The translations under genes were made by a program, and so were the position numbers. From Microcoleus sp. (GTDB lineage Bacteria; Cyanobacteriota; Cyanobacteriia; Cyanobacteriales; Microcoleaceae): a stretch of DNA of 64,000 nt. This document shows, piece by piece, positions 1 through 64,000 of this stretch. The notes under the pieces were generated by a model. That model had not been told where the DNA came from. It saw nothing but the letters and a program-made list of their open reading frames with translations, and did not search any database. The stretch is from positions 416,001 through 480,000 of the forward strand of contig JAYFMW010000030.1 in NCBI GenBank assembly GCA_042408215.1, written 5' to 3'. Within the stretch, counting starts at the first letter, position 1, and each line of letters starts with the position of its first letter.

Positions 1-955
1 CTATTCAAGTTATATCGCCCCGGAAGCTATAGCTCAATTTGAGAAAGAGAATAATGTCAAAATTCAATATGATACTTTCGAGAATAGCGATGCACTCTAC
101 GCCAAACTCAAACAGGGAAATCCTGGTTATGATGTGATATTTCCCGCCGATTACATGGTGAGAATTATGGTATCGGAGAACATACTTGAACCGCTAAATT
201 TGCCGAACATTCCTAACCAAAAAAACCTCGATTCAAACTTTACCAGCCAAACATTCGATCCAGGTAATAAATATTCCTTGCCCTATCAGTGGGGAACAAT
301 GGGAATTGGTTACAATTTCAAAGCAACCAAGGGGGAAATTAATAGTTGGGCGGCGATGTTTGACCCGAAATATACTGGAAAAATAGCATGGCAAGATGAT
401 GCCAGATACACTTTTGCAGCCGTATTGATGTATTTAGGTTTTGATCCAAATACAACTAATCCTGAAGAGATTAACAAAGCGCGAGACTTGTTGATTAAAA
501 GTAATAATATCATTGCAGCTTTTGTCCCGGACACGGGTCAAGCTCTGCTCGATCAAGGAGAAGTTAATGTGACAATGGAATGGAGTGGCGATCTTTTCCA
601 AGTTATGAAAGAGAATCCCAATCTCCGCTATGCTATTCCGAAAGAAGGAACTATTGTCTTTTCTGACAACATGGCAATTCCCAAAGGTGCACCTCATAAA
701 GAGTTGGCTGAGAAATTTATTAACTTTGTTTTGCAGCCAGACGTTGGGGCGAAAATTTCCAATTTTACCCACTATGGTTCGCCGAACAAAGCGGCGATAG
801 TTCAAGGTTTAATTGACCCGAAAGATTTGACCAATCCTCAAATTTATCCGCCGGCTGAGGTGTTTGGCAAAATGAAATTCTTGCAGGATGTTGGGAAAGC
901 AACTGCATTGTACGATCGAGCTTGGACGGAAGTTAAAGCAGGCGCTGGGAAATAG
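1..955 (+). CDS. potD: Spermidine/putrescine ABC transporter substrate-binding protein (5' truncated by window edge)
   Basis: Frame is open from base 2 (YSSYIAPEAIAQFEKENNVKIQYDTF...GYDVIFP); PYQWGTMGIGYN and IPKEG motifs; adjacent to potA. Confidence 0.9.
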   Translation, partial: YSSYIAPEAIAQFEKENNVKIQYDTFENSDALYAKLKQGNPGYDVIFPADYMVRIMVSENILEPLNLPNIPNQKNLDSNFTSQTFDPGNKYSLPYQWGTMGIGYNFKATKGEINSWAAMFDPKYTGKIAWQDDARYTFAAVLMYLGFDPNTTNPEEINKARDLLIKSNNIIAAFVPDTGQALLDQGEVNVTMEWSGDLFQVMKENPNLRYAIPKEGTIVFSDNMAIPKGAPHKELAEKFINFVLQPDVGAKISNFTHYGSPNKAAIVQGLIDPKDLTNPQIYPPAEVFGKMKFLQDVGKATALYDRAWTEVKAGAGK

Positions 956-973
956 ATAGAAAACACATAATTT

Positions 974-1039
974 GTAGGGTGCTTCAGCAGAGGGTTATTT
1001 GAGCCATAAACGATCGGCTAATCGCGCTCCGCACCCTAC
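974..1039. repeat. GTAG-type REP-like inverted repeat (GTAGGGTGC...GCACCCTAC)
   Basis: Terminal inverted repeat seen directly; related copies at 55382-55446 and 63845-63908. Confidence 0.75.
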
Positions 1040-1069
1040 AATTATAGCTCACTCATAACTGTCAACACA

Positions 1070-2158
1070 ATGCACGCAGTAGAAGTCTTAAACGTTTCCA
1101 AATTATTTAAAAGTGCCCGCAGTCAAGATTTTTTGGCTGTAGACAATATCAATCTGCAAATTTACGATCGAGAATTTTTTTCTTTGCTTGGCCCTTCAGG
1201 CTGTGGGAAAACTACAACTTTGCGAATGATTGCGGGCTTTGAAATGCCCACAGTGGGGGAAATTTATATTCACAATCAACCGATGCAAAATCGGATGCCA
1301 TTTCACCGCCCAGTGAATACAGTTTTTCAAAATTATGCTTTGTTTCCGCACATGACAGTAGCACAAAATGTTGCTTTTGGGTTGGAAATGGAGAATTTGC
1401 CCGCACAACAAATTCGCGATCGCGTTTCTCAAACTTTAAAGTTAGTCCAGTTAACGGATGTAGAAAAACGCTATCCGCGCCAACTCTCAGGAGGACAGCA
1501 GCAGCGGGTAGCCCTGGCCAGAGCATTAGTGAAGCAGCCGTCTGTTTTGCTTTTGGATGAACCCCTAGGAGCCCTTGATTTAAAATTGCGAAAGGAGATG
1601 CAATTAGAATTAAAAAAAATGCAGCGACAATTGGGAATTACGTTTATTTATGTAACTCACGATCAAGAAGAAGCATTAACAATGTCGGACAGAATTGCAG
1701 TGATGGAGGGAGGAAAATTGCAACAAGTGGGAACGCCGATCGATATTTATGAATATCCGAAAACGCGGTTTGTTGCTGATTTTATCGGTGATAGCAATTT
1801 CTTAAGCGGGCGAGTAGTGGAAAAGCAAAATGGTAAAGTAGTAGTGTTAGTTGATCGACAGTTGTCTGTGTTAGTGGCGACGGCGGAGGATATGCCGGCG
1901 GGGAAAGTTGTCACCTTGGTGTTGCGGCCAGAAAAAGTGGCTATTTATCCGGCTAATTATGAGGCTGAGTATAGTTGGCCGGGAACTGTTGAAGAGGCAA
2001 TTTATATTGGTACTGACACGCGGTATATTGTGCGATTGACTGCTAAAAGTTCGATCGCAATTCGCCGACAAAATTTGCACAGAGATGACTTGCAGCGGCA
2101 CAGAGTCGGCGACAGCGTTCTTGTCGCTGTGCCGCCGGAAAGTATCTGTATTTTATAG
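1070..2158 (+). CDS. potA: Polyamine ABC transporter ATP-binding protein
   Basis: Walker A GPSGCGKT, LSGGQQQRVALARAL, LLLDEPLGALD, C-terminal TOBE-like region. Confidence 0.92.
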   Translation: MHAVEVLNVSKLFKSARSQDFLAVDNINLQIYDREFFSLLGPSGCGKTTTLRMIAGFEMPTVGEIYIHNQPMQNRMPFHRPVNTVFQNYALFPHMTVAQNVAFGLEMENLPAQQIRDRVSQTLKLVQLTDVEKRYPRQLSGGQQQRVALARALVKQPSVLLLDEPLGALDLKLRKEMQLELKKMQRQLGITFIYVTHDQEEALTMSDRIAVMEGGKLQQVGTPIDIYEYPKTRFVADFIGDSNFLSGRVVEKQNGKVVVLVDRQLSVLVATAEDMPAGKVVTLVLRPEKVAIYPANYEAEYSWPGTVEEAIYIGTDTRYIVRLTAKSSIAIRRQNLHRDDLQRHRVGDSVLVAVPPESICIL

Positions 2159-2226
2159 CCGTGATTTCTGGTAAATACCCGACTTCTAAATCAAATTTAT
2201 TCAATGGCAATTCCGAAATTGAGTGA

Positions 2227-2362
2227 TCTCAATTCCGGTAGCATCGGAATTAATATTAGCCGAAATTAGGAGACGGCAGTGCCGTGTCCCTACAATATTA
2301 TTTTGGGGTAGGGACACGGCATTGCCGTCTCCTCTATTATTCCGGTGCAACCGGATTTGATA
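2227..2362. mobile_element. MITE with ~25-bp TIR (TCCGGTTGCATCGGAAT core), TGA duplication, internal GTAGGGACACGGC REP pair
   Basis: TGA at 2224-2226 and 2363-2365; same family at 39165-39325 and partially 25053-25147. Confidence 0.7.
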
Positions 2363-2475
2363 TGAGGTACATAGTTCTTGTAGGGACACGGCAGTGCCGT
2401 GTCCCTAGGGCGATATTGATAGTACCTATAAACCTGCAATTTTCTGATAACTGGGAACGAGCAAAACCAGTAATT

Positions 2476-4536
2476 TTAAGGTGAGGGAATTTCCGCCGAG
2501 GGAGAAGGAGTTTCCGCAGTCGGCGATGGCGACGACTGCGGAGTTTCCGCAGTCGGCGATGGGCTCTGCTGTGGAGTTGGGGCGAGACTTTCAGGCGGTG
2601 GCGGAAGTGGCTCCGGTACTGGCTCTGGGGTTGGGCGGTTGCGTACCCACAAACCTAAAGCCAGGCCAGCTAACATCAGCCCCAACAGCCCTAACACCGA
2701 TAGTAAAAGCTTTAACCGCTGCTGTTTTTGAGCTGGTTCCTGGGGAGTGTTGGTTTCCGGGTAGAGCAACTGTTTGGAAGATTCTGACATTTGAGACTCT
2801 GGAATGCTGGCTGACATGGGCCCTGACATGGGCAGTGATATCGACGCGGTAGTCGGTGCTGACACAGGTGCTGATACTGATTTTGGGTCAAATAGTACCA
2901 ATCTCTCTGGTGACATTCGACAGTGAGTCGCAACTACAGAGGTGTTGTCGTAACCGTTTTTCTCGTTGGCTAGCTGAATCAAAGACTGAACTGCCGCCTC
3001 TAAAGACATCTCGCCTTTGAGTACCGCAGGGCCGTAACTTGCCCAAGATTGCTCAACCCAGTTGTTGTCGCTCAAACCGTCTGAACACAGGAGCAATAAG
3101 CCTTCGTCTTCGATCATAAATCGCTGAATCGTCGGGTGTAGGAAATCGCCGTCTCGTGTGCCCAAAGCTTGAGTCAGAGCTCCTGCATCGTTTCGGCTTT
3201 GGGCTTCCCAGTACAAACTGTGTCCGAGTCGCACTTCTCTGGATGCTACGTCATCATCGACTGTCAGCCGCTGGCAAGAATTTTCGGAGATCCAATAAGC
3301 GCGGCTGTCTCCGACATTGACTAAATAAAGTTCGTGGCTGTTATTCAGGAGCAAATCCTCGGACATAATTTTTACCTTTTGAGGTAACTGGAGAGCCATC
3401 ACTAAAGTTGTTCCCATCCGCTCTCGTAACTCTTTTCCCTGCTGGTTATTCTGAGCGGAAATCACATTATTCACAACTCTCACAATCTCTTCGAGTTGCT
3501 TAATTACCATTGTCGGTGTCATCAATTCATCTTGTTCAGCGATTTCTGCGAGGAAATTTTGAATCAAAGCTTTCAGAGACTGGACGGCTAGTTGACTTGC
3601 AATTTCTCCCCCTTCGTGGCCTCCAACCCCGTCACAAACTATGGTTAAATAAGGAATTAGTTTGTCGTTACCCGCTGTTTTGCTAGATTTCAAATCGGAT
3701 GGAGTCGGATAGCAACTGTCTTCATTATGGGAGCGTTGAGGGCCGGTATCCGTCAGGCCAAATACATCTAAATCCAAAGGTAATTGAGCTGCTTGTTCTA
3801 ACAGTAACTCGTTGAGTTCGAGGGCGATCGCCTCCAAATTCATGCTGCTGCGGCGCATAAACAGACAAATCTCTCCGAGTCTCGACTGTACCTGGGGCCG
3901 AGCCGATTCCACCAAACCCGACCACACATCTCCCAAATCCCGTAGCGTCGGCTGATAATTGCCCTTGTGTAGTTGCAGCAGCCGCACCCGCGAACCTTCT
4001 ACTCGCAAATTTTCTGGGACTAGCAAACTCGAAGCTACTCCCTGTTCCGACAGTGGTGTCCACAATTGGATCATTTGCCACAACCAGTAAACTTGGCGCA
4101 CGGCGGTTGTGTGAGACCAAGCTTCTAAAATAGAAGGATACAAGCGACCGTAAGTGTCGATCGGCACATTTTCTAACAATAGGGCGATCGCTGTTTCCGC
4201 TGCTTCCCCCAGTGGACAAAAACCGTATACTTCAGGCGTATGCAGCCGTTGGGGGTATAAGTGAAGGTAAGGCGCGATCGCATCCGGCAGTTCTTCTGGG
4301 ACGATCGGAAGCAAATCTGGACGGCTCTCTAGCCAGATTTGGGGCGCAATCACAAAGTAGCGATCGGCGATGACTGTACCCGCCGGTATCTCCTCAACAG
4401 AAGGCTCTACCACCCACAAATATCGATAAATCAACTCGGTTTCGCAAGCTGCACAGTGCTGGCTGCCAAAGGTATTGCGGGGTTCGGGACAGCTAGGATT
4501 CTGGCAATAAATGGGTTGGGAGAAACTGTTGATCAT
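2476..4536 (-). CDS. PP2C-family Ser/Thr phosphatase with N-terminal 4-Cys zinc ribbon, C-terminal TM and Pro/Ser-rich tail
   Basis: CQNPSC..CAAC; RSHNEDS, VCDGVGGHEGG, GTT, NVGDSRAY, LCSDGL, DN motifs. Confidence 0.9.
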   Translation of the reverse strand: MINSFSQPIYCQNPSCPEPRNTFGSQHCAACETELIYRYLWVVEPSVEEIPAGTVIADRYFVIAPQIWLESRPDLLPIVPEELPDAIAPYLHLYPQRLHTPEVYGFCPLGEAAETAIALLLENVPIDTYGRLYPSILEAWSHTTAVRQVYWLWQMIQLWTPLSEQGVASSLLVPENLRVEGSRVRLLQLHKGNYQPTLRDLGDVWSGLVESARPQVQSRLGEICLFMRRSSMNLEAIALELNELLLEQAAQLPLDLDVFGLTDTGPQRSHNEDSCYPTPSDLKSSKTAGNDKLIPYLTIVCDGVGGHEGGEIASQLAVQSLKALIQNFLAEIAEQDELMTPTMVIKQLEEIVRVVNNVISAQNNQQGKELRERMGTTLVMALQLPQKVKIMSEDLLLNNSHELYLVNVGDSRAYWISENSCQRLTVDDDVASREVRLGHSLYWEAQSRNDAGALTQALGTRDGDFLHPTIQRFMIEDEGLLLLCSDGLSDNNWVEQSWASYGPAVLKGEMSLEAAVQSLIQLANEKNGYDNTSVVATHCRMSPERLVLFDPKSVSAPVSAPTTASISLPMSGPMSASIPESQMSESSKQLLYPETNTPQEPAQKQQRLKLLLSVLGLLGLMLAGLALGLWVRNRPTPEPVPEPLPPPPESLAPTPQQSPSPTAETPQSSPSPTAETPSPSAEIPSP

Positions 4537-4826
4537 AGGGATTTTTTGTGTAAAAACATTCTGAAGATCTATAACTCGCTAGCCCAAATTCATGAGGGCG
4601 AGAATAAACTGATTTTAGCCCCTATCACTTTCTTAACTCCTAGAAATTGTCGTTGTCGCCAATGTCGATCGGCTCAAACTGTAATCTAAGTTACTAAAAC
4701 TCTGGTGTTGAGGGCGATCCGCTTCGAGGGCGCAGCGTAGGAACCCTGAGTCCGATCGCGGCGACCTCAAGCTGACACCGATCGCGTGAAAAATCGCGAT
4801 CGGGCAGACTTGTCACAAACCTTTAC

Positions 4827-6180
4827 CAAAAGTTTGGGTCTAAAGCCCCGTCCTTCTAGGACGGCTTTAATTTCTATAAAGTGTAAATAATTCTTAAATA
4901 TATGCACTTTGCGAATACAATGCTCTGCAAAAACGATAGAATAATAGCATGATTGTACTAGAGTTCAAGTTAAAAGGTAAAGCGCAGCAGTATCGGGTCA
5001 TAGACGAAATGATCCGCACAGCGCAATTTGTCCGAAACAAAACTCTTAGGCACTGGATTGATCATCAAGGAGTTAAGCTAGTCGATCTATACAAACAATG
5101 CGCCATCATGGCCAAAGAGTTTGAATGGGCGGGTAAGCTTAACTCAACTGCACGTCAAGCTTCGGCTGAACGTGCCATTTTTGCTATTCAACGTTTTTTC
5201 TCGAATTGCCAAGCTAAAAAACCAGGGAAAAAAGGATACCCACAGTTTAAGAAACACACCCGTTCAGTAGAGTACAAACAGTCAGGTTGGGCGCTTTCTA
5301 ACGACAAAAGATGCTTGACGTTTAAAGACGGCTTCGCTGCTGGAAAATTCAAGTTACTCGGTAGTCGAGACTTGCACTTCTATGCGCCTGATGAAATCAA
5401 ACGAATCAGAGTAATCCGTCGTGCCGATGGCTACTACGCCCAATTTTGTATCAACGTGGAACGGACAGAGGAAACAATTCCTACTGGCAAAGCCGTAGGG
5501 TTGGACGTGGGTTTAAACCATTTCTATACCGATAGTACCGGGGTAACAGTTCCAAATCCTCGACATCTCCGTAAAAGTGAAAAAGCTTTAAAGCGGTCGC
5601 AGAAAAGGGTTTCCAGAAAAAAGAAAGGTTCTGGCAATCGTAAAAAAGCTATCAATAAGTTAGGAAGAAAACACCTGAAAGTCAGTAGGCAACGCAAAGA
5701 CTTCGCCATAAAGACGGCGTTGTGCGCGGTAAAATCTAGCGATTTTGTAGCCTACGAAAACCGCCCGGTGCGGAATATGGTGAAAAACCATAAACTTGCA
5801 AAATCAATTAGCGATGCAGCTTGGTCACAGTTTGCTCAATGGTTAGAATATTTTGGAAAAGTGTACGGTAAAACAGTAGTTGCTGTTGCTCCTCAATATA
5901 CTTCTCAAGATTGCTCAACCTGTGGCAATAGTGTTAAGAAAACGCTATCAACTAGAACTCATGTTTGCAGTTGTGGCACGGTATTAGATCGCGATCACAA
6001 TGCAGCTCTGAATATTCTGGCAAAAGGATTAAAACAAACAGGAATCAATCTAAATACGGTGGGGCACACCGAAATTAACGCTTGGGGACAGAACGACCTC
6101 TACTCGTTGGTGGTAGCATCAGCGGGCAAGCCGACTGATTGAACCAAGAATCCTCGTGCCTTCAGGCCGAGGAGTGTCAA
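4827..6180 (+). mobile_element. IS200/IS605-family tnpB-only element, copy 1
   Basis: Preceded by TTTAC (4822-4826); left-end hairpin AAAGCCCCGTCCTTCTAGGACGGCTTT; right end CCTCGTGCCTTCAGGCCGAGGAGTGTCAA; boundaries defined by comparison with copy 2. Confidence 0.88.
4949..6142 (+). CDS. tnpB: RNA-guided endonuclease TnpB
   Basis: RuvC-I GLDVG, RuvC-II YEN, zinc ribbon CSTCG/CSCG, RuvC-III DRDHNAALNI. Confidence 0.95.
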   Translation: MIVLEFKLKGKAQQYRVIDEMIRTAQFVRNKTLRHWIDHQGVKLVDLYKQCAIMAKEFEWAGKLNSTARQASAERAIFAIQRFFSNCQAKKPGKKGYPQFKKHTRSVEYKQSGWALSNDKRCLTFKDGFAAGKFKLLGSRDLHFYAPDEIKRIRVIRRADGYYAQFCINVERTEETIPTGKAVGLDVGLNHFYTDSTGVTVPNPRHLRKSEKALKRSQKRVSRKKKGSGNRKKAINKLGRKHLKVSRQRKDFAIKTALCAVKSSDFVAYENRPVRNMVKNHKLAKSISDAAWSQFAQWLEYFGKVYGKTVVAVAPQYTSQDCSTCGNSVKKTLSTRTHVCSCGTVLDRDHNAALNILAKGLKQTGINLNTVGHTEINAWGQNDLYSLVVASAGKPTD

Positions 6181-6465
6181 GTTAATTTACAAATATTCCT
6201 GTGGTTGGTATTTTCGACCTTTTTTGTGCTAGCTACCAGGCGTTTGATACCAAAAGGCAAGGCCAGGGCGATCGAAGATGCCAAAGAAGCCAAAACATTA
6301 ACAGAAATTCCCCCCGGAGAAGCGGGACGAGTGATTTATGAGGGCAATTCTTGGCGAGCGCGTTGTGAAGATTGCGACGCAGCTATCCCCGCCAACCAAA
6401 ACGTCATTGTAGTCGGACGGAAAGGCACTACTTTGATAGTAGTGCCAGATTTGTTGCATTCATGA
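6181..6465 (+). pseudogene. 5'-truncated NfeD-like (OB-fold) gene, partner of the downstream SPFH gene
   Basis: One TM segment then GRVIYEGNSWRARC...VIVVGRKGTTLIVVP; usual N-terminal TM helices absent; begins right at the IS right end. Confidence 0.8.
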
Positions 6466-6477
6466 AAAAAATGCGAA

Positions 6478-6695
6478 ATTGGTAATTGGGCATTGGTAGT
6501 TGGGAATTGGGCATTGGGAATTGGGCCGAAGAGCATTGGGAATTGGGAATTGGGAATTGGGAATTGGGAATTGGGAATTGGGCCGAAGAGCATTGGGCCG
6601 AAGAGCATTGGGCCGAAGAGCATTGGGCATTGGAACTAACCAACAGTTAACAGTTAACAGTTAACAGCTAACAGCTAACAGTTAACAATCAACAA
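6478..6695. repeat. STRR heptamer tracts (TTGGGAA/TTGGGCA with GGCCGAAGAGCA inserts, then AACAGTT)
   Basis: Tandem heptamers seen directly. Confidence 0.9.
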
Positions 6696-6711
6696 TTATT
6701 AGGATACGACC

Positions 6712-7686
6712 GTGGAACAGTTTTTTTTGTTAGTATTTTTAGCATTAGGCGGCTCTGCCCTCGCAGGTTCCGTCAAGATTATCAATCAGGGAAATCAAGC
6801 GTTGGTAGAAACTTTAGGTAAATACAGCGGCAAGAAACTCGAACCGGGCTTAAATTTTGTAATGCCATTTCTCGATCGAGTCGTTTACGAGCAAACAATT
6901 CGGGAAAAAGTCTTAGACATTCCCCCCCAAGCTTGTATCACCCGCGATAACGTTTCCTTCACCGTTGATGCTGTCGTTTATTGGCGGATTGTGGACTTGG
7001 AAAAAGCCTGTTATAAGGTAGAAAATCTTCAGTCAGCAATGGTTAATATGGTGCTCACCCAAATTCGCGCCGAAATGGGTCAACTCGACCTCGAACAAAC
7101 CTTTACTGCTCGTTCTCAAATTAATGAAATCTTGCTCAGAGATTTAGACATTGTTACCGATCCTTGGGGAGTGAAAGTGACGCGGGTTGAATTGCGCGAT
7201 ATTATCCCTTCTAAAACTGTACAGGAATCGATGGAATTGCAGATGGCAGCCGATCGCCGTAAACGGGCGGCAATTCTGACATCCGAAGGCGAACGGGAGT
7301 CAGCGGTTAACAGCGCCAAAGGTAAAGCCGAAGCCCAAGTTTTGGATGCAGAAGCGCGCCAAAAAGCGACTATTTTGGAAGCAGAAGCTCAACAAAAGGC
7401 GATCGTCCTGAAAGCTCAAGCAGAACGCCAAAGTCAGGTTTTGAGAGCTCAAGCTACTTCTGAGGCCTTGCAAATTATCGGTAAAACTCTGCAAACTGAC
7501 CCCAATGCCCGGGAAGCTTTACAATTTTTGTTAGCTCAAAACTATTTGGATATGGGCTTGAAAATTGGCACCAGCGGCAGCAGCAAGGTGATGTTTATGG
7601 ACCCGCGCAGCATTCCCGCTACCCTTGAAGGAATGCGATCGATTGTTGGGGAAGGTAATAATAATGAGGTGAAAAAGTTGTCTTAA
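6712..7686 (+). CDS. SPFH/band 7 (stomatin-like) protein
   Basis: N-terminal [37 protein letters not shown]-rich coiled coil. Confidence 0.93.
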
Positions 7687-7728
7687 AGATATTGTTGCGG
7701 GCCATAGATATCTATTTACATGGTGTTT

Positions 7729-7923
7729 GTAGGGGCGGGTTCCACCAACAATAATTGCCAATAATTAACGATCTCTCAAACCCGCCCCCACCCCACGGTA
7801 AATGCCCGCGTAAATTTTTGGCATTTAATAAAAATAAAGGTTGATTTATATTATCTGTGATGGGGGCGGGTTTATTTAGATTGTTTGTATGCGTTAAATA
7901 TGGTTTGTAAAACCCGCCCCTAG
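7729..7923. repeat. REPIN-like doublet of GTAGGGGCGGGTT...AACCCGCCCC units
   Basis: Four half-sites forming nested inverted repeats between convergent genes. Confidence 0.75.
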
Positions 7924-7958
7924 GAGAATTAGGGTCAATCTATTTCCTTCTTCCTTCC

Positions 7959-8351
7959 CTAAGATTCGTGAGCGAGAGTGCACCGATCGCACAATCCAAA
8001 AAACTCCAAAGTGTGATAGTAAATCTTAAAAGAATGAGATTGTTGCAATTGGCTTTCTAAGTGGTGAACCGGGCATTCGTCAATGGTAATTGACGCGCCA
8101 CATTCCAGACAAGTTAAATGATGTTGGTCTTGGTGGGCGGCACCGTAAAGAGACTCACCGCTAGGGAGGGTTCTAACGTGAACCAACCCTTCTCGTTTTA
8201 AACCGTCGAGGGAACGGTAAACAGTTGCTAAGCCCATGCTGTGGTCGCTGTTACGCAGTTCTAAGTAGATATCTTGCGCTGAGAGCGATCGATTAAAGTG
8301 CTTGAGTAAGTGTAAAATACGCTCCTGACTGCGGGTGCGGTTAGTTCTCAT
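7959..8351 (-). CDS. zur: Fur-family regulator, Zur/FurB type
   Basis: RTRSQERIL, MGLATVYRSL, HHLTCLECG, FFGLCDRC; resembles Anabaena FurB/Zur as recalled. Confidence 0.85.
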   Translation of the reverse strand: MRTNRTRSQERILHLLKHFNRSLSAQDIYLELRNSDHSMGLATVYRSLDGLKREGLVHVRTLPSGESLYGAAHQDQHHLTCLECGASITIDECPVHHLESQLQQSHSFKIYYHTLEFFGLCDRCTLAHES

Positions 8352-8494
8352 AATTTTATTGTGTAATCTGCTGGAATCAAATCTTTCCCTGTTTCTAGGC
8401 TAGCTCACTTGGGGTCAGGAAAGGGCGATCGGTGTCCAGCCTAGTTGTAGAATAAGATGGCCATAACTTTCGCATCACCTACCGCAACATTGCT

Positions 8495-8779
8495 GTGACT
8501 CAAAAATATCTTGCCCAAATCTATGTTACCCTCCGCCCTTCGGTTTTAGACCCGGCCGGCACTGCCGTACAGTCTGGTTTGCAACACATGGGATACGACA
8601 ATGTTGAGCGTGTGCGAATCGGGAAGTACGTTGAATTGACGCTGACTGCTGCTGGTGAGTCGGAGGCCCGCGAACAACTCGATCGCATTTGCGACCAACT
8701 TTTGGCCAATCCAGTGATTGAGAATTATCGCTTTGATTTGACTGAAATTCCTGTTGCTGTCGAGACAGTGGCGGCATAA
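8495..8779 (+). CDS. purS: Phosphoribosylformylglycinamidine synthase subunit PurS
   Basis: VLDPAG, VRIGK, LLANPVIENY. Confidence 0.95.
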   Translation: MTQKYLAQIYVTLRPSVLDPAGTAVQSGLQHMGYDNVERVRIGKYVELTLTAAGESEAREQLDRICDQLLANPVIENYRFDLTEIPVAVETVAA

Positions 8780-8791
8780 ATTCGATCGCCC

Positions 8792-8994
8792 CTAGGGTGT
8801 GTTTTTTGCCCCGGAGATCCCCCCTAGCCCCCCTTAAGAAGGGGAGTAGGGGGTGGGACAAGAGTGTTCAGAGTCTCTGTTAAAGACACAAGAACTCCGA
8901 ACACTCAAAGTCCCCCTTCTTAAGGGGGATTTAGGGGGATCTAGACTCAGATAAAAGCGAGAAAAACATAAGATTTCAGTCTTAAGTTGACACC
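8792..8994. mobile_element. MITE remnant with CCCCCTAGCCCCCCTTAAGAAGGGG / TTAAGGGGGATTTAGGGGGATC palindromic core
   Basis: Same core at 39124, 39722, 41133, 47998, 51125; 3' part matches one end of the 47941-48148 element. Confidence 0.7.
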
Positions 8995-9058
8995 TCTCCT
9001 TCTTCTATCCATCCGTTACATCCGTTACAAAATCCGTTGCCGAACTTTCTTTGTGCTT

Positions 9059-9760
9059 ATGAAATTTGGAGTTATTGTTTTTCCGGGTTCAAATTGCGAT
9101 CGCGATGTGGTATGGGTAACTCAAGGGTTACTCCACCAACCGACGCGGATGATTTGGCACGAAGATACCGACATTTCGGATATCGATATTATGGTAGTTC
9201 CCGGCGGTTTCAGTTACGGAGATTATTTGCGGTGCGGCGCGATCGCCCGTTTTTCTCCGGCGATGCGGGCTACTGCGGAACACGCGAACAAAGGCAAACT
9301 TGTACTGGGTATTTGCAACGGTTTTCAGGTGCTGACTGAAGCTGGTTTACTCCCCGGTGCTCTGGTGCGGAATGCGGGATTGAATTTTATTTGCGATCGC
9401 ACTTCGTTGAAAGTCGAACGCAGTAATACTCCTTGGACTTCGGCTTATAGTTCGGGAGAAATCATCGATTTGCCGATCGCCCACGGCGAAGGCAACTATT
9501 ATGCCGATGCCGATACTGTAGCAGAACTAGAAGAACACGATCAAGTGTTGTTTCGCTACTGCACGGATGCGGGCGAAATTAGCGATGCTGGGAATCCCAA
9601 CGGTTCGTTAAATAATATTGCGGGTATTTGCAATCGGGCGGGAAATGTGTTAGGAATGATGCCGCATCCTGAACGGGCATCCGATACCATGTTGGGCGAA
9701 ACTGATGGGATGAAATTGTTTCAAGGGTTGCTGATGTCAACTGTTGCTGCAATTTTATAG
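9059..9760 (+). CDS. purQ: Phosphoribosylformylglycinamidine synthase subunit PurQ
   Basis: FPGSNCDRD, PGGFSYGDYLR, GICNGFQ, MMPHPER; start moved to ATG 9059. Confidence 0.96.
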   Translation: MKFGVIVFPGSNCDRDVVWVTQGLLHQPTRMIWHEDTDISDIDIMVVPGGFSYGDYLRCGAIARFSPAMRATAEHANKGKLVLGICNGFQVLTEAGLLPGALVRNAGLNFICDRTSLKVERSNTPWTSAYSSGEIIDLPIAHGEGNYYADADTVAELEEHDQVLFRYCTDAGEISDAGNPNGSLNNIAGICNRAGNVLGMMPHPERASDTMLGETDGMKLFQGLLMSTVAAIL

Positions 9761-9777
9761 TTGATATTTGCGATGTT

Positions 9778-9940
9778 GTAGGGGCGGGTTTTACGAATAA
9801 TAATCGCCTGAAACTAACAATCTCATAAACCCGCCCCGGCCCCAATACTAACGAACCCAAATTTGGTATTATTTCCTGTAGGGGCGGGTTTTACCAAAAA
9901 TAATCGCGCTCAAACCAAAAATCTCATAAACCCGCCCCGG
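9778..9940. repeat. Two tandem GTAGGGGCGGGTTTTAC...AAACCCGCCCCGG REP-like units
   Basis: Near-identical ~60-bp units at 9778 and 9878. Confidence 0.8.
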
Positions 9941-9952
9941 CCGCTCTTTTAG

Positions 9953-10516
9953 CTATGATAATTCACGCAATATGGTTTCGATCGCCAAATCGGACAAACC
10001 AAGCACCAAAGCGATTTGGCATGGTTCGATACCTTGACTGTGCAATTTACAAACAACATCAGCAACATCAATTTCGAGCCGTTCGATCTGAGTTTTGAAT
10101 CTGGAGTCAGTGAGGTGATTATTGTCAGAGTCGCTAGGCGGTGAAAGACAGGGGTTGAGGTTGAGGGTGTGGACGTATTCGACGTATTGAATATAATCTC
10201 TGCCGAAGTTTGAGGTATTGCTGATATTTCTGCGATCGCAAGCAGCTTTGAGATTAGATTTTTGCATCTCTTCATCCATCACCACGGAGAGAGTTTTAAG
10301 CAACTTGTAGCCGACTTCTCGGACATATTTTGTAGTGTAGCGGGTGTCGCGGGCGATCGTTTCGTAGGTTTTGCCATCATACATTCCCTGAAACAGTAAC
10401 CGTTGCAGCGTGTTGAGATGCTTCCCAGTTTTCTCGAAGATGAGGCCATCAACTAATTTTAGCAGTTCGTTTTCGTCAGGGACGGCTTGCAACGGGCGAT
10501 CGTCGTTGGGCTGCAT
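9953..10516 (-). CDS. Small putative DNA-binding protein: N-terminal HTH of the type found on cyanobacterial NACHT/NB-ARC/AAA proteins plus C-terminal HTH-like tail
   Basis: KTGKHLNTLQ...GKTYETIA...YVREVGYKLLKTLS...KSNL; paralogue of 54036-54587. Confidence 0.75.
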   Translation of the reverse strand: MQPNDDRPLQAVPDENELLKLVDGLIFEKTGKHLNTLQRLLFQGMYDGKTYETIARDTRYTTKYVREVGYKLLKTLSVVMDEEMQKSNLKAACDRRNISNTSNFGRDYIQYVEYVHTLNLNPCLSPPSDSDNNHLTDSRFKTQIERLEIDVADVVCKLHSQGIEPCQIALVLGLSDLAIETILRELS

Positions 10517-10550
10517 GGGTTGAGTAAGGGCAAAATAAAATTGTGTGAAA

Positions 10551-10590
10551 CTCCGGGCTTTTTCAGTCTTTTTCGGGCTTTTTTGGTCAA
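10551..10590. promoter_or_regulatory. Four 10-bp-phased direct repeats, putative operator
   Basis: CTCCGGGCTT TTTCAGTCTT TTTCGGGCTT TTTTGGTCAA in the divergent intergenic region. Confidence 0.55.
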
Positions 10591-10649
10591 GACAGATGTG
10601 AGACAGGTCAAGTAAAGTTCTTGAATCAGTTTATTTTCACCAGCATGAG

Positions 10650-12839
10650 GTGAGTAACACAATGCCTGACAATTTAGCTCTGTTGGACAAAAACGATAAC
10701 TTTTCCAATGGTAACACAGGAAACGACTTGATATTCGATCCGGCTGGTGGGGATGAGTCGCGATCGAGTTCCCAAGTCGGCGGTGGCTCACTTTCAAGGG
10801 ATGGTAGTGCATATATTTTAACCGAGGGAAGCGACACATTTACGATTCCCCTTGGCTTGCTCGATACTCTCATCGGCGGTTTGCGGGGTTTAGGCGGTGC
10901 GGATTCGATTACGGGTTCGGAATCTGGGGATATCGTCTATGGCGACGAAGGAAATGACCGAATTGAGGGTCGAGGTGGTGCTGATTTGCTCTACGGCGGC
11001 TTGGGAAACGATTTTCTGAGCGGCGGTGCGGGCCAAAATGGTCTCCTTGGCGGTGCGGGTGCTGACACCTTGCAGGGTGGTGAAAGTGCCGATGGTGTCA
11101 ACGGAAACGCAGGTAATGACGTAATTTTCGGTGGAGGCGGAGACGACTTTTTGCGGGGTGGTCGCGGTAACGATATTATCAATGGGGAAGATGGCAATGA
11201 CTTTCTGATTGGCGATTTTGGCAATGACACCCTGACTGGTGGTGCGGGTCAAGATCTATTTTTTCTGCGCTCTGAGGCGGCTTTAGGCTCTCCTACGTTT
11301 GACTTAATCACCGACTTTCAAAGAACAATTGATTTCATCGGACTTAGCACAAATCTTAAGGAATCCGATATTGTTTTGGAATCGAAAGTGCAGCCGTCTG
11401 GTGGTTCTGCTGTGGATATTAAAGTAGCTGCAACAGGGGCTTTGTTAGGTACTGTTTTGGGAGTTACACCGGACGATTTAAAAGGCCGATTCAGACCTTA
11501 TGATGTGGAACCAGATCGTCCTGAAGATAAAGTCACAATTGATTTACCGGAAGTTAAAAAGCTATCTGATAACAAATTTCAGATGGAATTTCCGGCGAGT
11601 GATGGTAGCAAATATACAGTAGTTTTTCAAGATGATGCTGACGGACGTTTCGTAGAATCAGTTATATTTGTACCCAATCGTACAACTGGTGTTCGTGGTA
11701 GTACAACGCGCATGAGTCGAGATGGTACAAGGGCGGATGTCACTCTTGAAGGATCTAATGAAACTGTACGAGTTGAGAATCAACCGAGTAAAGAACCTGG
11801 AAAGCCGGATCAAGGTGTTATATCGCGGATCAAAGATGGTCAGATTGTTGACACTGTAACTTTTCCTGTGCCAACCGAGCCGACCGTACCTACTAATCCT
11901 GAGCCACCAAAACCAACGACTCCGACCGTTGGTCAACCAGATTTTGCGAAAGCTTGTCAGTCGGTTAAAGACTTCTGTGAAGGAACTGCAAAACTGGCTA
12001 AAGTGGTTGATTTTGCTGCTGCTGCGTCAGCCGTTGGTGCTTTAGTATTGCCTCCTTTTAGGGTTGTTAACAAAGCAATGGAGGCCGCGTCTACAGGATT
12101 TAAAGTCCTTGACTACAGTTGCAAACTTCTTACAGGTAGCGATAAAGACCTTGGTGATGCGGTAATTGACGAATTGACTGGAATAGGAGTTGGGAAAATT
12201 ATCCAATCAGCAGGAATTGCAGGAGAAGTTATAGGAGGTAGTTTAGATTTAGCTTCATCTACTAAGGATCTCATTGATTTATTTTTTGGGGAAGAGAAGC
12301 CGACAGAACCTTCTAAAACTAACTTTTTGCCTCAGATCCGAAAGTTTCTTACTAAAAAGTATAATTTTCCATTTGACTTCTGCGACAAACCTGCGACTAC
12401 TCCTGTAACGCCTCCACCAACACCATCCACTCCCTTCAAGAAAATAGAGATAACACCGTCTGCTATCCCTTATCTGGGGACTGCTAACCTGAATGTCAAA
12501 TACGTGAATCCAAGCAACAACAGCACAAATATAGAGATTTCGGGTACTGGTCGAAAAGGTATTGGAAATCCCACATTTCTAATTCCAGAAGATAAAAAAG
12601 GTCAAGGAGAGTTTAATTTCACTTTGACGAATGGCGGCACACAGCTAGGAGGACCGGGTAGTGCAAACCTGAAGAATTTCTTAGACGTTACGATTGGGAC
12701 TGGAGGGGGAGGACAACTATTTGATACTGTTAATTATCGTCAACAATCATTCGATCTTCTGGCAGCGCCAAATGGTATAAATAACATTTTACCTAATGTC
12801 TATACGGTTAGTTCGGTAGAGGGTTTGACACGGCGGTGA
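10650..12839 (+). CDS. RTX (hemolysin-type Ca-binding repeat) protein with unrecognised C-terminal region
   Basis: About 12 GGxGxDxLx-type nonapeptides, DLITDF cap, then Pro-rich linkers and a Cys-containing helical segment. Confidence 0.85.
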   Translation: MSNTMPDNLALLDKNDNFSNGNTGNDLIFDPAGGDESRSSSQVGGGSLSRDGSAYILTEGSDTFTIPLGLLDTLIGGLRGLGGADSITGSESGDIVYGDEGNDRIEGRGGADLLYGGLGNDFLSGGAGQNGLLGGAGADTLQGGESADGVNGNAGNDVIFGGGGDDFLRGGRGNDIINGEDGNDFLIGDFGNDTLTGGAGQDLFFLRSEAALGSPTFDLITDFQRTIDFIGLSTNLKESDIVLESKVQPSGGSAVDIKVAATGALLGTVLGVTPDDLKGRFRPYDVEPDRPEDKVTIDLPEVKKLSDNKFQMEFPASDGSKYTVVFQDDADGRFVESVIFVPNRTTGVRGSTTRMSRDGTRADVTLEGSNETVRVENQPSKEPGKPDQGVISRIKDGQIVDTVTFPVPTEPTVPTNPEPPKPTTPTVGQPDFAKACQSVKDFCEGTAKLAKVVDFAAAASAVGALVLPPFRVVNKAMEAASTGFKVLDYSCKLLTGSDKDLGDAVIDELTGIGVGKIIQSAGIAGEVIGGSLDLASSTKDLIDLFFGEEKPTEPSKTNFLPQIRKFLTKKYNFPFDFCDKPATTPVTPPPTPSTPFKKIEITPSAIPYLGTANLNVKYVNPSNNSTNIEISGTGRKGIGNPTFLIPEDKKGQGEFNFTLTNGGTQLGGPGSANLKNFLDVTIGTGGGGQLFDTVNYRQQSFDLLAAPNGINNILPNVYTVSSVEGLTRR

Positions 12840-12953
12840 TAATGGCTATAATCGGGCGGGCACGGGGGCACCGCCCCTACAGGAATCATTTGTAATTTCA
12901 GTGTGATGTAGAGTTGGTTTAAGGGCGATTAATTCAATATTTAATAAAATGTG

Positions 12954-13148
12954 GTAGGGGCGGGTTCGCCGACCAATTATGTCACCCACCGATAATCTTA
13001 ATAAACCCGCCCCCACCCAACGAATAACCCCGAATAACTATCACTGAATAACCATTAAATTTAATTAATTTTTAATCTTTTCGTGGGGTTGGGGCGGGTT
13101 TTTAGGATTGTCGATGGGTGTCAAATATCTGGGCGAACCCGCCCCTAC
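12954..13148. repeat. REPIN-like long inverted repeat (~65-bp arms, GTAGGGGCGGGTTCGCC...GGCGAACCCGCCCCTAC)
   Basis: Arms seen directly; flanked by a 28-bp direct repeat at 12902-12929 and 13172-13199. Confidence 0.8.
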
Positions 13149-13206
13149 AGTCATTGGGAATTTTCAGTTATTGTGATGTAGAGTTGGTTTAAGGGCGATC
13201 GCTATT

Positions 13207-13312
13207 AGGACTTACACTCATGGCCCCAGAAACCGGGTTTTTTAGAGAATATGTGGGTCACGAAGTATTTTCGTAAAAAAACCCGGTTTCTTTGGTTGGG
13301 TGCGTAAGTCCT
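13207..13312. mobile_element. MITE with AGGACTTAC...GTAAGTCCT ends and internal GAAACCGGGTTTTT palindrome
   Basis: TIRs seen; relatives at 25150-25247, 33504-33615, 40968-41273. Confidence 0.75.
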
Positions 13313-13585
13313 GGCTATCTAATAAAATTTGTAGGGGCTGGTTCAGCGATCGCTCCTGTCACCCACCGACAATCTTAATCAACCCGCCCCACTCAACCAG
13401 CGATCGCCTGCTCAAAGCTGTGCTTCTGAGATTGTGAACGGTTCGACGGAGTTTACCCTGAGTGCTTCCGAAGGGCTCACCTACCACGGGTGGAATCCTC
13501 ATAGGAGCGCGTCTTTCATCCCACACTAACCTTCGATCGGTATAGTGTGGGGATTCCCGTCTGTCAAGCTAATTCCTAAATTTAC

Positions 13586-14942
13586 CAAAAACATGGGTCT
13601 AAAGCCCCGTCCTTCTAGGACGGCTTTAATTTCTGCCAAGTGTAAACAATTCTTAAATATATGCACTTTGTGAATACAATGCTCTGCAAAAACGAGAGAA
13701 TAATAGCATGATTGTACTAGAGTTTAAATTAAAGGGCAAAGCGCAGCAATATCGGGTCATAGACGAAATGATCCGCACAGCGCAATTTGTCCGAAACAAA
13801 ACTCTTAGACACTGGATTGATAATCAAGGGGTTAAGCTAGTCGATCTATACAAACAATGCGCCATCATGGCGAAAGAGTTTGAATGGGCAGGAAAACTTA
13901 ACTCAATGGCACGTCAAGCTTCGGCCCAACGCGCCATTTTTGCTATTCAACGTTTTTTCTCAAATTGTAAAACTAAGAAGCCAGGAAAAAAGGGCTACCC
14001 GCAGTTTAAGAAACACACCCGTTCTGTAGAATATAAGACTTCAGGTTGGAAGCTTTCTGCCGACAAAAGATGTTTAACTTTCACGGATGATTTTGCCGCT
14101 GGAACATTTAGGCTACTTGGTAGTCGGGATTTGCACTTCTATGCACCCAAGGAAATCAAGCGAATCAGAGTAATTCGTCGTGCCGACGGTTACTACGCTC
14201 AGTTCTGTATTAACGTGGAACGGACAGAGGAATCTATTCCTACAGGTAAAGCTATTGGAATAGATGTAGGTTTAAACCATTTCTATACCGATAGTAGCGG
14301 AGAAACAGTTCCGAATCCTCGGCATTTGCGTAAAAGTGAAAGAGCTTTAAAGCGATTACAGAAACGAGTTTCTCGGAAAAAGAAAGGTTCTAGTAATCGC
14401 AAAAAAGCAATCAATAAGTTAGGTAGAAAACACCTGAAAGTCAGTAGGCAACGCAAAGACTTCGCCATCAACACGGCGTTGTGCGTAGTGAAATCTAGCG
14501 ATTTCGTAGCTTACGAAAATCTTCAGGTGCGGAATATGATTAAGAATCACAAGCTTGCTAAATCAATTAGCGATGCAGCTTGGTCACAGTTGGCTCAGTG
14601 GTTGCAATATTTTGGAAAAGTGTACGGTAAAACAGTAATTGCTGTTGCTCCTCAGTATACTTCTCAAGATTGCTCAACCTGTGGCAATAGTGTTAAGAAA
14701 ACGCTATCAACTAGAACTCATGTTTGCAGTTGTGGCACGGTATTAGATCGTGACCATAACGCAGCTCTGAATATTTTGGCGAAAGGATTGAAAGCCCGTG
14801 CAGGAATCAATTTAAATACGGTGGGGCACACCGAAATTAACGCTTGGGGACAGACCGACCTCTACTCGTTGGTGGTAGCATCAACGAGCAAATCGACTGA
14901 CTGAACCAAGAATCCTCGTGCCTTCAGGCCGAGGAGTGTCAA
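13586..14942 (+). mobile_element. IS200/IS605-family tnpB-only element, copy 2
   Basis: Preceded by TTTAC (13581-13585); same end hairpins as copy 1; ends GTGTCAA. Confidence 0.88.
13708..14904 (+). CDS. tnpB: RNA-guided endonuclease TnpB
   Basis: GIDVG, YENL, CSTCG/CSCG, DRDHNAALNI; close but non-identical paralogue of 4949-6142. Confidence 0.95.
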   Translation: MIVLEFKLKGKAQQYRVIDEMIRTAQFVRNKTLRHWIDNQGVKLVDLYKQCAIMAKEFEWAGKLNSMARQASAQRAIFAIQRFFSNCKTKKPGKKGYPQFKKHTRSVEYKTSGWKLSADKRCLTFTDDFAAGTFRLLGSRDLHFYAPKEIKRIRVIRRADGYYAQFCINVERTEESIPTGKAIGIDVGLNHFYTDSSGETVPNPRHLRKSERALKRLQKRVSRKKKGSSNRKKAINKLGRKHLKVSRQRKDFAINTALCVVKSSDFVAYENLQVRNMIKNHKLAKSISDAAWSQLAQWLQYFGKVYGKTVIAVAPQYTSQDCSTCGNSVKKTLSTRTHVCSCGTVLDRDHNAALNILAKGLKARAGINLNTVGHTEINAWGQTDLYSLVVASTSKSTD

Positions 14943-15031
14943 AACCATAATACGATCGCCAAAACCCGTTTTATTAATTTTATATTTTCAACTAGATCGA
15001 TTTCATTTGCAGGAGCGATCGCCCATACTGA

Positions 15032-16300
15032 TTACTTTGGCAAAGGCTCCAATAGTCGATCGGAATGACTAGCTGCAACCGCCGCAAATAAAGCCTCATA
15101 ATGATTCAAAGCTTCTTCAAATCCATAATTCTCAACAGCATAACTTCTGCCTTGCAAACCCAACATATCCACCTTAGCAGGATGCAAATACAAATCTTCA
15201 ACCCCATCAGCTAGAGCTTGCGGATCTTCCGGCGGCACCACCACCCCGCCGCCACTTTGCAGCACTGCTTTATGGGCAGTACCAGTTTCAGGAACCGAAG
15301 CCAAAATAGCCCGGCCGCTGGCGAGAATTACTTGAATTTTTGAAGGCATATTGAAGTTAGTAACGCGGCGCTTTTGTACCACCAAGCTAACATCAGCAGC
15401 AGCTAGCATTTCTGGTAATTTTTCTCGCGGTTCAAAGGGCAGCAACATCACATTAGTCGCTTTGTAAGTTTTACAATCTTTTTGCAAGCGCGCCAGTGCA
15501 GTTGATTCTCCGACAATTACAAAAGCGATTTCGGGTATGTGTTTTAAACGAGCCGCAGCTTTGACAACAGTTTGCAGGCCTTGAGTGAGGGCAATATTGC
15601 CCGCATAAAGAACGACAAATTTGCCCTGGAGATTGTGAGTTTCGCGAAAGGAGTTATTTTCCTTCGGTAAAGGGCGGATGAAATTCACATCCACCCAATT
15701 GGGAACGCAAGCTATTTTTTCCGGGGGTACTCCCTGAGAGTGCAATTTTTTGACAAAACCGCCGTCGATGACGCTAACTTGGCTCGCAGTTTGGTATGCA
15801 AATTTTTCTAAAGCGTCAGCAATCCGAATTAGGATTCCGTTTTTTTTCACTAAGCCGACGCGCACGGCTGCTTCTGAGACAATATCCTGAACGTTGAGGA
15901 CGATCGGGCAACCGCGAATCCAGCCGTAGAGGGCCACTGGGACGCAAATCGGCAATGGGGGCATGGTTGAGAAAATCACGTCGGGACGCCAGCCTCTGAA
16001 GGCTTGGACGGCGCTGGAGGCGACAAAGCTGCCGTCTAGCAGCAGTCTGTCTAGGAGGCTGGGGTGGGGGCCGTTGACGCGCAGGTAGCTGCGCTGAATG
16101 GTGACGCCTTGGTGTTCTTCGGTAAGGTAGAATTTGCCCCGATATTTTTCATAAATCCGGCGCTGGGGATAGTTGGGCATTCCTGTGACGACTCGAACTT
16201 GATGACCACGCTTGACTAGGCCCTGGGCTAGTTCTGTCATCAGGGGAGCAATGCCGATCGGCTCTGGGTAGTAGTTATAGGAATAAATCAGAATACGCAT
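15032..16300 (-). CDS. GT4 glycosyltransferase (WcaI-like)
   Basis: MRILIYSYNYYPEPIGIA, GMPNYP, PNWVD, YAGNI, MPSK; start moved to ATG 16300. Confidence 0.88.
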   Translation of the reverse strand: MRILIYSYNYYPEPIGIAPLMTELAQGLVKRGHQVRVVTGMPNYPQRRIYEKYRGKFYLTEEHQGVTIQRSYLRVNGPHPSLLDRLLLDGSFVASSAVQAFRGWRPDVIFSTMPPLPICVPVALYGWIRGCPIVLNVQDIVSEAAVRVGLVKKNGILIRIADALEKFAYQTASQVSVIDGGFVKKLHSQGVPPEKIACVPNWVDVNFIRPLPKENNSFRETHNLQGKFVVLYAGNIALTQGLQTVVKAAARLKHIPEIAFVIVGESTALARLQKDCKTYKATNVMLLPFEPREKLPEMLAAADVSLVVQKRRVTNFNMPSKIQVILASGRAILASVPETGTAHKAVLQSGGGVVVPPEDPQALADGVEDLYLHPAKVDMLGLQGRSYAVENYGFEEALNHYEALFAAVAASHSDRLLEPLPK

Positions 16301-16462
16301 AATATTTAGTTTGAAGCAAATTTTCCTGTCTCGCACGGGATCGAAGCAACACCCTGTTAATTGCCGGGGATTTGGTTGGCTTCCAGGCAACGCAGCAAGG
16401 GGCGGCGTCGATACCTGAGACGCGGGAAAAAGTCGCCCTCTGCGGTTTGAAACCTCCCGCCC

Positions 16463-16900
16463 TCACATAATATTTTTACGCATTAGCAGGCAGTTGCGGG
16501 AGTCGTCTGTACGGTTATAGTACAGCTCGTCTGTGAGCTGGTGCATGAATACCAGCCCCCTTTCTCCTTCTCTGTCCAAGGGATCGCGCTGCTCTTCCAT
16601 GATCGAGTGCAGCTTTGCTTCCAAGTCAAAGGGTTGACCCCTGTCCCAAATCTTGATTTCTAAGTAACTGGCAAACACTTTGACCTCAAGGTCGATGGGG
16701 GTCGCTCTGGGTAAGTTCTGGTGAGCGTGGCGGACAACGTTTGTAAAGCCTTCGTTGACAATCAGTTGACACTGCCACCACAAATCCCCAGGTAGCAGCG
16801 GCAAAACGATATTTTCCAACCATTCCAAAACTTCTGTTAAAGCCTTCATGTCTGTTTCAACCTGAAGGTGCGACTCGGCCTTTGGTTGCTTGTCTTTCAT
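16463..16900 (-). CDS. Anti-sigma factor-like HATPase (RsbW type)
   Basis: EGFTNVVRHA, IWDRGQPFD, ERGL motifs. Confidence 0.85.
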   Translation of the reverse strand: MKDKQPKAESHLQVETDMKALTEVLEWLENIVLPLLPGDLWWQCQLIVNEGFTNVVRHAHQNLPRATPIDLEVKVFASYLEIKIWDRGQPFDLEAKLHSIMEEQRDPLDREGERGLVFMHQLTDELYYNRTDDSRNCLLMRKNIM

Positions 16901-16904
16901 TAAT

Positions 16905-17903
16905 CTATACAGCGCCACTATTTTTCTGAAACAGGATGGTTACGGTTTTAACAATTAGTTTCAGGTCATACATCAGGCTCCAGTTTTGTTGGTATTTTAA
17001 GTCGAGGCGGATGACATCTTCAAAGTCGCGCACTTGAGAGCGGCCGTTGACTTGCCATTCGCCGGTCATCCCGGGCTTGACATCCAAACGCTGCCACTGG
17101 GGTACTTCGTAGCGCTCCACTTCGTCTGGGGTAGGTGGTCTGGTGCCCACTAGACTCATTTCGCCTTTGAGTACGTTCCAAAACTGCGGCAGTTCGTCGA
17201 GACTGGTTTTGCGTAAAATCTGCCCGACTTTGGTAATCCGGGGGTCGTTGTCATTTTTGAAAAATGCGCCGGAGGCTTGGTTTTTGATTTGGGATTTGAG
17301 GGCTTCGGCGTTGGTACACATCGATCGAAATTTCCAAATCCGAAACTTTTTTCCCATCCAGCCGCAGCGGGTTTGAGCGAAAAAGATCGGGCCGGGATCG
17401 TTGATTGTGATGGCTGCGACTATGGGTATGAACAATATTCCTGTAATTATCAAACCGACTATTGCCCCGACGATATCTATGAGCCGTTTCACCCACGATC
17501 GCACTGAGGGGTGGGTCATGGGTAGCTGATTGTCCGCTCGGTTGGTCTCTTTCGGGGCGGAGGTTGCAGAGGGCTGCTCGATCGTCAGCACTTGATCTAG
17601 GCTGGTAAGAGCAAATACTGCCATCACCTGTGGCTTGAGGCTTCGGAGCACTAAGTCGCTGCCCCGCTGTTTGGCAAATTTGAGATTGCCGACGAGGGCA
17701 CCGATCCCGCTACTGTCTATGAACGTGGTCTGACTGAAGTCTAGGACAATTTTACTGGGAACGGTGCTTCCAGAGAAAAGTTGCTGGCAGGTTGTCTTGA
17801 AGTTTACCGCTTCAAGTACGCTTAAGCGCACGGGGATGTGAACCGAGGGAATCTCGTCCAAATATGTTACCCGAAAATCTGCCTCTGGGGTTTGACTGAC
17901 CAT
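16905..17903 (-). CDS. STAS (anti-anti-sigma) domain fused to bacterial sugar transferase
   Basis: TFIDSSGIGAL STAS motif; KRLIDI, KFRSM, DPRIT, LRKTSLDELPQFWNVLKGEMSLVG, KPGMTG. Confidence 0.9.
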   Translation of the reverse strand: MVSQTPEADFRVTYLDEIPSVHIPVRLSVLEAVNFKTTCQQLFSGSTVPSKIVLDFSQTTFIDSSGIGALVGNLKFAKQRGSDLVLRSLKPQVMAVFALTSLDQVLTIEQPSATSAPKETNRADNQLPMTHPSVRSWVKRLIDIVGAIVGLIITGILFIPIVAAITINDPGPIFFAQTRCGWMGKKFRIWKFRSMCTNAEALKSQIKNQASGAFFKNDNDPRITKVGQILRKTSLDELPQFWNVLKGEMSLVGTRPPTPDEVERYEVPQWQRLDVKPGMTGEWQVNGRSQVRDFEDVIRLDLKYQQNWSLMYDLKLIVKTVTILFQKNSGAV

Positions 17904-18096
17904 GAAGTCCTGGTTTCAAATTTCAAGCTGATGTATCTAGCTTATTCTGTCCTAGCCGAGCGATTTTTACCAAACATTATTGTTAACACAAGGCCAGCTT
18001 TATACAAACTTTATATTTTAACAGGTCAACCGATCGATGGTTTAGGTATCAATCTGCTTGCCAACTAGGAGATGTCGAAGGATCAACAGTGCCTAG

Positions 18097-18195
18097 TTGA
18101 CATCTTCCCACCGATGAGTCGGAATACCGACTCTGAGGGGGATGCCCAAGATTACTCCTGAGAATTGCTGCTGCGACGAGACAACTTACGAGAGC
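18097..18195 (-). mobile_element. Isolated IS200/IS605 tnpB-type right-end remnant
   Basis: Minus strand reads ...CATCCCCCTCAGAGTCGGTATTCCGACTCATCGGTGGGAAGATGTCAA, resembling the ATCCCC...GGGAGATGTCAA end at 43930-43961. Confidence 0.55.
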
Positions 18196-18864
18196 TTACG
18201 AATTGTAGACGTTCTCTGACTGGGAAGTTTCGCGCTCCAGGGGTTTGACTTTGGCCTTGGCTTTGGCTGCGTTGCGTTTGAGGGCTTGGAGACGGGCTTC
18301 GTACTTGGCTCGCTGCTGCTTTTTGGAGGTTTGCTCGATCAGGGTTTTTAAGGCGCTACCGAGGCTTTTATAGGCGTTTGGGAGAGTGTAGCCGAAGCGG
18401 GTGGCGAGGGCGAGGGCTTTTTCGTCCGCGTCTACTGCTTCTTTTAAACTTTTTTCTCCGTTGTTTTTCTGGTACAGCCTCCAGCCGGAGATGCCACATA
18501 GGGATAGGGCTAGTACCAGCAGCAAGCCGTCTTGCACCCAAAGTTCGCCGACTGCGCCACCTAAACCGATGGCGAGGGCAGCCATTTCCCAGCCGTCTCT
18601 GGGGATGGTGTCGTTTTGGATTCTGGCGACTTCGTGCCAAAACAGGAGATTGCGCTGATCCATTGCTAGTTGTTCCCAGCGGATCAGGTCTATTTGTATT
18701 TCTACTTGATCTTTGCCGATTTCTTCGCTGCGGATCAAGGTGGGATTAACTTCTATGGTTTTTTCTACTGTTACCCAACTTTGTAGTTCTGGTGGCAGTA
18801 TATTTTTCAAGCGCCGGATTTCACTCATTTCGGCTCTTGCTGTGGAGGTTGCATAGGATGTCAT
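18196..18864 (-). CDS. DUF3318-family cyanobacterial membrane protein
   Basis: QRNLLFWHEVARIQ, GWEMAALAIGLGGAVGELWVQD. Confidence 0.8.
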   Translation of the reverse strand: MTSYATSTARAEMSEIRRLKNILPPELQSWVTVEKTIEVNPTLIRSEEIGKDQVEIQIDLIRWEQLAMDQRNLLFWHEVARIQNDTIPRDGWEMAALAIGLGGAVGELWVQDGLLLVLALSLCGISGWRLYQKNNGEKSLKEAVDADEKALALATRFGYTLPNAYKSLGSALKTLIEQTSKKQQRAKYEARLQALKRNAAKAKAKVKPLERETSQSENVYNS

Positions 18865-19134
18865 AGCTCCGGCCTGAAATTTTTCAAAGGGTTAATTGCT
18901 TCTATATTCTGAAGTATAGCAAACCTTTTGGGCCTTGTATTCGAGTATGGTCGCGAATATTCCCCAGCCCGCATCACCCGATCGACTGACCTAGGTTATA
19001 ATTCTTAATGATTTTCTGGGCTGCTAGATGCTCAACGCAGAATTAAAACAGGGGGTCGATCGAGCTTTACTGAAAATTTTACTCGCAAAGGGCGATCGAC
19101 ACTACCTACCTACAGACCTCTTTTCTTGTTACTT

Positions 19135-20761
19135 TTACATAAACGGCTGAATTTCTTGTCGCAATTTCAACCAAGCTGACAAAACTTCTGGCTTAGAAGT
19201 TATACCTTTTTGGATCAAAACCACTCCATCTAACACTTGAGCAACTCCGTAAGTTCCCTGTCGCAGAGCTGCGTCTGCAAAACGTACTCCCCCCCTAACT
19301 CTACCTCGATCGACCGGAGCTTTTAAATTATTCTGCTGCAACTGCCACAAATCTAGCAATCCATAATCAACATCGACTGTTTTTCCATTTTCATCTTTCA
19401 TCTGCATCACTTCTAAACGAATTATGTTCCGGCGCCCGGAGAGGTGGGGAACTATGTAACCGCTGGTGGAAATGCTCGCATCTTTTGGAATCGAATTAAA
19501 AACTGTTTTTAAGTCAGCCGCGTGTTCCAATTGAGCGCTTAAAGATTGATAAACCCAAGGTTGGATGGAGTAAGGAGAAATGAAATACAAAGCTCGATGC
19601 GGATTAGAAGTGTAGGTCAGCAGTATTGACAAACCGATACACCCAATCCAGAAGCGGTGCAGCCTGGGTTTAAATTTTTCTTGATGTTGTGACCACCACA
19701 GTATTGTACCGTAAAATAAGCCGGGAATTACAGCTAAGGTGTAGCGAGTATTGATTGAAGTAGCAGACTGATTAAAAACTTGCAGCAGTAGAACCGACAA
19801 AGGAAAAATTGTCATGATCCAGGCGCTAGGAGTAATCACTGGTACAAATGCTAGCGGCAACCAATGACCTAAAAGGTATAAAATGCGTTTGCTGAAGTTG
19901 GTGAACAATACTTGAATTATGATCTGAGGTTGGCTGATAATCGCCCAGAGCAGTTCTAGAGTTGAGGGAGTTTCTGTTTTGACAAATTGCCTAAAGTAAT
20001 TAGCTAAGTACAGTCTGGAACTATCAACCGAAAACATCGGCATGACTGTATTAGTTATCAGCGTGACGTAGCTGAAGCTGACGGCGCACAAAGCTACACC
20101 AGTGCGTGGGTAACGGCGGCTGAAAATTAAATATACTCCGATTCCGAATAAGGTAATTCCCGCATCTTCGCGAGTTCCTAAAGTTAAAGCTGCGAAAATC
20201 CAAAATAACACCCAACGCTGCTTTTCTAATGCTAAAAGCAAGCTAAATACAAATAAAGGAATTTGGCAGTGTTCGTAGAAATTGCCCAGCGTCGGCCCGA
20301 TGACACCATTGGCTCCATAATAGCTAGCTACTATCATTACTGACATGGGAACAGACAGATAGTGTCTTGCTAAAAAATATAAAACTATTCCCGCAGCAGC
20401 GATTAAAGTTACTTGCAATACAATCAGCGTAACAGGAGTATGGAAATAGGGCATAAAGTGGCATCCAAAGTAAAAAATCAATGACAAAGTGTTGCCCTAA
20501 GTGGACGTAGGATGGATAGGACAGTTGTCTGTCCATCAGCGAGGCGCTGGAGGCGGCTGAGGAGAGGGAACTTTGAAATAGTTTACCTTGTACGCTGTTC
20601 CAAAATACTTGGTTAAATAGGCCGTGGTCGTAGGTGATTAAAAAGCTCTCGTAGTGGATTATACTAAAAGCTAAGACTACTGTAAAAAAAGTGGCTGCTA
20701 TGATTATAACTTGACGCAATCCTGTTTTATTTTGCCAGTAGTCGAGAGGTTTGAATTTCAT
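19135..20761 (-). pseudogene. DUF2079-like polytopic membrane protein, frameshifted near 20440
   Basis: N-part (YDHGLFNQVFWN...LGQHF...LYALFP) and C-part (TPVTLIVLQV...RED) are in different frames. Confidence 0.75.
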
Positions 20762-20790
20762 AATTTTTGGCGGAATCAGATAATTTTTAG

Positions 20791-21567
20791 CTAAGGTGAA
20801 CTGAAGTTCTTCTGAAAGTCGGAAATAGAAATAAATTTTCCTTGGTTTTTCAGCCAAGTCAGATATTTTTCTAATTTGTTAACCATTTTGCTACCTGAGT
20901 CTTTTTTGACGTAACCGGGGAGTTGAAACTGGGAAATATCGGTGAATTCCCAGGGGTGAAAGTAAATGTTCAGATACGAGTCTGTTTCTAAGGTGAGCTT
21001 GGCTGCTAATTGTATCATTGACAGGGGGAAATTCTTAAAGCTCAGCCAAAATAGGGGAAATCGGATCAGAGGAGTAACTGAAATAGGAAGGTTGAGCAGT
21101 TTATTCGTATAATATGCAGTTCTAGGTTTAGATAGGTTGTTGTATCGACCGGGGATGTAGGTTGGATTCATGGATGAGTTGTATTCATAGCCTGCTTTTT
21201 CTATTTCTGCGTCGTCAACTGGCTGAAGTCGGGCCATCCTGAAGCCGGTGACTTTAGTGTTAGTTATAGATTCTAAGGTTTGCTTGGATTTTTGTAAATC
21301 ATCCGGGCAAAATTGGGAGTGGTAAAAGCCGTGGGAGGCAATTTCATGTTGTTCTGAAAGTTGCTTAATTATCTCTCGGTTGTGGAGTGCAAAGTTCGCA
21401 GTCACAAAAAATGTAGCAGTGATTTCTAATCTTTCCAGCAGTGAAATAACATTTAACAAGCCTCTTTTAGAGACTGCAAATTTGATGTCTTCTGCCAGCG
21501 GTTGACCGTATTCTTCGGGAATGTCAAATTCTTCTATATCAAAGCTCAACAAAATGTATTTATTCAT
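20791..21567 (-). CDS. Polysaccharide deacetylase family protein
   Basis: SFDIEEF, ATFFV, HEIASHGFYH, YFHPWEF. Confidence 0.88.
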   Translation of the reverse strand: MNKYILLSFDIEEFDIPEEYGQPLAEDIKFAVSKRGLLNVISLLERLEITATFFVTANFALHNREIIKQLSEQHEIASHGFYHSQFCPDDLQKSKQTLESITNTKVTGFRMARLQPVDDAEIEKAGYEYNSSMNPTYIPGRYNNLSKPRTAYYTNKLLNLPISVTPLIRFPLFWLSFKNFPLSMIQLAAKLTLETDSYLNIYFHPWEFTDISQFQLPGYVKKDSGSKMVNKLEKYLTWLKNQGKFISISDFQKNFSSP

Positions 21568-22288
21568 AGTTTCCAGCCCGATTATTAGAGCGAATCTTTA
21601 ACAAGCATGAGAGCATTTGTAGAGAATCTTTAACTATATTTACTTGGGAAGCTTTGTATAAGTGTTGTTCGGAAATTCTGGCAGGAATTTCGCCGATTGT
21701 ATATCCTTTCTTTTGGGCTAAAAAAAGTAGTTCTGCATCAAAGGAAAATCCAGTGATTGTCTGCTGCTTGAAGAGTTATTGGCCAGGGATTTTCTTAAAT
21801 CCTTTGAGTCCAGCCTGCATATCTCTATAGGGCAGATTGAGAATTTTTCGCGAAAGAAAGTTAAATATCTTGCCTGAGATTTTTCTAATTAAGGTAAGAT
21901 TGCGGAAGTTGTCTTGATCGAGGTTTCTGCAACCAATTACCACGTCAAATTCTTCTAATTTTGCTACTAATGGTTCGAGGTGTTCGAGGGAGTAAGCTAA
22001 GTCGCCATCCATGAAGCAAATGCAGTCAGCATCTACATATTCGCTGCCTTTTTTGACGGCATAACCTTTGCCTTGGCGATGACTGTAAGAAATTAGTTTG
22101 ATATGATGTGTGGGGAAGGTTTTTAGTTTATTTTCGATAATTTGCAGTGTATCGTCTGTCGATCCGTCATTGACAATGATAAAATTGTAAGCGTGATTTC
22201 TTTGAGAATATTCTAAAATTCTGTCAAAAGTTTGCTCTATGCAATTTGCTTCGTTGTAAACAGGCAGAATTACTGCAATTTTCATCAT
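21560..22288 (-). pseudogene. GT2 glycosyltransferase (polyprenol-phosphate sugar transferase-like) with in-frame TAA at 21776-21778
   Basis: LPVYNEA, NDGSTD, GKGYAV, MDGD, DMQAGLKGF; frame continues past the stop (GFSFDAELLFLA...GYTIGEIP) to TAA at 21560. Confidence 0.8.
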
Positions 22289-22569
22289 TGTTATTGGCTG
22301 GGACTTTCGCAGGGGTTATGCTACCACTTCGGGGAGAAAATCACAAGTACAAAAATTACAGGGAAAACTTGGGGCGAGAAATAGTGATTGTCAACTGTGG
22401 GCTTGGGTTTGCAGGAGCGGTGCGATCGCCTAAACTGTATCATGCAGGACTTGACCTAGCTCATTTTTACCTAAAATAAGGGCGATCGATCTACAATCTA
22501 GATACAAACGCAACCTTGCCAAAAAATCCTCACCCTTCTAGCTAAGTTCTTTACCTCATTAGGTCGTAA

Positions 22570-23517
22570 TTGTCAATGGTAAATTTTTTAGTTGATAAAT
22601 TGCCTGAGTATTTTCAGCCCATTACCATCCGAAAAAAACGCATCATTAGCTTTTTGCTAGCATTCCTCCTAACTTTAATTAGTTCTCAAGTAATCTTAGA
22701 AATCATCACAGTTGAAATTCCGATTTTCGGGTTTCACGATATTGTTGACATTCAGAATCCCCAAGAAATACCACCGCAGCGCAGAGACTTTCCCGGCGAC
22801 TACAGCCAGCAAAACTTAGAACCTTTTTTAGAGTATTTAGTTGCCAATAACTATTGGTTTTTGTCAACCCAAGATTTTGACGATTACTTCTTAGCAAAAC
22901 CCAAGAAAATAGTACCCGCTGAATATCGCGATCGCCCAAAAGTCATGATTAGTTTTGACGACGGAAATAAAAGCATTTATACACATTTACTACCTATTTT
23001 AGAAAAACTAGAAAATAAGTACAGCCAAAAAATTAAAGTAGTTGTCTTTGTCAACTCCGGCTTTTTAGGTCGTCCAGATTCACTCATAAAAAAAGTCAAT
23101 TGTCAAGACTTGAGAGATGGATTTCAAAAAGGTTTTTATGATATTCAATCTCACGGACTGAATCATGAAAATTTAACAAAAATTTCCATTAAAGCTTTAG
23201 ACAGAGAGTTAGCTGAAGATCGAATTAGATTGAGAAAATGCACCCAAGATTTAGACCCAAATCAAAGAGTTGCCTCTCACATAGCCTACCCCTTTGGCGC
23301 TGTCAACAAACAAGTTGACAAATCTGTTGCCAAATACTACTCATCAGGATACTTATACGACAGCTTAAAATTCAAACTCCGCTTTTTTCCACCCAATAAA
23401 TACCGAATTTCGCGGTTGACAGTTAACAGCAAACACTCAACAAAAAGACTAATCCGCCTAGCATCAGGCAACTGGCTGCACAAAATAGTTGGCAAATCAG
23501 CTCCCAAGATTCTATAA
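22570..23517 (+). CDS. Polysaccharide deacetylase family protein with N-terminal TM
   Basis: ISFDDG, QSHGLNH, IAYPFG. Confidence 0.85.
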   Translation: MSMVNFLVDKLPEYFQPITIRKKRIISFLLAFLLTLISSQVILEIITVEIPIFGFHDIVDIQNPQEIPPQRRDFPGDYSQQNLEPFLEYLVANNYWFLSTQDFDDYFLAKPKKIVPAEYRDRPKVMISFDDGNKSIYTHLLPILEKLENKYSQKIKVVVFVNSGFLGRPDSLIKKVNCQDLRDGFQKGFYDIQSHGLNHENLTKISIKALDRELAEDRIRLRKCTQDLDPNQRVASHIAYPFGAVNKQVDKSVAKYYSSGYLYDSLKFKLRFFPPNKYRISRLTVNSKHSTKRLIRLASGNWLHKIVGKSAPKIL

Positions 23518-23574
23518 TTATTAAATAAAGAATTGGTGAGTGCATTGGAATCGATAATATCACGGTAACAACAC

Positions 23575-25023
23575 ATGGTAAACAACGAAAATATTGTCGC
23601 GGATGCAGCAGTTTCCAAACGCGCAGACGCACTGGATGCCCTGCGCGGATTAGCAGTTTTGGCGATGGTTTTATCCGGTACAATAGCCCGCAAAACATTG
23701 CCTGCATGGATGTATCACGCCCAAGAACCGCCACCCATCCATGCCTTCAATCCTCAACTAGCTGGATTAACTTGGGTTGATTTAGTTTTTCCCTTCTTCT
23801 TGTTTGCAATGGGTGCCGCTATACCCCTAGCTTTGTCACGCCGCATCGCCAAAGGATGGGATCTAAAAAAAGTTATTGGTTCTATTTTAATCCGAGGGTT
23901 TCTATTAGGTTCATTTGCGATATTTCTCCAGCATATTCGACCAACTGTCATCGACCCTAACGAACCGGGCCCGCACAAATGGTGGCTAGCTATCTGTGGC
24001 TTTTTAATCCTATTTTTCATGTTCGTTCGCTGGCCAACTAAGAAGTTTTCCTGGTTGCGAACAGCTATAACCGTTGCTGCTTGGAGTGCTGGGGTTGGCT
24101 TCGTATCTCGCATCAAATATCCCAACGGAATTGGATTTGATGTTAACCGCAGCGATATTATCTTGATTGTGCTTGCTAATATGGCTGTTTTCGGCTCGAT
24201 AATTTGGCTGTTTACTCGTTCAAATACGTGGTTGCGAGTGGGATTTTTGGGCTTTGTATTCGCGATGCGACTCGCATCTCATACAGATGGTTGGATTAAA
24301 TTAATTTGGTCAGCCTCTCCTGCACCTTGGATTTTTCAATTTGATTATTTGAAGTATTTGTTTATTCTGATTCCCGGTACTATTGTCGGGGATTTACTGG
24401 GTCGGTGGATACAGTATTATTCCCCAGAAGAGGCGAGGGATTCTAACTGGAAGAGTCGGCGCTATTTCAGCATTATGATTTTGATGTTGGCTGTCAATTT
24501 AGTTTTGTTGGTTGGGCTGCAAGCTAGATTGGTATGGCAGACTTCGCTAGTGACTTTTGTGCTGTGTTTGTGCGGTTTAGTTTTGTTGAGAAATCCCGGC
24601 AATGTCACGGAAAATTTATTAAACCGCCTTTACAAATGGGGATTTTATTGGCTGGTTTTGGGTTTGCTATTTGAGCCTTATGAAGGCGGAATCAAGAAAG
24701 ATTCGGCAACTATGAGTTACTTTTTTGTAACGACTGGAATGGCGATTTTTATGTTAATTGGGTTGACGATAATTATCGACGTGTTTCAAAAAAGATGGTG
24801 GTTGCAGTTGTTTATTGATAACGGGGTGAATCCGATGATTGGCTACGTGGGATTTGCGAATATTGTGTGGCCGATTCTGGTTTTAAATAAATGGGAACCG
24901 GTGATTATAGAAATGACTTCAACTGATCCGTTTATGGGTTTTTTGAGGGGGTTTGGATATACGGCGATTGTGGCGTTAATTGTGGTGGTGTTTACGAGGT
25001 TTAAATTGTTTTTGAGGACGTGA
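23575..25023 (+). CDS. DUF5009 / HGSNAT-like membrane acyltransferase
   Basis: RADALDALRG, TWVDLVFPFFLFAMG, GGIKKD, GVNPM. Confidence 0.8.
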   Translation: MVNNENIVADAAVSKRADALDALRGLAVLAMVLSGTIARKTLPAWMYHAQEPPPIHAFNPQLAGLTWVDLVFPFFLFAMGAAIPLALSRRIAKGWDLKKVIGSILIRGFLLGSFAIFLQHIRPTVIDPNEPGPHKWWLAICGFLILFFMFVRWPTKKFSWLRTAITVAAWSAGVGFVSRIKYPNGIGFDVNRSDIILIVLANMAVFGSIIWLFTRSNTWLRVGFLGFVFAMRLASHTDGWIKLIWSASPAPWIFQFDYLKYLFILIPGTIVGDLLGRWIQYYSPEEARDSNWKSRRYFSIMILMLAVNLVLLVGLQARLVWQTSLVTFVLCLCGLVLLRNPGNVTENLLNRLYKWGFYWLVLGLLFEPYEGGIKKDSATMSYFFVTTGMAIFMLIGLTIIIDVFQKRWWLQLFIDNGVNPMIGYVGFANIVWPILVLNKWEPVIIEMTSTDPFMGFLRGFGYTAIVALIVVVFTRFKLFLRT

Positions 25024-25052
25024 GATAATTAAAGGGAAAGTTTATCTTCACG

Positions 25053-25247
25053 TCTTGTATCGGAATGATTTAACCGCAGAGAACACAGAGGACACAGAGG
25101 GAGAGAATAGATATCTGAATAATTCCGATGAAGAAAGGATTTGATATGACGGACTCCGACAGAGAAACCGGGTTTTTACCGAATCTGCGAGTAAAAACGG
25201 AGTATTTTCGTAAAAAACCCGGTTTCTGAACCCCGTGCGTAACTCCT
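25053..25247. repeat. Adjacent MITE remnants (CGCAGAG-ACAGAG family and GAAACCGGGTTTTT family)
   Basis: Similar to 39176-39263 and 13207-13312. Confidence 0.65.
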
Positions 25248-26304
25248 ATGGAAGTGACTTTAAAATACCGCTTTCTAATTGGTCAATTGCTGCCATAATT
25301 CCGGTTGCTGGATTTTTTAGCAGGGATGTTTTGACATCTTTCAAGTAACTTACAATGTGTTCCCGCAAAATTGGTCTTTCTACTTTCACGGTGCGATCGT
25401 AATCCCACAAATCCCACATGATAATTCCAACACCAACAATCGGATCGATTAAACTTACTCCTAATTGACTCGCAACAGTACCGCCTGTTTTTGTGGCCAT
25501 CTTGGCGGCGGCTTTGCTGGCCACTTTTGCCGTAACTTTGCTGCCAATCTTGCTAGCAACTCCCAATATTAATGGCTTAGTAACTAAGTAACCGCTACCG
25601 CCAACTAATACTTTTAATGATAAATTCGAGACGTTTCCTTTATCGCTAATTGTGATGGCGATATCGTTCAGATATTTATCCCACTGTGCTTGAGGTATGT
25701 TATAATTGTTTTGAACTACTTTCACATTCTTGCTAACTTCTGCTATGTACAAGTTAGCCGTATCTTGAGTGATTAATTGAAACCGCAGTTGAGCGTTTCT
25801 TGGTATCAGCACGCGGTTGGCAAATTCTCTTTGAAAGTCTTCGGTTAATTTTTCGGAAACATCTTGAGAAGCTGCATTCATATCAAACCTGTTGATTACG
25901 GCTGATTTCACGAAATTGAAAGGTACGGTAAACTCCATCTTTTTTTGGTTGAAGTAATCGAAGTACCAATCGAGGAAACTGTTGTCAACTCGCGCAATTA
26001 CTTCGGCTTCCCATTTGTCCAACTCTTGAGAGGCGAAAGTCTCAGCAGTTATATGAGCTTTTTGGATGGCATTTTTCACATCTTGGTTAACTTTGCTAAA
26101 ATCCTGCGGCGGCGAGACTACAACTGTTGTGGTTGGAGTATTTGTGAATGACTTGGAAATGATAAAATTACCTAACAGGGGAATAATTACCACCAGAATT
26201 ACGCTCGTCCAAATCATGGGTGTCACAGTTTTGAGCAACTGAGCGATCGCCTTGAGACGTTCTGTTTTCTCCGAATAGCTAATTTTTTCCTTGTCTTGAC
26301 TCAT
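25246..26304 (-). CDS. Hypothetical membrane-anchored helical protein
   Basis: 352-aa ORF, N-terminal TM, FLDWYFDYF motif, Ala/Lys-rich segment followed by a Gly-rich hydrophobic stretch. Confidence 0.7.
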   Translation of the reverse strand: MSQDKEKISYSEKTERLKAIAQLLKTVTPMIWTSVILVVIIPLLGNFIISKSFTNTPTTTVVVSPPQDFSKVNQDVKNAIQKAHITAETFASQELDKWEAEVIARVDNSFLDWYFDYFNQKKMEFTVPFNFVKSAVINRFDMNAASQDVSEKLTEDFQREFANRVLIPRNAQLRFQLITQDTANLYIAEVSKNVKVVQNNYNIPQAQWDKYLNDIAITISDKGNVSNLSLKVLVGGSGYLVTKPLILGVASKIGSKVTAKVASKAAAKMATKTGGTVASQLGVSLIDPIVGVGIIMWDLWDYDRTVKVERPILREHIVSYLKDVKTSLLKNPATGIMAAIDQLESGILKSLP

Positions 26305-26501
26305 GGCGGTTGCTCAATTGATGAGAACTAATGGCTAGTTTCGATTATAGGCGGCGCTTCCTGAATTGTGTTACGGGCTTGTGGCCTGGGATTCTGGAAG
26401 GGTTGGGGAAAAAGTGCGATCGACCTTTCATCCCTGACTGTATAATAGTCATAGCCTCAGTTATAATGCTCAGGTACTGACTTCCCCAAAAGTATAAAAA
26501 A

Positions 26502-27551
26502 ATGGTTCAAAAAATAGCTCTATTTAATCACAAGGGCGGCGTTAGCAAAACAACCACTACATTTAATCTAGGATGGATGTTAGCCACCAAGGGAAAAAAA
26601 GTAATCTTAGTTGATGCCGATCCGCAATGTAACCTGACAGGGATGGTTTTGGGATTTTCAACTAAGGAAGAACTAGAGGGATTATATCAAAAAAACCAGA
26701 ATATTAAATCAGGCTTAGCACCTGCATTTGAATCAAGACCTAAGCTAATTGAGGCTGTAGATTGTTTGCCAGTAGAAGGGTGCGATGGTTTGTTTTTGTT
26801 GCCCGGTCATGTGGGATTTGCTGAATATGAGGTAACATTAGGCATTGCACAAGAGCTAAGTGGTTCAATTCAAACACTGCAAAACTTACCTGGTTCAATT
26901 TCATATCTTTTGCAAAAAACAGCAGATAAATTTGAGGCTGATTATATTTTGATTGATATGAGTCCAAGTTTAAGCTCAATCAATCAGAACCTGCTGATGA
27001 CCAGTGATTTTTTCATACTTCCCACAAGTCCTGACTTCTTTTCAGTAATGGCGATCGATTCTTTGGCAACAATTTTGCCAAAATGGTATGCTTGGGCTCA
27101 AAAAGCTTCTGAAATGAGGATTTTGCAAGATGCCGACTATCCATTTCCCAAAGTTACACCGCGCTTGCTTGGGACTGTAGTTCAAAACTATCGAATAATA
27201 CGTCAAGAACCCGCTGCTGCTTTTCAGAATTGGATAAATGAAATTCAAGAAGCTGTTTCTAATAGATTAGTACCATCTTTGCAAACAAATAATATGCTAC
27301 TAAGTAATCAAATGTACAATTCTCAAGGAATTGGCAGTGATTTATGCCTTGCAAAAATTTCTGACTTTAACAGCCTTATTGCTAAGTCTCAAAAGTATCA
27401 AACACCAGTTTTTGCCCTCACATCTGAGCAAATAGAACAGGTTGGTATAGTTTTGAAAGGTACTTTAGGAGCACAAGAAGAGTTCAAAAAAGTTTTTTCA
27501 ACACTGGCGGACAGAGTTATTGGGTTAACGTGCCATGCAGCCAGCAATTGA
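26502..27551 (+). CDS. ParA/Soj-family ATPase (long form)
   Basis: Deviant Walker A NHKGGVSKTT, VDADPQCNLT, ILIDMSPS. Confidence 0.9.
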   Translation: MVQKIALFNHKGGVSKTTTTFNLGWMLATKGKKVILVDADPQCNLTGMVLGFSTKEELEGLYQKNQNIKSGLAPAFESRPKLIEAVDCLPVEGCDGLFLLPGHVGFAEYEVTLGIAQELSGSIQTLQNLPGSISYLLQKTADKFEADYILIDMSPSLSSINQNLLMTSDFFILPTSPDFFSVMAIDSLATILPKWYAWAQKASEMRILQDADYPFPKVTPRLLGTVVQNYRIIRQEPAAAFQNWINEIQEAVSNRLVPSLQTNNMLLSNQMYNSQGIGSDLCLAKISDFNSLIAKSQKYQTPVFALTSEQIEQVGIVLKGTLGAQEEFKKVFSTLADRVIGLTCHAASN

Positions 27552-28140
27552 TCTATTTCGCATCAGTATTGCTCGCGTTCGGGATCTGATTGCTGTGCAT
27601 AATTCTCTAAAAGCTCAAGCTAGCAGTGTTCTGGATCTTTCAGATATGTTGAGAGCTGCACTTGTTCTAGCCGTTAGCGCTTTGGACTACTATATCCACG
27701 AAGTTGTCAGGATAGGAATGTTAGAAATTCATCGGGGGCAACGTCCTGAACCTCCAGCATTTTCGGGGTTTCAAATTTCACTGGGTAACGCTCGTGCAGG
27801 TATAAACGCAGGACAAAATATTGATTCCTGGTTAGAAGATGAAATTCGCCAACGCCACAGCTACAAAAGTTTTCAGCAGCCAAATGCTATAGCTGATGCT
27901 GTCCGGCTGATTTGCGATAAAAAGTTGTGGGAAGAAGTCTCTATTAACATGGGTAGCCCTGCTAAAGATACAAAACAACAACTAAGTCTGATTGTCGATC
28001 GCCGAAATAAGATAGCACATGAAGCAGATATAGATCCTACTTTATCGTTAGGGAATCGCTGGCCGATTGATGAACTATTAGTTAATGAAGCGGTTGATTT
28101 TCTTGAGCAAGTTGTTGAGAGCATACACAAGATTTTGTAA
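27535..28140 (+). CDS. HEPN-domain protein (RiboL-PSP-HEPN-like)
   Basis: LRAALVLAVSALDYYIHE helix, SFQ motif, Rx4-6H motif RRNKIAH; overlaps ParA gene by 17 bp. Confidence 0.8.
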   Translation: MQPAIDLFRISIARVRDLIAVHNSLKAQASSVLDLSDMLRAALVLAVSALDYYIHEVVRIGMLEIHRGQRPEPPAFSGFQISLGNARAGINAGQNIDSWLEDEIRQRHSYKSFQQPNAIADAVRLICDKKLWEEVSINMGSPAKDTKQQLSLIVDRRNKIAHEADIDPTLSLGNRWPIDELLVNEAVDFLEQVVESIHKIL

Positions 28141-28160
28141 CGCTCAACTTCATCAATAAC

Positions 28161-28409
28161 TTAAGCCACTTGCTCAACATTGAGCCGCCCTTCAACCCGC
28201 TCATATTCATCTTCAAGCAGCCAAAGCCTGGCTTCCTCATAGCTAGAACAAGCAAAAACAATCTTATAGTCTTCAGTCGGATCAAAAATGCAAAAATTAT
28301 TTTTATCATCACCGAGCAACATCAAAACATAAGGAGGGACAGAGGTCGGGTCAACCCATATTTCTGTAAACTGCCAGTTATTTGCTAGGTTGGGTACGGG
28401 GGATGACAT
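28161..28409 (-). CDS. Small acidic hypothetical protein
   Basis: 82-aa ORF with AGGAG RBS; WLLEDEYERVEGR tail. Confidence 0.65.
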   Translation of the reverse strand: MSSPVPNLANNWQFTEIWVDPTSVPPYVLMLLGDDKNNFCIFDPTEDYKIVFACSSYEEARLWLLEDEYERVEGRLNVEQVA

Positions 28410-28523
28410 GATATTTATCTCCTATCACTTTAATTTCACCGTAATGTAAAGGAATTTGGCTACCATCACTCTCAATTCTATAACCAATTGGGCTGGCAAA
28501 GTAGAGTCCATAATATTTTAATA

Positions 28524-28555
28524 AAAACCCGGTTTATTAAATAAACCGGGTTTTT
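28524..28555. terminator. Hairpin downstream of chlN
   Basis: AAAAACCCGGTTTAT-TAA-ATAAACCGGGTTTTT. Confidence 0.65.
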
Positions 28556-28574
28556 AATTCAAGGCTAAAAACTA

Positions 28575-29987
<1,413 letters not shown>

Positions 29988-30371
29988 TCAAATCTTCTCC
30001 CTTTAAATTGTATTTCGTCTTTAACGTGACTTACTTAGCAGCGAGGAAACACCTGTAGGCGATTGATTTGCTTCCTTAGCTAGCGACAGGAATACGTTCA
30101 CATTCGGCTTTGCGAGCGTGCAAGGTTTCTGCGTAATTCCTATCAAGAATAAATGCAGCAAACTCAATATTCCCGCAGTAACAGAATCCAAAATTTTAGC
30201 TAAAAAACTTTGGGCGATCCCTGGATGTAGTGTTTCTCAACGCTACAGGCATTTTGGTTTGGGACGGTTGTGAGTTTGAGCTAATTAAAAATTAACAACT
30301 CGCAACTCACAACTCGCAACTAGAGCGGGAACCCTGAAGATTAGGAGAGACGAAAGTCGATCGCAAAAACC

Positions 30372-31979
30372 CTACTTAAAATCCGACAAAAAGCCCGAAA
30401 TTTCTTCATCGTCGTCGTCGGAATCCAAATCGCCGAGACCTAAAGCATCTAAATCATCTTCATCAGGATCTCCAGTTGTTGCTTCTCCCAAATCGTCAAG
30501 TCCCAAATCGTCGAGGTCATCGTCATCGGATACAGAGAAATCGTCAATACCGTCTTCGTCGTCCAAATCGCCCAGATCCAGGTCTAGGTCATCGGAGGTC
30601 GGTTCCCCAAACGGGTCGGGTATTTGTTCTGCGACAAAATCTGCATCTTCTTCCCCAAAAGGATCGGATATCCCAGTGGCGATCGCCCCAGAAGTCAAAG
30701 TCCCAAATTCTGAGGCTTCTTCTTCCTCATCCTCACCGAGGTCGAGAGCGTCCAAAGCAGAGGCTTCTTCTTCCTCATCCTCACCGAGGTCGAGAGCGTC
30801 CAAAGCAGAGGCTTCTTCTTCCTCGTCATCACCGAGGTCGAGAGCGTCCAAAGCAGAGGCTTCTTCTTCCTCATCCTCACCGAGGTCGAAGTCGGAGACA
30901 GCCTCTTCTTCCTCATCCTCACCGAGGTCGAAGTCGGAGACAGCCTCTTCTTCCTCATCCTCACCGAGGTCGAAGTCGGAGACAGCTTCTTCTTCCTCAT
31001 CCTCATCCAGGTCGAAGTCGGAGACAGCCTCTTCTTCCTCTTCCTCATCCAGGTCGAAGTCGGAGACAGATTCTTCTTCCTCCTCGTCGCCCAGGTCGAA
31101 GTCGGAGACAGCCTCTTCTTCCTCTTCCTCGCCCATGTCGAAGTCGGAGACAGCCTCTTCTTCATCCTCAAACCCCTCCAAGGATTCCTCATCAGACGAG
31201 CTCAGTGCTGACGCTATTGCTGCGGCACCGGCTACTCCGGCGACTAATCCGGCTGCTGCTAAGACCGCACCGCCTAATTGATTAGATTTGGCGGCTGTGG
31301 GGGCCGTTGGCTCAGGGGCCACTGGGGGGGCCGTTGGCTCAGGGGCCACTGGGGGGGCCGTTGGCTCAGGGGCCACTGGGGGGGCCGTTGGCTCAGGGGC
31401 CACTGGGGGGGCCGTTGGCTCAGGGGCCACTGGGGGGGCCGTTGGCTCAGGGGCTACTGGGGGGGCCGTTGGCTCAGGGGCTACTGGGGGGGCCGTTGGC
31501 TCAGGGGCCACTGGGGGGGCCGTTGGCTCAGGGGCCACTGGGGGGGCCGTTGGCTCAGGGGCTACTGGGGGGGCCGTTGGCTCAGGGGCCACTGGGGGGG
31601 CCGCAGGTGCTGTTTGAGCGGGGGCTGTCGCTGCTGCGGGTGGGGATACTGCGACAGTTGCAGCAGAGACCACAGCGGGTTTGACTGCTGGTGAGGGCAT
31701 ACCCAGGGCTATGTCAGGGTCAAAATTTAGCCCTAGCACTTCGATCAGGCTGTCTGCATCCGGCTTGAGTTTTGAGAAGGGCAGCATTAATTGCTGGAGT
31801 TCCGGCTCCAGGGCAGCCGCAATTCCCAGGATGAGGTAAGAAACAGGCCTTTTCCCGCCGTCGGGTGTAGCGACCGTGTTGTCAGCCGTCATGTGCAGGA
31901 GCAGCCAAGCCCGATTTGCCTGGTAGTAGTCCAACCACTTCTGTTTGAGGGCCACTGAAAAAGTATCAAAAAAAGCCAT
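30372..31979 (-). CDS. DUF5331-domain protein with expanded Pro-rich and acidic repeats
   Basis: KQKWLDYYQANRAW...TPDGGKRP...LGLNFDPD; position between chlL and chlN. Confidence 0.82.
   Translation of the reverse strand: MAFFDTFSVALKQKWLDYYQANRAWLLLHMTADNTVATPDGGKRPVSYLILGIAAALEPELQQLMLPFSKLKPDADSLIEVLGLNFDPDIALGMPSPAVKPAVVSAATVAVSPPAAATAPAQTAPAAPPVAPEPTAPPVAPEPTAPPVAPEPTAPPVAPEPTAPPVAPEPTAPPVAPEPTAPPVAPEPTAPPVAPEPTAPPVAPEPTAPPVAPEPTAPPVAPEPTAPTAAKSNQLGGAVLAAAGLVAGVAGAAAIASALSSSDEESLEGFEDEEEAVSDFDMGEEEEEEAVSDFDLGDEEEEESVSDFDLDEEEEEEAVSDFDLDEDEEEEAVSDFDLGEDEEEEAVSDFDLGEDEEEEAVSDFDLGEDEEEEASALDALDLGDDEEEEASALDALDLGEDEEEEASALDALDLGEDEEEEASEFGTLTSGAIATGISDPFGEEDADFVAEQIPDPFGEPTSDDLDLDLGDLDDEDGIDDFSVSDDDDLDDLGLDDLGEATTGDPDEDDLDALGLGDLDSDDDDEEISGFLSDFK
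30711..31170 (-). repeat. Coding tandem repeats: ~7x EEEEAVSDFDLGED and 3x EEEEASALDALDLGED
   Basis: 42-48 bp units seen directly. Confidence 0.9.
31303..31599 (-). repeat. Coding tandem repeat, 11 x 27 bp (PPVAPEPTA)
   Basis: Near-perfect units, one synonymous variant. Confidence 0.95.
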
Positions 31980-32013
31980 AACCTCTTTATCCTCATCCCG
32001 ATCGCTAGACGTA

Positions 32014-32880
32014 TTAAACCATCATCAGGTTTAGCTCATCTTCCTCTTTCTTGACCACAGGTTGAACTGGATTTAAATAAAAATCTGACAACAAGGAGAA
32101 TAATTCGCGATCGGGGGTGTCATTGGGCACTACTCCTTCGGGCATTGCCAAGATTTGGTCGGCGATGTTGAGGTAGTAATCGCAGACGTAGTTGAGGGAT
32201 GGGTCAGACTCTGCCATTTCAAACAAAGTTTTGCCTTTGACGCGAGAAACGCGGATGTCTTCGATTAGGGGCAGCACTTCCAGCACCGGCATGGGTACTG
32301 TGTCTATGTATTTGTCAATCAAGTCACGCTTGGAGGTGCGGTTGCCAATTAAACCAGCGAGTCGCAGGGGGTGAGTGCGGGCTTTTTCGCGGACTGAGGC
32401 GGCGATGCGGTTGGCGGCAAATAGGGCATCAAATCCGTTGTCTGTCACAATCATGCAGTAGTCGGCATAGTTCAAGGGGGCGGCAAAACCGCCACACACT
32501 ACGTCGCCTAGCACGTCGAACAGGATGATGTCGTATTCCTCGAAGGCGTTGAGTTCTTTTAGCAGTTTGACGGTTTCTCCGACGACGTAGCCGCCGCAAC
32601 CAGCTCCTGCGGGGGGGCCGCCTGCTTCTACGCAGTCAACGCCACCGTAGCCTTTGTAGATGACATCTTCGGGCCAAACGTCTTCGTAGTGATAGTCCTT
32701 TTCTTGAAGGGTGTCAATAATTGTGGGGATCAGGAAGCCCGTGAGGGTAAATGTGCTGTCGTGCTTTGGATCGCAACCGATTTGCAGAACTTTTTTGCCA
32801 CGCTTGGCTAGAGCAACGGAGATGTTGCAGCTTGTTGTTGATTTACCGATTCCACCTTTTCCGTAAACTGCGAGTTTCAC
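32014..32880 (-). CDS. chlL: Light-independent protochlorophyllide reductase iron-sulfur ATP-binding subunit
   Basis: [40 protein letters not shown]. Confidence 0.98.
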
Positions 32881-33468
32881 TGTTTGTTCTCCTATAGGTT
32901 TCTCTGAAAACGATCGGGGGCTGGGCTTTCGCGCTTTGATGTTGCGATCGCCCTTACTGCAATACCCAACTCCAATGCCCTTACTGCCATGCCCAACTGC
33001 AATGCTTTGTCTGTCAATTTGGGAGTCGGCTTTTTTGAGCTCGTTGAAAGCATTATTAGCTAACTTGCTGGGAAAAGAAAGGGGGCACCGAAATGAAAAC
33101 GCTAGTAAATTACGTTATTTTGCATCTTTGGGAATCTTAGCTGAGTTTTCAATTTACCAGTCTATTTTTAGGTTTTTTTTAGATTTTAAATTGATTTTAC
33201 ACTACTACTTTTAAATAAAGAGGTACAAAAATAAAATAAAAGTTTACTTCTGAAACCAGGGCTGTGAGCTTTGAGTCTAGGATGGAGGCAGTTGGGGACT
33301 GTTGTGGGGAATTACTACGGGTAAACAGGGGCTGATGGATGGGGCTAACTCGGAGTGAGTTCGACTAATTGGGTCTGCCGAAGGCAAAGTTAAGTTAGCA
33401 GAAAGCGATCGCCAGTGATTTTGATTGGCTTTCTGGGATTTTGTAAAATATTGTGAATTTTTAGGAAT

Positions 33469-33836
33469 GGTTGACGGTTGACGGTTGACGGTTGACGGTT
33501 GACAGTCCTGGATGCACTCCGACTAAAGAAACCGGGTTTTTTACCGAGTGTGCGGGATGCAACCTGTGTATTTTTGTAAAAAACCCGGTTTCTGGGCCCC
33601 CATGCGTCCAGGACTATGTTGACTAACGTTATTGGTTATTAGCAGCCCCAAGGGAGTAACAAATAACAAATAACCAATAACTAATGACTAATGACCAATG
33701 ACCAATGACTACTGACTAATGACTAATGACTAATGACTACTGACTACTGACTACTGACTACTGACTACTGACTACTGACTACTGACTACTGACTACTGAC
33801 TACTGACTACTGACTACTGACTACTGACTACTGACT
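33469..33836. repeat. STRR tracts (GGTTGAC; ACTAATG/ACTACTG) around a MITE at 33504-33615
   Basis: Tandem heptamers; AGTCCTGGA...TCCAGGACT TIR. Confidence 0.88.
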
Positions 33837-36010
33837 ATCGGAATTTCGATCGCAAACTCAGTACCCACTCCAGCCTCAGAAACGCATTCCAGTCGCCCCC
33901 CGTGTTGTTCCACAATTAAATGGTAAGAAATAGACAGCCCCAGCCCAGTGCCCTTACCGACAGGTTTGGTAGTAAAAAACGGGTCAAATAATTTACTGCG
34001 AATCTGAGCAGGTATGCCGCCGCCGTTGTCGGAAATGCGGATCGCCACAAAATTGCAGTCAATAACTTCAGTGCGAATTGTAACAGAGGGAACACTCAAT
34101 TGAGAACTAACAATTGGCCCCAGTGGATTTGTCCCATTTTCCCTTGCCCATTTACCATTCTTGATTTCCTGATCCAAAGCATCAATAGCATTACCGATAA
34201 TATTCATAAACACTTGATTTATCTGACCGGCACAGCACTCGATGCGGGGCAAATCGCCGTATTCTTTAATAATTTGAATAGCTGAATGTCCACCGTAAGC
34301 TTTGAGGCGGTGCTGCAAAATCAGCAAAGTGCTGTCAAGCCCTTCGTGAATGTCCACTAGCTTGATGTTAGCTTGATCCGATCGCGAAAAATTACGCATT
34401 GACAAAACTATTTGACGGATGCGATCGGTTCCTACTTGCATGGAAGACAGAATTTTAGATAAATCTTCCACTAAAAAATCGACATCAATATCTGCTGCTA
34501 CTGCTCGAATTTCCGACACTGGTTCGGGATAGTGCTTCTGGTAAAGTCCCAACAGTTGAATTAATTCTTTGATGTAATGACTGGTGTGGGAAAGATTGCC
34601 GTAGATAAAATTAACTGGATTGTTAATTTCATGGGCGATGCCGGCAATCATTTGTCCCAAAGAAGACATTTTTTCAGTTTGCACAAGTTGACTTTGAGTT
34701 TGCTGCAACTTCCGCACAGTTTCCTCTAATTGGTGCGCTTGATTTTTCAAGCTAGTTTGCGAGAGTCGCAGCACTTCTTCGACTCGCTGCCGCTTAATCA
34801 GATCTCGTCTTAACAATTCATTGGATTCTAAAAGTTGAGCAGTGCGTTCTTCAACTTGTCTTTTCAAGTCGTCGTGAGCTTGGCGTAGGGCTTCTTCTGC
34901 CCGCAGGCGCTCGAAAATTTCTTGCTGTAATTGCTCGTTGGCGAGTTGCAGTTGGGAGGCTCTATCGTCCACTGCTTGTTGCAAAATCTCGATCGTCCCG
35001 TACATTTCAGATTGATTAAAAACTGGCGGCAAACTCGCCTGAGACACAACGCCCAACAGTTCTCCCTGAGTACCAACTACTACCAAACGGCGCACGCAGT
35101 GCCGCTGTATTTCCTGGTGCGCCTTCCACAGGGAATCGGCGGGAGATAAACAAAATAGGGGCGCACTCATGGCCTGGGCCACGGATATTTGGGAGAAATT
35201 TAATTCGAGGGCGTGAAACTGTACGATGTCGCGCTCGGTGACTATACCCACAGGAATTAATAGTGGGGAATTGCTGGTGGGAAATTGACTATTTTCGGTG
35301 GCTGCGATCGCCCGTTGTGGATGGGGAATTTTTGCTTCGACGATCACGATGTAATTGACTTGATGCTTGACCATAAGCTGGGCTAAATCGAGGGCTGAGG
35401 CAGTTTTTGGGGCGTAAATGACTTCTTGAGTCATGACATCTGCTACAGTTCGCAAATTGCTCTGTAAGTTAACTGGTTGGAGAGCTTCGTAAATTGCTTC
35501 GCGGGTGATGATTCCCAAAAGTCGATCGTCCCTGTCCACTATCGGTAAATGCCGGATCTGGTGTTGGCGCAATAGGAAGATCGCGGTGAAAATATCTGGA
35601 GCCTCCGATTGTCTGAGAGTAATGGGCGATGGAGTCATCACCTCACCAATCGTCAGACCGATCGAACAAGCTTCGGCCGTGGTTAACTTGATGATATCCC
35701 GCTCAGTGAAAATACCGATTAGCCGCGATTCTTTGACTACTAAGACGCAACTGCGTTTGGCGGCGCTGACAACTGGGTTTTGTCGATCGCCCGAAATGTG
35801 ACAGGAGACGCGCATCGGGTTCATCAGAGCCAATACCCTGGCGATCGGAGTTTCTGGAGTAACTATTAGGGGATTAGGGTCGATCGCCCCATCTAAAGGT
35901 GACGAGTAGAGGGGGCGAGTTTTCGGTTCGATGGCTGGGCCTGATGATTTAATTGTTGGTTGTTGTGGGTCGAAATTTAGGAAATGCTGCAATTTTTGTT
36001 CCTGTAGCAT
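33821..36010 (-). CDS. CBS-domain sensor histidine kinase
   Basis: Two CBS pairs (GIFTERD, IRHLPIV), H-box AHEINNP, N-box, DNGGGI, FFTTKPVGKGTGLGL. Confidence 0.92.
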   Translation of the reverse strand: MLQEQKLQHFLNFDPQQPTIKSSGPAIEPKTRPLYSSPLDGAIDPNPLIVTPETPIARVLALMNPMRVSCHISGDRQNPVVSAAKRSCVLVVKESRLIGIFTERDIIKLTTAEACSIGLTIGEVMTPSPITLRQSEAPDIFTAIFLLRQHQIRHLPIVDRDDRLLGIITREAIYEALQPVNLQSNLRTVADVMTQEVIYAPKTASALDLAQLMVKHQVNYIVIVEAKIPHPQRAIAATENSQFPTSNSPLLIPVGIVTERDIVQFHALELNFSQISVAQAMSAPLFCLSPADSLWKAHQEIQRHCVRRLVVVGTQGELLGVVSQASLPPVFNQSEMYGTIEILQQAVDDRASQLQLANEQLQQEIFERLRAEEALRQAHDDLKRQVEERTAQLLESNELLRRDLIKRQRVEEVLRLSQTSLKNQAHQLEETVRKLQQTQSQLVQTEKMSSLGQMIAGIAHEINNPVNFIYGNLSHTSHYIKELIQLLGLYQKHYPEPVSEIRAVAADIDVDFLVEDLSKILSSMQVGTDRIRQIVLSMRNFSRSDQANIKLVDIHEGLDSTLLILQHRLKAYGGHSAIQIIKEYGDLPRIECCAGQINQVFMNIIGNAIDALDQEIKNGKWARENGTNPLGPIVSSQLSVPSVTIRTEVIDCNFVAIRISDNGGGIPAQIRSKLFDPFFTTKPVGKGTGLGLSISYHLIVEQHGGRLECVSEAGVGTEFAIEIPIVSSQ

Positions 36011-36071
36011 AGTTTTTTTTTAATTTTTCTTAATGAATTGTTACAATTTCGAGGAATTTTCTGGGCAGACT

Positions 36072-36258
36072 TATAGCTGAAGGAAGAAGGAAGTTCGGCA
36101 ACGGATTCGCTCCACGGATGTAACGGATGTAACGCCCGGAAGGAAGACGGAAAAAGGAAAAAGGAAAAAGGAAAAAGGCAGACGGAAGACGGAAAATGCT
36201 ATAGAATCAATGGTTTCAGCAATTAAAAACGCCCTAATTACCGAGAAGGTTGCTATAT
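36072..36258. repeat. Dispersed TATAGC...GCTATA element with GGAAGAA/ACGGATGTA low-complexity interior
   Basis: 3' part similar to 51920-51981; ACGGATGTA block reversed at 9005-9050. Confidence 0.6.
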
Positions 36259-36458
36259 CCAAAAGCTATGAAAAAACTGGGTTTTTGAGTCTAGCGTTTG
36301 GCTTCAAGCAGAGAATTTTTGTTCATAAACCCGGTTCCTGAGTAAGTCTGAAGTAGTAGGTGAAAGATGTTCGATCGCCTCAAATCTCATTTCTAGCAAA
36401 ACCCATCCACCAAAGAGCGGTCACGCTCGCGAAGCCGAAGTGTTAATTTTTAATTTTT

Positions 36459-39062
36459 ATGTCGTGGACACCCTTAAGTCACCGGATTCATCATTTGCCG
36501 CTCATTCTGGCTGGCCCGATTTTACGCCGGACAGAAAGGAAGGCTGTGACAGTTTGGCTAGCTCTCAAAGCACCTCGCCAAGTCAAACTCAAGGTTTACT
36601 CGACGGAGGGCGGAACTGGCGAAATTGTCGATCGGCCCTTACTCCAAGGTACAGGTTCTACTGTGCAACTGGGCAAATACCTGCACGTAGTGGCCGTGAC
36701 TGCTATACCGATCGATAGCAATTGCTTGACATCCGGGCAAATTTATGCTTATGACATCGAGTTGGCCGATAGTCGCGAGTCGCGATCGGGAATTCCAGGA
36801 CTCGAAAATGAGAGAGAAAATCTCATTTCTTGTCTGTGGCCAGCCACCCCTGAGTTATCGCCGCCACAGCCACAGACAATCAGTTATTTCGATCACCAGT
36901 TGCCCACTTTTGCTCAGCCACCGGACGATTTAAACTATTTGCGGATTGTTCATGGTTCTTGTCGCAAGCCTCACGGAGGGGGACGAGATGCACTCCCAAT
37001 CTTGGATAGTTCGATCGAACAGTTCGCAGGTATGGCAAATTCCAGGCCTCACCAACTATTTTTAACGGGCGACCAAATTTACGGCGATGACGTAGCCGAT
37101 CCGATGCTGTGGGCTTTGACTGATGCTGGGGATACACTCTTGGGCTGGGAAGAGAATTTGCCCCTGATGGATGATGCCCAAATTAACAATAATTTGTGTA
37201 CCAGTATACCTGAAAATCCGGCAAAGGGAAAGATCATTCGCGAAACAAGGGAAAATTCTAGTGAGTCACCAATTCACAAGCAGGCTGATGCTGAGTCTAA
37301 ATACAAAAAACCAGTTCAATTAAAGCCTGGGAATCGCTGCGATATTGCGAGAGATTTTGGTGGCTTTACAGCAATGTTGGTGAATAAACCCGACAAGGCT
37401 AAAAGTCATTTGTTTAGCCTGGGGGAATATTATGCGATGTATTTGTTAGTTTGGTCGCCGATACTTTGGTGCGATAGTTTTCCGAAGGGTAAGGATATTT
37501 GTGAAAATGTCAAGCAGGCAAAAGTCTGGGATCGAGAAGCTTTTGAACTTGAAAGTTTTGCTAGGGATTTGTGGAGAGTCAGGAGGGCGATCGCCAATAT
37601 TCCTACTTATACCATTTGCGATGACCACGATGTTAGTGATGACTGGTATTTGAATCGAGAATGGTGTTACCGGGTGCTGGGTAAGCCGCTGGGCCGGCGG
37701 GTGGTGCAGAATGCTTTGCTGGCTTATGCTGTGTTTCAGGCTTGGGGAAATACGCCGGAACAGTTCGATCGCGGAGAAGTGGGAGATAAATTATTAACAA
37801 CTGCTGCAAAATGGTCTGAGTCGGCTGGTACTAATGTTGCTGTTTGGTCAGAGGCGGCTTCGTATTTGGGAATTCCGGGAATTGATATTGAGACTGGTTT
37901 GCCGAAGTTTAAATTAGATGAAGATGTTTTCATTTTTGATCGGGATGGCGAGGGCGTAAATGAGGTTTTGGATTGGCATTTTACTGTGAGAAGTTTTAAG
38001 CATGAGGTGATTGTGCTGGATACGCGGACTTGGCGGGGATATCCGACAGAAATGGCGATCGATCCGCCGATGCTTTTGACTCACAAAGCTTTTGAGGAGC
38101 AAATTCAGAAGCCTTTGCTGGAGACTGAATTATTGAATAAAACTGGGGAGTTTGATATTGAGGCGACGTTGGTAATTGTACCGACAAATTTGGTGGGTTT
38201 GTGGATTATTGATGCGGTTCAAAAGTGGGAAGTGGAGCACGGGAGGGTTTTTAATAGTGACGCGGGGGATGCTTGGAATTTTCATGAGTTGGCTTTTGTG
38301 AAGCTGTTGGCGGAGTTTTTTAAACAGCGCGCGAGGGTGATTGTGTTGACGGGGGATATTCACTATGCTGCTGCTGTGCGGTTGAGTTATTGGTCCGAGC
38401 GTCATTTTGGGGATTCTCCTACAGAAATTAACAGGCGGGACGCCTGTTCCACAGCAGAGGGGAAAGAGGGAGTTTTGGGTTTGAATGGGGCGAATTCTCA
38501 GTCAAATTTTCAATCTTCTGTGTTGGCGCAGTTGACTGCTAGTGCTTTGATTAATGAGGAGTGGAAAACGCATTTAATTCATACTAAGATTAAGTCGCTG
38601 CTTCCTGAGCGATCGCATGAGTGTTTGGGATGGAATGAGCCACTGGAATTAATGAAGGTTTCGAGGGTTAACAGAAAGAAGGCGATCGCGGCTGCTGTCA
38701 GAAACAGACAATCTCTGCCTGATTGGGGCTATCGGATTGATTGGATTAAACGACAAAAAGCTCGGCTATTCTTGCAGCATGAAAGTGGGATTTTGTCAAG
38801 TAAATCTGCCCAAAATAAGCAATTTTCATTGGTGCAAAGGTTGTGGCAGATTATATCGCTGTTGTGGCGCAATCGCTGGCTGCAAGAGGGTGATGAGATT
38901 GTGGGATATAGCAATATTGCGATCGTCAGTTTTCAGTGGCCTGCTGATGGTGATGGGGAGAAAGCGGTGATTCAAAATGTTTATTGGCGGCCTCTTTGGG
39001 CACCGGATAGTGTGGTTTATAGTCAATATTTTGTGTCGCTAGAAACAAATAAGGATGATTAG
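36459..39062 (+). CDS. PhoD-like metallophosphatase
   Basis: HGSCRKPH, LTGDQIYGDD, DDHDV, LDTRT, LTGDIH. Confidence 0.85.
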   Translation: MSWTPLSHRIHHLPLILAGPILRRTERKAVTVWLALKAPRQVKLKVYSTEGGTGEIVDRPLLQGTGSTVQLGKYLHVVAVTAIPIDSNCLTSGQIYAYDIELADSRESRSGIPGLENERENLISCLWPATPELSPPQPQTISYFDHQLPTFAQPPDDLNYLRIVHGSCRKPHGGGRDALPILDSSIEQFAGMANSRPHQLFLTGDQIYGDDVADPMLWALTDAGDTLLGWEENLPLMDDAQINNNLCTSIPENPAKGKIIRETRENSSESPIHKQADAESKYKKPVQLKPGNRCDIARDFGGFTAMLVNKPDKAKSHLFSLGEYYAMYLLVWSPILWCDSFPKGKDICENVKQAKVWDREAFELESFARDLWRVRRAIANIPTYTICDDHDVSDDWYLNREWCYRVLGKPLGRRVVQNALLAYAVFQAWGNTPEQFDRGEVGDKLLTTAAKWSESAGTNVAVWSEAASYLGIPGIDIETGLPKFKLDEDVFIFDRDGEGVNEVLDWHFTVRSFKHEVIVLDTRTWRGYPTEMAIDPPMLLTHKAFEEQIQKPLLETELLNKTGEFDIEATLVIVPTNLVGLWIIDAVQKWEVEHGRVFNSDAGDAWNFHELAFVKLLAEFFKQRARVIVLTGDIHYAAAVRLSYWSERHFGDSPTEINRRDACSTAEGKEGVLGLNGANSQSNFQSSVLAQLTASALINEEWKTHLIHTKIKSLLPERSHECLGWNEPLELMKVSRVNRKKAIAAAVRNRQSLPDWGYRIDWIKRQKARLFLQHESGILSSKSAQNKQFSLVQRLWQIISLLWRNRWLQEGDEIVGYSNIAIVSFQWPADGDGEKAVIQNVYWRPLWAPDSVVYSQYFVSLETNKDD

Positions 39063-39092
39063 ATTCCCCGGCGGTTTCCAACCGCCGAGTAA

Positions 39093-39420
39093 TACCAATT
39101 TAATGGGTCGTTGCATATATCTCGATCCCCCTCGCATCCCCCTTAATAAGGGAGTAGGGTGTGATCTTGTTTACGGTTGCATCGGAATGATTTAACCGCA
39201 GAGACCACAGAGGACACAGAGGAAGAGAGAGATGAATAATTCCGATACCAACGGATTTGATATAATGGGGTAGGGACACGACTGTCTTGTCACTCGGTAT
39301 CATTCCGATGCAACCGGAAACGATATGAGTAGGGGTTGACTTTGAGCAGAATCTTGTTCCCCCCTTATTAAGGGGGGTTAGGGGGGATCAGATTCTACGC
39401 AGCCTCATAAAAAACTGGTA
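39093..39420 (-). mobile_element. MITE (TACCA...TGGTA, TAA duplication) with nested MITE 39165-39325 (TGA duplication)
   Basis: Inverted, uninterrupted sister copy at 41101-41265 shows the empty site. Confidence 0.85.
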
Positions 39421-39479
39421 TAACACGGACGTTTGTGTAGACGCGGTTTCCAACCGCCGAATCTACGAAACACGCCATC

Positions 39480-39650
39480 TTATCCCAACAAATCCAGAAA
39501 CCGCACATCACCCCGAATCCCATCAAAACCCGCATTAGTTTTCGCTAACTCTCGATATTCTTCCGGTTCCAATTCAATCGCGCGCCACAAATTTTTCTGA
39601 GATAGCTCAACATTAATTTGCAAGGCGTAAATGCAAGCTTTGTGATCATA
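39480..39650 (-). pseudogene. C-terminal fragment of a TPR protein
   Basis: Minus strand reads KACIYALQINVELSQKNLWRAIELEPEEYRELAKTNAGFDGIRGDVRFLDLLG*. Confidence 0.65.
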
Positions 39651-39697
39651 TAGCGGTTTTCAACCGCATGAGGTACAAGCCGATCGATGTCCTAGCC

Positions 39698-39866
39698 CTA
39701 GGGCGTGTTTTCAAACTCTAAGATCCCCCCGGCCCCCCTTAACAAGGGGGGAGAAAGAGTCTCTTTCGTCAACCCCTACTCACACCCTACTCCCTTTTTA
39801 AGGGGGATGCGAGGGGGATCTTCGAGAGATTCGGTTCATAATCAGTAGTTTGAAAACACGCCCTAG
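39698..39866. mobile_element. MITE with CTAGGGCGTGTTTTCAAACT terminal inverted repeats
   Basis: Perfect ~20-bp TIR; related left ends at 8792 and 51101. Confidence 0.8.
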
Positions 39867-40028
39867 CCCTAGCCCAATCCCCAAGCGTACCTCATTGAAC
39901 AGAGAAGGGCTATATATTGATTTACCTCAGTAGACGTATTCTCTGTATTTACTTGTTTTAACATAGTTGGTTTTTTTCGCGCCGACCTACTTATCCTAAA
40001 ATTCAACTATGGATTGTGTCTACCTACT

Positions 40029-40955
40029 TTAACTATAACTATCCTCAATATACTCAATAATACAGCCAGCCACATACTCAGCCAGCTTGACAGGAACAGC
40101 ATTACCAATCATTTGTTCTAAATCAGACTTATTTCCCTGAAACTTAAACGTCTTAGGAAATGTTTGAATATAACTCCGCTCAATAGTCGTCAAAGGGCGT
40201 AACCTCTCATCAATATCGCACAAATCTCCTTCATGCTTCTTGTACGTCTTGGGAATTGGACGATTAACACCTCGAACTGTCGGACTAGGTTCGTGGATGC
40301 TGAAAACTCCCCTTCTCTTATAGCTTCTCGGATGCCGATAAAAATACTCAATACCTAAATCATCACCTAAATATTCAAAAACATTCATAGGAGTTTTAGA
40401 CTGATTTTTGGTTAAATAAGAACTCAAAACACCATCTTCTCCATCCAATTGACCAATCAAAAAATATCGTTTCCTAGCTTGGGGAACCCCACAATAGCTG
40501 GCATTCAAAACGGAAGAACTTAAACCATAGCCACTGGTTCTAAATGTTTCTAAAACTTCCTCTAAAATTTGGCTTTTTTGAATTCTGGCAACATTCTCCA
40601 TGACAAACCATCTAGGCTTAATGCTAGTAATAATCTTCGCAAATGCTAAAGATAAATCTGCTCTCCCAAGATTTTCATCTCTTTTACCGGCGCTGGAAAA
40701 ATCTTGGCATGGAGGTCCACCAATAATGATATCTGGACTGAAATCACCGATCGATGAACAGACATCTGCTTGTGATAAGTCTTTCTCAAATATCGGATGT
40801 TGGAAGTTTTCTTTATATACTTGAATGGCTGGATGCCAGTAGTCAAAAGCTGCTACTACATTGAATCCAGCATTTTGAAATCCGAGTGATAAGCCTCCAC
40901 AGCCTGCAAATAAATCTACTGTTCTCATTTTTGTAAAGTTACTCTTAGAACCCAT
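40029..40955 (-). CDS. DNA (cytosine-5) methyltransferase, orphan; M.HgiDI-like (GRCGYC predicted)
   Basis: DLFAGCGG, GGPPCQ, ENV, PQARKR, IGNAV; TRD YYRHPR...PTVRGVNRPIP resembles M.HgiDI as recalled. Confidence 0.9.
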   Translation of the reverse strand: MGSKSNFTKMRTVDLFAGCGGLSLGFQNAGFNVVAAFDYWHPAIQVYKENFQHPIFEKDLSQADVCSSIGDFSPDIIIGGPPCQDFSSAGKRDENLGRADLSLAFAKIITSIKPRWFVMENVARIQKSQILEEVLETFRTSGYGLSSSVLNASYCGVPQARKRYFLIGQLDGEDGVLSSYLTKNQSKTPMNVFEYLGDDLGIEYFYRHPRSYKRRGVFSIHEPSPTVRGVNRPIPKTYKKHEGDLCDIDERLRPLTTIERSYIQTFPKTFKFQGNKSDLEQMIGNAVPVKLAEYVAGCIIEYIEDSYS

Positions 40956-40967
40956 GATATGTTAGTC

Positions 40968-41273
40968 AGGACTTACGCATTGTAATGGTGTTGTAAGGGC
41001 TTCGGCCGTGAGCTCAGCGTTCGACCGATCGCGCCGAAGTCCGAACCTGTGAGATGCTTCGCGACCCTCAGAATGAGATAATTACGTTGTTAATGCGTAA
41101 TACCAGTTTTTTATGAGGCCCCGTAGAATCTGATCCCCCCTAACCCCCCTTAATAAGGGGGGAACAAGATTCTGCTCTTTCGTCACCCCCTACTCACACC
41201 CTACTCCCTTATTAAGGGGGATGCGAGGGGGATCGAGATATATGCAACGACCCATTAAATTGGTATAAGTCCT
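40968..41273. mobile_element. AGGACTTACGCA-type MITE with nested TACCA...TGGTA MITE (41101-41265, TAA duplication) in its right TIR
   Basis: TGCG-TAA-[insert]-TAA-GTCCT restores TGCGTAAGTCCT. Confidence 0.82.
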
Positions 41274-41312
41274 ATTAGTCGAATAGATCGGGATAGTTAT
41301 AAATAATAGCAT

Positions 41313-41625
41313 CAAATTTTCTCTCTGGAATCAACATTTTTTTGCCACAGTCTCAAATAGTTTTTTGGGGAGGTGCGTTTGAAAGCGGAACTAAAACTAA
41401 CTTCCACGATGATTCCTCAATCAGTTGTCTCAGTTCGCTAATATGGTCGAAAAACTTCACCTCACCTTTTTGATGTTATACCTGCGATAACTTGAAGTTT
41501 TGATAGATCTGATCGTGGCGTTCTTCACGGATATATTGGTTCAACAACTGTTGAATTTCCTGCTTTTCATTTGTGGAAATATCTTTGATCGCTTCAACTA
41601 CATCATTAAAAGTTATCGTTGGCAA
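41313..41625 (-). pseudogene. Decayed type II toxin-antitoxin pair (antitoxin with internal stop; YafQ/RelE-like toxin stub)
   Basis: TFNDVVEAIKDISTNEKQEIQQLL...QV*HQKGEVKF..ELRQLIEE, then GTG at 41407: VEVSFSSAFKR followed by degenerate sequence. Confidence 0.6.
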
Positions 41626-41809
41626 GACCTCATATTAATTGTCTATTCTCTAAGTTCATATTAACTATTTTGCTCCAAAAGTGCCGATCGCGACTACCAA
41701 TACCACCGGCGCGGGCACTTCCCCAAACACCAAATAACCCAAACCAGCAGCCCAGACAGAAGAAAACGCTAAAATAGTAATAGACATCCTACAATCTCGG
41801 AGTTAGTTC

Positions 41810-42454
41810 TTGGCACTTGCACCGCCCCAGCGCGAAAGCGTTCTAGCTTGGCTCTCAGACCGCGTTCCTGCTGCTCGCATCACACATATCCTCGGAGTCG
41901 AACAGGTAGCAGGTGACTTGGCTCGCCATTACGGCCTCGATGAAGCTAAAGCCCGATCGGCCGGATTGTTGCACGATTTGGCAAAATACTTCAAACCTCA
42001 ATTGCTGCTACAAATAGCCGCAGCCGAAGGTTTAGAGTTAGACTCAGTGTTGGAAGCACACCCGCACCTGCTACACGCAGACGCGAGCGCGATCGTCGCC
42101 AGATCCGAATTCGGGGTGGTCGATCGAGAAATTTTGGAAGCGATCGCCAATCACACCCTCGGAAGACCAAACATGAGTCAACTCAGTTGTACCGTATTTA
42201 TAGCAGACACTATAGAGCCGAGCCGTGGCAACACAGCCGAACTAGAAGCACTGCGGCAGGCGAGCGTGCAAAATCTTTATGCGGCAGTTTGGCAAACCTG
42301 TGATTATTCTCTGAAATTCTTGCTAGAAACTCGGTGCTACATCCACCCGCGCAGCGTACTCACCCGCAATTGGGCGCTGCAAATGGCTCGATCGAAAGAA
42401 ACAGGGAATTCGACGAGGGAATCGATCGCCACCTGCAATCAAACTGGTTTGTAG
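41810..42454 (+). CDS. yqeK: HD-domain Ap4A hydrolase YqeK
   Basis: THILGV, LLHDLAK, LLHADASA, ANHTLG, IADTIEP; upstream of rsfS. Confidence 0.88.
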   Translation: MALAPPQRESVLAWLSDRVPAARITHILGVEQVAGDLARHYGLDEAKARSAGLLHDLAKYFKPQLLLQIAAAEGLELDSVLEAHPHLLHADASAIVARSEFGVVDREILEAIANHTLGRPNMSQLSCTVFIADTIEPSRGNTAELEALRQASVQNLYAAVWQTCDYSLKFLLETRCYIHPRSVLTRNWALQMARSKETGNSTRESIATCNQTGL

Positions 42455-42512
42455 TCAGGACTTTAGTCCTCAGTGGCCGGACTGCCGCCGACGGAGGACT
42501 TTTCGTTTTCAC

Positions 42513-43961
42513 CGAAAAACGAGCCCGGCGTGCCCCTGGCTTTTAGACATGGGGAGGAAGTCGGTAGCGGTTTCAACCGCCTTCTATATTTTTTTTGGTA
42601 TTGGTTGTTTTGTAGTCATATTTGCATCTTCAATCAAGAATACTATGCTAATATAAACCAAGGAGGAAAACAGAATGTATGGATGCCAGCAAAATCTAAT
42701 TAGTCCAGACAAAGACTTAAAAGCAGTCTTAGAATTCTTGTGTAGTGAAGCCTCAAAGTTAATTAATTGTGGAACTTATTATGCCAGACAACTATTCTTC
42801 AAAACTGGAAGGATACCGAGTAGAGCCAAGCTACATAAAGTTTTAGGAACGGACAATCGAAACATTCATTATAAGGCTTTCTATTCAGATACCGCACAGC
42901 AGATACTGACTAGCATTGCTGAATCTTTCCAATCCTATTTGGGCTTGCTAGCTGGAATCAAAGAAGGGACAGTGACGCAACATCCAAGACTTCCTGGATA
43001 CAGACAAGGCGGATTAGCACTTGTAACTTTTACAGGTAGATCGGTCAAATTAAAAGATGGAATGTTGCGATTTCCTTTAGGGAAGCAAGTTAAAGCTTGG
43101 TTTGGCATAGATGCGTTCTATCTGACGATGCCATCTAACTTAGAATATGCTTCTATTCGAGAGTACAGAATTTTACCCAGAAACGGATGTTTTTATCTAG
43201 AATTGGTTGACCAAAAAGAAGCTGTTCAATCCGATGTCAACGTTGATTCTGTATTGATGATCGACCACGGGATGGACAACTGGATAACTTGTGTCAGCAA
43301 TATTGGAACTTCATTCATCGTAGACGGAAGGCATCTCAAGTCCATCAACCAAGGCTACAACAAACGAGTGGCAACCTTGAAGTCGGTCAAAAACAATGGA
43401 TTCTGGTCGAAAAGACTGGAACGGCTGACCGAAAGCAGAAATAGAACAATGCGGGATGCAGTTAATAAAGCTGCTCGTAAGGTCGTCAATCATTGTGTAT
43501 CATCCAAGATTGGTACAGTCATATTTGGATGGAACAAGAATCAGAAAGATTCAATAAATCTGGGTACAAAGACCAATCAAAAATTTGTTCAGATTCCCAC
43601 GGGCAGGTTAAAAGATAGAATTGCTCAACTCTGCGAACAGTCCGGAATCAAATTCGTCGAAACCGAAGAATCATATACTTCAAAAACTTCTTTTCTCGAT
43701 GCCGATCCACTGCCTAAAATCGGCGAAAAACCCGAGGGGTGGAAAGCTTCGGGAACGAGAATTAAACGTGGATTATATCGGACGGGGAAGGGGTGGCTAA
43801 TTAATGCAGATTGCAATGGTTGTGCAAATATTGGCCGTAAAGTAGCAACAATACTTGGACTCGATCTAAGTGGAGTTGGTAGAGGTGACTTGTCAGCACC
43901 TGTAAGACTTAAATTGTGGAATACATGAATCCCCACGCCTTTAGGCATGGGGAGATGTCAA
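42513..43961 (+). mobile_element. IS200/IS605-family tnpB-only element, second family
   Basis: Preceded by TTCAC; left hairpin CCCCTGGCTTTTAGACATGGGG; right hairpin CCCCACGCCTTTAGGCATGGGG then AGATGTCAA. Confidence 0.85.
42675..43928 (+). CDS. tnpB: TnpB (clade lacking the Cys zinc ribbon)
   Basis: IDHGMDN, EESYTSK, RIKRGLYRT, NADCNGCANI. Confidence 0.9.
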   Translation: MYGCQQNLISPDKDLKAVLEFLCSEASKLINCGTYYARQLFFKTGRIPSRAKLHKVLGTDNRNIHYKAFYSDTAQQILTSIAESFQSYLGLLAGIKEGTVTQHPRLPGYRQGGLALVTFTGRSVKLKDGMLRFPLGKQVKAWFGIDAFYLTMPSNLEYASIREYRILPRNGCFYLELVDQKEAVQSDVNVDSVLMIDHGMDNWITCVSNIGTSFIVDGRHLKSINQGYNKRVATLKSVKNNGFWSKRLERLTESRNRTMRDAVNKAARKVVNHCVSSKIGTVIFGWNKNQKDSINLGTKTNQKFVQIPTGRLKDRIAQLCEQSGIKFVETEESYTSKTSFLDADPLPKIGEKPEGWKASGTRIKRGLYRTGKGWLINADCNGCANIGRKVATILGLDLSGVGRGDLSAPVRLKLWNT

Positions 43962-44049
43962 TACCAACTTAAAACTCAGGACTCTTCGTCCTGATGACCA
44001 ACTTTAAGACAGTTGTATCAATTGTATCAATTAGGAACTCAAACAATTA

Positions 44050-44472
44050 ATGTTAGATCAAACCCAACTCCAATACACCACCAACTCGCCTTCAACTGCC
44101 GGCACATCCCCGGATCAAACCCGCCCCCTAGCTTTGACAATTGCTCAAGCTGCCGAAGACCGCAAAGGCGATAATATCCTAATGCTGCGGGTATCAGAAG
44201 TATGCTACTTAGCAGACTACTTTGTGATTGTGACCGGATTTTCCAACGTGCAGGTACGAGCCATCTCCCAAGCGATCGCAGACCAAGTAGAAGAGGAATG
44301 GCAACGCTTACCACTACGCACAGAAGGGCAATCAGATGCAAGTTGGGTGGTGATGGACTATGGCGATGCGATCGTCCACATCTTGAAACCTCAAGAACGC
44401 GAATTCTACAATCTAGAAGCGTTCTGGGGGCACGCCGAACGCATTAACTTTTCCACCGAGCCCAGAGGATAG
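44050..44472 (+). CDS. rsfS: Ribosome silencing factor
   Basis: DRKGDNI, LADYFVIVTG, WVVMDYGD, REFYNLEAFW. Confidence 0.95.
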   Translation: MLDQTQLQYTTNSPSTAGTSPDQTRPLALTIAQAAEDRKGDNILMLRVSEVCYLADYFVIVTGFSNVQVRAISQAIADQVEEEWQRLPLRTEGQSDASWVVMDYGDAIVHILKPQEREFYNLEAFWGHAERINFSTEPRG

Positions 44473-44476
44473 CTAT

Positions 44477-44977
44477 GTGAAAGACGCTTCTGTTTCTATT
44501 TGTCCTGTTCCCCAAGAACAGCGACCGGTCAATGAATACCAAGAACTTAAAGAATCCTGGTTTTTTAGTTGGGGAACTCTCCATTGGCCCCAGTATCTGG
44601 CAAAACTTGCTTGGGTATGGGGTTGGAGTTGCCTGGTATCCGGGCCGATAGCTGCGGCTAGCTTTTCTCCTGTCAAATATCCAGCTCAGTTTGTCCTGTG
44701 CGCGATAGCTGGTGCCGGTTTTATTCTAGGATTAGCTTTGCTACGGCTGTACTTGGGTTGGTTCTACGTGCGATCGCGCCTATCCAATCCCACAGTCGTC
44801 TACGAAGAATCCGGCTGGTATGACGGTCAATCCTGGACTAAAACTCCCGAAGTCTTACTTCAAGACCAGTTGATTGTCAACTATCAACTAGAACCCATTC
44901 TGGGGCGTCTGCGGCAGACATTTTATGGTTTGGCGGTATTTCTGGTTGCCGGGGGAGTAATTTGGAATTGTTTGTAA
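44477..44977 (+). CDS. CGLD27/Ycf36 (DUF1230) membrane protein
   Basis: CPVPQEQRPVNEY, RLYLGW, YEESGWYDGQ. Confidence 0.9.
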   Translation: MKDASVSICPVPQEQRPVNEYQELKESWFFSWGTLHWPQYLAKLAWVWGWSCLVSGPIAAASFSPVKYPAQFVLCAIAGAGFILGLALLRLYLGWFYVRSRLSNPTVVYEESGWYDGQSWTKTPEVLLQDQLIVNYQLEPILGRLRQTFYGLAVFLVAGGVIWNCL

Positions 44978-45129
44978 TCAGGAATGGAAACAGGGGAGTT
45001 ATGAGTTATGAGTTTTGGCAGCAAGAATCGACTTTGTAACTGGCAACTGGCAACTCATCAATTACAACTCACAACTCATCACTTCCTCAGCTCAAATCTA
45101 CAATGAAAAATCTAAAATCTAAAATTGAT

Positions 45130-46083
45130 ATGACAAGGGGAAAACGAACCCAAGCTCCAGAACTGGAAGTCAGATTGCTGCGCGAAGGTATTGTGGAATC
45201 TAAGCACCGCGTCCAGGCCGCTGTCTGTGACAATCGTGGCCGCGTTCTGTCCGTTGCTGGTAACTCGGAAACGGCCGCCTTTGTCCGTTCTTCACTCAAG
45301 CCTTTTCAAGCTTTGGCTGTGACTGCAAGCGGCACCTTAGAACGCTACGAACTCACCGATCGAGATTTAGCGATTATTTGCAGTTCTCATCAAGGTACGA
45401 TCGAGCAATCGCGACAAGTATTTAACGTCCTGTGGCGCTGCGACATTGACCCCTCTAAACTTCAATGCCCGATTCCAGAAGGCAAAAAAAGTTCCCTGCA
45501 ATACAACTGTTCCGGCAAACACGCCGGAATGCTCGCTGTCTGTCAGCAACTGCACTGGCCGCTGGAAAGCTATTTGCGCCGCAAACACCCCGTCCAGCAG
45601 CTCATTTTGGGCAAGGTGGCTGACTTACTGGCAATGCCAGCCGAAGAGTTTATCAGCGCTCGCGACGACTGCGGCGCTCCTACCTATTTATTGCAGTTGG
45701 GGCAAATGGCCTCTCTCTACGCTAAGTTGGCCAGTGGCGACAATGTGGATATGGAGCGGATTGTCCGCGCTATGACTCATCACCCGATGATGGTGGCTGG
45801 TGAGGGCAAATTTGACACGGAACTGATGCAATTGACCCAAGGGGAGTTGGTGAGCAAGTCCGGTGCCGAAGGCGTGCAGTGCATTGGCCGGGTTGGCGAA
45901 GGCATGGGTTTGGCAATTAAGGTCACTGATGGGGCAAAGCGGGCTCAATATGCTGTGGCGATTCATTTGCTCAAGCAGTTGGGGTGGATCACTGCGGCGA
46001 TCGCCGAAACTCTCTCGGAAACTTACCTCACTCTCAGCGAGTTCAAGCGCTTGGAGGTAGTCGGCGAAGTGTCGATGCTCTAG
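45130..46083 (+). CDS. L-asparaginase II family protein
   Basis: RSSLKPFQA, CSSHQG, NCSGKH, DDCGAP, SKSGAEG. Confidence 0.9.
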   Translation: MTRGKRTQAPELEVRLLREGIVESKHRVQAAVCDNRGRVLSVAGNSETAAFVRSSLKPFQALAVTASGTLERYELTDRDLAIICSSHQGTIEQSRQVFNVLWRCDIDPSKLQCPIPEGKKSSLQYNCSGKHAGMLAVCQQLHWPLESYLRRKHPVQQLILGKVADLLAMPAEEFISARDDCGAPTYLLQLGQMASLYAKLASGDNVDMERIVRAMTHHPMMVAGEGKFDTELMQLTQGELVSKSGAEGVQCIGRVGEGMGLAIKVTDGAKRAQYAVAIHLLKQLGWITAAIAETLSETYLTLSEFKRLEVVGEVSML

Positions 46084-46152
46084 TACAACCCTGATTGTCA
46101 GCCGATTTCAGCAACCCCTCCCACAATCTCAAAAGTTTTTTTGATTTAGGGG

Positions 46153-46182
46153 TTGCTATTTTCAGAAAGATGTGTTTATATT
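46153..46182 (+). promoter_or_regulatory. Putative sigma70 promoter of the tRNA pair
   Basis: TTGCTA-18 bp-TATATT, 18 bp before the tRNA. Confidence 0.55.
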
Positions 46183-46200
46183 AGAGAAGAGATAAAGCGA

Positions 46201-46277
<77 letters not shown>

Positions 46278-46351
46278 AATTCAAGCGAACCCTGTAATCG
46301 TTAAGGTTTCAGGGTTTTGTTTTGGGAAACCACTAGAGAAAGACAAAGCGA

Positions 46352-46428
<77 letters not shown>

Positions 46429-46439
46429 AATTCGATCGG

Positions 46440-46477
46440 ACAAGCCTCGACAACTTTTGGTTGTGGAGGCTTGTTTT
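46440..46477 (+). terminator. Intrinsic terminator after tRNAs
   Basis: ACAAGCCTC...GAGGCTTGT followed by T run. Confidence 0.65.
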
Positions 46478-46527
46478 ATGACATTGTTTGATTGCATCTT
46501 TTAAAGTTCCCGACAAGTTGCCAATTG

Positions 46528-46719
46528 CTAAATCGGCTGGCCTTCGAGCCAATCAAAAATTAGGTTTAGCTGTTCTAGTGTAACCAACCCGTACTGCCAA
46601 AGAACCAGAGGCAGTTGGCTGGCATCTTGTTCCCCGTGTCGGAGAGCAACTGCGATCGCCGAATTCGAGATCGCCAACTCTCCCTGCAAATAATCGATTA
46701 GTTGAGCCTTTGCCATCAC
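46528..46719 (-). CDS. DUF2949 small cyanobacterial protein
   Basis: LPLVLWQYGLVTLEQLNLIFDWLE. Confidence 0.85.
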   Translation of the reverse strand: MMAKAQLIDYLQGELAISNSAIAVALRHGEQDASQLPLVLWQYGLVTLEQLNLIFDWLEGQPI

Positions 46720-46964
46720 CTTAACCGCCAGTTTTATACTCTTTTGTAAAGCTCTGTAGCTCCTTGGGTTGAGTCAGAAGTTTAATATTCCTAACTTTAG
46801 GTGAAAAATGGGGAATCCGCTGTGATGGAAAACCTACACAAGTTGTGATAATACTCATAGAAAAAAGCGATCACCATCACAAGATACCGGATGGTCATCG
46901 TTTCGTCATTCGGGGGAAGGCATTTATGCTGAATTTTCCCCATCTATTTATTGATTGAAAATTC

Positions 46965-47375
46965 CTACAATCCTAGCTGAATCTGAACTCCCGCTTCTGT
47001 GCCACTGTCGCTTGGTTTGGGAGGTAAAGGATTTCCTTGACGCTGGGCGTCCGAAGGAGTGGTGATAAATTCAAATTCGCGATCGATTTTGAGGCGAAAT
47101 CCGTCACGCAAGCGGTTATCTCTTCTAACAGAATTACCCGATGTTTCTAATTGACCAATAAAGTTTTGATAATCGGAGTCTACGGTTCTGTCCTCAACAG
47201 TTCTGAGGGAATCCCCAGATAAAGTTGTTTCCGAACTTTGAGCCACTGGTTGCAGTCTTGGTTGGGCTAGAACAGCAGGCATCAAACCGATTAAAATGGA
47301 ACTCAGTCCCAGAGCAGTGCCAAGAGTAGCAATAACTGCGTTCACGATCAATCCCTCCGCTAGTTGCATCCTCAT
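46965..47375 (-). CDS. Hypothetical exported protein (start uncertain)
   Basis: Hydrophobic leader ending AVLAQ; TLSGDSLRTVE motif. Confidence 0.6.
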   Translation of the reverse strand: MRMQLAEGLIVNAVIATLGTALGLSSILIGLMPAVLAQPRLQPVAQSSETTLSGDSLRTVEDRTVDSDYQNFIGQLETSGNSVRRDNRLRDGFRLKIDREFEFITTPSDAQRQGNPLPPKPSDSGTEAGVQIQLGL

Positions 47376-47476
47376 ATTCTGATTGTACCAGGAAAGCAGT
47401 TGCGATCTATCAAAAGTATTGGCTAGTTGAGACATTCATGTCCATTTCAATTCACCGAAGAGCACCATTCTCGCTT

Positions 47477-47685
47477 AACAGGCAGGATGCCTGTTTCACA
47501 AAGATTGAATTTTATTGTGTGTGGGGTGGGCAAGTCAGGAACAGGCTTTCCGGCCTGTTCCACAACACATCAAGTTTCTTGTGGGGTGGGCCCTCCTAGC
47601 CCGCCAGTCAAAGGCTGATTGACAATGGTGCAAGCATCTCATTTGAAACTGAGATTAGCACCCGCGAGCTTTTGGGCCTGTTCCA
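47477..47685. repeat. Cluster of ACAGGC-n5-GCCTGTTCCAC type palindromic repeats
   Basis: Several full and partial copies. Confidence 0.65.
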
Positions 47686-47940
47686 CAAAAAAAATATTTC
47701 TGATGCGGTGGAGCGTGCTAAGCTGCAACAATGGGAAAACTGCTAGGAAAGCTGGTGCAGCGAAGCTATCCCAGAGGGCATCGCCTCTGTTCCGAAAGCT
47801 CTCGATCGCGCTAAGATAACTGTGGCTGAATTTGAAAAATTTAATAGCAAGTGACCAAGTCCGAGTTTTTAACAGCAAATTGCCACAAAAAACTATCTCA
47901 ACTTCAAAATCTGCTGCATCTGTAGGGATACGGCATTGCC

Positions 47941-48148
47941 CATTGGTGTCAACTTAAGCCTGAAAGCCTTGAGAAATCTCGTTTTTAGCTGAGTCTAGAT
48001 CCCCCTAAATCCCCCTTAAGAAGGGGAGTAGGGGGTGACTTTGATCGGACTCTTATCCCCCCCTTCTTAAGGGGGGCTAGGGGGGATCTAGATTTAATGG
48101 TCAAACAGCAATCTGTGACTGGGTTTGAGCTGGTTGTTGACACCAATG
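47941..48148. mobile_element. MITE with CATTGGTGTCAAC TIR and 9-bp target duplication GGCATTGCC inside a GTAGGGA-type REP
   Basis: Duplication at 47932-47940 and 48149-48157. Confidence 0.85.
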
Positions 48149-48193
48149 GGCATTGCCGTCTCCGTTGTGGCTTAGTAATAGTTATGCTCGATC

Positions 48194-51104
48194 ATGCCAA
48201 TTAAATATCTGACCAACCAGATGTTAAAAATGTCGGGAAAAGTACCAATTCGCATCGTCCTGGTTGTGCCTTTCGCCCTCCAGACTTTCGCCGCTGTAGG
48301 GCTGACGGGGTGGCTGTCGCTGCGGAACGGGCGCATAGCAGTTAATGATGTTGCTGCACAACTGCGGGCAGAAGTCACATCGCGTATCCAGCAACATATT
48401 AATAGTTATATTGAAACGCCACACCAAGTCAATCAGCTAAATGTCGATGCCATCCGTCTCGGCATTTTGAAGGTGCAGGATTCCGCTAGTTTGCGGCGCT
48501 ACTTTGCTCAACAAATTAAAACATTTAATAAAATTAGCTACATTCAATTCGGTTCGGAACAAAAAGGTTTTATTGGAGTTGAACGCCTTGATGACGGTAA
48601 ATTACAACCAGAGGTTTCTGGGAAATCTACTGGCTATAACTTTCAGACTTACGCAGCGTCGGAGTTGGGGGAACCAACCAAGCTATCACAAATTACTCCC
48701 AACTATGACCCCCGCATCCGCCCCTGGTACACAGCACCGGTGCAAGCAGGTAAACCGACGTGGAGCAAGATTTATACTTATTTAGACTTACCAAAACTGG
48801 CGATTACGGCGGCTGCACCGGTTTATGACGATCGCAATAAACTAATTGGAGTGGTGGGTTGTGACCTGCTACTTTCCCAAATAAATCAATTTTTGGACAG
48901 TCTAAAAATTGGGAAGTCGGGACAGACTTTTATTGTAGAAAGGTCGGGACAATTGGTGGCCAATTCTACTCCAGAACCGCCATTTATTATTAGTAACGGT
49001 GTGGCAAAACGGATTATGGCAACGAGCAGCAATAATGCTTTGATTCGATCGACTGCTCGCTATCTGACAAAACGCTTCGGGGATTTGAGCAAGATTGATG
49101 GCACTTATCAGCTAGATTTTACGATCGACGGGGAACGGCAATTTCTGCAAGTAACGCCCCTGTCTGACGGGAGGGGCCTGGACTGGCTGATTGTGGTGGC
49201 GGTTCCTGAAGCCGATTTTATGGAAAGAATTCACAGCAACACTCGCTACACTGTGTTGCTGTGTTTCGGTGCTTTGGTGGTGGCGATCGGAATTGGCTGT
49301 TTGACTTCGAGGTGGATTGTGGTGCCGATTCAGCGCCTGAGCAAGGCTGCGGAGGCTTTGTCGCGGGGAGAATGGGACTCGACGGCGCTATATCCGCAGT
49401 TGATGGCGTCTGTAGAGCGGGGGGATGAGGTGGGTGTTCTGGCCCGCTCTTTTAATCGGATGGCTTGTCAGTTGGAAGAGTCGTTTACTACTCTCGAAGA
49501 TCGGGTAGAATCGGCGATCGCTGACAAAAATCAATTAATTAGCTCTCTGAAAAACTCGCAGCAAAAACTCGCTCTCCACCTTCATCAAACTCCTTTGGGG
49601 GCGATTGAATGGAATCTAAATTTTGAAGTAGCGGACTGGAATCTTTCAGCGGAAAGAATTTTTGGATACAACCGTTTGGAAGCTGTGGGACGCCACGGAG
49701 TAGATCTAATAGTTCCTGAAAGTGCTAAGGAGTATGTCAGGAAACTCTCGATAAATTTGCTAACTAATCAAGGAGGAATTAGTAGCATTAACGAGAACGT
49801 CAGAAAAGATGGCAAAATTATTCTTTGTGAGTGGTACAATACGACTTTGGTCGATGCTAATGGTTGTATAATCGGAGTGGCATCCCTGGTTCAAGATGTG
49901 ACTGATTTTCACATTGCTATGGAGCAGTTGCGGGCTAGCGAGGAGCGGTTTCGCCAGTTAGCAGAAAATATTCATGAGGTATTTTGGATTAGAGAACCCC
50001 ATCACAAACAGATAGTTTATGTGAGTCCTGCTTGTGATAAAATATGGAATCGGAGCAGTCAGATTTTGTACTCAGAACCGGAATCTTTTTGGGATGCGAT
50101 TCACCCGGAGGATCGCGATCGCGTCAAGGCTGCTTTTGAGAAACAGGTGCGGGGCGATTATGATGAGGAGTATCGAGTAGTGCGATCCCCTACGGGGGCT
50201 ACGCCAACGGACGGCTCGATTTGTTGGGTGCGCGATCGGGCATTTCCGGTACGCAGCGAAACAGGAGAAATTTACCGCATCGTCGGTATTGCTGAAGACA
50301 TTACCCAGCGCAAATTAGCAGAAGAATTCCAAAAAGTCGCTCAAACCGCTCAAGCTGCAAACCAAGCAAAAAGCGCATTTTTAGCCAATATGAGCCACGA
50401 ATTGCGAACTCCCCTCAACGCGATTATCGGTTACAGCGATCTGCTCAAAGAGGATGCTGAGGATTTAGGCTGCGAAGATTTTATCCCCGATTTGCTGAAA
50501 ATTCAAACAGCAGGAAAACACTTGCTATCTTTAATTAGTGACATCCTCGATATTTCTAAAATAGAAGCGGGGCGGATGGAACTTTATTTGGAAACTTTTA
50601 ACCCTGCTCATTTAATTGATGACGTAGTTTCGACTGTCGAATCCCTGGTGCAGAAAAATTCTAATAAGTTTGAAGTTGATTGTGCTAGCGACTTGGGATT
50701 GATGAATGCTGATATTACCAAAACTCGGCAAATATTACTCAACCTGCTGAGCAATGCAGCCAAATTTACGGAAGGTGGCACTATTAAAATCAGCGTTGAA
50801 AGAGTTACAAATGAAAGCTCAAAGCTGCAAGAAACCAGAAGAGTGTTCCGAATGGATAATTTTCCGTGTATTTGATACAGGTATTGGGATTCCCCCCGAA
50901 CAAATGCAGCATTTATTTCAAGCTTTCATGCAGGGCGATGCCTCAACTACGCGCAAGTATGGCGGCACGGGTTTGGGATTAACCATTAGCCGTCACTTTT
51001 GCTTGATGATGGGTGGCGATATGGAAGTCGAAAGTCAGTTAGGTTTCGGTTCTATTTTTACTGTGCGCTTGCCGGCGCGCGTTGAATTAAAGAGAGAAAA
51101 CTAG
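48194..51104 (+). pseudogene. Cache-HAMP-PAS-PAS histidine kinase, frameshifted in the HATPase domain (~50800-50840)
   Basis: YDPRIRPWY, HAMP, two PAS, MSHELRTPL, N-box in frame 1; DTGIGI, FMQGD, GGTGLGL in the 50754-51104 frame. Confidence 0.8.
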
Positions 51105-51261
51105 GGAGTGTTTTTAAACCCGGAGATCCCCCCCAGCCCCCCTTAATAAGGGGGGAGCAAGAGCATTCTTTCGTCGCCCTTATTAAGGGGGATTTAGGGG
51201 GATATGGCTCTGATTGGAAAGACAAGAAAAGATGCCCTCAATTCCTCACTACCAACTTATT

Positions 51262-51855
51262 TTAATTGGGAATTTCCCGTTTTTGTCGCCCCAAAAGTTG
51301 AGCTGTTAAGACACCGCCGGCAAAGCCAAAGAAATGTGCTTGCCAAGAAACTCCGGGCTGGGATGGCAAAACTCCCCAAATGAAACTGCCGTAGAAGAAA
51401 CCGACAATTAAAGACATTAAAATTGAAGTAAAGCTACGTTCAAATAAGCCGCGCAGTAGCAAAAAGCCGAAGTAGCCAAAGATTAATCCGCTGGCACCAA
51501 TGTGCACGGAATGGGGCGCGCCTGTCAGCCAAACTCCCAATCCGCTAACTAGGATTGTGACGGCACTCACGACAAAAAAGTCGCTAATTTTTCGCAGCAT
51601 AATCAACCAACCAAATGTTAAAAAAGGAAGGGTATTACTGGCTAAGTGGGCAAAACTGCCGTGCAGAAAAGGCATCCACAGGATGCCTTGAAGTCCGTCG
51701 AGGCTGCGGGGGTGCACTCCGTAGGAATTCAGCCTGCCTCGGAAGAGGAATACATCGACAATCTCTATCATCCAGAGTAGGGCGACGAAGCCGCCGAGAA
51801 TGGCGGCGTGGCTTTGCAATTCGCTGGTGATAGTTTTGGTTTCTGGGTTGCTCAT
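51262..51855 (-). CDS. Rhomboid-family intramembrane protease
   Basis: PFLHGSFAHLASN, HIGASG, SWQAHFFG. Confidence 0.9.
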   Translation of the reverse strand: MSNPETKTITSELQSHAAILGGFVALLWMIEIVDVFLFRGRLNSYGVHPRSLDGLQGILWMPFLHGSFAHLASNTLPFLTFGWLIMLRKISDFFVVSAVTILVSGLGVWLTGAPHSVHIGASGLIFGYFGFLLLRGLFERSFTSILMSLIVGFFYGSFIWGVLPSQPGVSWQAHFFGFAGGVLTAQLLGRQKREIPN

Positions 51856-52343
51856 GGTTTGTGAGGGCGGTATAACAGAAGGAAAGGGAAATGGAAGTCG
51901 GAAGAAGGGAAATGGAAGATGCAACAATAGCAATGGTTTCAGAAATTAAGAACGTCCTAACCGTCAGGCGTGGTTGCGGTACTTTGGTTATTTATAATTG
52001 TATGAGTTTTTGGCGATCGCTCAGGGAAGAGTTGGGGCGGGGTTTCAGGGGTTTTTGCAGTAGAGCTTGTATTTGTAACTGTTATAACTTTTATAGAAAA
52101 TTCCGCATTTTCACGTATGGAATAATTCACATAAATGCGTCAGAATCATTAAGGAACTGCAAGAGGAGAGTAAACTAAAGATACGTTACAAACTCAAGGA
52201 ACTAATTTTTTCGCAGAAAGTCATTAATTCGAGAAGTTCAATCCGGTAAAGCAAAACGGGATGCTGTAGATACTGATTGTAGATAATCTCGCAACTCTAC
52301 AGAGAGTTCTAGGCACCTCGTTGTAAAAGAGGAACAGAGTAAA

Positions 52344-52721
52344 ATGAATGTATTTGAGCATACAGTGCCCTACCTAAATCTGCCAATTTGGTTAGGGGTT
52401 GGCAAACAAGAAACCGCCGTTAGTGTCGCTACAAATTCTCAACCTTACGGTAAAAAGCCGCGCTTTGACTTATTATATCCGCTGAAACAGTGGCTGGATA
52501 ACAGAGAAATTCAAAGTCAAAAATTGGCTCGATTGTTGTGTAAATTTATTCCTAGCCAGTGTCCTTTTGAGCGGGTAGTTAAAATTGGCGATCGCACTTT
52601 ATTTCGCATTCCGCCGCTGTGCAAGTTAAATCCGCTTTACGAACAAGTGGTGGGGCTTCGGTTTCGAGCTTTGTGTTATTTGGCTGACGAGTGTGGTGAG
52701 GATGTGACTCCTTATTGTTGA
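52344..52721 (+). CDS. Mo-dependent nitrogenase C-terminal domain protein
   Basis: IPSQCPFER, IPPLCKLNPLYEQVVGLRFRALCYLADECGED. Confidence 0.9.
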   Translation: MNVFEHTVPYLNLPIWLGVGKQETAVSVATNSQPYGKKPRFDLLYPLKQWLDNREIQSQKLARLLCKFIPSQCPFERVVKIGDRTLFRIPPLCKLNPLYEQVVGLRFRALCYLADECGEDVTPYC

Positions 52722-52912
52722 TTCTCCAAAAAGCTTAATTTCTCACTCTATTTTTACCCTTCCTTTCCTTGTTGGGGAGGTTTTTTTATTTTCAGATCGT
52801 GTGGCGGTTGAAACCGCAACTACACAAAGGAATTCTGCCTCCGCAGACTAAGAGATCGAGTAGGGACAGGAGATATCCTGTCCCTAGGGTGTTGATTGTG
52901 CGATCGCACTTT

Positions 52913-53158
52913 TGGGCAATGTTAAAAACGATTCCGACATTTCAAGAGTATATTCTGATTGACCAATCTCAGGTTTATGTAGAACAGTATTGTAAGTTGG
53001 CAAACAAGCGGTGGTCGTATCGTCAGTATGATGAGGAGGATGCGGCGCTAGTTTTTAGTTTTTTTCAGGTTGAAGTGCCGCTGGCTGATGTCTATGAAAA
53101 GGTGGATTTTGAGGCGGAGAATGAGGAAACTGAACCAGAAGAGAGTGAGGGGGAATAA
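52913..53158 (+). pseudogene. C-terminal fragment of Uma2 (DUF820) endonuclease-like gene
   Basis: IPTFQEYILIDQ..VEQY..LADVYEKVDF; upstream part of the ORF is repeat sequence. Confidence 0.7.
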
Positions 53159-53175
53159 GGGCGATCGCTCTTGGT

Positions 53176-53682
53176 TTATTCAAGCACTTTGATGATGGTG
53201 GCGATCGGGATAAACAGTGAAAGCTCATCATCTTCTAACGGTATGAAACCATATTTCAAATAAAATTCTTTAGCTGGCTGATTTTTACTATCGACTATCA
53301 CCGCAAATATCCCCACCTCAGAGGAGAGGCGAACTGAAGATCGAAATGACTCCATTAACAGTTCTCTTCCTAATCCTCTCCCCTGCATTGAGATAGCCAC
53401 AGCAAGTTTGCCTAGACGTATTGCTGGTACTGGATAGCGAGGTAATCCTCTGCGATAATTTTCAGGTAAAGATTCGCGTTTAATTTCGGCCGTACTGACA
53501 GAATAATAGCCTGCTACATCTCCAGTTTCATCTTCTGGAATTGCCACAAAGGTTTTAGCGATTCCTCTTCTATCATTCTGTCGGGCATATTTTTTGAGGT
53601 ACTCATTTAACTCTGGTATACCGCAGTCAAAAGCTTCTCTTTTTAATCGGCTATCATCTATTGCACAAAAAATCCATTTCAT
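53176..53682 (-). CDS. GNAT acetyltransferase toxin (TacT/AtaT-like)
   Basis: FDCGIPELNEYL, GYYS, PVPAIRLGKLAV, QGRGLG, FYLKYGF. Confidence 0.9.
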   Translation of the reverse strand: MKWIFCAIDDSRLKREAFDCGIPELNEYLKKYARQNDRRGIAKTFVAIPEDETGDVAGYYSVSTAEIKRESLPENYRRGLPRYPVPAIRLGKLAVAISMQGRGLGRELLMESFRSSVRLSSEVGIFAVIVDSKNQPAKEFYLKYGFIPLEDDELSLFIPIATIIKVLE

Positions 53683-53685
53683 TGT

Positions 53686-53970
53686 TTACCAGTTCCCGTA
53701 CTTTTCCTGATGCTCTTTGATAGCTGCTTTGAGGGCGGGGTTAGGTTCCGGTGGATTTTCGATGGCGGATGCAAAGATTTCCCAGTCGCGATCGCTCAAT
53801 ACAATTTGCTCTACTTCTAGAGGTGGCTGTTTGGCTGCATTCAGAGCGATTTCTAGCAGATACTCACCTAGATTCATAGACTTTGCTGCGGCTGCTTTTT
53901 CTAGGATTTCTTTATCTGTTTGGCTGAGGGTTAACTCTATTTTTGTTGGGGTATCGGTTGGTGTTGACAT
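53686..53970 (-). CDS. DUF1778 antitoxin
   Basis: KEILEKAAA, IVLSDRDWEIF, ENPPEPNPALK; directly upstream of the GNAT gene. Confidence 0.88.
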   Translation of the reverse strand: MSTPTDTPTKIELTLSQTDKEILEKAAAAKSMNLGEYLLEIALNAAKQPPLEVEQIVLSDRDWEIFASAIENPPEPNPALKAAIKEHQEKYGNW

Positions 53971-54035
53971 TGTTTTGTTATAAAATGGCGATCGACTAAT
54001 TTTATTGTAGCAATATTGATGAGAGCAACATTGGC

Positions 54036-54587
54036 TCATCTCTGAATTACCCGATTCACTTCTGCTAACGGCAGTTCTAAAGATTCTGCAATTTGTTCGG
54101 CACTCAAACCCAGTTTTGCCAATTTAGGGACTGCTTCTAACTTAGCTTTGCGTTCGGCTTCTTCTAAAAGTTTTTGATAATTTGGATATCCTTTGACATC
54201 ATTATCACTTTTATTGTCTGATGCCGATCGTTCTGACGAAAGTGATTCAGATTCTTGTGCGGGATTGGTACAAAAATTAATATGCCCAATTTGTACCGGA
54301 TTCCCACTATTTGAGAAATTTACTATTCGCCATCTTTCTACCGTAGCGCGAAAGTTTGATTTGTTAATGTCTGCGCCCAGCGCAGTTGAGAGTATCTGCC
54401 ATAGCTCATAGCTAGCATCCCTTACATGACCCTGACTACAGTGATATTCTTCCGCAATTTGCGCGTATTTCCGATTATTCAAGACTCCTTTGAGGATTGC
54501 TACTTGCAGGGTGTCGAGGTGTTTGCCAGTCTTGGAAAAAACTAGCTCATCAATAGACTTTAAGACATCTTGGGTATCCATCAGCAT
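54036..54587 (-). CDS. Small putative DNA-binding protein (N-terminal HTH as in 9953-10516, Rpn-like C-terminal HTH tail)
   Basis: KTGKHLDTLQ...KYAQIAEEY...HVRDASYELWQILS...KSNF; KLEAVPKLAKLGLSAEQIAESLEL. Confidence 0.78.
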   Translation of the reverse strand: MLMDTQDVLKSIDELVFSKTGKHLDTLQVAILKGVLNNRKYAQIAEEYHCSQGHVRDASYELWQILSTALGADINKSNFRATVERWRIVNFSNSGNPVQIGHINFCTNPAQESESLSSERSASDNKSDNDVKGYPNYQKLLEEAERKAKLEAVPKLAKLGLSAEQIAESLELPLAEVNRVIQR

Positions 54588-54610
54588 ATCTGAATACAAA
54601 ACTATTTTAG

Positions 54611-54653
54611 TATAACCCGTTTTTTTCCGACTTTATCCGCTTTTTTCCGACTT
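54611..54653. promoter_or_regulatory. Four 10-bp-phased direct repeats, putative operator
   Basis: CCG at 54617, 54627, 54637, 54647 separated by T tracts. Confidence 0.6.
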
Positions 54654-54792
54654 GCCAAAGCTGCGATCGGTTGACATTATAAGTAGTATCAAGTTGATTA
54701 AATTACTTGCCGAATTATCGATGGGTATATTTGGAGCGTCAGCCACAATACCGAATTGATATAGCCAACAGCTATTACTTCACTTTGTCAAT

Positions 54793-55266
54793 ATGAACAA
54801 GTTATTTCCCTTCGTTTTCCTCTCGTCTGTTCTCCTCCTTGCTACAACTGAAAGCACTTTTTATAAAAGTGTTAACGCTCAGTCATTCCAACGTAATCGC
54901 CCCGATTTAAACGGTCTGCTAGTTAGAAATCCGGGTAATGGTATGATTTTCTGGGTTGACCGTGGTCAGCGCCGCCATATCGCAGGTCCCAGTATATATA
55001 CAAGATTGTTTGTACCCAAACATCGAGATTATTTAGAAACCGATGTCATTGAACCCGGACCATCTATAACAAATGATAACAGACTTGTCCGTTGTGGAGA
55101 AAACGGACATCCTTTGAAAAACCGTATATACCTTTTAGACGAGGGTACAAAAAGGCACGTCACCTCTCCAACTGTTATGGATAAGAATAACTTTAACGGG
55201 AAAGGGGTTAATACTATTGATTGTCCGGTTCTGGCTACGATACCAGACGGAGCTTCTATCCGGTAG
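54793..55266 (+). CDS. Secreted protein with two internal repeats
   Basis: Signal peptide ending VNA-Q; repeats LVR..(IFW/IYL)..G.(R/K)RH(I/V)..P...I..G.SI. Confidence 0.75.
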   Translation: MNKLFPFVFLSSVLLLATTESTFYKSVNAQSFQRNRPDLNGLLVRNPGNGMIFWVDRGQRRHIAGPSIYTRLFVPKHRDYLETDVIEPGPSITNDNRLVRCGENGHPLKNRIYLLDEGTKRHVTSPTVMDKNNFNGKGVNTIDCPVLATIPDGASIR

Positions 55267-55503
55267 AGTAGTCAAAAAGAAGCAAGGTTGCAGACTTCAT
55301 AACTGTCATTTTTCGCTGAACCTTTTAGCTACCACTAGAAAAGCGATCGCGCATTTATTTCAGGAAACCTCAACAGATACCGTAGGGTGCGTCGCTATCG
55401 AAAATCTCCGAACTAAATCGAAAATCTCATAGCGACGCACCCTACCAGATATTATCGTCAAAAACCCGGTTTCTAGACTCGTCTGTGTACTCCGCAATCC
55501 AAA

Positions 55504-57030
55504 CTACGCGCCGACCGCTTCCTTGGCCGCGTACAACACCTCAGCATTAATTAGAGCAATCCCCCGATCGCGCGCGAACTTCTCAGTATTTCGCTTGACT
55601 TTCCCGCGCACAAAACCAGGAATTTTATTCAACTCAGCTTGTCCATCCTTCGTCCAATTCATATCAGAATCAGCCGAAATTCCCTTAGTAATCACTTCCT
55701 TGGTATCGTGGCCACCGAAGATTTCCAGCAAGTGGTCTTCCATGCCCAAAGTAAAGGAATTGTACACCAAATCTACGCACTGATTCGTGCCTTCATAACC
55801 CAAAAATGGCTTGTAGCCGATCGGGAAATTTTGGACGTGAATCGGCGCAGCAATTACCCCGCAAGGAATATCCAACCGCTTACCGACGTGACGTTCCATT
55901 TGTGTACCGAAAATTGCGGAAGGTTCCGCTTTCGCGATCGCATCTCCGATCGCCCCATGATCCTCCGTCACCAGCACTTCATCGCAATACCCTTTTACCT
56001 CTTCCCGGAACCAATCAGCATCGTGTTTGCAGTAGGTTCCTGCCCACACAACGTGAATTCCCATCTCGCGAGCCAAAATCTTCGTCATCGCCGCTGCGTG
56101 GGTATTATCGCCAAATACGACCGCTTTTTTGCCTGTTAAGTTTTGGCAGTCGATCGATCGCGAAAACCAAGCAGCCTGCGACACAAATCGAGTTTGTTGA
56201 TCGATGAAATCTTCATAATCAACATCAGCACCTTGAGCATTCAAAACTTGCTGAATCTTGCGAATACAGCGCGCAGTTTCCACCACACCCATCGGTGTAA
56301 TATCCACCATCGGCGTGCCGAATTCTTTTTGCAAATACTCCCCGGCCATCATCCCTAATTCCCGATAAGGAACCAGATTAAACCAAGCGCGCGGCAGTCT
56401 TTTCAAGTTATGAACCGAAGCACCTTCGGGAATAACTTCGTTGACTTCTATGCCCAAATCTGCCATCAAACGCTTCAACTCAGTGCAGTCGTGCTGGTTG
56501 TGGAAACCCAGCGTTGACATCCCGATGATGTTGACAGATGGTTTTTCGCTTTTGGCTTCTACTAAATCGCCTTTTTTGCGGGATTTGTTGATGTAAAATT
56601 GGACGATTTGATCCAAAGTGCGATCGGCAGCTTGGAGTTCGTTTACGCGATAATGGTTAACATCCGCCAGCAAAACATCGCCTTTGGCTTCCAATTGAGC
56701 TCGCTCCACGAAGTTTTCCAAGTCTTCTTGCAGAATGCTGGAAGTGCAAGTCGGAGTCAACACGATTAAATCTGGGTGTTCTTCTCTGTCTTTGCGGGTG
56801 ATGTTGTCCACCACTCTTTCTTGGGAACCGCGCGCGAGTACGTGTCTGTCAACGACGCTGGTAGTTACCGGGGTGAAGTCCCGTTCCCTCTCCAGCATGG
56901 AACGCATGACGTTAAAATAGTCGTCTCCGATGGGTGCGTGCATGATCGCATGGACGTTTTTGAAGGAAGTCGCAACGCGCAGAGTGCCGATGTGGGCTGG
57001 CCCTGCGTACATCCAATAAGCCAATTTCAT
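55504..57030 (-). CDS. chlB: Light-independent protochlorophyllide reductase subunit B
   Basis: [49 protein letters not shown]. Confidence 0.98.
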
Positions 57031-57404
57031 AAAAAATACTCGGTAAGTGGGAAACTCAGAGTTTTTAGACCTGAGAGGAAAACGACTTGGCGGTTTTAAC
57101 CGCCTTGAATCCCCTCCGGCGAGGGGTGGAGGGGTATGGTTGCCCCTCCGGTGAGGTATGGTTGCCTCGATCTCCCTTGCGGGGTAATGTTAGCTTCGCC
57201 AATGTTATAAGAGCTTTTTAGACCTGCAACACTGCCTCAGTGACTTTAAGACTGTTTAATTGCAGATGACAGGGCTCTTTACTAGCTTCGCATCCACAGG
57301 GTGTCATGACTCAAATAACGTAGACCTCTAAGGTCTTAGGCTGGTCAGCACAGCTTGCTCGATCGCTCTAACAAGCTCAGTCCCTTTAGGGCTGAGTTAC
57401 TGAC
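57031..57404. mobile_element. Non-autonomous IS200/IS605 derivative (IscB lineage) with no ORF
   Basis: Subterminal hairpins CTCAGAGTTTTTAGACCTGAG and CTCAGTCCCTTTAGGGCTGAG, TGAC terminus; left end resembles that of the 42513 element. Confidence 0.8.
57171..57404 (-). ncRNA. HEARO / IscB omega-RNA scaffold, orphan
   Basis: Minus strand: GTCAGTAACTCAGCCCTAAAGGGACTGAGCTTG...TGACCAGCCTAAG...CTACGTT...GACACC...TAAACAG...CAGTG...AACATTGGCGAAGCTAACATTACC, matching recalled HEARO blocks in order. Confidence 0.8.
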
Positions 57405-57749
57405 AGGTATTTTTCCTGATGCTGGTTGAGATTTGCCCGATCGGGCTATTACTGCTAGATTTTAGAGTTGTTTCTGATTCTCTCACCGGATGAATCCTTT
57501 AGAAATAATGACTTTCTGAAGATTTACAGATGGCTGCGATCGCTCAAACCCTTTGCTGAACAGGGATTTGACTCCACACTAAAACAACTTTGCGGTTGTT
57601 TTACTGCAATAATTCTTAATTTATTGTCAATTTTCCGCCTGTCACCGCCCGATGCACAATTAACAGTCAAAGTCAAGTTTACTGCCAGATTTTCCGCTGC
57701 TGAGTTTGTATTGATAGTTGATATCAATTCCGGTTGCACCGTCAGGTGA

Positions 57750-57826
57750 TGTTGGCTGTTGGCTTTTGGCTGTTGACTGTTGGCTGTTGACTGTTGGCTG
57801 TTGACTGTTGGCTGTTGACTGTTGAT
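57750..57826. repeat. STRR heptamer tract (GTTGGCT/GTTGACT)
   Basis: About 10 tandem units. Confidence 0.9.
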
Positions 57827-58303
57827 GGTTTGAACAATACCGATGCAACGGTCAACGATATGAGACAACACAAAATAGACCATTAGTGAAAGCAGAATTT
57901 TCCCATATTCTCATATTCAAATCTTCAATCTCAAATCTCAAATCCCTCGGCTGTTTAACCTTGGCAATTGGCTAATAATTCAGTCCACAAAATTAATATT
58001 TCATGACTTGCGTATTTTCATGTAATATGGTGGCGATCGGTCTTCAATCCAGCAATTTCCTGAAAGCTGAGATTGTTTTGTGGTCAGCTTGGCGATCGAT
58101 ACGCTACAGTAAACCCTTGCACAACTCCTATATTTGTAGCTTTCTTTACCCAACTGCATAACTGCGACTTCATCAACAGCGCGCGCAGACAGCAGCATTC
58201 GCCGTCTGCTGTCAAGGCCTTTCCCACACATCCCAAAAGATAACTCTTGAGCGATAATGGAGGATGATATTGACCAAGCACCTAATTTGAGAGAACTTTT
58301 TTT

Positions 58304-61300
58304 ATGATGGCAATTCCCGGCGTTGCAGTTCTCGCTCTTATTTATGAAAGCAGCACCTCCCTAGTTTACCGTGGTCGCAATGAGCTGGACAATCAACCTG
58401 TTATTATCAAACTGATCAAAGAAGAATATCCGACTCCTGAAGAACTGAATAGATACAGACGCGAACATGAAATTACTGCCAACTTAAACCTAGAGGGAGT
58501 TGTTAAAGTCTACAATTTGCAGCCTGTTAGAAACAGTCTGGCAATGATCTTAGAAGATTTTGGCGGCGAATCTTTAAGAATATTCATGGCTTCCCAAAAA
58601 TTGACAATTTTAGGATTTCTGACTACTGCGATCGAAGTTGCTGAAACCTTGGGAGAAATTCACGCAAACAATGTAATTCACAAAGATATTAACCCCTCAA
58701 ATATCGTTTTTAATCCGGCTACAGGACAAGTAAAACTCATCGACTTTAGCATTTCAACAGCATCAGAGCAGGCCAACATTCCCAATAAAAATCCAAATTT
58801 TTTAGAAGGTACTTTAGCCTATATGTCGCCCGAACAAACGGGCAGAATGAACCGGGTAATAGATTACCGCACCGACTTTTATTCCCTCGGCATCACCTTC
58901 TATGAATTGCTGGCAGGAAAACTTCCTTTTAGCACTTCCGATCCAATGGAGTTAGTTCACTGTCACATCGCCAAACAGCCAGTACCTCTCAATGAAATAG
59001 CACCTGAAATTCCTAAAGCTGTTTCAGATATTGTGATGAAATTGCTAGCCAAAACCGCTGAGGACATCGCTATCAAAGTGCCTGGGGAATGAAAGCAGAT
59101 TTGGAATCTTGTCTGTTTCAGTTGCAGACATCCGGGTTTATTTCCGAGTTTGATCTCGGCAGTCAAGATATTTCTGATAAATTTCAAATTCCTCAAAAAC
59201 TTTACGGCAGACAGCGAGAAGTCGAAACTCTTTTAGCCGCATTTGAACGGGTAGCAGCCACAAATAATCGCTCTTACCCGCTGGAATTTTCCCAAGTTTA
59301 TGCAACCAAAAATAATTTCAAATTTGCCAGCGAAATTTCCCATTCAGTGCGAACAATAGGGGAACATAAATCCCGCAGCGAGATGATGCTGATTGCCGGT
59401 TATTCCGGTATTGGAAAATCGGCAATGGTCAAGATTTTAGCAAAACCTATTACCCGCAGGCGGGGCTATTTTATTTCGGGCAAGTTTGACCAGTACAAAC
59501 GGACTATTCCTTACTCTGCTGTTGTCAGCGCTTTTTCCGAATTGGTGCGACAACTGTTAACTGAAAGCGCAGCTCAATTAGCAGTTTGGCGCGAAAAACT
59601 CCGCACTTCCTTTGGCCAAAACGGGCAAATTATTATTGATGTAATTCCTGAAGTAGAACTGATTGTTGGGGCTCAGTCTCCTGTAGCTGAATTGGGACCG
59701 ACGGAATCTCTCAACCGCTTTAATTTAGTATTTCAAAATTTTATTCGCGTATTTTGTCAGCCAGAACAACCCCTGGTAATTTTTCTCGACGATTTGCAGT
59801 GGGCTGATTCTGCTACTCTCAAGCTGATCGAATTGATGATGACAGATGAAGCGACGCAATATCTGTTTTTAATTGGCGCTTATCGGGATAACGAAGTTAG
59901 TCCCACTCATCCTTTAATGATGACTGTGGAGACGCTGCGAAATCAAGCAGCTATTATTAATCAGATTGCTTTGTCGCCGCTGGGAGTGGAACAGATCGCT
60001 CATTTGATTGCAGAAACTTTGCATAGCGATCGAGAATCTGTTAAACCTTTGGCTGAACTGGTTGTCAGCAAAACTGACGGGAATCCTTTTTTTGTTAATC
60101 AATTTCTCCAAACCTTGTATCAGGAAAACCTGCTAGTTTTTCACCCGCCACAGTCGGGGAGCAAGGGCGGCTGGCATTGGGATATGAATCAAATCGAGCA
60201 GTGTGCCATCACTGACAATGTAGTAGATTTGATGGTACAAAAATTGAGGAAACTGCCCATTTCAACTCAGCAAGTTTTGCGTTTAGTTGCTTGTTTGGGC
60301 AATGAATTTGATTTAAACACTCTGTCTCTCATCAATGAAAAGGAAGCCTCAGAAACTTTTTCGCATTTGCTGCCAGCAATTAAGTCTGGATTAATCTTGC
60401 CAACTTCTGAATTGGAAAGTAAGTCATTAGATTATGTACTTTTTCCGCTGTTAATTCTCAATTATAAATTTTTGCACGATCGGGTACAACAAGCAGCTTA
60501 TGCTTTGATTGACGACTCGCAAAAAAAAGCTGTTCACCTGAAAATCGGGAGACAAATACTAGAAAATACTCCGGCCCAGTACCGGGCCGACAGAATCTTT
60601 GAGTTAGTCGATCATTTGAATGTGGCTCGATCGCTCATTATGGACGATCGAGAATTAATCCAACTAGCAACCCTGAATTTAGACGCGGCTCACAGAGCAA
60701 AAGATGCCACAGCTTATGTTGCTGCATTGCAATATTTGACAGCGGGAATGGACGGTTTGAGCGATGATATTTGGGACTCCCACTATGACTTAGCCTTTGC
60801 ACTGCACATAGAGCGCGCAAACGTTGAGTATTTAAACGGCTATTTCGAGAATTCAGAAGAATTTATTAATATAACTTTAGAAAAAGCCCGATCGCCCTTA
60901 GAAAAAGTAGAAATTTACAACCTGCTCATCGTACAGTACACCCTGCGCGCCAAGTACGAGGAAGCAGTCAAAGCCGGCATCAAAGCTTTGAATTTACTAG
61001 GCATTGACTTGCCCCTAGACGGGCTGGAAACAGTGATTTCTGAAGAATTTGCCGTCGCGAAATCTATTTTAGGCGATCGAGAAATTGCTTCCCTGATCGA
61101 CGAACCCGCCATGACAGTACCCGACAAAAAAGTTGCAGTTAAATTAATCACAAACTTGTTAACACCTGCGTACCTCAACAATCCAGATTTGTGGAAACTC
61201 AGCGTTTTAAAAGGACTGAATCTTTCTCTCAAATACGGTTTGGTTCCCGAAGCATCTCTTTGCTACGCGGGCTACGGTATGTTCTTAAACGCAGTTTCGG

Positions 61301-63816
61301 GAGACTACAAAGCAGCTTATCAATTTGCATTGCTGTCCCTAAAAGTGAGCGAAAAATCTGGAAATATCGGGTTGAAGTGCAGAGCTTGTTCATCGCTAGT
61401 CAGTATTTTTTATTACTGGTTCAACCATATCAAAGATTCCCATGCTATTAGCAATGAAGGATATCAAGCAGCTTTAGAATCAGGAGATTTAGAATATGCA
61501 GGTTATATTCTATCCAACCGCATAGCCAATTCATTCTTTCAAGGTAAAGAAATCGCGGTAGTTCTTGCCGATACAAGCAGATTTTTGCAGTTCAGCCAAA
61601 AAACCAAAAATCAGCTCGTCACCGATACATTATTAGGGGCAGAATTAATTCTACGTAACTTGAGCAAACTTACTCCTGAAAAGTTTGTATTTGAAAACGA
61701 AGAAATCAGCGAATCGCAATATGTACATAACTGCCAAGTCCATCAAAACCTGTACTCGCTCTGCCTTTATCAGATTCGCAAATGTCAGGTATTGTACTTG
61801 TATGGAAACTTTAATGAAGCATTGCAACTAGCTTTACAAGTGGAAAAACAGCTCTCTTTTATTACAGGAGCAATACCGGCTACCGAATGGAATTTTTTCT
61901 TTTCTCTAGTCTTACTCGCTGTCTATCCCAATGTTTCTCAAGACAAGAAAAAGCAATATTTGGAGAAGTTAGATACAAATCAAAAACAAATGAAAATTTG
62001 GTCAGACAACTGTCCCGAAAATTTTCTACACAAGTACGTTTTAGTACAAGCAGAAATAGCCAGAATTTCCAGGAAAGACTCAGAAGCTGTAGAGTTGTAC
62101 GACTTCGCCATAACTTTAGCTCAAGACAATGAGTTTGTCCAAAATGAAGCCTTGGCTAATGAATTAGCAGCCAAATATTGGTTAAATAAAGGCAAATATC
62201 AATATGCCAAAATCCACTTGCGCGAAGCTCACTCGTGCTACTTGCGCTGGGGTGCATTCCGAAAAGTTGAAGATTTAGAAGAGAAGTATCCGCAGTTGCG
62301 GGAAATGAGGCCTTTGAGCGGAAGTTTTGCCCAAAACGAAACTACAACAACTATTCATACTTCTACTGGTAGCGATGCGAGAGTGCTGGATTTAGCGACG
62401 GTAATGAAAGCATCTCTGGCGATTTCGAGCGAAATTGTTCTCGACAAGTTGCTGGCTTCTTTGATGAGGATATCCCTGGAAAATGCGGGAGCTCAATTAG
62501 GTTTTTTGATTTTAGTTAAAGATGGCAAACTTTTAATTTTAGCGAAAGCATCAGTATTTGATGAAGATGTAGCGATGTTGCCATTTACACCTCTTGAAGA
62601 ATGTCAAGATTTACCTGTGACGGTGATTAATTATGTGGAAAGGACTCGATCGGACCTGGTGTTGAGCAATGCGGCGGCTGAGGGACTATTTACCGCCGAT
62701 CCTTATGTCATCAGACAGCAACTCAAATCTATTTTGTGTACGCCAATTGTGAATCAAGGCAAACTGATCGGCATTCTTTATTTAGAAAATAACTTAACTA
62801 TCGGGGCATTTACTGCCCAAAGATTGGAAGTTTTAAGGCTGCTTTCTTCCCAAGTTGCTATTTCTTTAGAAAATGCTCTGCTTTATAATTCAGTCGAACA
62901 GAAAGTGCTAGATCGGACGCAGGAGTTAAATGAAAAGAACGAGCGTTTAGAACAAACTTTGCGCGAGCTGAAACTGACTCAGGCTCAATTAATTCAAACT
63001 GAAAAGATGTCGAGTTTGGGACAAATGGTAGCAGGTGTAGCTCACGAGATTAATAATCCTGTAAGTTTCATTTACGGCAATCTTACGCCAGCGAGCGAAT
63101 ATGTCAAAGACTTACTGAAATTAATTGAACTGTATCAGCAGCACTATCCAGAACCGGTGGATGAAATTACCGAGGAAATAGAAACAATTGAACTGGACTT
63201 TTTGATAGAAGATTTGCAGAAACTGCTGGCTTCTATGAAAGTGGGAGCGGAAAGAATCCGCGATATTGTGCTGAGTTTGCGGAATTTTTCGCGACTTGAT
63301 GAAGCGGAAATGAAGTCGGTTGATATCCATCAAGGGATAGATAGTACGGTGATGCTGTTACAACCGCGTCTGAGAAAACAGGGCGGGCGTTTGGGGATTG
63401 ATGTGATTAAAAATTACGCGAAGTTGCCGCTAATTACTTGTTATGCGTCGCAGTTGAATCAGGTATTTATGAATATCTTGACAAATGCGATCGATGCGCT
63501 GCTGTTGGCGAGGGATTACCCGGAAAATTATCAACAAAAGCCTGCTATTACTATTACTACGGAGGTGACATACCGGAATTCTGTGAGAATTAGAATGGCG
63601 GATACGGGGCCTGGGATGACGACGGAGGTGCTGCACAAGATTTTTGACCCGTTTTTTACTACTAAGCCGGTGGGTTCTGGTACTGGTTTGGGGCTGTCTA
63701 TTTCCCACTCGATTGTTGTTAGTTCTCACGGTGGTAAATTGACTTGTGTTTCTGCACCGGGTGAGGGGAGTGAGTTTATTATTGAAATTCCGATCGCCCC
63801 CAAGCAAGTTTTGTAA
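58304..63816 (+). pseudogene. Trifunctional Ser/Thr kinase-AAA ATPase-GAF-histidine kinase, frameshifted at ~59065
   Basis: HKDINPSN, GTLAYMSPEQTGR; GYSGIGKS, FLDDLQWAD, FLHDRVQQAAY, GAF, AHEINNP; GAGGACATCGCTATCAA has 2 extra nt relative to AEDRYQ. Confidence 0.82.
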
Positions 63817-63844
63817 GGAAGGAAAGAAAGACAGGGCGAATATA

Positions 63845-63908
63845 GTAAGGTGCGTCGCCCTAGAGAATCTCCAAGTTTCATTTTTTATCATAGGGCGACG
63901 CACCCTAC
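63845..63908. repeat. GTAG-type REP-like inverted repeat
   Basis: GGTGCGTCGCCCTA...TAGGGCGACGCACC; sister copy 55382-55446. Confidence 0.75.
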
Positions 63909-64000
63909 AATTTAGCACCACACTAGAATGACAAAAAGATGCCGATCGCATTTCATAGAAAAAGTGGAATAAGTGCGATCGACAATTAAGCTGAGTTTTG

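What the first reader, a model, noticed from the sequence alone, without database searches (positions are those of the whole stretch)
57026..57430. Orphan IscB omega-RNA mini-transposon inserted exactly between the RBS and the ATG of chlB
Seen: 57031-57404 has IS200/IS605-type subterminal hairpins, a HEARO-like scaffold on the chlB sense strand and no ORF. Removing it joins AGGA-AAAATACCT directly to ATGAAATTG, giving a normal RBS with 9-nt spacing. Known: IscB omega-RNAs take a 5' guide from flanking DNA, some IscBs use ATGA-like TAMs, and stand-alone omega-RNAs can act in trans. Inference: the chlB start codon is itself the insertion motif/TAM, the chlB leader (...CATCAGGAAAAATACCT) becomes the guide against the empty allele, and the chlB promoter transcribes the omega-RNA. 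chlB stays intact but now has a ~370-nt structured leader and a replaced RBS, so the element may also have been co-opted as a regulator of dark chlorophyll synthesis.
Basis: partly seen in the sequence, partly recalled or inferred. Interest (0 to 1): 0.85.

Follow-up and report, generated by a model that had tools for sequence, protein, structure and literature searches.

The report
Guide-RNA mini-transposon at chlB start codon
A 374-base mobile element that carries only the guide-RNA gene of a Cas9-ancestor nuclease sits exactly between the leader and the start codon of a cyanobacterial chlorophyll gene, and it is one of dozens of sister copies that sit in front of start codons.

Summary
Window 57184-57404 (minus strand, chlB sense) is a full-length Rfam HEARO/IscB omega-RNA (135.7 bits, cut-off 83). 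The element spans 57031-57404. Of 23 congeners read, 20 show the empty junction leader|ATGAAATTG, 14 of them as exactly ...AATACCT|ATGAAA.

It is a protein-less derivative of the known ISC (IscB) transposons, which insert at N|ATGA. The genome holds:
- 70 HEARO matches;
- 16 full-length, stop-free iscB matches;
- a Y1 TnpA element with matching ends.

ATGA flanks 54 of 57 copies of this left end, so the chlB start codon is the target motif.

The insertion is not chlB-specific. 36 of 54 ends abut start codons, and 24 of 28 mini elements do. About 12% is expected for all non-disruptive sites, and 55-84% if only sense leaders count. I found no support for a dedicated chlB regulator.

Closely related elements fill the same site in six of 26 congeners, although native flanks differ by 15-21% at chlB third codon positions. 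Five copies differ by 1.6-8%; the sixth (G024) has a different omega-RNA subfamily. Homing, or ancient insertion followed by losses, remains open.

Earlier notes of this scan report the start-codon pattern for other copies in this genome.

The parts
57031..57404 (-). The whole 374-nt non-autonomous ISC (IscB-type IS200/IS605) mini element, with no protein gene
   Evidence: The boundaries come from 20 empty sites in congeners and from where homology to sister copies starts and stops. Orthologous filled copies are in G013, G023, G057 and G056.
57184..57404 (-). Omega-RNA scaffold (Rfam HEARO RF02033). Its first base is the right-end boundary of the transposon.
   Evidence: 135.7 bits against a cut-off of 83, model positions 1-211 of 211. 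A 6-nt block (AAAGAG where orthologs have CCCCTG) leaves non-canonical pairs in one stem. The G013 ortholog scores 147.1 bits.
57174..57183 (-). Hairpin CCCGCAAGGG directly after the Rfam model. In full-length copies it runs into the iscB ribosome-binding site (GGGAGGA).
   Evidence: It is shared by most of the 70 copies; coordinates. Meers et al. note that RF02033 lacks downstream structure.
57376..57396 (-). Right-end subterminal hairpin CTCAGCCCTAAAGGGACTGAG, 8 nt inside the boundary. It is also the first stem of the omega-RNA.
   Evidence: Coordinates. The autonomous tnpA element has a like hairpin (CTCAGGGCTGAAGCCACTGAG) 8 nt from its boundary.
57105..57173 (-). Internal spacer left where iscB is deleted. 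It holds a direct repeat CAACCATACC...CCGGAGGGG.
   Evidence: Sequence. Spacer length varies among the 28 mini copies, whose elements are 349-580 nt.
57089..57104 (-). GC-rich hairpin GGCGGTTAAAACCGCC followed by AAGTCGTTTT (terminator-like)
   Evidence: Consensus scan, which is not evidence of function. A like hairpin precedes the left end in most copies.
57055..57075 (-). Left-end subterminal hairpin CTCAGGTCTAAAAACTCTGAG
   Evidence: Coordinates and compensatory changes among the 54 copies.
57031..57054 (-). Left-end terminal stretch TTTCCCACTTACCGAGTATTTTTT. It now lies directly upstream of the chlB ATG and replaces the native RBS region.
   Evidence: Conserved in 57 nhmmer matches.
57027..57030 (-). 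ATGA: the target/transposon-adjacent motif, equal to the chlB start codon plus the first base of codon 2
   Evidence: 54 of 57 left ends are followed by ATGA. N|ATGA is published for cyanobacterial ISC elements.
57405..57424 (-). chlB leader next to the right end (CAGCATCAGGAAAAATACCT), holding the native AGGA RBS. It is the presumed guide of the omega-RNA; the 20-nt length is assumed, not measured.
   Evidence: The position follows from the known IscB architecture. The sequence is conserved with 0-3 changes in most congeners.
57459..57486 (-). Promoter-like site: GTGAGA, 16-nt spacer, TAAAAT
   Evidence: Consensus scan, 9 of 12 matches; the number of such sites is not above shuffles. Both hexamers are conserved in same-genus leaders. 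One RNA-library contig ends at 57452.
55504..57030 (-). chlB (subunit B of the light-independent protochlorophyllide reductase), intact at 508 aa
   Evidence: ORF; Pfam Oxidored_nitro and PCP_red. The gene is also intact in the filled congeners G013, G023 and G024.

Best explanation
The element is a non-autonomous, protein-less derivative of an ISC transposon (IscB branch of the IS200/IS605 superfamily). It keeps both transposon ends and a complete omega-RNA gene.

Shown:
- It inserted without duplication at N|ATGA, where ATGA is the chlB start codon plus one base.
- This pushed the native RBS and leader 374 nt upstream and left chlB intact.
- The genome supplies in trans a Y1 TnpA element with matching ends and at least 16 full-length, stop-free iscB matches.

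Inferred:
- The element is read through from the chlB promoter, so the RNA is leader (guide), then scaffold, then chlB mRNA.
- IscB loaded with this RNA would cut the empty allele (leader followed by ATGA) after TnpA excision, and recombination would put the element back. This is the retention mechanism shown for Geobacillus elements.
- The left-end U-rich tail now serves as the translation start region of chlB.

The position at a start codon is a family-wide outcome, not a chlB adaptation. ATGA sites that are transcribed in sense from a host promoter and break no gene are mostly start codons, so copies persist there.
For: Identity:
- HEARO model match of 135.7 bits, full length.
- Sister copies carry an RRXRR+HNH ORF.
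- Hairpins at both ends, with compensatory changes in the left-end hairpin.
- Precise empty sites in 20 of 23 congeners.
- ATGA after 54 of 57 left ends.

Helpers in trans:
- 31 RRXRR matches, 16 of them full-length without stops.
- 20 Y1_Tnp matches.
- A ~2040-nt tnpA element in two identical copies, with the same left-end family, the same ATGA flank and a like right-end hairpin.

Family-wide pattern:
- 36 of 54 ATGA-flanked ends abut a start codon: 34 open an ORF of 90 aa or more, plus petM and petL.
- For at least 18 of these, the first Pfam domain begins within 12 residues of that ATG.
- 24 of 28 mini elements of this left-end family, and 6 of 6 of a second left-end family, sit at start codons.
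- Expected share: 12% if all non-disruptive ATGA sites count (upper bound 25%), but 84%, 72% or 55% if only sense sites within 30, 50 or 100 nt upstream of genes plus start codons count.
- HEARO-bearing elements are at start codons in 27 of 32 cases, against 9 of 22 for ends without HEARO (Fisher p 0.0013).
- A HEARO-less 386-nt family with five near-identical, hence recent, copies has 0 of 5 at start codons. This fits retention rather than insertion preference.

Transcription:
- A conserved promoter-like site.
- RNA-library contigs cover 56800-57201 (two runs of one study), 56800-57531 (one run) and 57139-57452 (one run).

Published framework, passages read:
- The IscB omega-RNA is bounded by the right end, TAM TTCAT lies 5' of the left end, and IscB elements are biased to the orientation of the upstream gene.
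- N|ATGA target.
- Standalone omega-RNAs work in trans (PMC10691335).
Against: - No experiment here shows that this omega-RNA is made, bound or used.
- The RNA evidence is assembled contigs from metatranscriptomes. These may contain DNA and cannot show starts, ends or a single transcript.
- This copy has a 6-nt block that breaks pairs in one stem and scores 11 bits below its G013 ortholog, so it may be impaired.
- The upstream-gene orientation of the 36 start-codon copies is 18 of 36 the same, so read-through must come from the gene's own promoter rather than from an upstream gene.
- The gene map used for the null models is a crude ORF map, not an annotation.
- The left-end tail has no clear Shine-Dalgarno motif, only GAG 8 nt before the ATG.
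- The minimum-energy fold pairs the leader with the new start region (unpaired probability 0.0-0.1 over GUAUUUUU). chlB translation could therefore be lowered rather than neutral.
- Outside this genus I saw the pattern clearly in only 1 of 11 orphan loci read.
Confidence: 0.8

Rival explanations
1. Site-specific horizontal spread (homing). The chlB-site element moves between species because its omega-RNA guide plus ATGA matches the conserved empty chlB site of congeners. IscB cuts that site and the element is copied in from incoming DNA, with little or no co-conversion of the flanks.
For: - The same element lineage sits at the same junction in G000, G013, G023, G057 (2-3% apart) and G056 (6-8%). 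chlB third codon positions differ by 13-21% between the first four.
- The 95-nt spacer shows 1-3 differences where about 14 are expected at 15%.
- At positions that vary among 27 paralogs, orthologs differ by 6-7%.
- The nearest paralog in G000 is only 83% identical.
- Filled genomes are scattered on the chlB tree: G000 is sister to empty G005 (support 95/84) and G013 is sister to empty G011 (100/100).
- Flanks keep each lineage's own SNPs up to 14-18 nt from the junction.
- Over all ten pairs, element and chlB distances do not correlate (Spearman -0.14).
- The guide region is conserved across the genus.
Against: - Without G056, the six remaining pairs correlate positively (Spearman 0.70, p 0.12). 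This is what vertical descent with a slow, constrained element and one decaying copy would give.
- TnpA excision is seamless, so repeated loss is easy.
- Homing from foreign DNA needs the donor's omega-RNA to be expressed in the recipient, for which there is no evidence.
- The tree is from one gene only.
Confidence: 0.25
2. Domesticated leader. The element has been kept at chlB as a cis-regulatory 5' UTR module, for example by masking the start codon or attenuating read-through, possibly tied to dark chlorophyll synthesis.
For: - The whole 374 nt, spacer included, is far more conserved between species than chlB third codon positions.
- The predicted fold pairs leader CAUCAGGAAAAAUAC with GUAUUUUUUAUG at the start codon.
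- A terminator-like hairpin lies between the scaffold and chlB.
- chlB stays intact in every filled genome read.
Against: - 20 of 23 congeners, including the two closest by chlB (G005, G008), lack it.
- The same arrangement occurs at 35 other, functionally unrelated genes.
- The GTA that extends the leader pairing is a lineage trait also seen in copies with other leaders.
- The remainder is A-rich leader against the invariant T-run.
- No chlB- or light-related feature was found.
Confidence: 0.1
3. Inert relic. The copy no longer works as a guide RNA or as a mobile element and merely persists because it is harmless.
For: - A 6-nt block breaks pairs in one stem, and the score is 135.7 bits against 147.1 for the G013 ortholog.
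- This element lineage has a single copy in G000; the next paralog is 83% identical.
Against: - The score is well above the Rfam cut-off, and this copy ranks 24th of the 70.
- Both ends and hairpins are intact.
- Divergence between species is low, unlike G056, whose copy has drifted by 6-8%.
Confidence: 0.15

Closest known systems
ISC transposons with the N|ATGA target, e.g. ISC1-1_MA of Microcystis aeruginosa (Kapitonov, Makarova, Koonin 2016, PMC4810608; passages read)
   Same: 5'-GT(CA) terminus. Insertion just upstream of ATGA with no duplication. Subterminal imperfect hairpins. Mobilisation by a Y1 transposase in trans. Cyanobacterial host.
   Different: Those elements carry iscB; this one has lost it and keeps only the RNA gene and the ends. 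The paper does not mention start codons (0 occurrences of the term).
Geobacillus stearothermophilus IscB element and its omega-RNA (Meers et al., preprint 10.1101/2023.03.14.532601; passages read)
   Same: The omega-RNA is bounded by the right end with the guide taken from the flank. The TAM TTCAT 5' of the left end reads ATGAA on the RNA strand. TnpA and the nuclease share the motif. Elements are biased towards the orientation in which host transcription reads through.
   Different: That is a full element with iscB, tested in E. coli. Here the element is protein-less and nothing was tested at the bench.
Standalone omega-RNAs that act in trans with compatible effectors (Altae-Tran et al. 2021, as summarised in PMC10691335; passages read)
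   Same: A mobilised omega-RNA without effector or transposase, in a genome that also holds effector-bearing loci.
   Different: That paper calls the biological role of standalone omega-RNAs unknown. Here their positions are mapped: 24 of 28 sit at start codons, and one site is shared by six species.
PATEs / REP-like protein-less IS200/IS605 derivatives (named in PMC4810608)
   Same: Short, no ORF, two hairpin ends, moved by a Y1 transposase supplied in trans.
   Different: This one carries a 230-nt structured guide-RNA gene between the ends.

Membership tests
HEARO / IscB omega-RNA (Rfam RF02033) | Covariance-model score at or above the curated gathering score over the whole model | tested here: met
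   135.7 bits against 83, model positions 1-211 of 211
HEARO / IscB omega-RNA (Rfam RF02033) | Lies directly upstream of an HNH/RuvC (IscB) ORF | tested here: not met
   No ORF follows. Sister copies have a ~424-aa RRXRR+HNH ORF about 20 nt downstream. Orphan copies are a described state, so this does not exclude the RNA family.
HEARO / IscB omega-RNA (Rfam RF02033) | Scaffold begins at the transposon right-end boundary, so that the 5' guide comes from flanking DNA | tested here: met
   Model position 1 is window 57404, the first base missing in the 20 empty sites
HEARO / IscB omega-RNA (Rfam RF02033) | Binds IscB and guides TAM-dependent DNA cleavage | not testable with these tools
   Needs biochemistry
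IS200/IS605 superfamily, ISC group, non-autonomous | Insertion next to a fixed 4-5-nt motif without target-site duplication | tested here: met
   Empty sites read leader|ATGA with nothing duplicated. ATGA follows 54 of 57 left ends.
IS200/IS605 superfamily, ISC group, non-autonomous | Subterminal imperfect hairpins at both ends and no terminal inverted repeats | tested here: met
   Hairpins at 57396-57376 and 57075-57055. The left-end stem shows compensatory changes across copies.
IS200/IS605 superfamily, ISC group, non-autonomous | A Y1 (HUH) TnpA with compatible ends is present in the genome | tested here: met
   20 PF01797 matches. A ~2040-nt tnpA element has the same left-end family, the same ATGA flank and a like right-end hairpin.
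IS200/IS605 superfamily, ISC group, non-autonomous | Evidence of mobility (presence/absence polymorphism, many copies) | tested here: met
   Filled in 6 and empty in 20 of the 26 congeners read. 28 mini and 4 full-length elements carry this left end.
Gene-specific cis-regulatory leader (riboswitch-like) of chlB | Conserved in the leader of orthologous genes across related species | tested here: not met
   Absent in 20 of 23 congeners and in 6 of 6 outgroup loci read

The most novel reading that the evidence does not exclude
Start codons that read ATGA act as safe harbours for a guild of protein-less guide-RNA elements. Each copy is transcribed with its host gene, uses the gene's own former RBS and leader as its guide, and is kept by IscB cutting of the empty allele. 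At chlB and fusA it may also be spread between species this way, as a natural RNA-guided gene drive aimed at conserved leader|ATGA junctions. Under this reading, the near-identical element in native flanks of five species reflects homing, not descent.
Probability: 0.25. Interest if true: 0.85.

Novelty: new member of a known kind. Interest (0 to 1): 0.55.

Why it matters
The element itself belongs to described kinds: ISC transposons with an N|ATGA target, and standalone omega-RNAs. What is worth a specialist's time lies in three points.

1. Standalone omega-RNAs, whose role the literature I read calls unknown, have a mapped and strongly non-random address here. 24 of 28 sit exactly at gene start codons, in front of core genes such as fusA, rplS, rpsP, petM, petL, hisG and chlB.

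2. A simple quantitative model reproduces that share: copies are retained only where a host promoter reads the guide RNA in sense and no gene is broken. The model is testable.

3. The same start-codon sites are occupied again and again across species. chlB is filled in 6 of 26 genomes read, and fusA in 13 of 30 loci read, by at least four left-end variants. At chlB, elements 1.6-3.2% apart sit in flanks whose chlB third codon positions differ by 13-21%. This natural data set can tell RNA-guided homing from descent with loss.

For the host, dozens of genes have had their RBS replaced by a transposon end and carry a ~370-nt structured leader.

Tried and rejected
- Weinberg et al. 2009 (Nature), the original HEARO description, is not held. 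The 2010 Genome Biology paper has no HEARO text. I therefore could not check whether ATGA or start codons were noted there.
- Literature searches for a start-codon link found none in the listings or in the passages read of PMC4810608, PMC13565253, PMC9755519 and the Meers preprint. Supplements were not read. One search failed on a term format and was re-sent.
- First motif scan: a 15-mer with up to 3 mismatches gave 232 matches, mostly chance. It was replaced by an nhmmer profile, which gave 57 matches.
- RNA libraries. All four runs are Logan contigs, so no starts, ends, strand or levels can be read, and depths cannot rank parts. X14 and X15 have no cover upstream of 57420; this says nothing. 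An odd joint 57452->57116 in one X16 contig is not interpretable.
- Co-conversion tracts around the element in filled genomes: none seen to within 14-18 nt. This does not decide between homing by synthesis-dependent annealing, independent insertion and descent.
- Leader/left-end complementarity (AAAAATAC/GTATTTTT) as a site-adapted feature: rejected. The GTA variant occurs in copies with unrelated leaders, and the rest is A-run against the invariant T-run.
- Generality outside the genus. Of 22 HEARO loci from other genera, 11 are full-length with too little downstream DNA fetched and 11 are orphan. Only 1 orphan shows a clear left end|ATGA plus ORF. Not shown either way.
- The fusA locus as a clean second example. 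In G000 the 162-nt native leader seen in G005 and G008 is missing, and a ~197-nt unrelated repeat is nested in the element. I used it only for the count of filled sites. The loci fetched for rplS, rpsP, lepB and pntA were not searched.
Full report
WHAT IS THERE

chlB is the 508-aa ORF at 55504-57030 on the minus strand. It carries Pfam Oxidored_nitro and PCP_red, and the first domain starts at residue 12 / profile position 2. Directly upstream on the same strand, Rfam's HEARO model (RF02033, the IscB omega-RNA) matches 57184-57404 over its whole length at 135.7 bits, against a cut-off of 83. No ORF of note lies between 57031 and 57404.

BOUNDARIES

I fetched the chlB 5' region from 40 relatives and read the 30 loci returned.
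- Of 23 same-genus genomes with a match, 20 lack the element and read leader|ATGAAATTGGC.
- 14 of these read exactly ...CAGGAAAAATACCT|ATGAAA. The other 6 have leader substitutions.
- 3 (G013, G023, G024) are filled at the same point.
- All 6 outgroup loci read have a plain RBS-ATG.

The element is therefore 57031-57404 (374 nt), inserted without duplication.

ANATOMY

On the RNA strand the element starts GTCAGTAA and then CTCAG-CCC-TAAA-GGG-A-CTGAG (57396-57376). Near the other end it has CTCAG-GTC-TAAAA-AC-T-CTGAG (57075-57055), and it ends TTTCCCACTTACCGAGTATTTTTT before ATGA.

An nhmmer profile of that end finds 57 copies in the genome. 54 of them are followed by ATGA, after which the sequences diverge. 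The hairpin changes in a compensatory way among copies.

This is the layout published for ISC elements:
- 5'-GT termini, N|ATGA target, Y1-type hairpins (PMC4810608, passages read).
- For the Geobacillus IscB element, an omega-RNA bounded by the right end and the TAM TTCAT 5' of the left end, which reads ATGAA on the RNA strand (preprint 10.1101/2023.03.14.532601, passages read).

HELPERS IN TRANS

- The genome has 70 HEARO matches, 64 over the cut-off.
- It has 31 RRXRR matches, 16 of them full-length without stops. One such ORF is RRXRR+HNH.
- It has 20 Y1_Tnp matches.
- A ~2040-nt element in two identical copies carries tnpA, the same left-end family, the ATGA flank and a like hairpin 8 nt from its other boundary.

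Standalone omega-RNAs working in trans are described, with their role called unknown (PMC10691335, passages read).

NOT A chlB PECULIARITY

Of the 54 ATGA-flanked ends, 34 have an ATG that opens an ORF of 90 aa or more, and two more open petM and petL. For at least 18 of these, the first Pfam domain begins within 12 residues of that ATG.

Named examples (gene names are my reading of the Pfam domains):
- chlB, petM, petL, cbiC, rplS, rpsP, lepB, psb27
- an AlaDh/PNT subunit, fusA, a GH57 enzyme, hisG, rsmH, speA
- response regulators, a CPP1-like protein, an SDR

One of the 34 (the sheath gene) lies after codon 4, to judge from the in-frame ATGGCTCAAACA in its upstream flank.

Pairing the ends with HEARO matches gives 28 mini elements of 349-580 nt and 4 full-length elements of about 1.6 kb.
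- 24 of the 28 and 3 of the 4 are at start codons.
- A second left-end family adds 6 more mini elements, all at ATGA start codons.

WHY START CODONS

I used a crude ORF map of 4973 ORFs.
- ATGA start codons number 2105 and intergenic ATGA sites 15127. A random non-disruptive insertion would therefore hit a start codon 12% of the time, with an upper bound of 25%.
- If only sense sites within 30, 50 or 100 nt upstream of genes count alongside start codons, the expected share is 84%, 72% or 55%.
- The observed shares of 67% (36 of 54) and 86% (24 of 28) fit this range.

Further points:
- HEARO-bearing elements are at start codons more often than ends without HEARO: 27 of 32 against 9 of 22, Fisher p 0.0013.
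- A HEARO-less 386-nt family with five near-identical copies has none at a start codon.

I read this as retention rather than insertion preference. A copy persists where a host promoter reads its guide RNA in sense and no gene is broken. This fits the published orientation bias and the cut-and-copy retention model. It is inference; the gene map is rough and the samples are small.

TRANSCRIPTION

A promoter-like site (GTGAGA, 16 nt, TAAAAT; 57486-57459, minus strand) is found by the consensus scan. The number of such sites is not above shuffles. Both hexamers are conserved in congeners.

In four metatranscriptome runs held as contigs:
- Two contigs cover 56800-57201 with 1 and 5 mismatches, running from chlB into the element.
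- One 3387-nt contig covers 56800-57531.
- One 350-nt contig covers 57139-57452, from scaffold to leader.

These show that such molecules were assembled from RNA libraries. DNA carry-over is possible, and contigs show no ends.

EFFECT ON chlB

This part is predicted only. The native RBS now lies 374 nt away. The new upstream sequence is CCGAGUAUUUUUU. The minimum-energy fold of 57452-56990 pairs the leader with this stretch and the AUG. A terminator-like hairpin lies at 57104-57089. chlB is intact in G000, G013, G023 and G024.

ACROSS SPECIES

A search of 61 genomes of the genus with the element found two more filled chlB sites, G057 (97% identity) and G056 (93%). It also found a 91% copy at another gene's start codon in G008.

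G024 carries a different omega-RNA subfamily at the same junction (about 78% identity over 181 nt). Its left end is nearly identical to ours.

Filled genomes are scattered on a chlB tree, and their flanks keep each lineage's own SNPs.

Divergence figures:
- Elements differ by 1.6-3.2% among G000, G013, G023 and G057, and by 6-8% to G056.
- chlB third positions differ by 13-21% among those four, and by 6.8% between G056 and G057.
- Over all ten pairs the two distances do not correlate. Without G056 they do (Spearman 0.70, n=6, p 0.12).

Three readings remain possible: an old insertion with slow, constrained change and many seamless losses; homing between species; or repeated insertion at a favoured site.

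At fusA, 13 of 30 loci read have a left-end-type sequence against the ATG, in at least four variants. Repeated occupancy of the same start codons is therefore real.

VERDICT

The element is a new member of known kinds. A chlB-specific regulatory role has no support. The family-wide start-codon address and the shared sites across species are the parts worth following. Earlier notes of this scan had already seen the start-codon pattern at other copies in this genome; I re-derived it independently here.

Noticed in passing
G000 C11:18898, C17:90707, C28:101752, C5:73349, C5:494025 (outside the window): A ~386-nt protein-less element without a HEARO match occurs in five copies with 0-9 mismatches. 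It has the same left-end family and the ATGA flank, and none of the five is at a start codon. It is probably a recently active mini element of the TnpA/TnpB branch.
   Followed up: partly
G000 C13:77060-79100 and C30:360684-362720 (approximate; outside the window): Two identical copies of a ~2040-nt IS605-type element. Each has tnpA (135 aa) on the strand reading towards ATGA and ORFs of 235 and 169 aa on the other strand (perhaps a split tnpB). This is the likely transposase source for the mini elements.
   Followed up: partly
G000 C9:14586-15165 (fusA upstream) and loci L125-L154: The fusA start codon abuts a left-end-type sequence in 13 of 30 congeners read, in at least four variants. In G000 the 162-nt native leader seen in G005 and G008 is missing. 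A ~197-nt unrelated repeat, 93-99% identical to several other places, is nested in the element.
   Followed up: partly
window 57405-57421 with 57027-57042 (minus strand): The chlB leader CATCAGGAAAAATAC is complementary to GTATTTTTTATG at the new start region. The predicted fold closes the whole element in one long-range helix and covers the AUG.
   Followed up: partly
loci L114 (G044) and L118 (G017): Two related mini elements in congeners are followed by GTGA instead of ATGA. The target may therefore be RTGA, and GTG start codons may be used too.
   Followed up: no
window 57116-57452, run X16: One 350-nt RNA-library contig joins 57452 back to about 57116 ('goes back 337'). This is not the left-end/right-end circle junction expected of an excised element. 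It may be an assembly artefact.
   Followed up: no
G000 C5:596343 (outside the window): A gene for a CPP1-like protein (the family of the chaperone-like protein of the light-dependent protochlorophyllide reductase POR) also has a mini element at its start codon. Two genes tied to the protochlorophyllide step thus carry one. This is probably coincidence among 36 genes.
   Followed up: no
window 46201-46274 and 46352-46425: Two tRNA genes with equal Rfam scores (63.3 bits) lie 78 nt apart.
   Followed up: no
window 57740-57800: Tandem heptamer-like repeats (TTGGCTG/TTGACTG) lie in the long intergenic region upstream of the chlB promoter.
   Followed up: no
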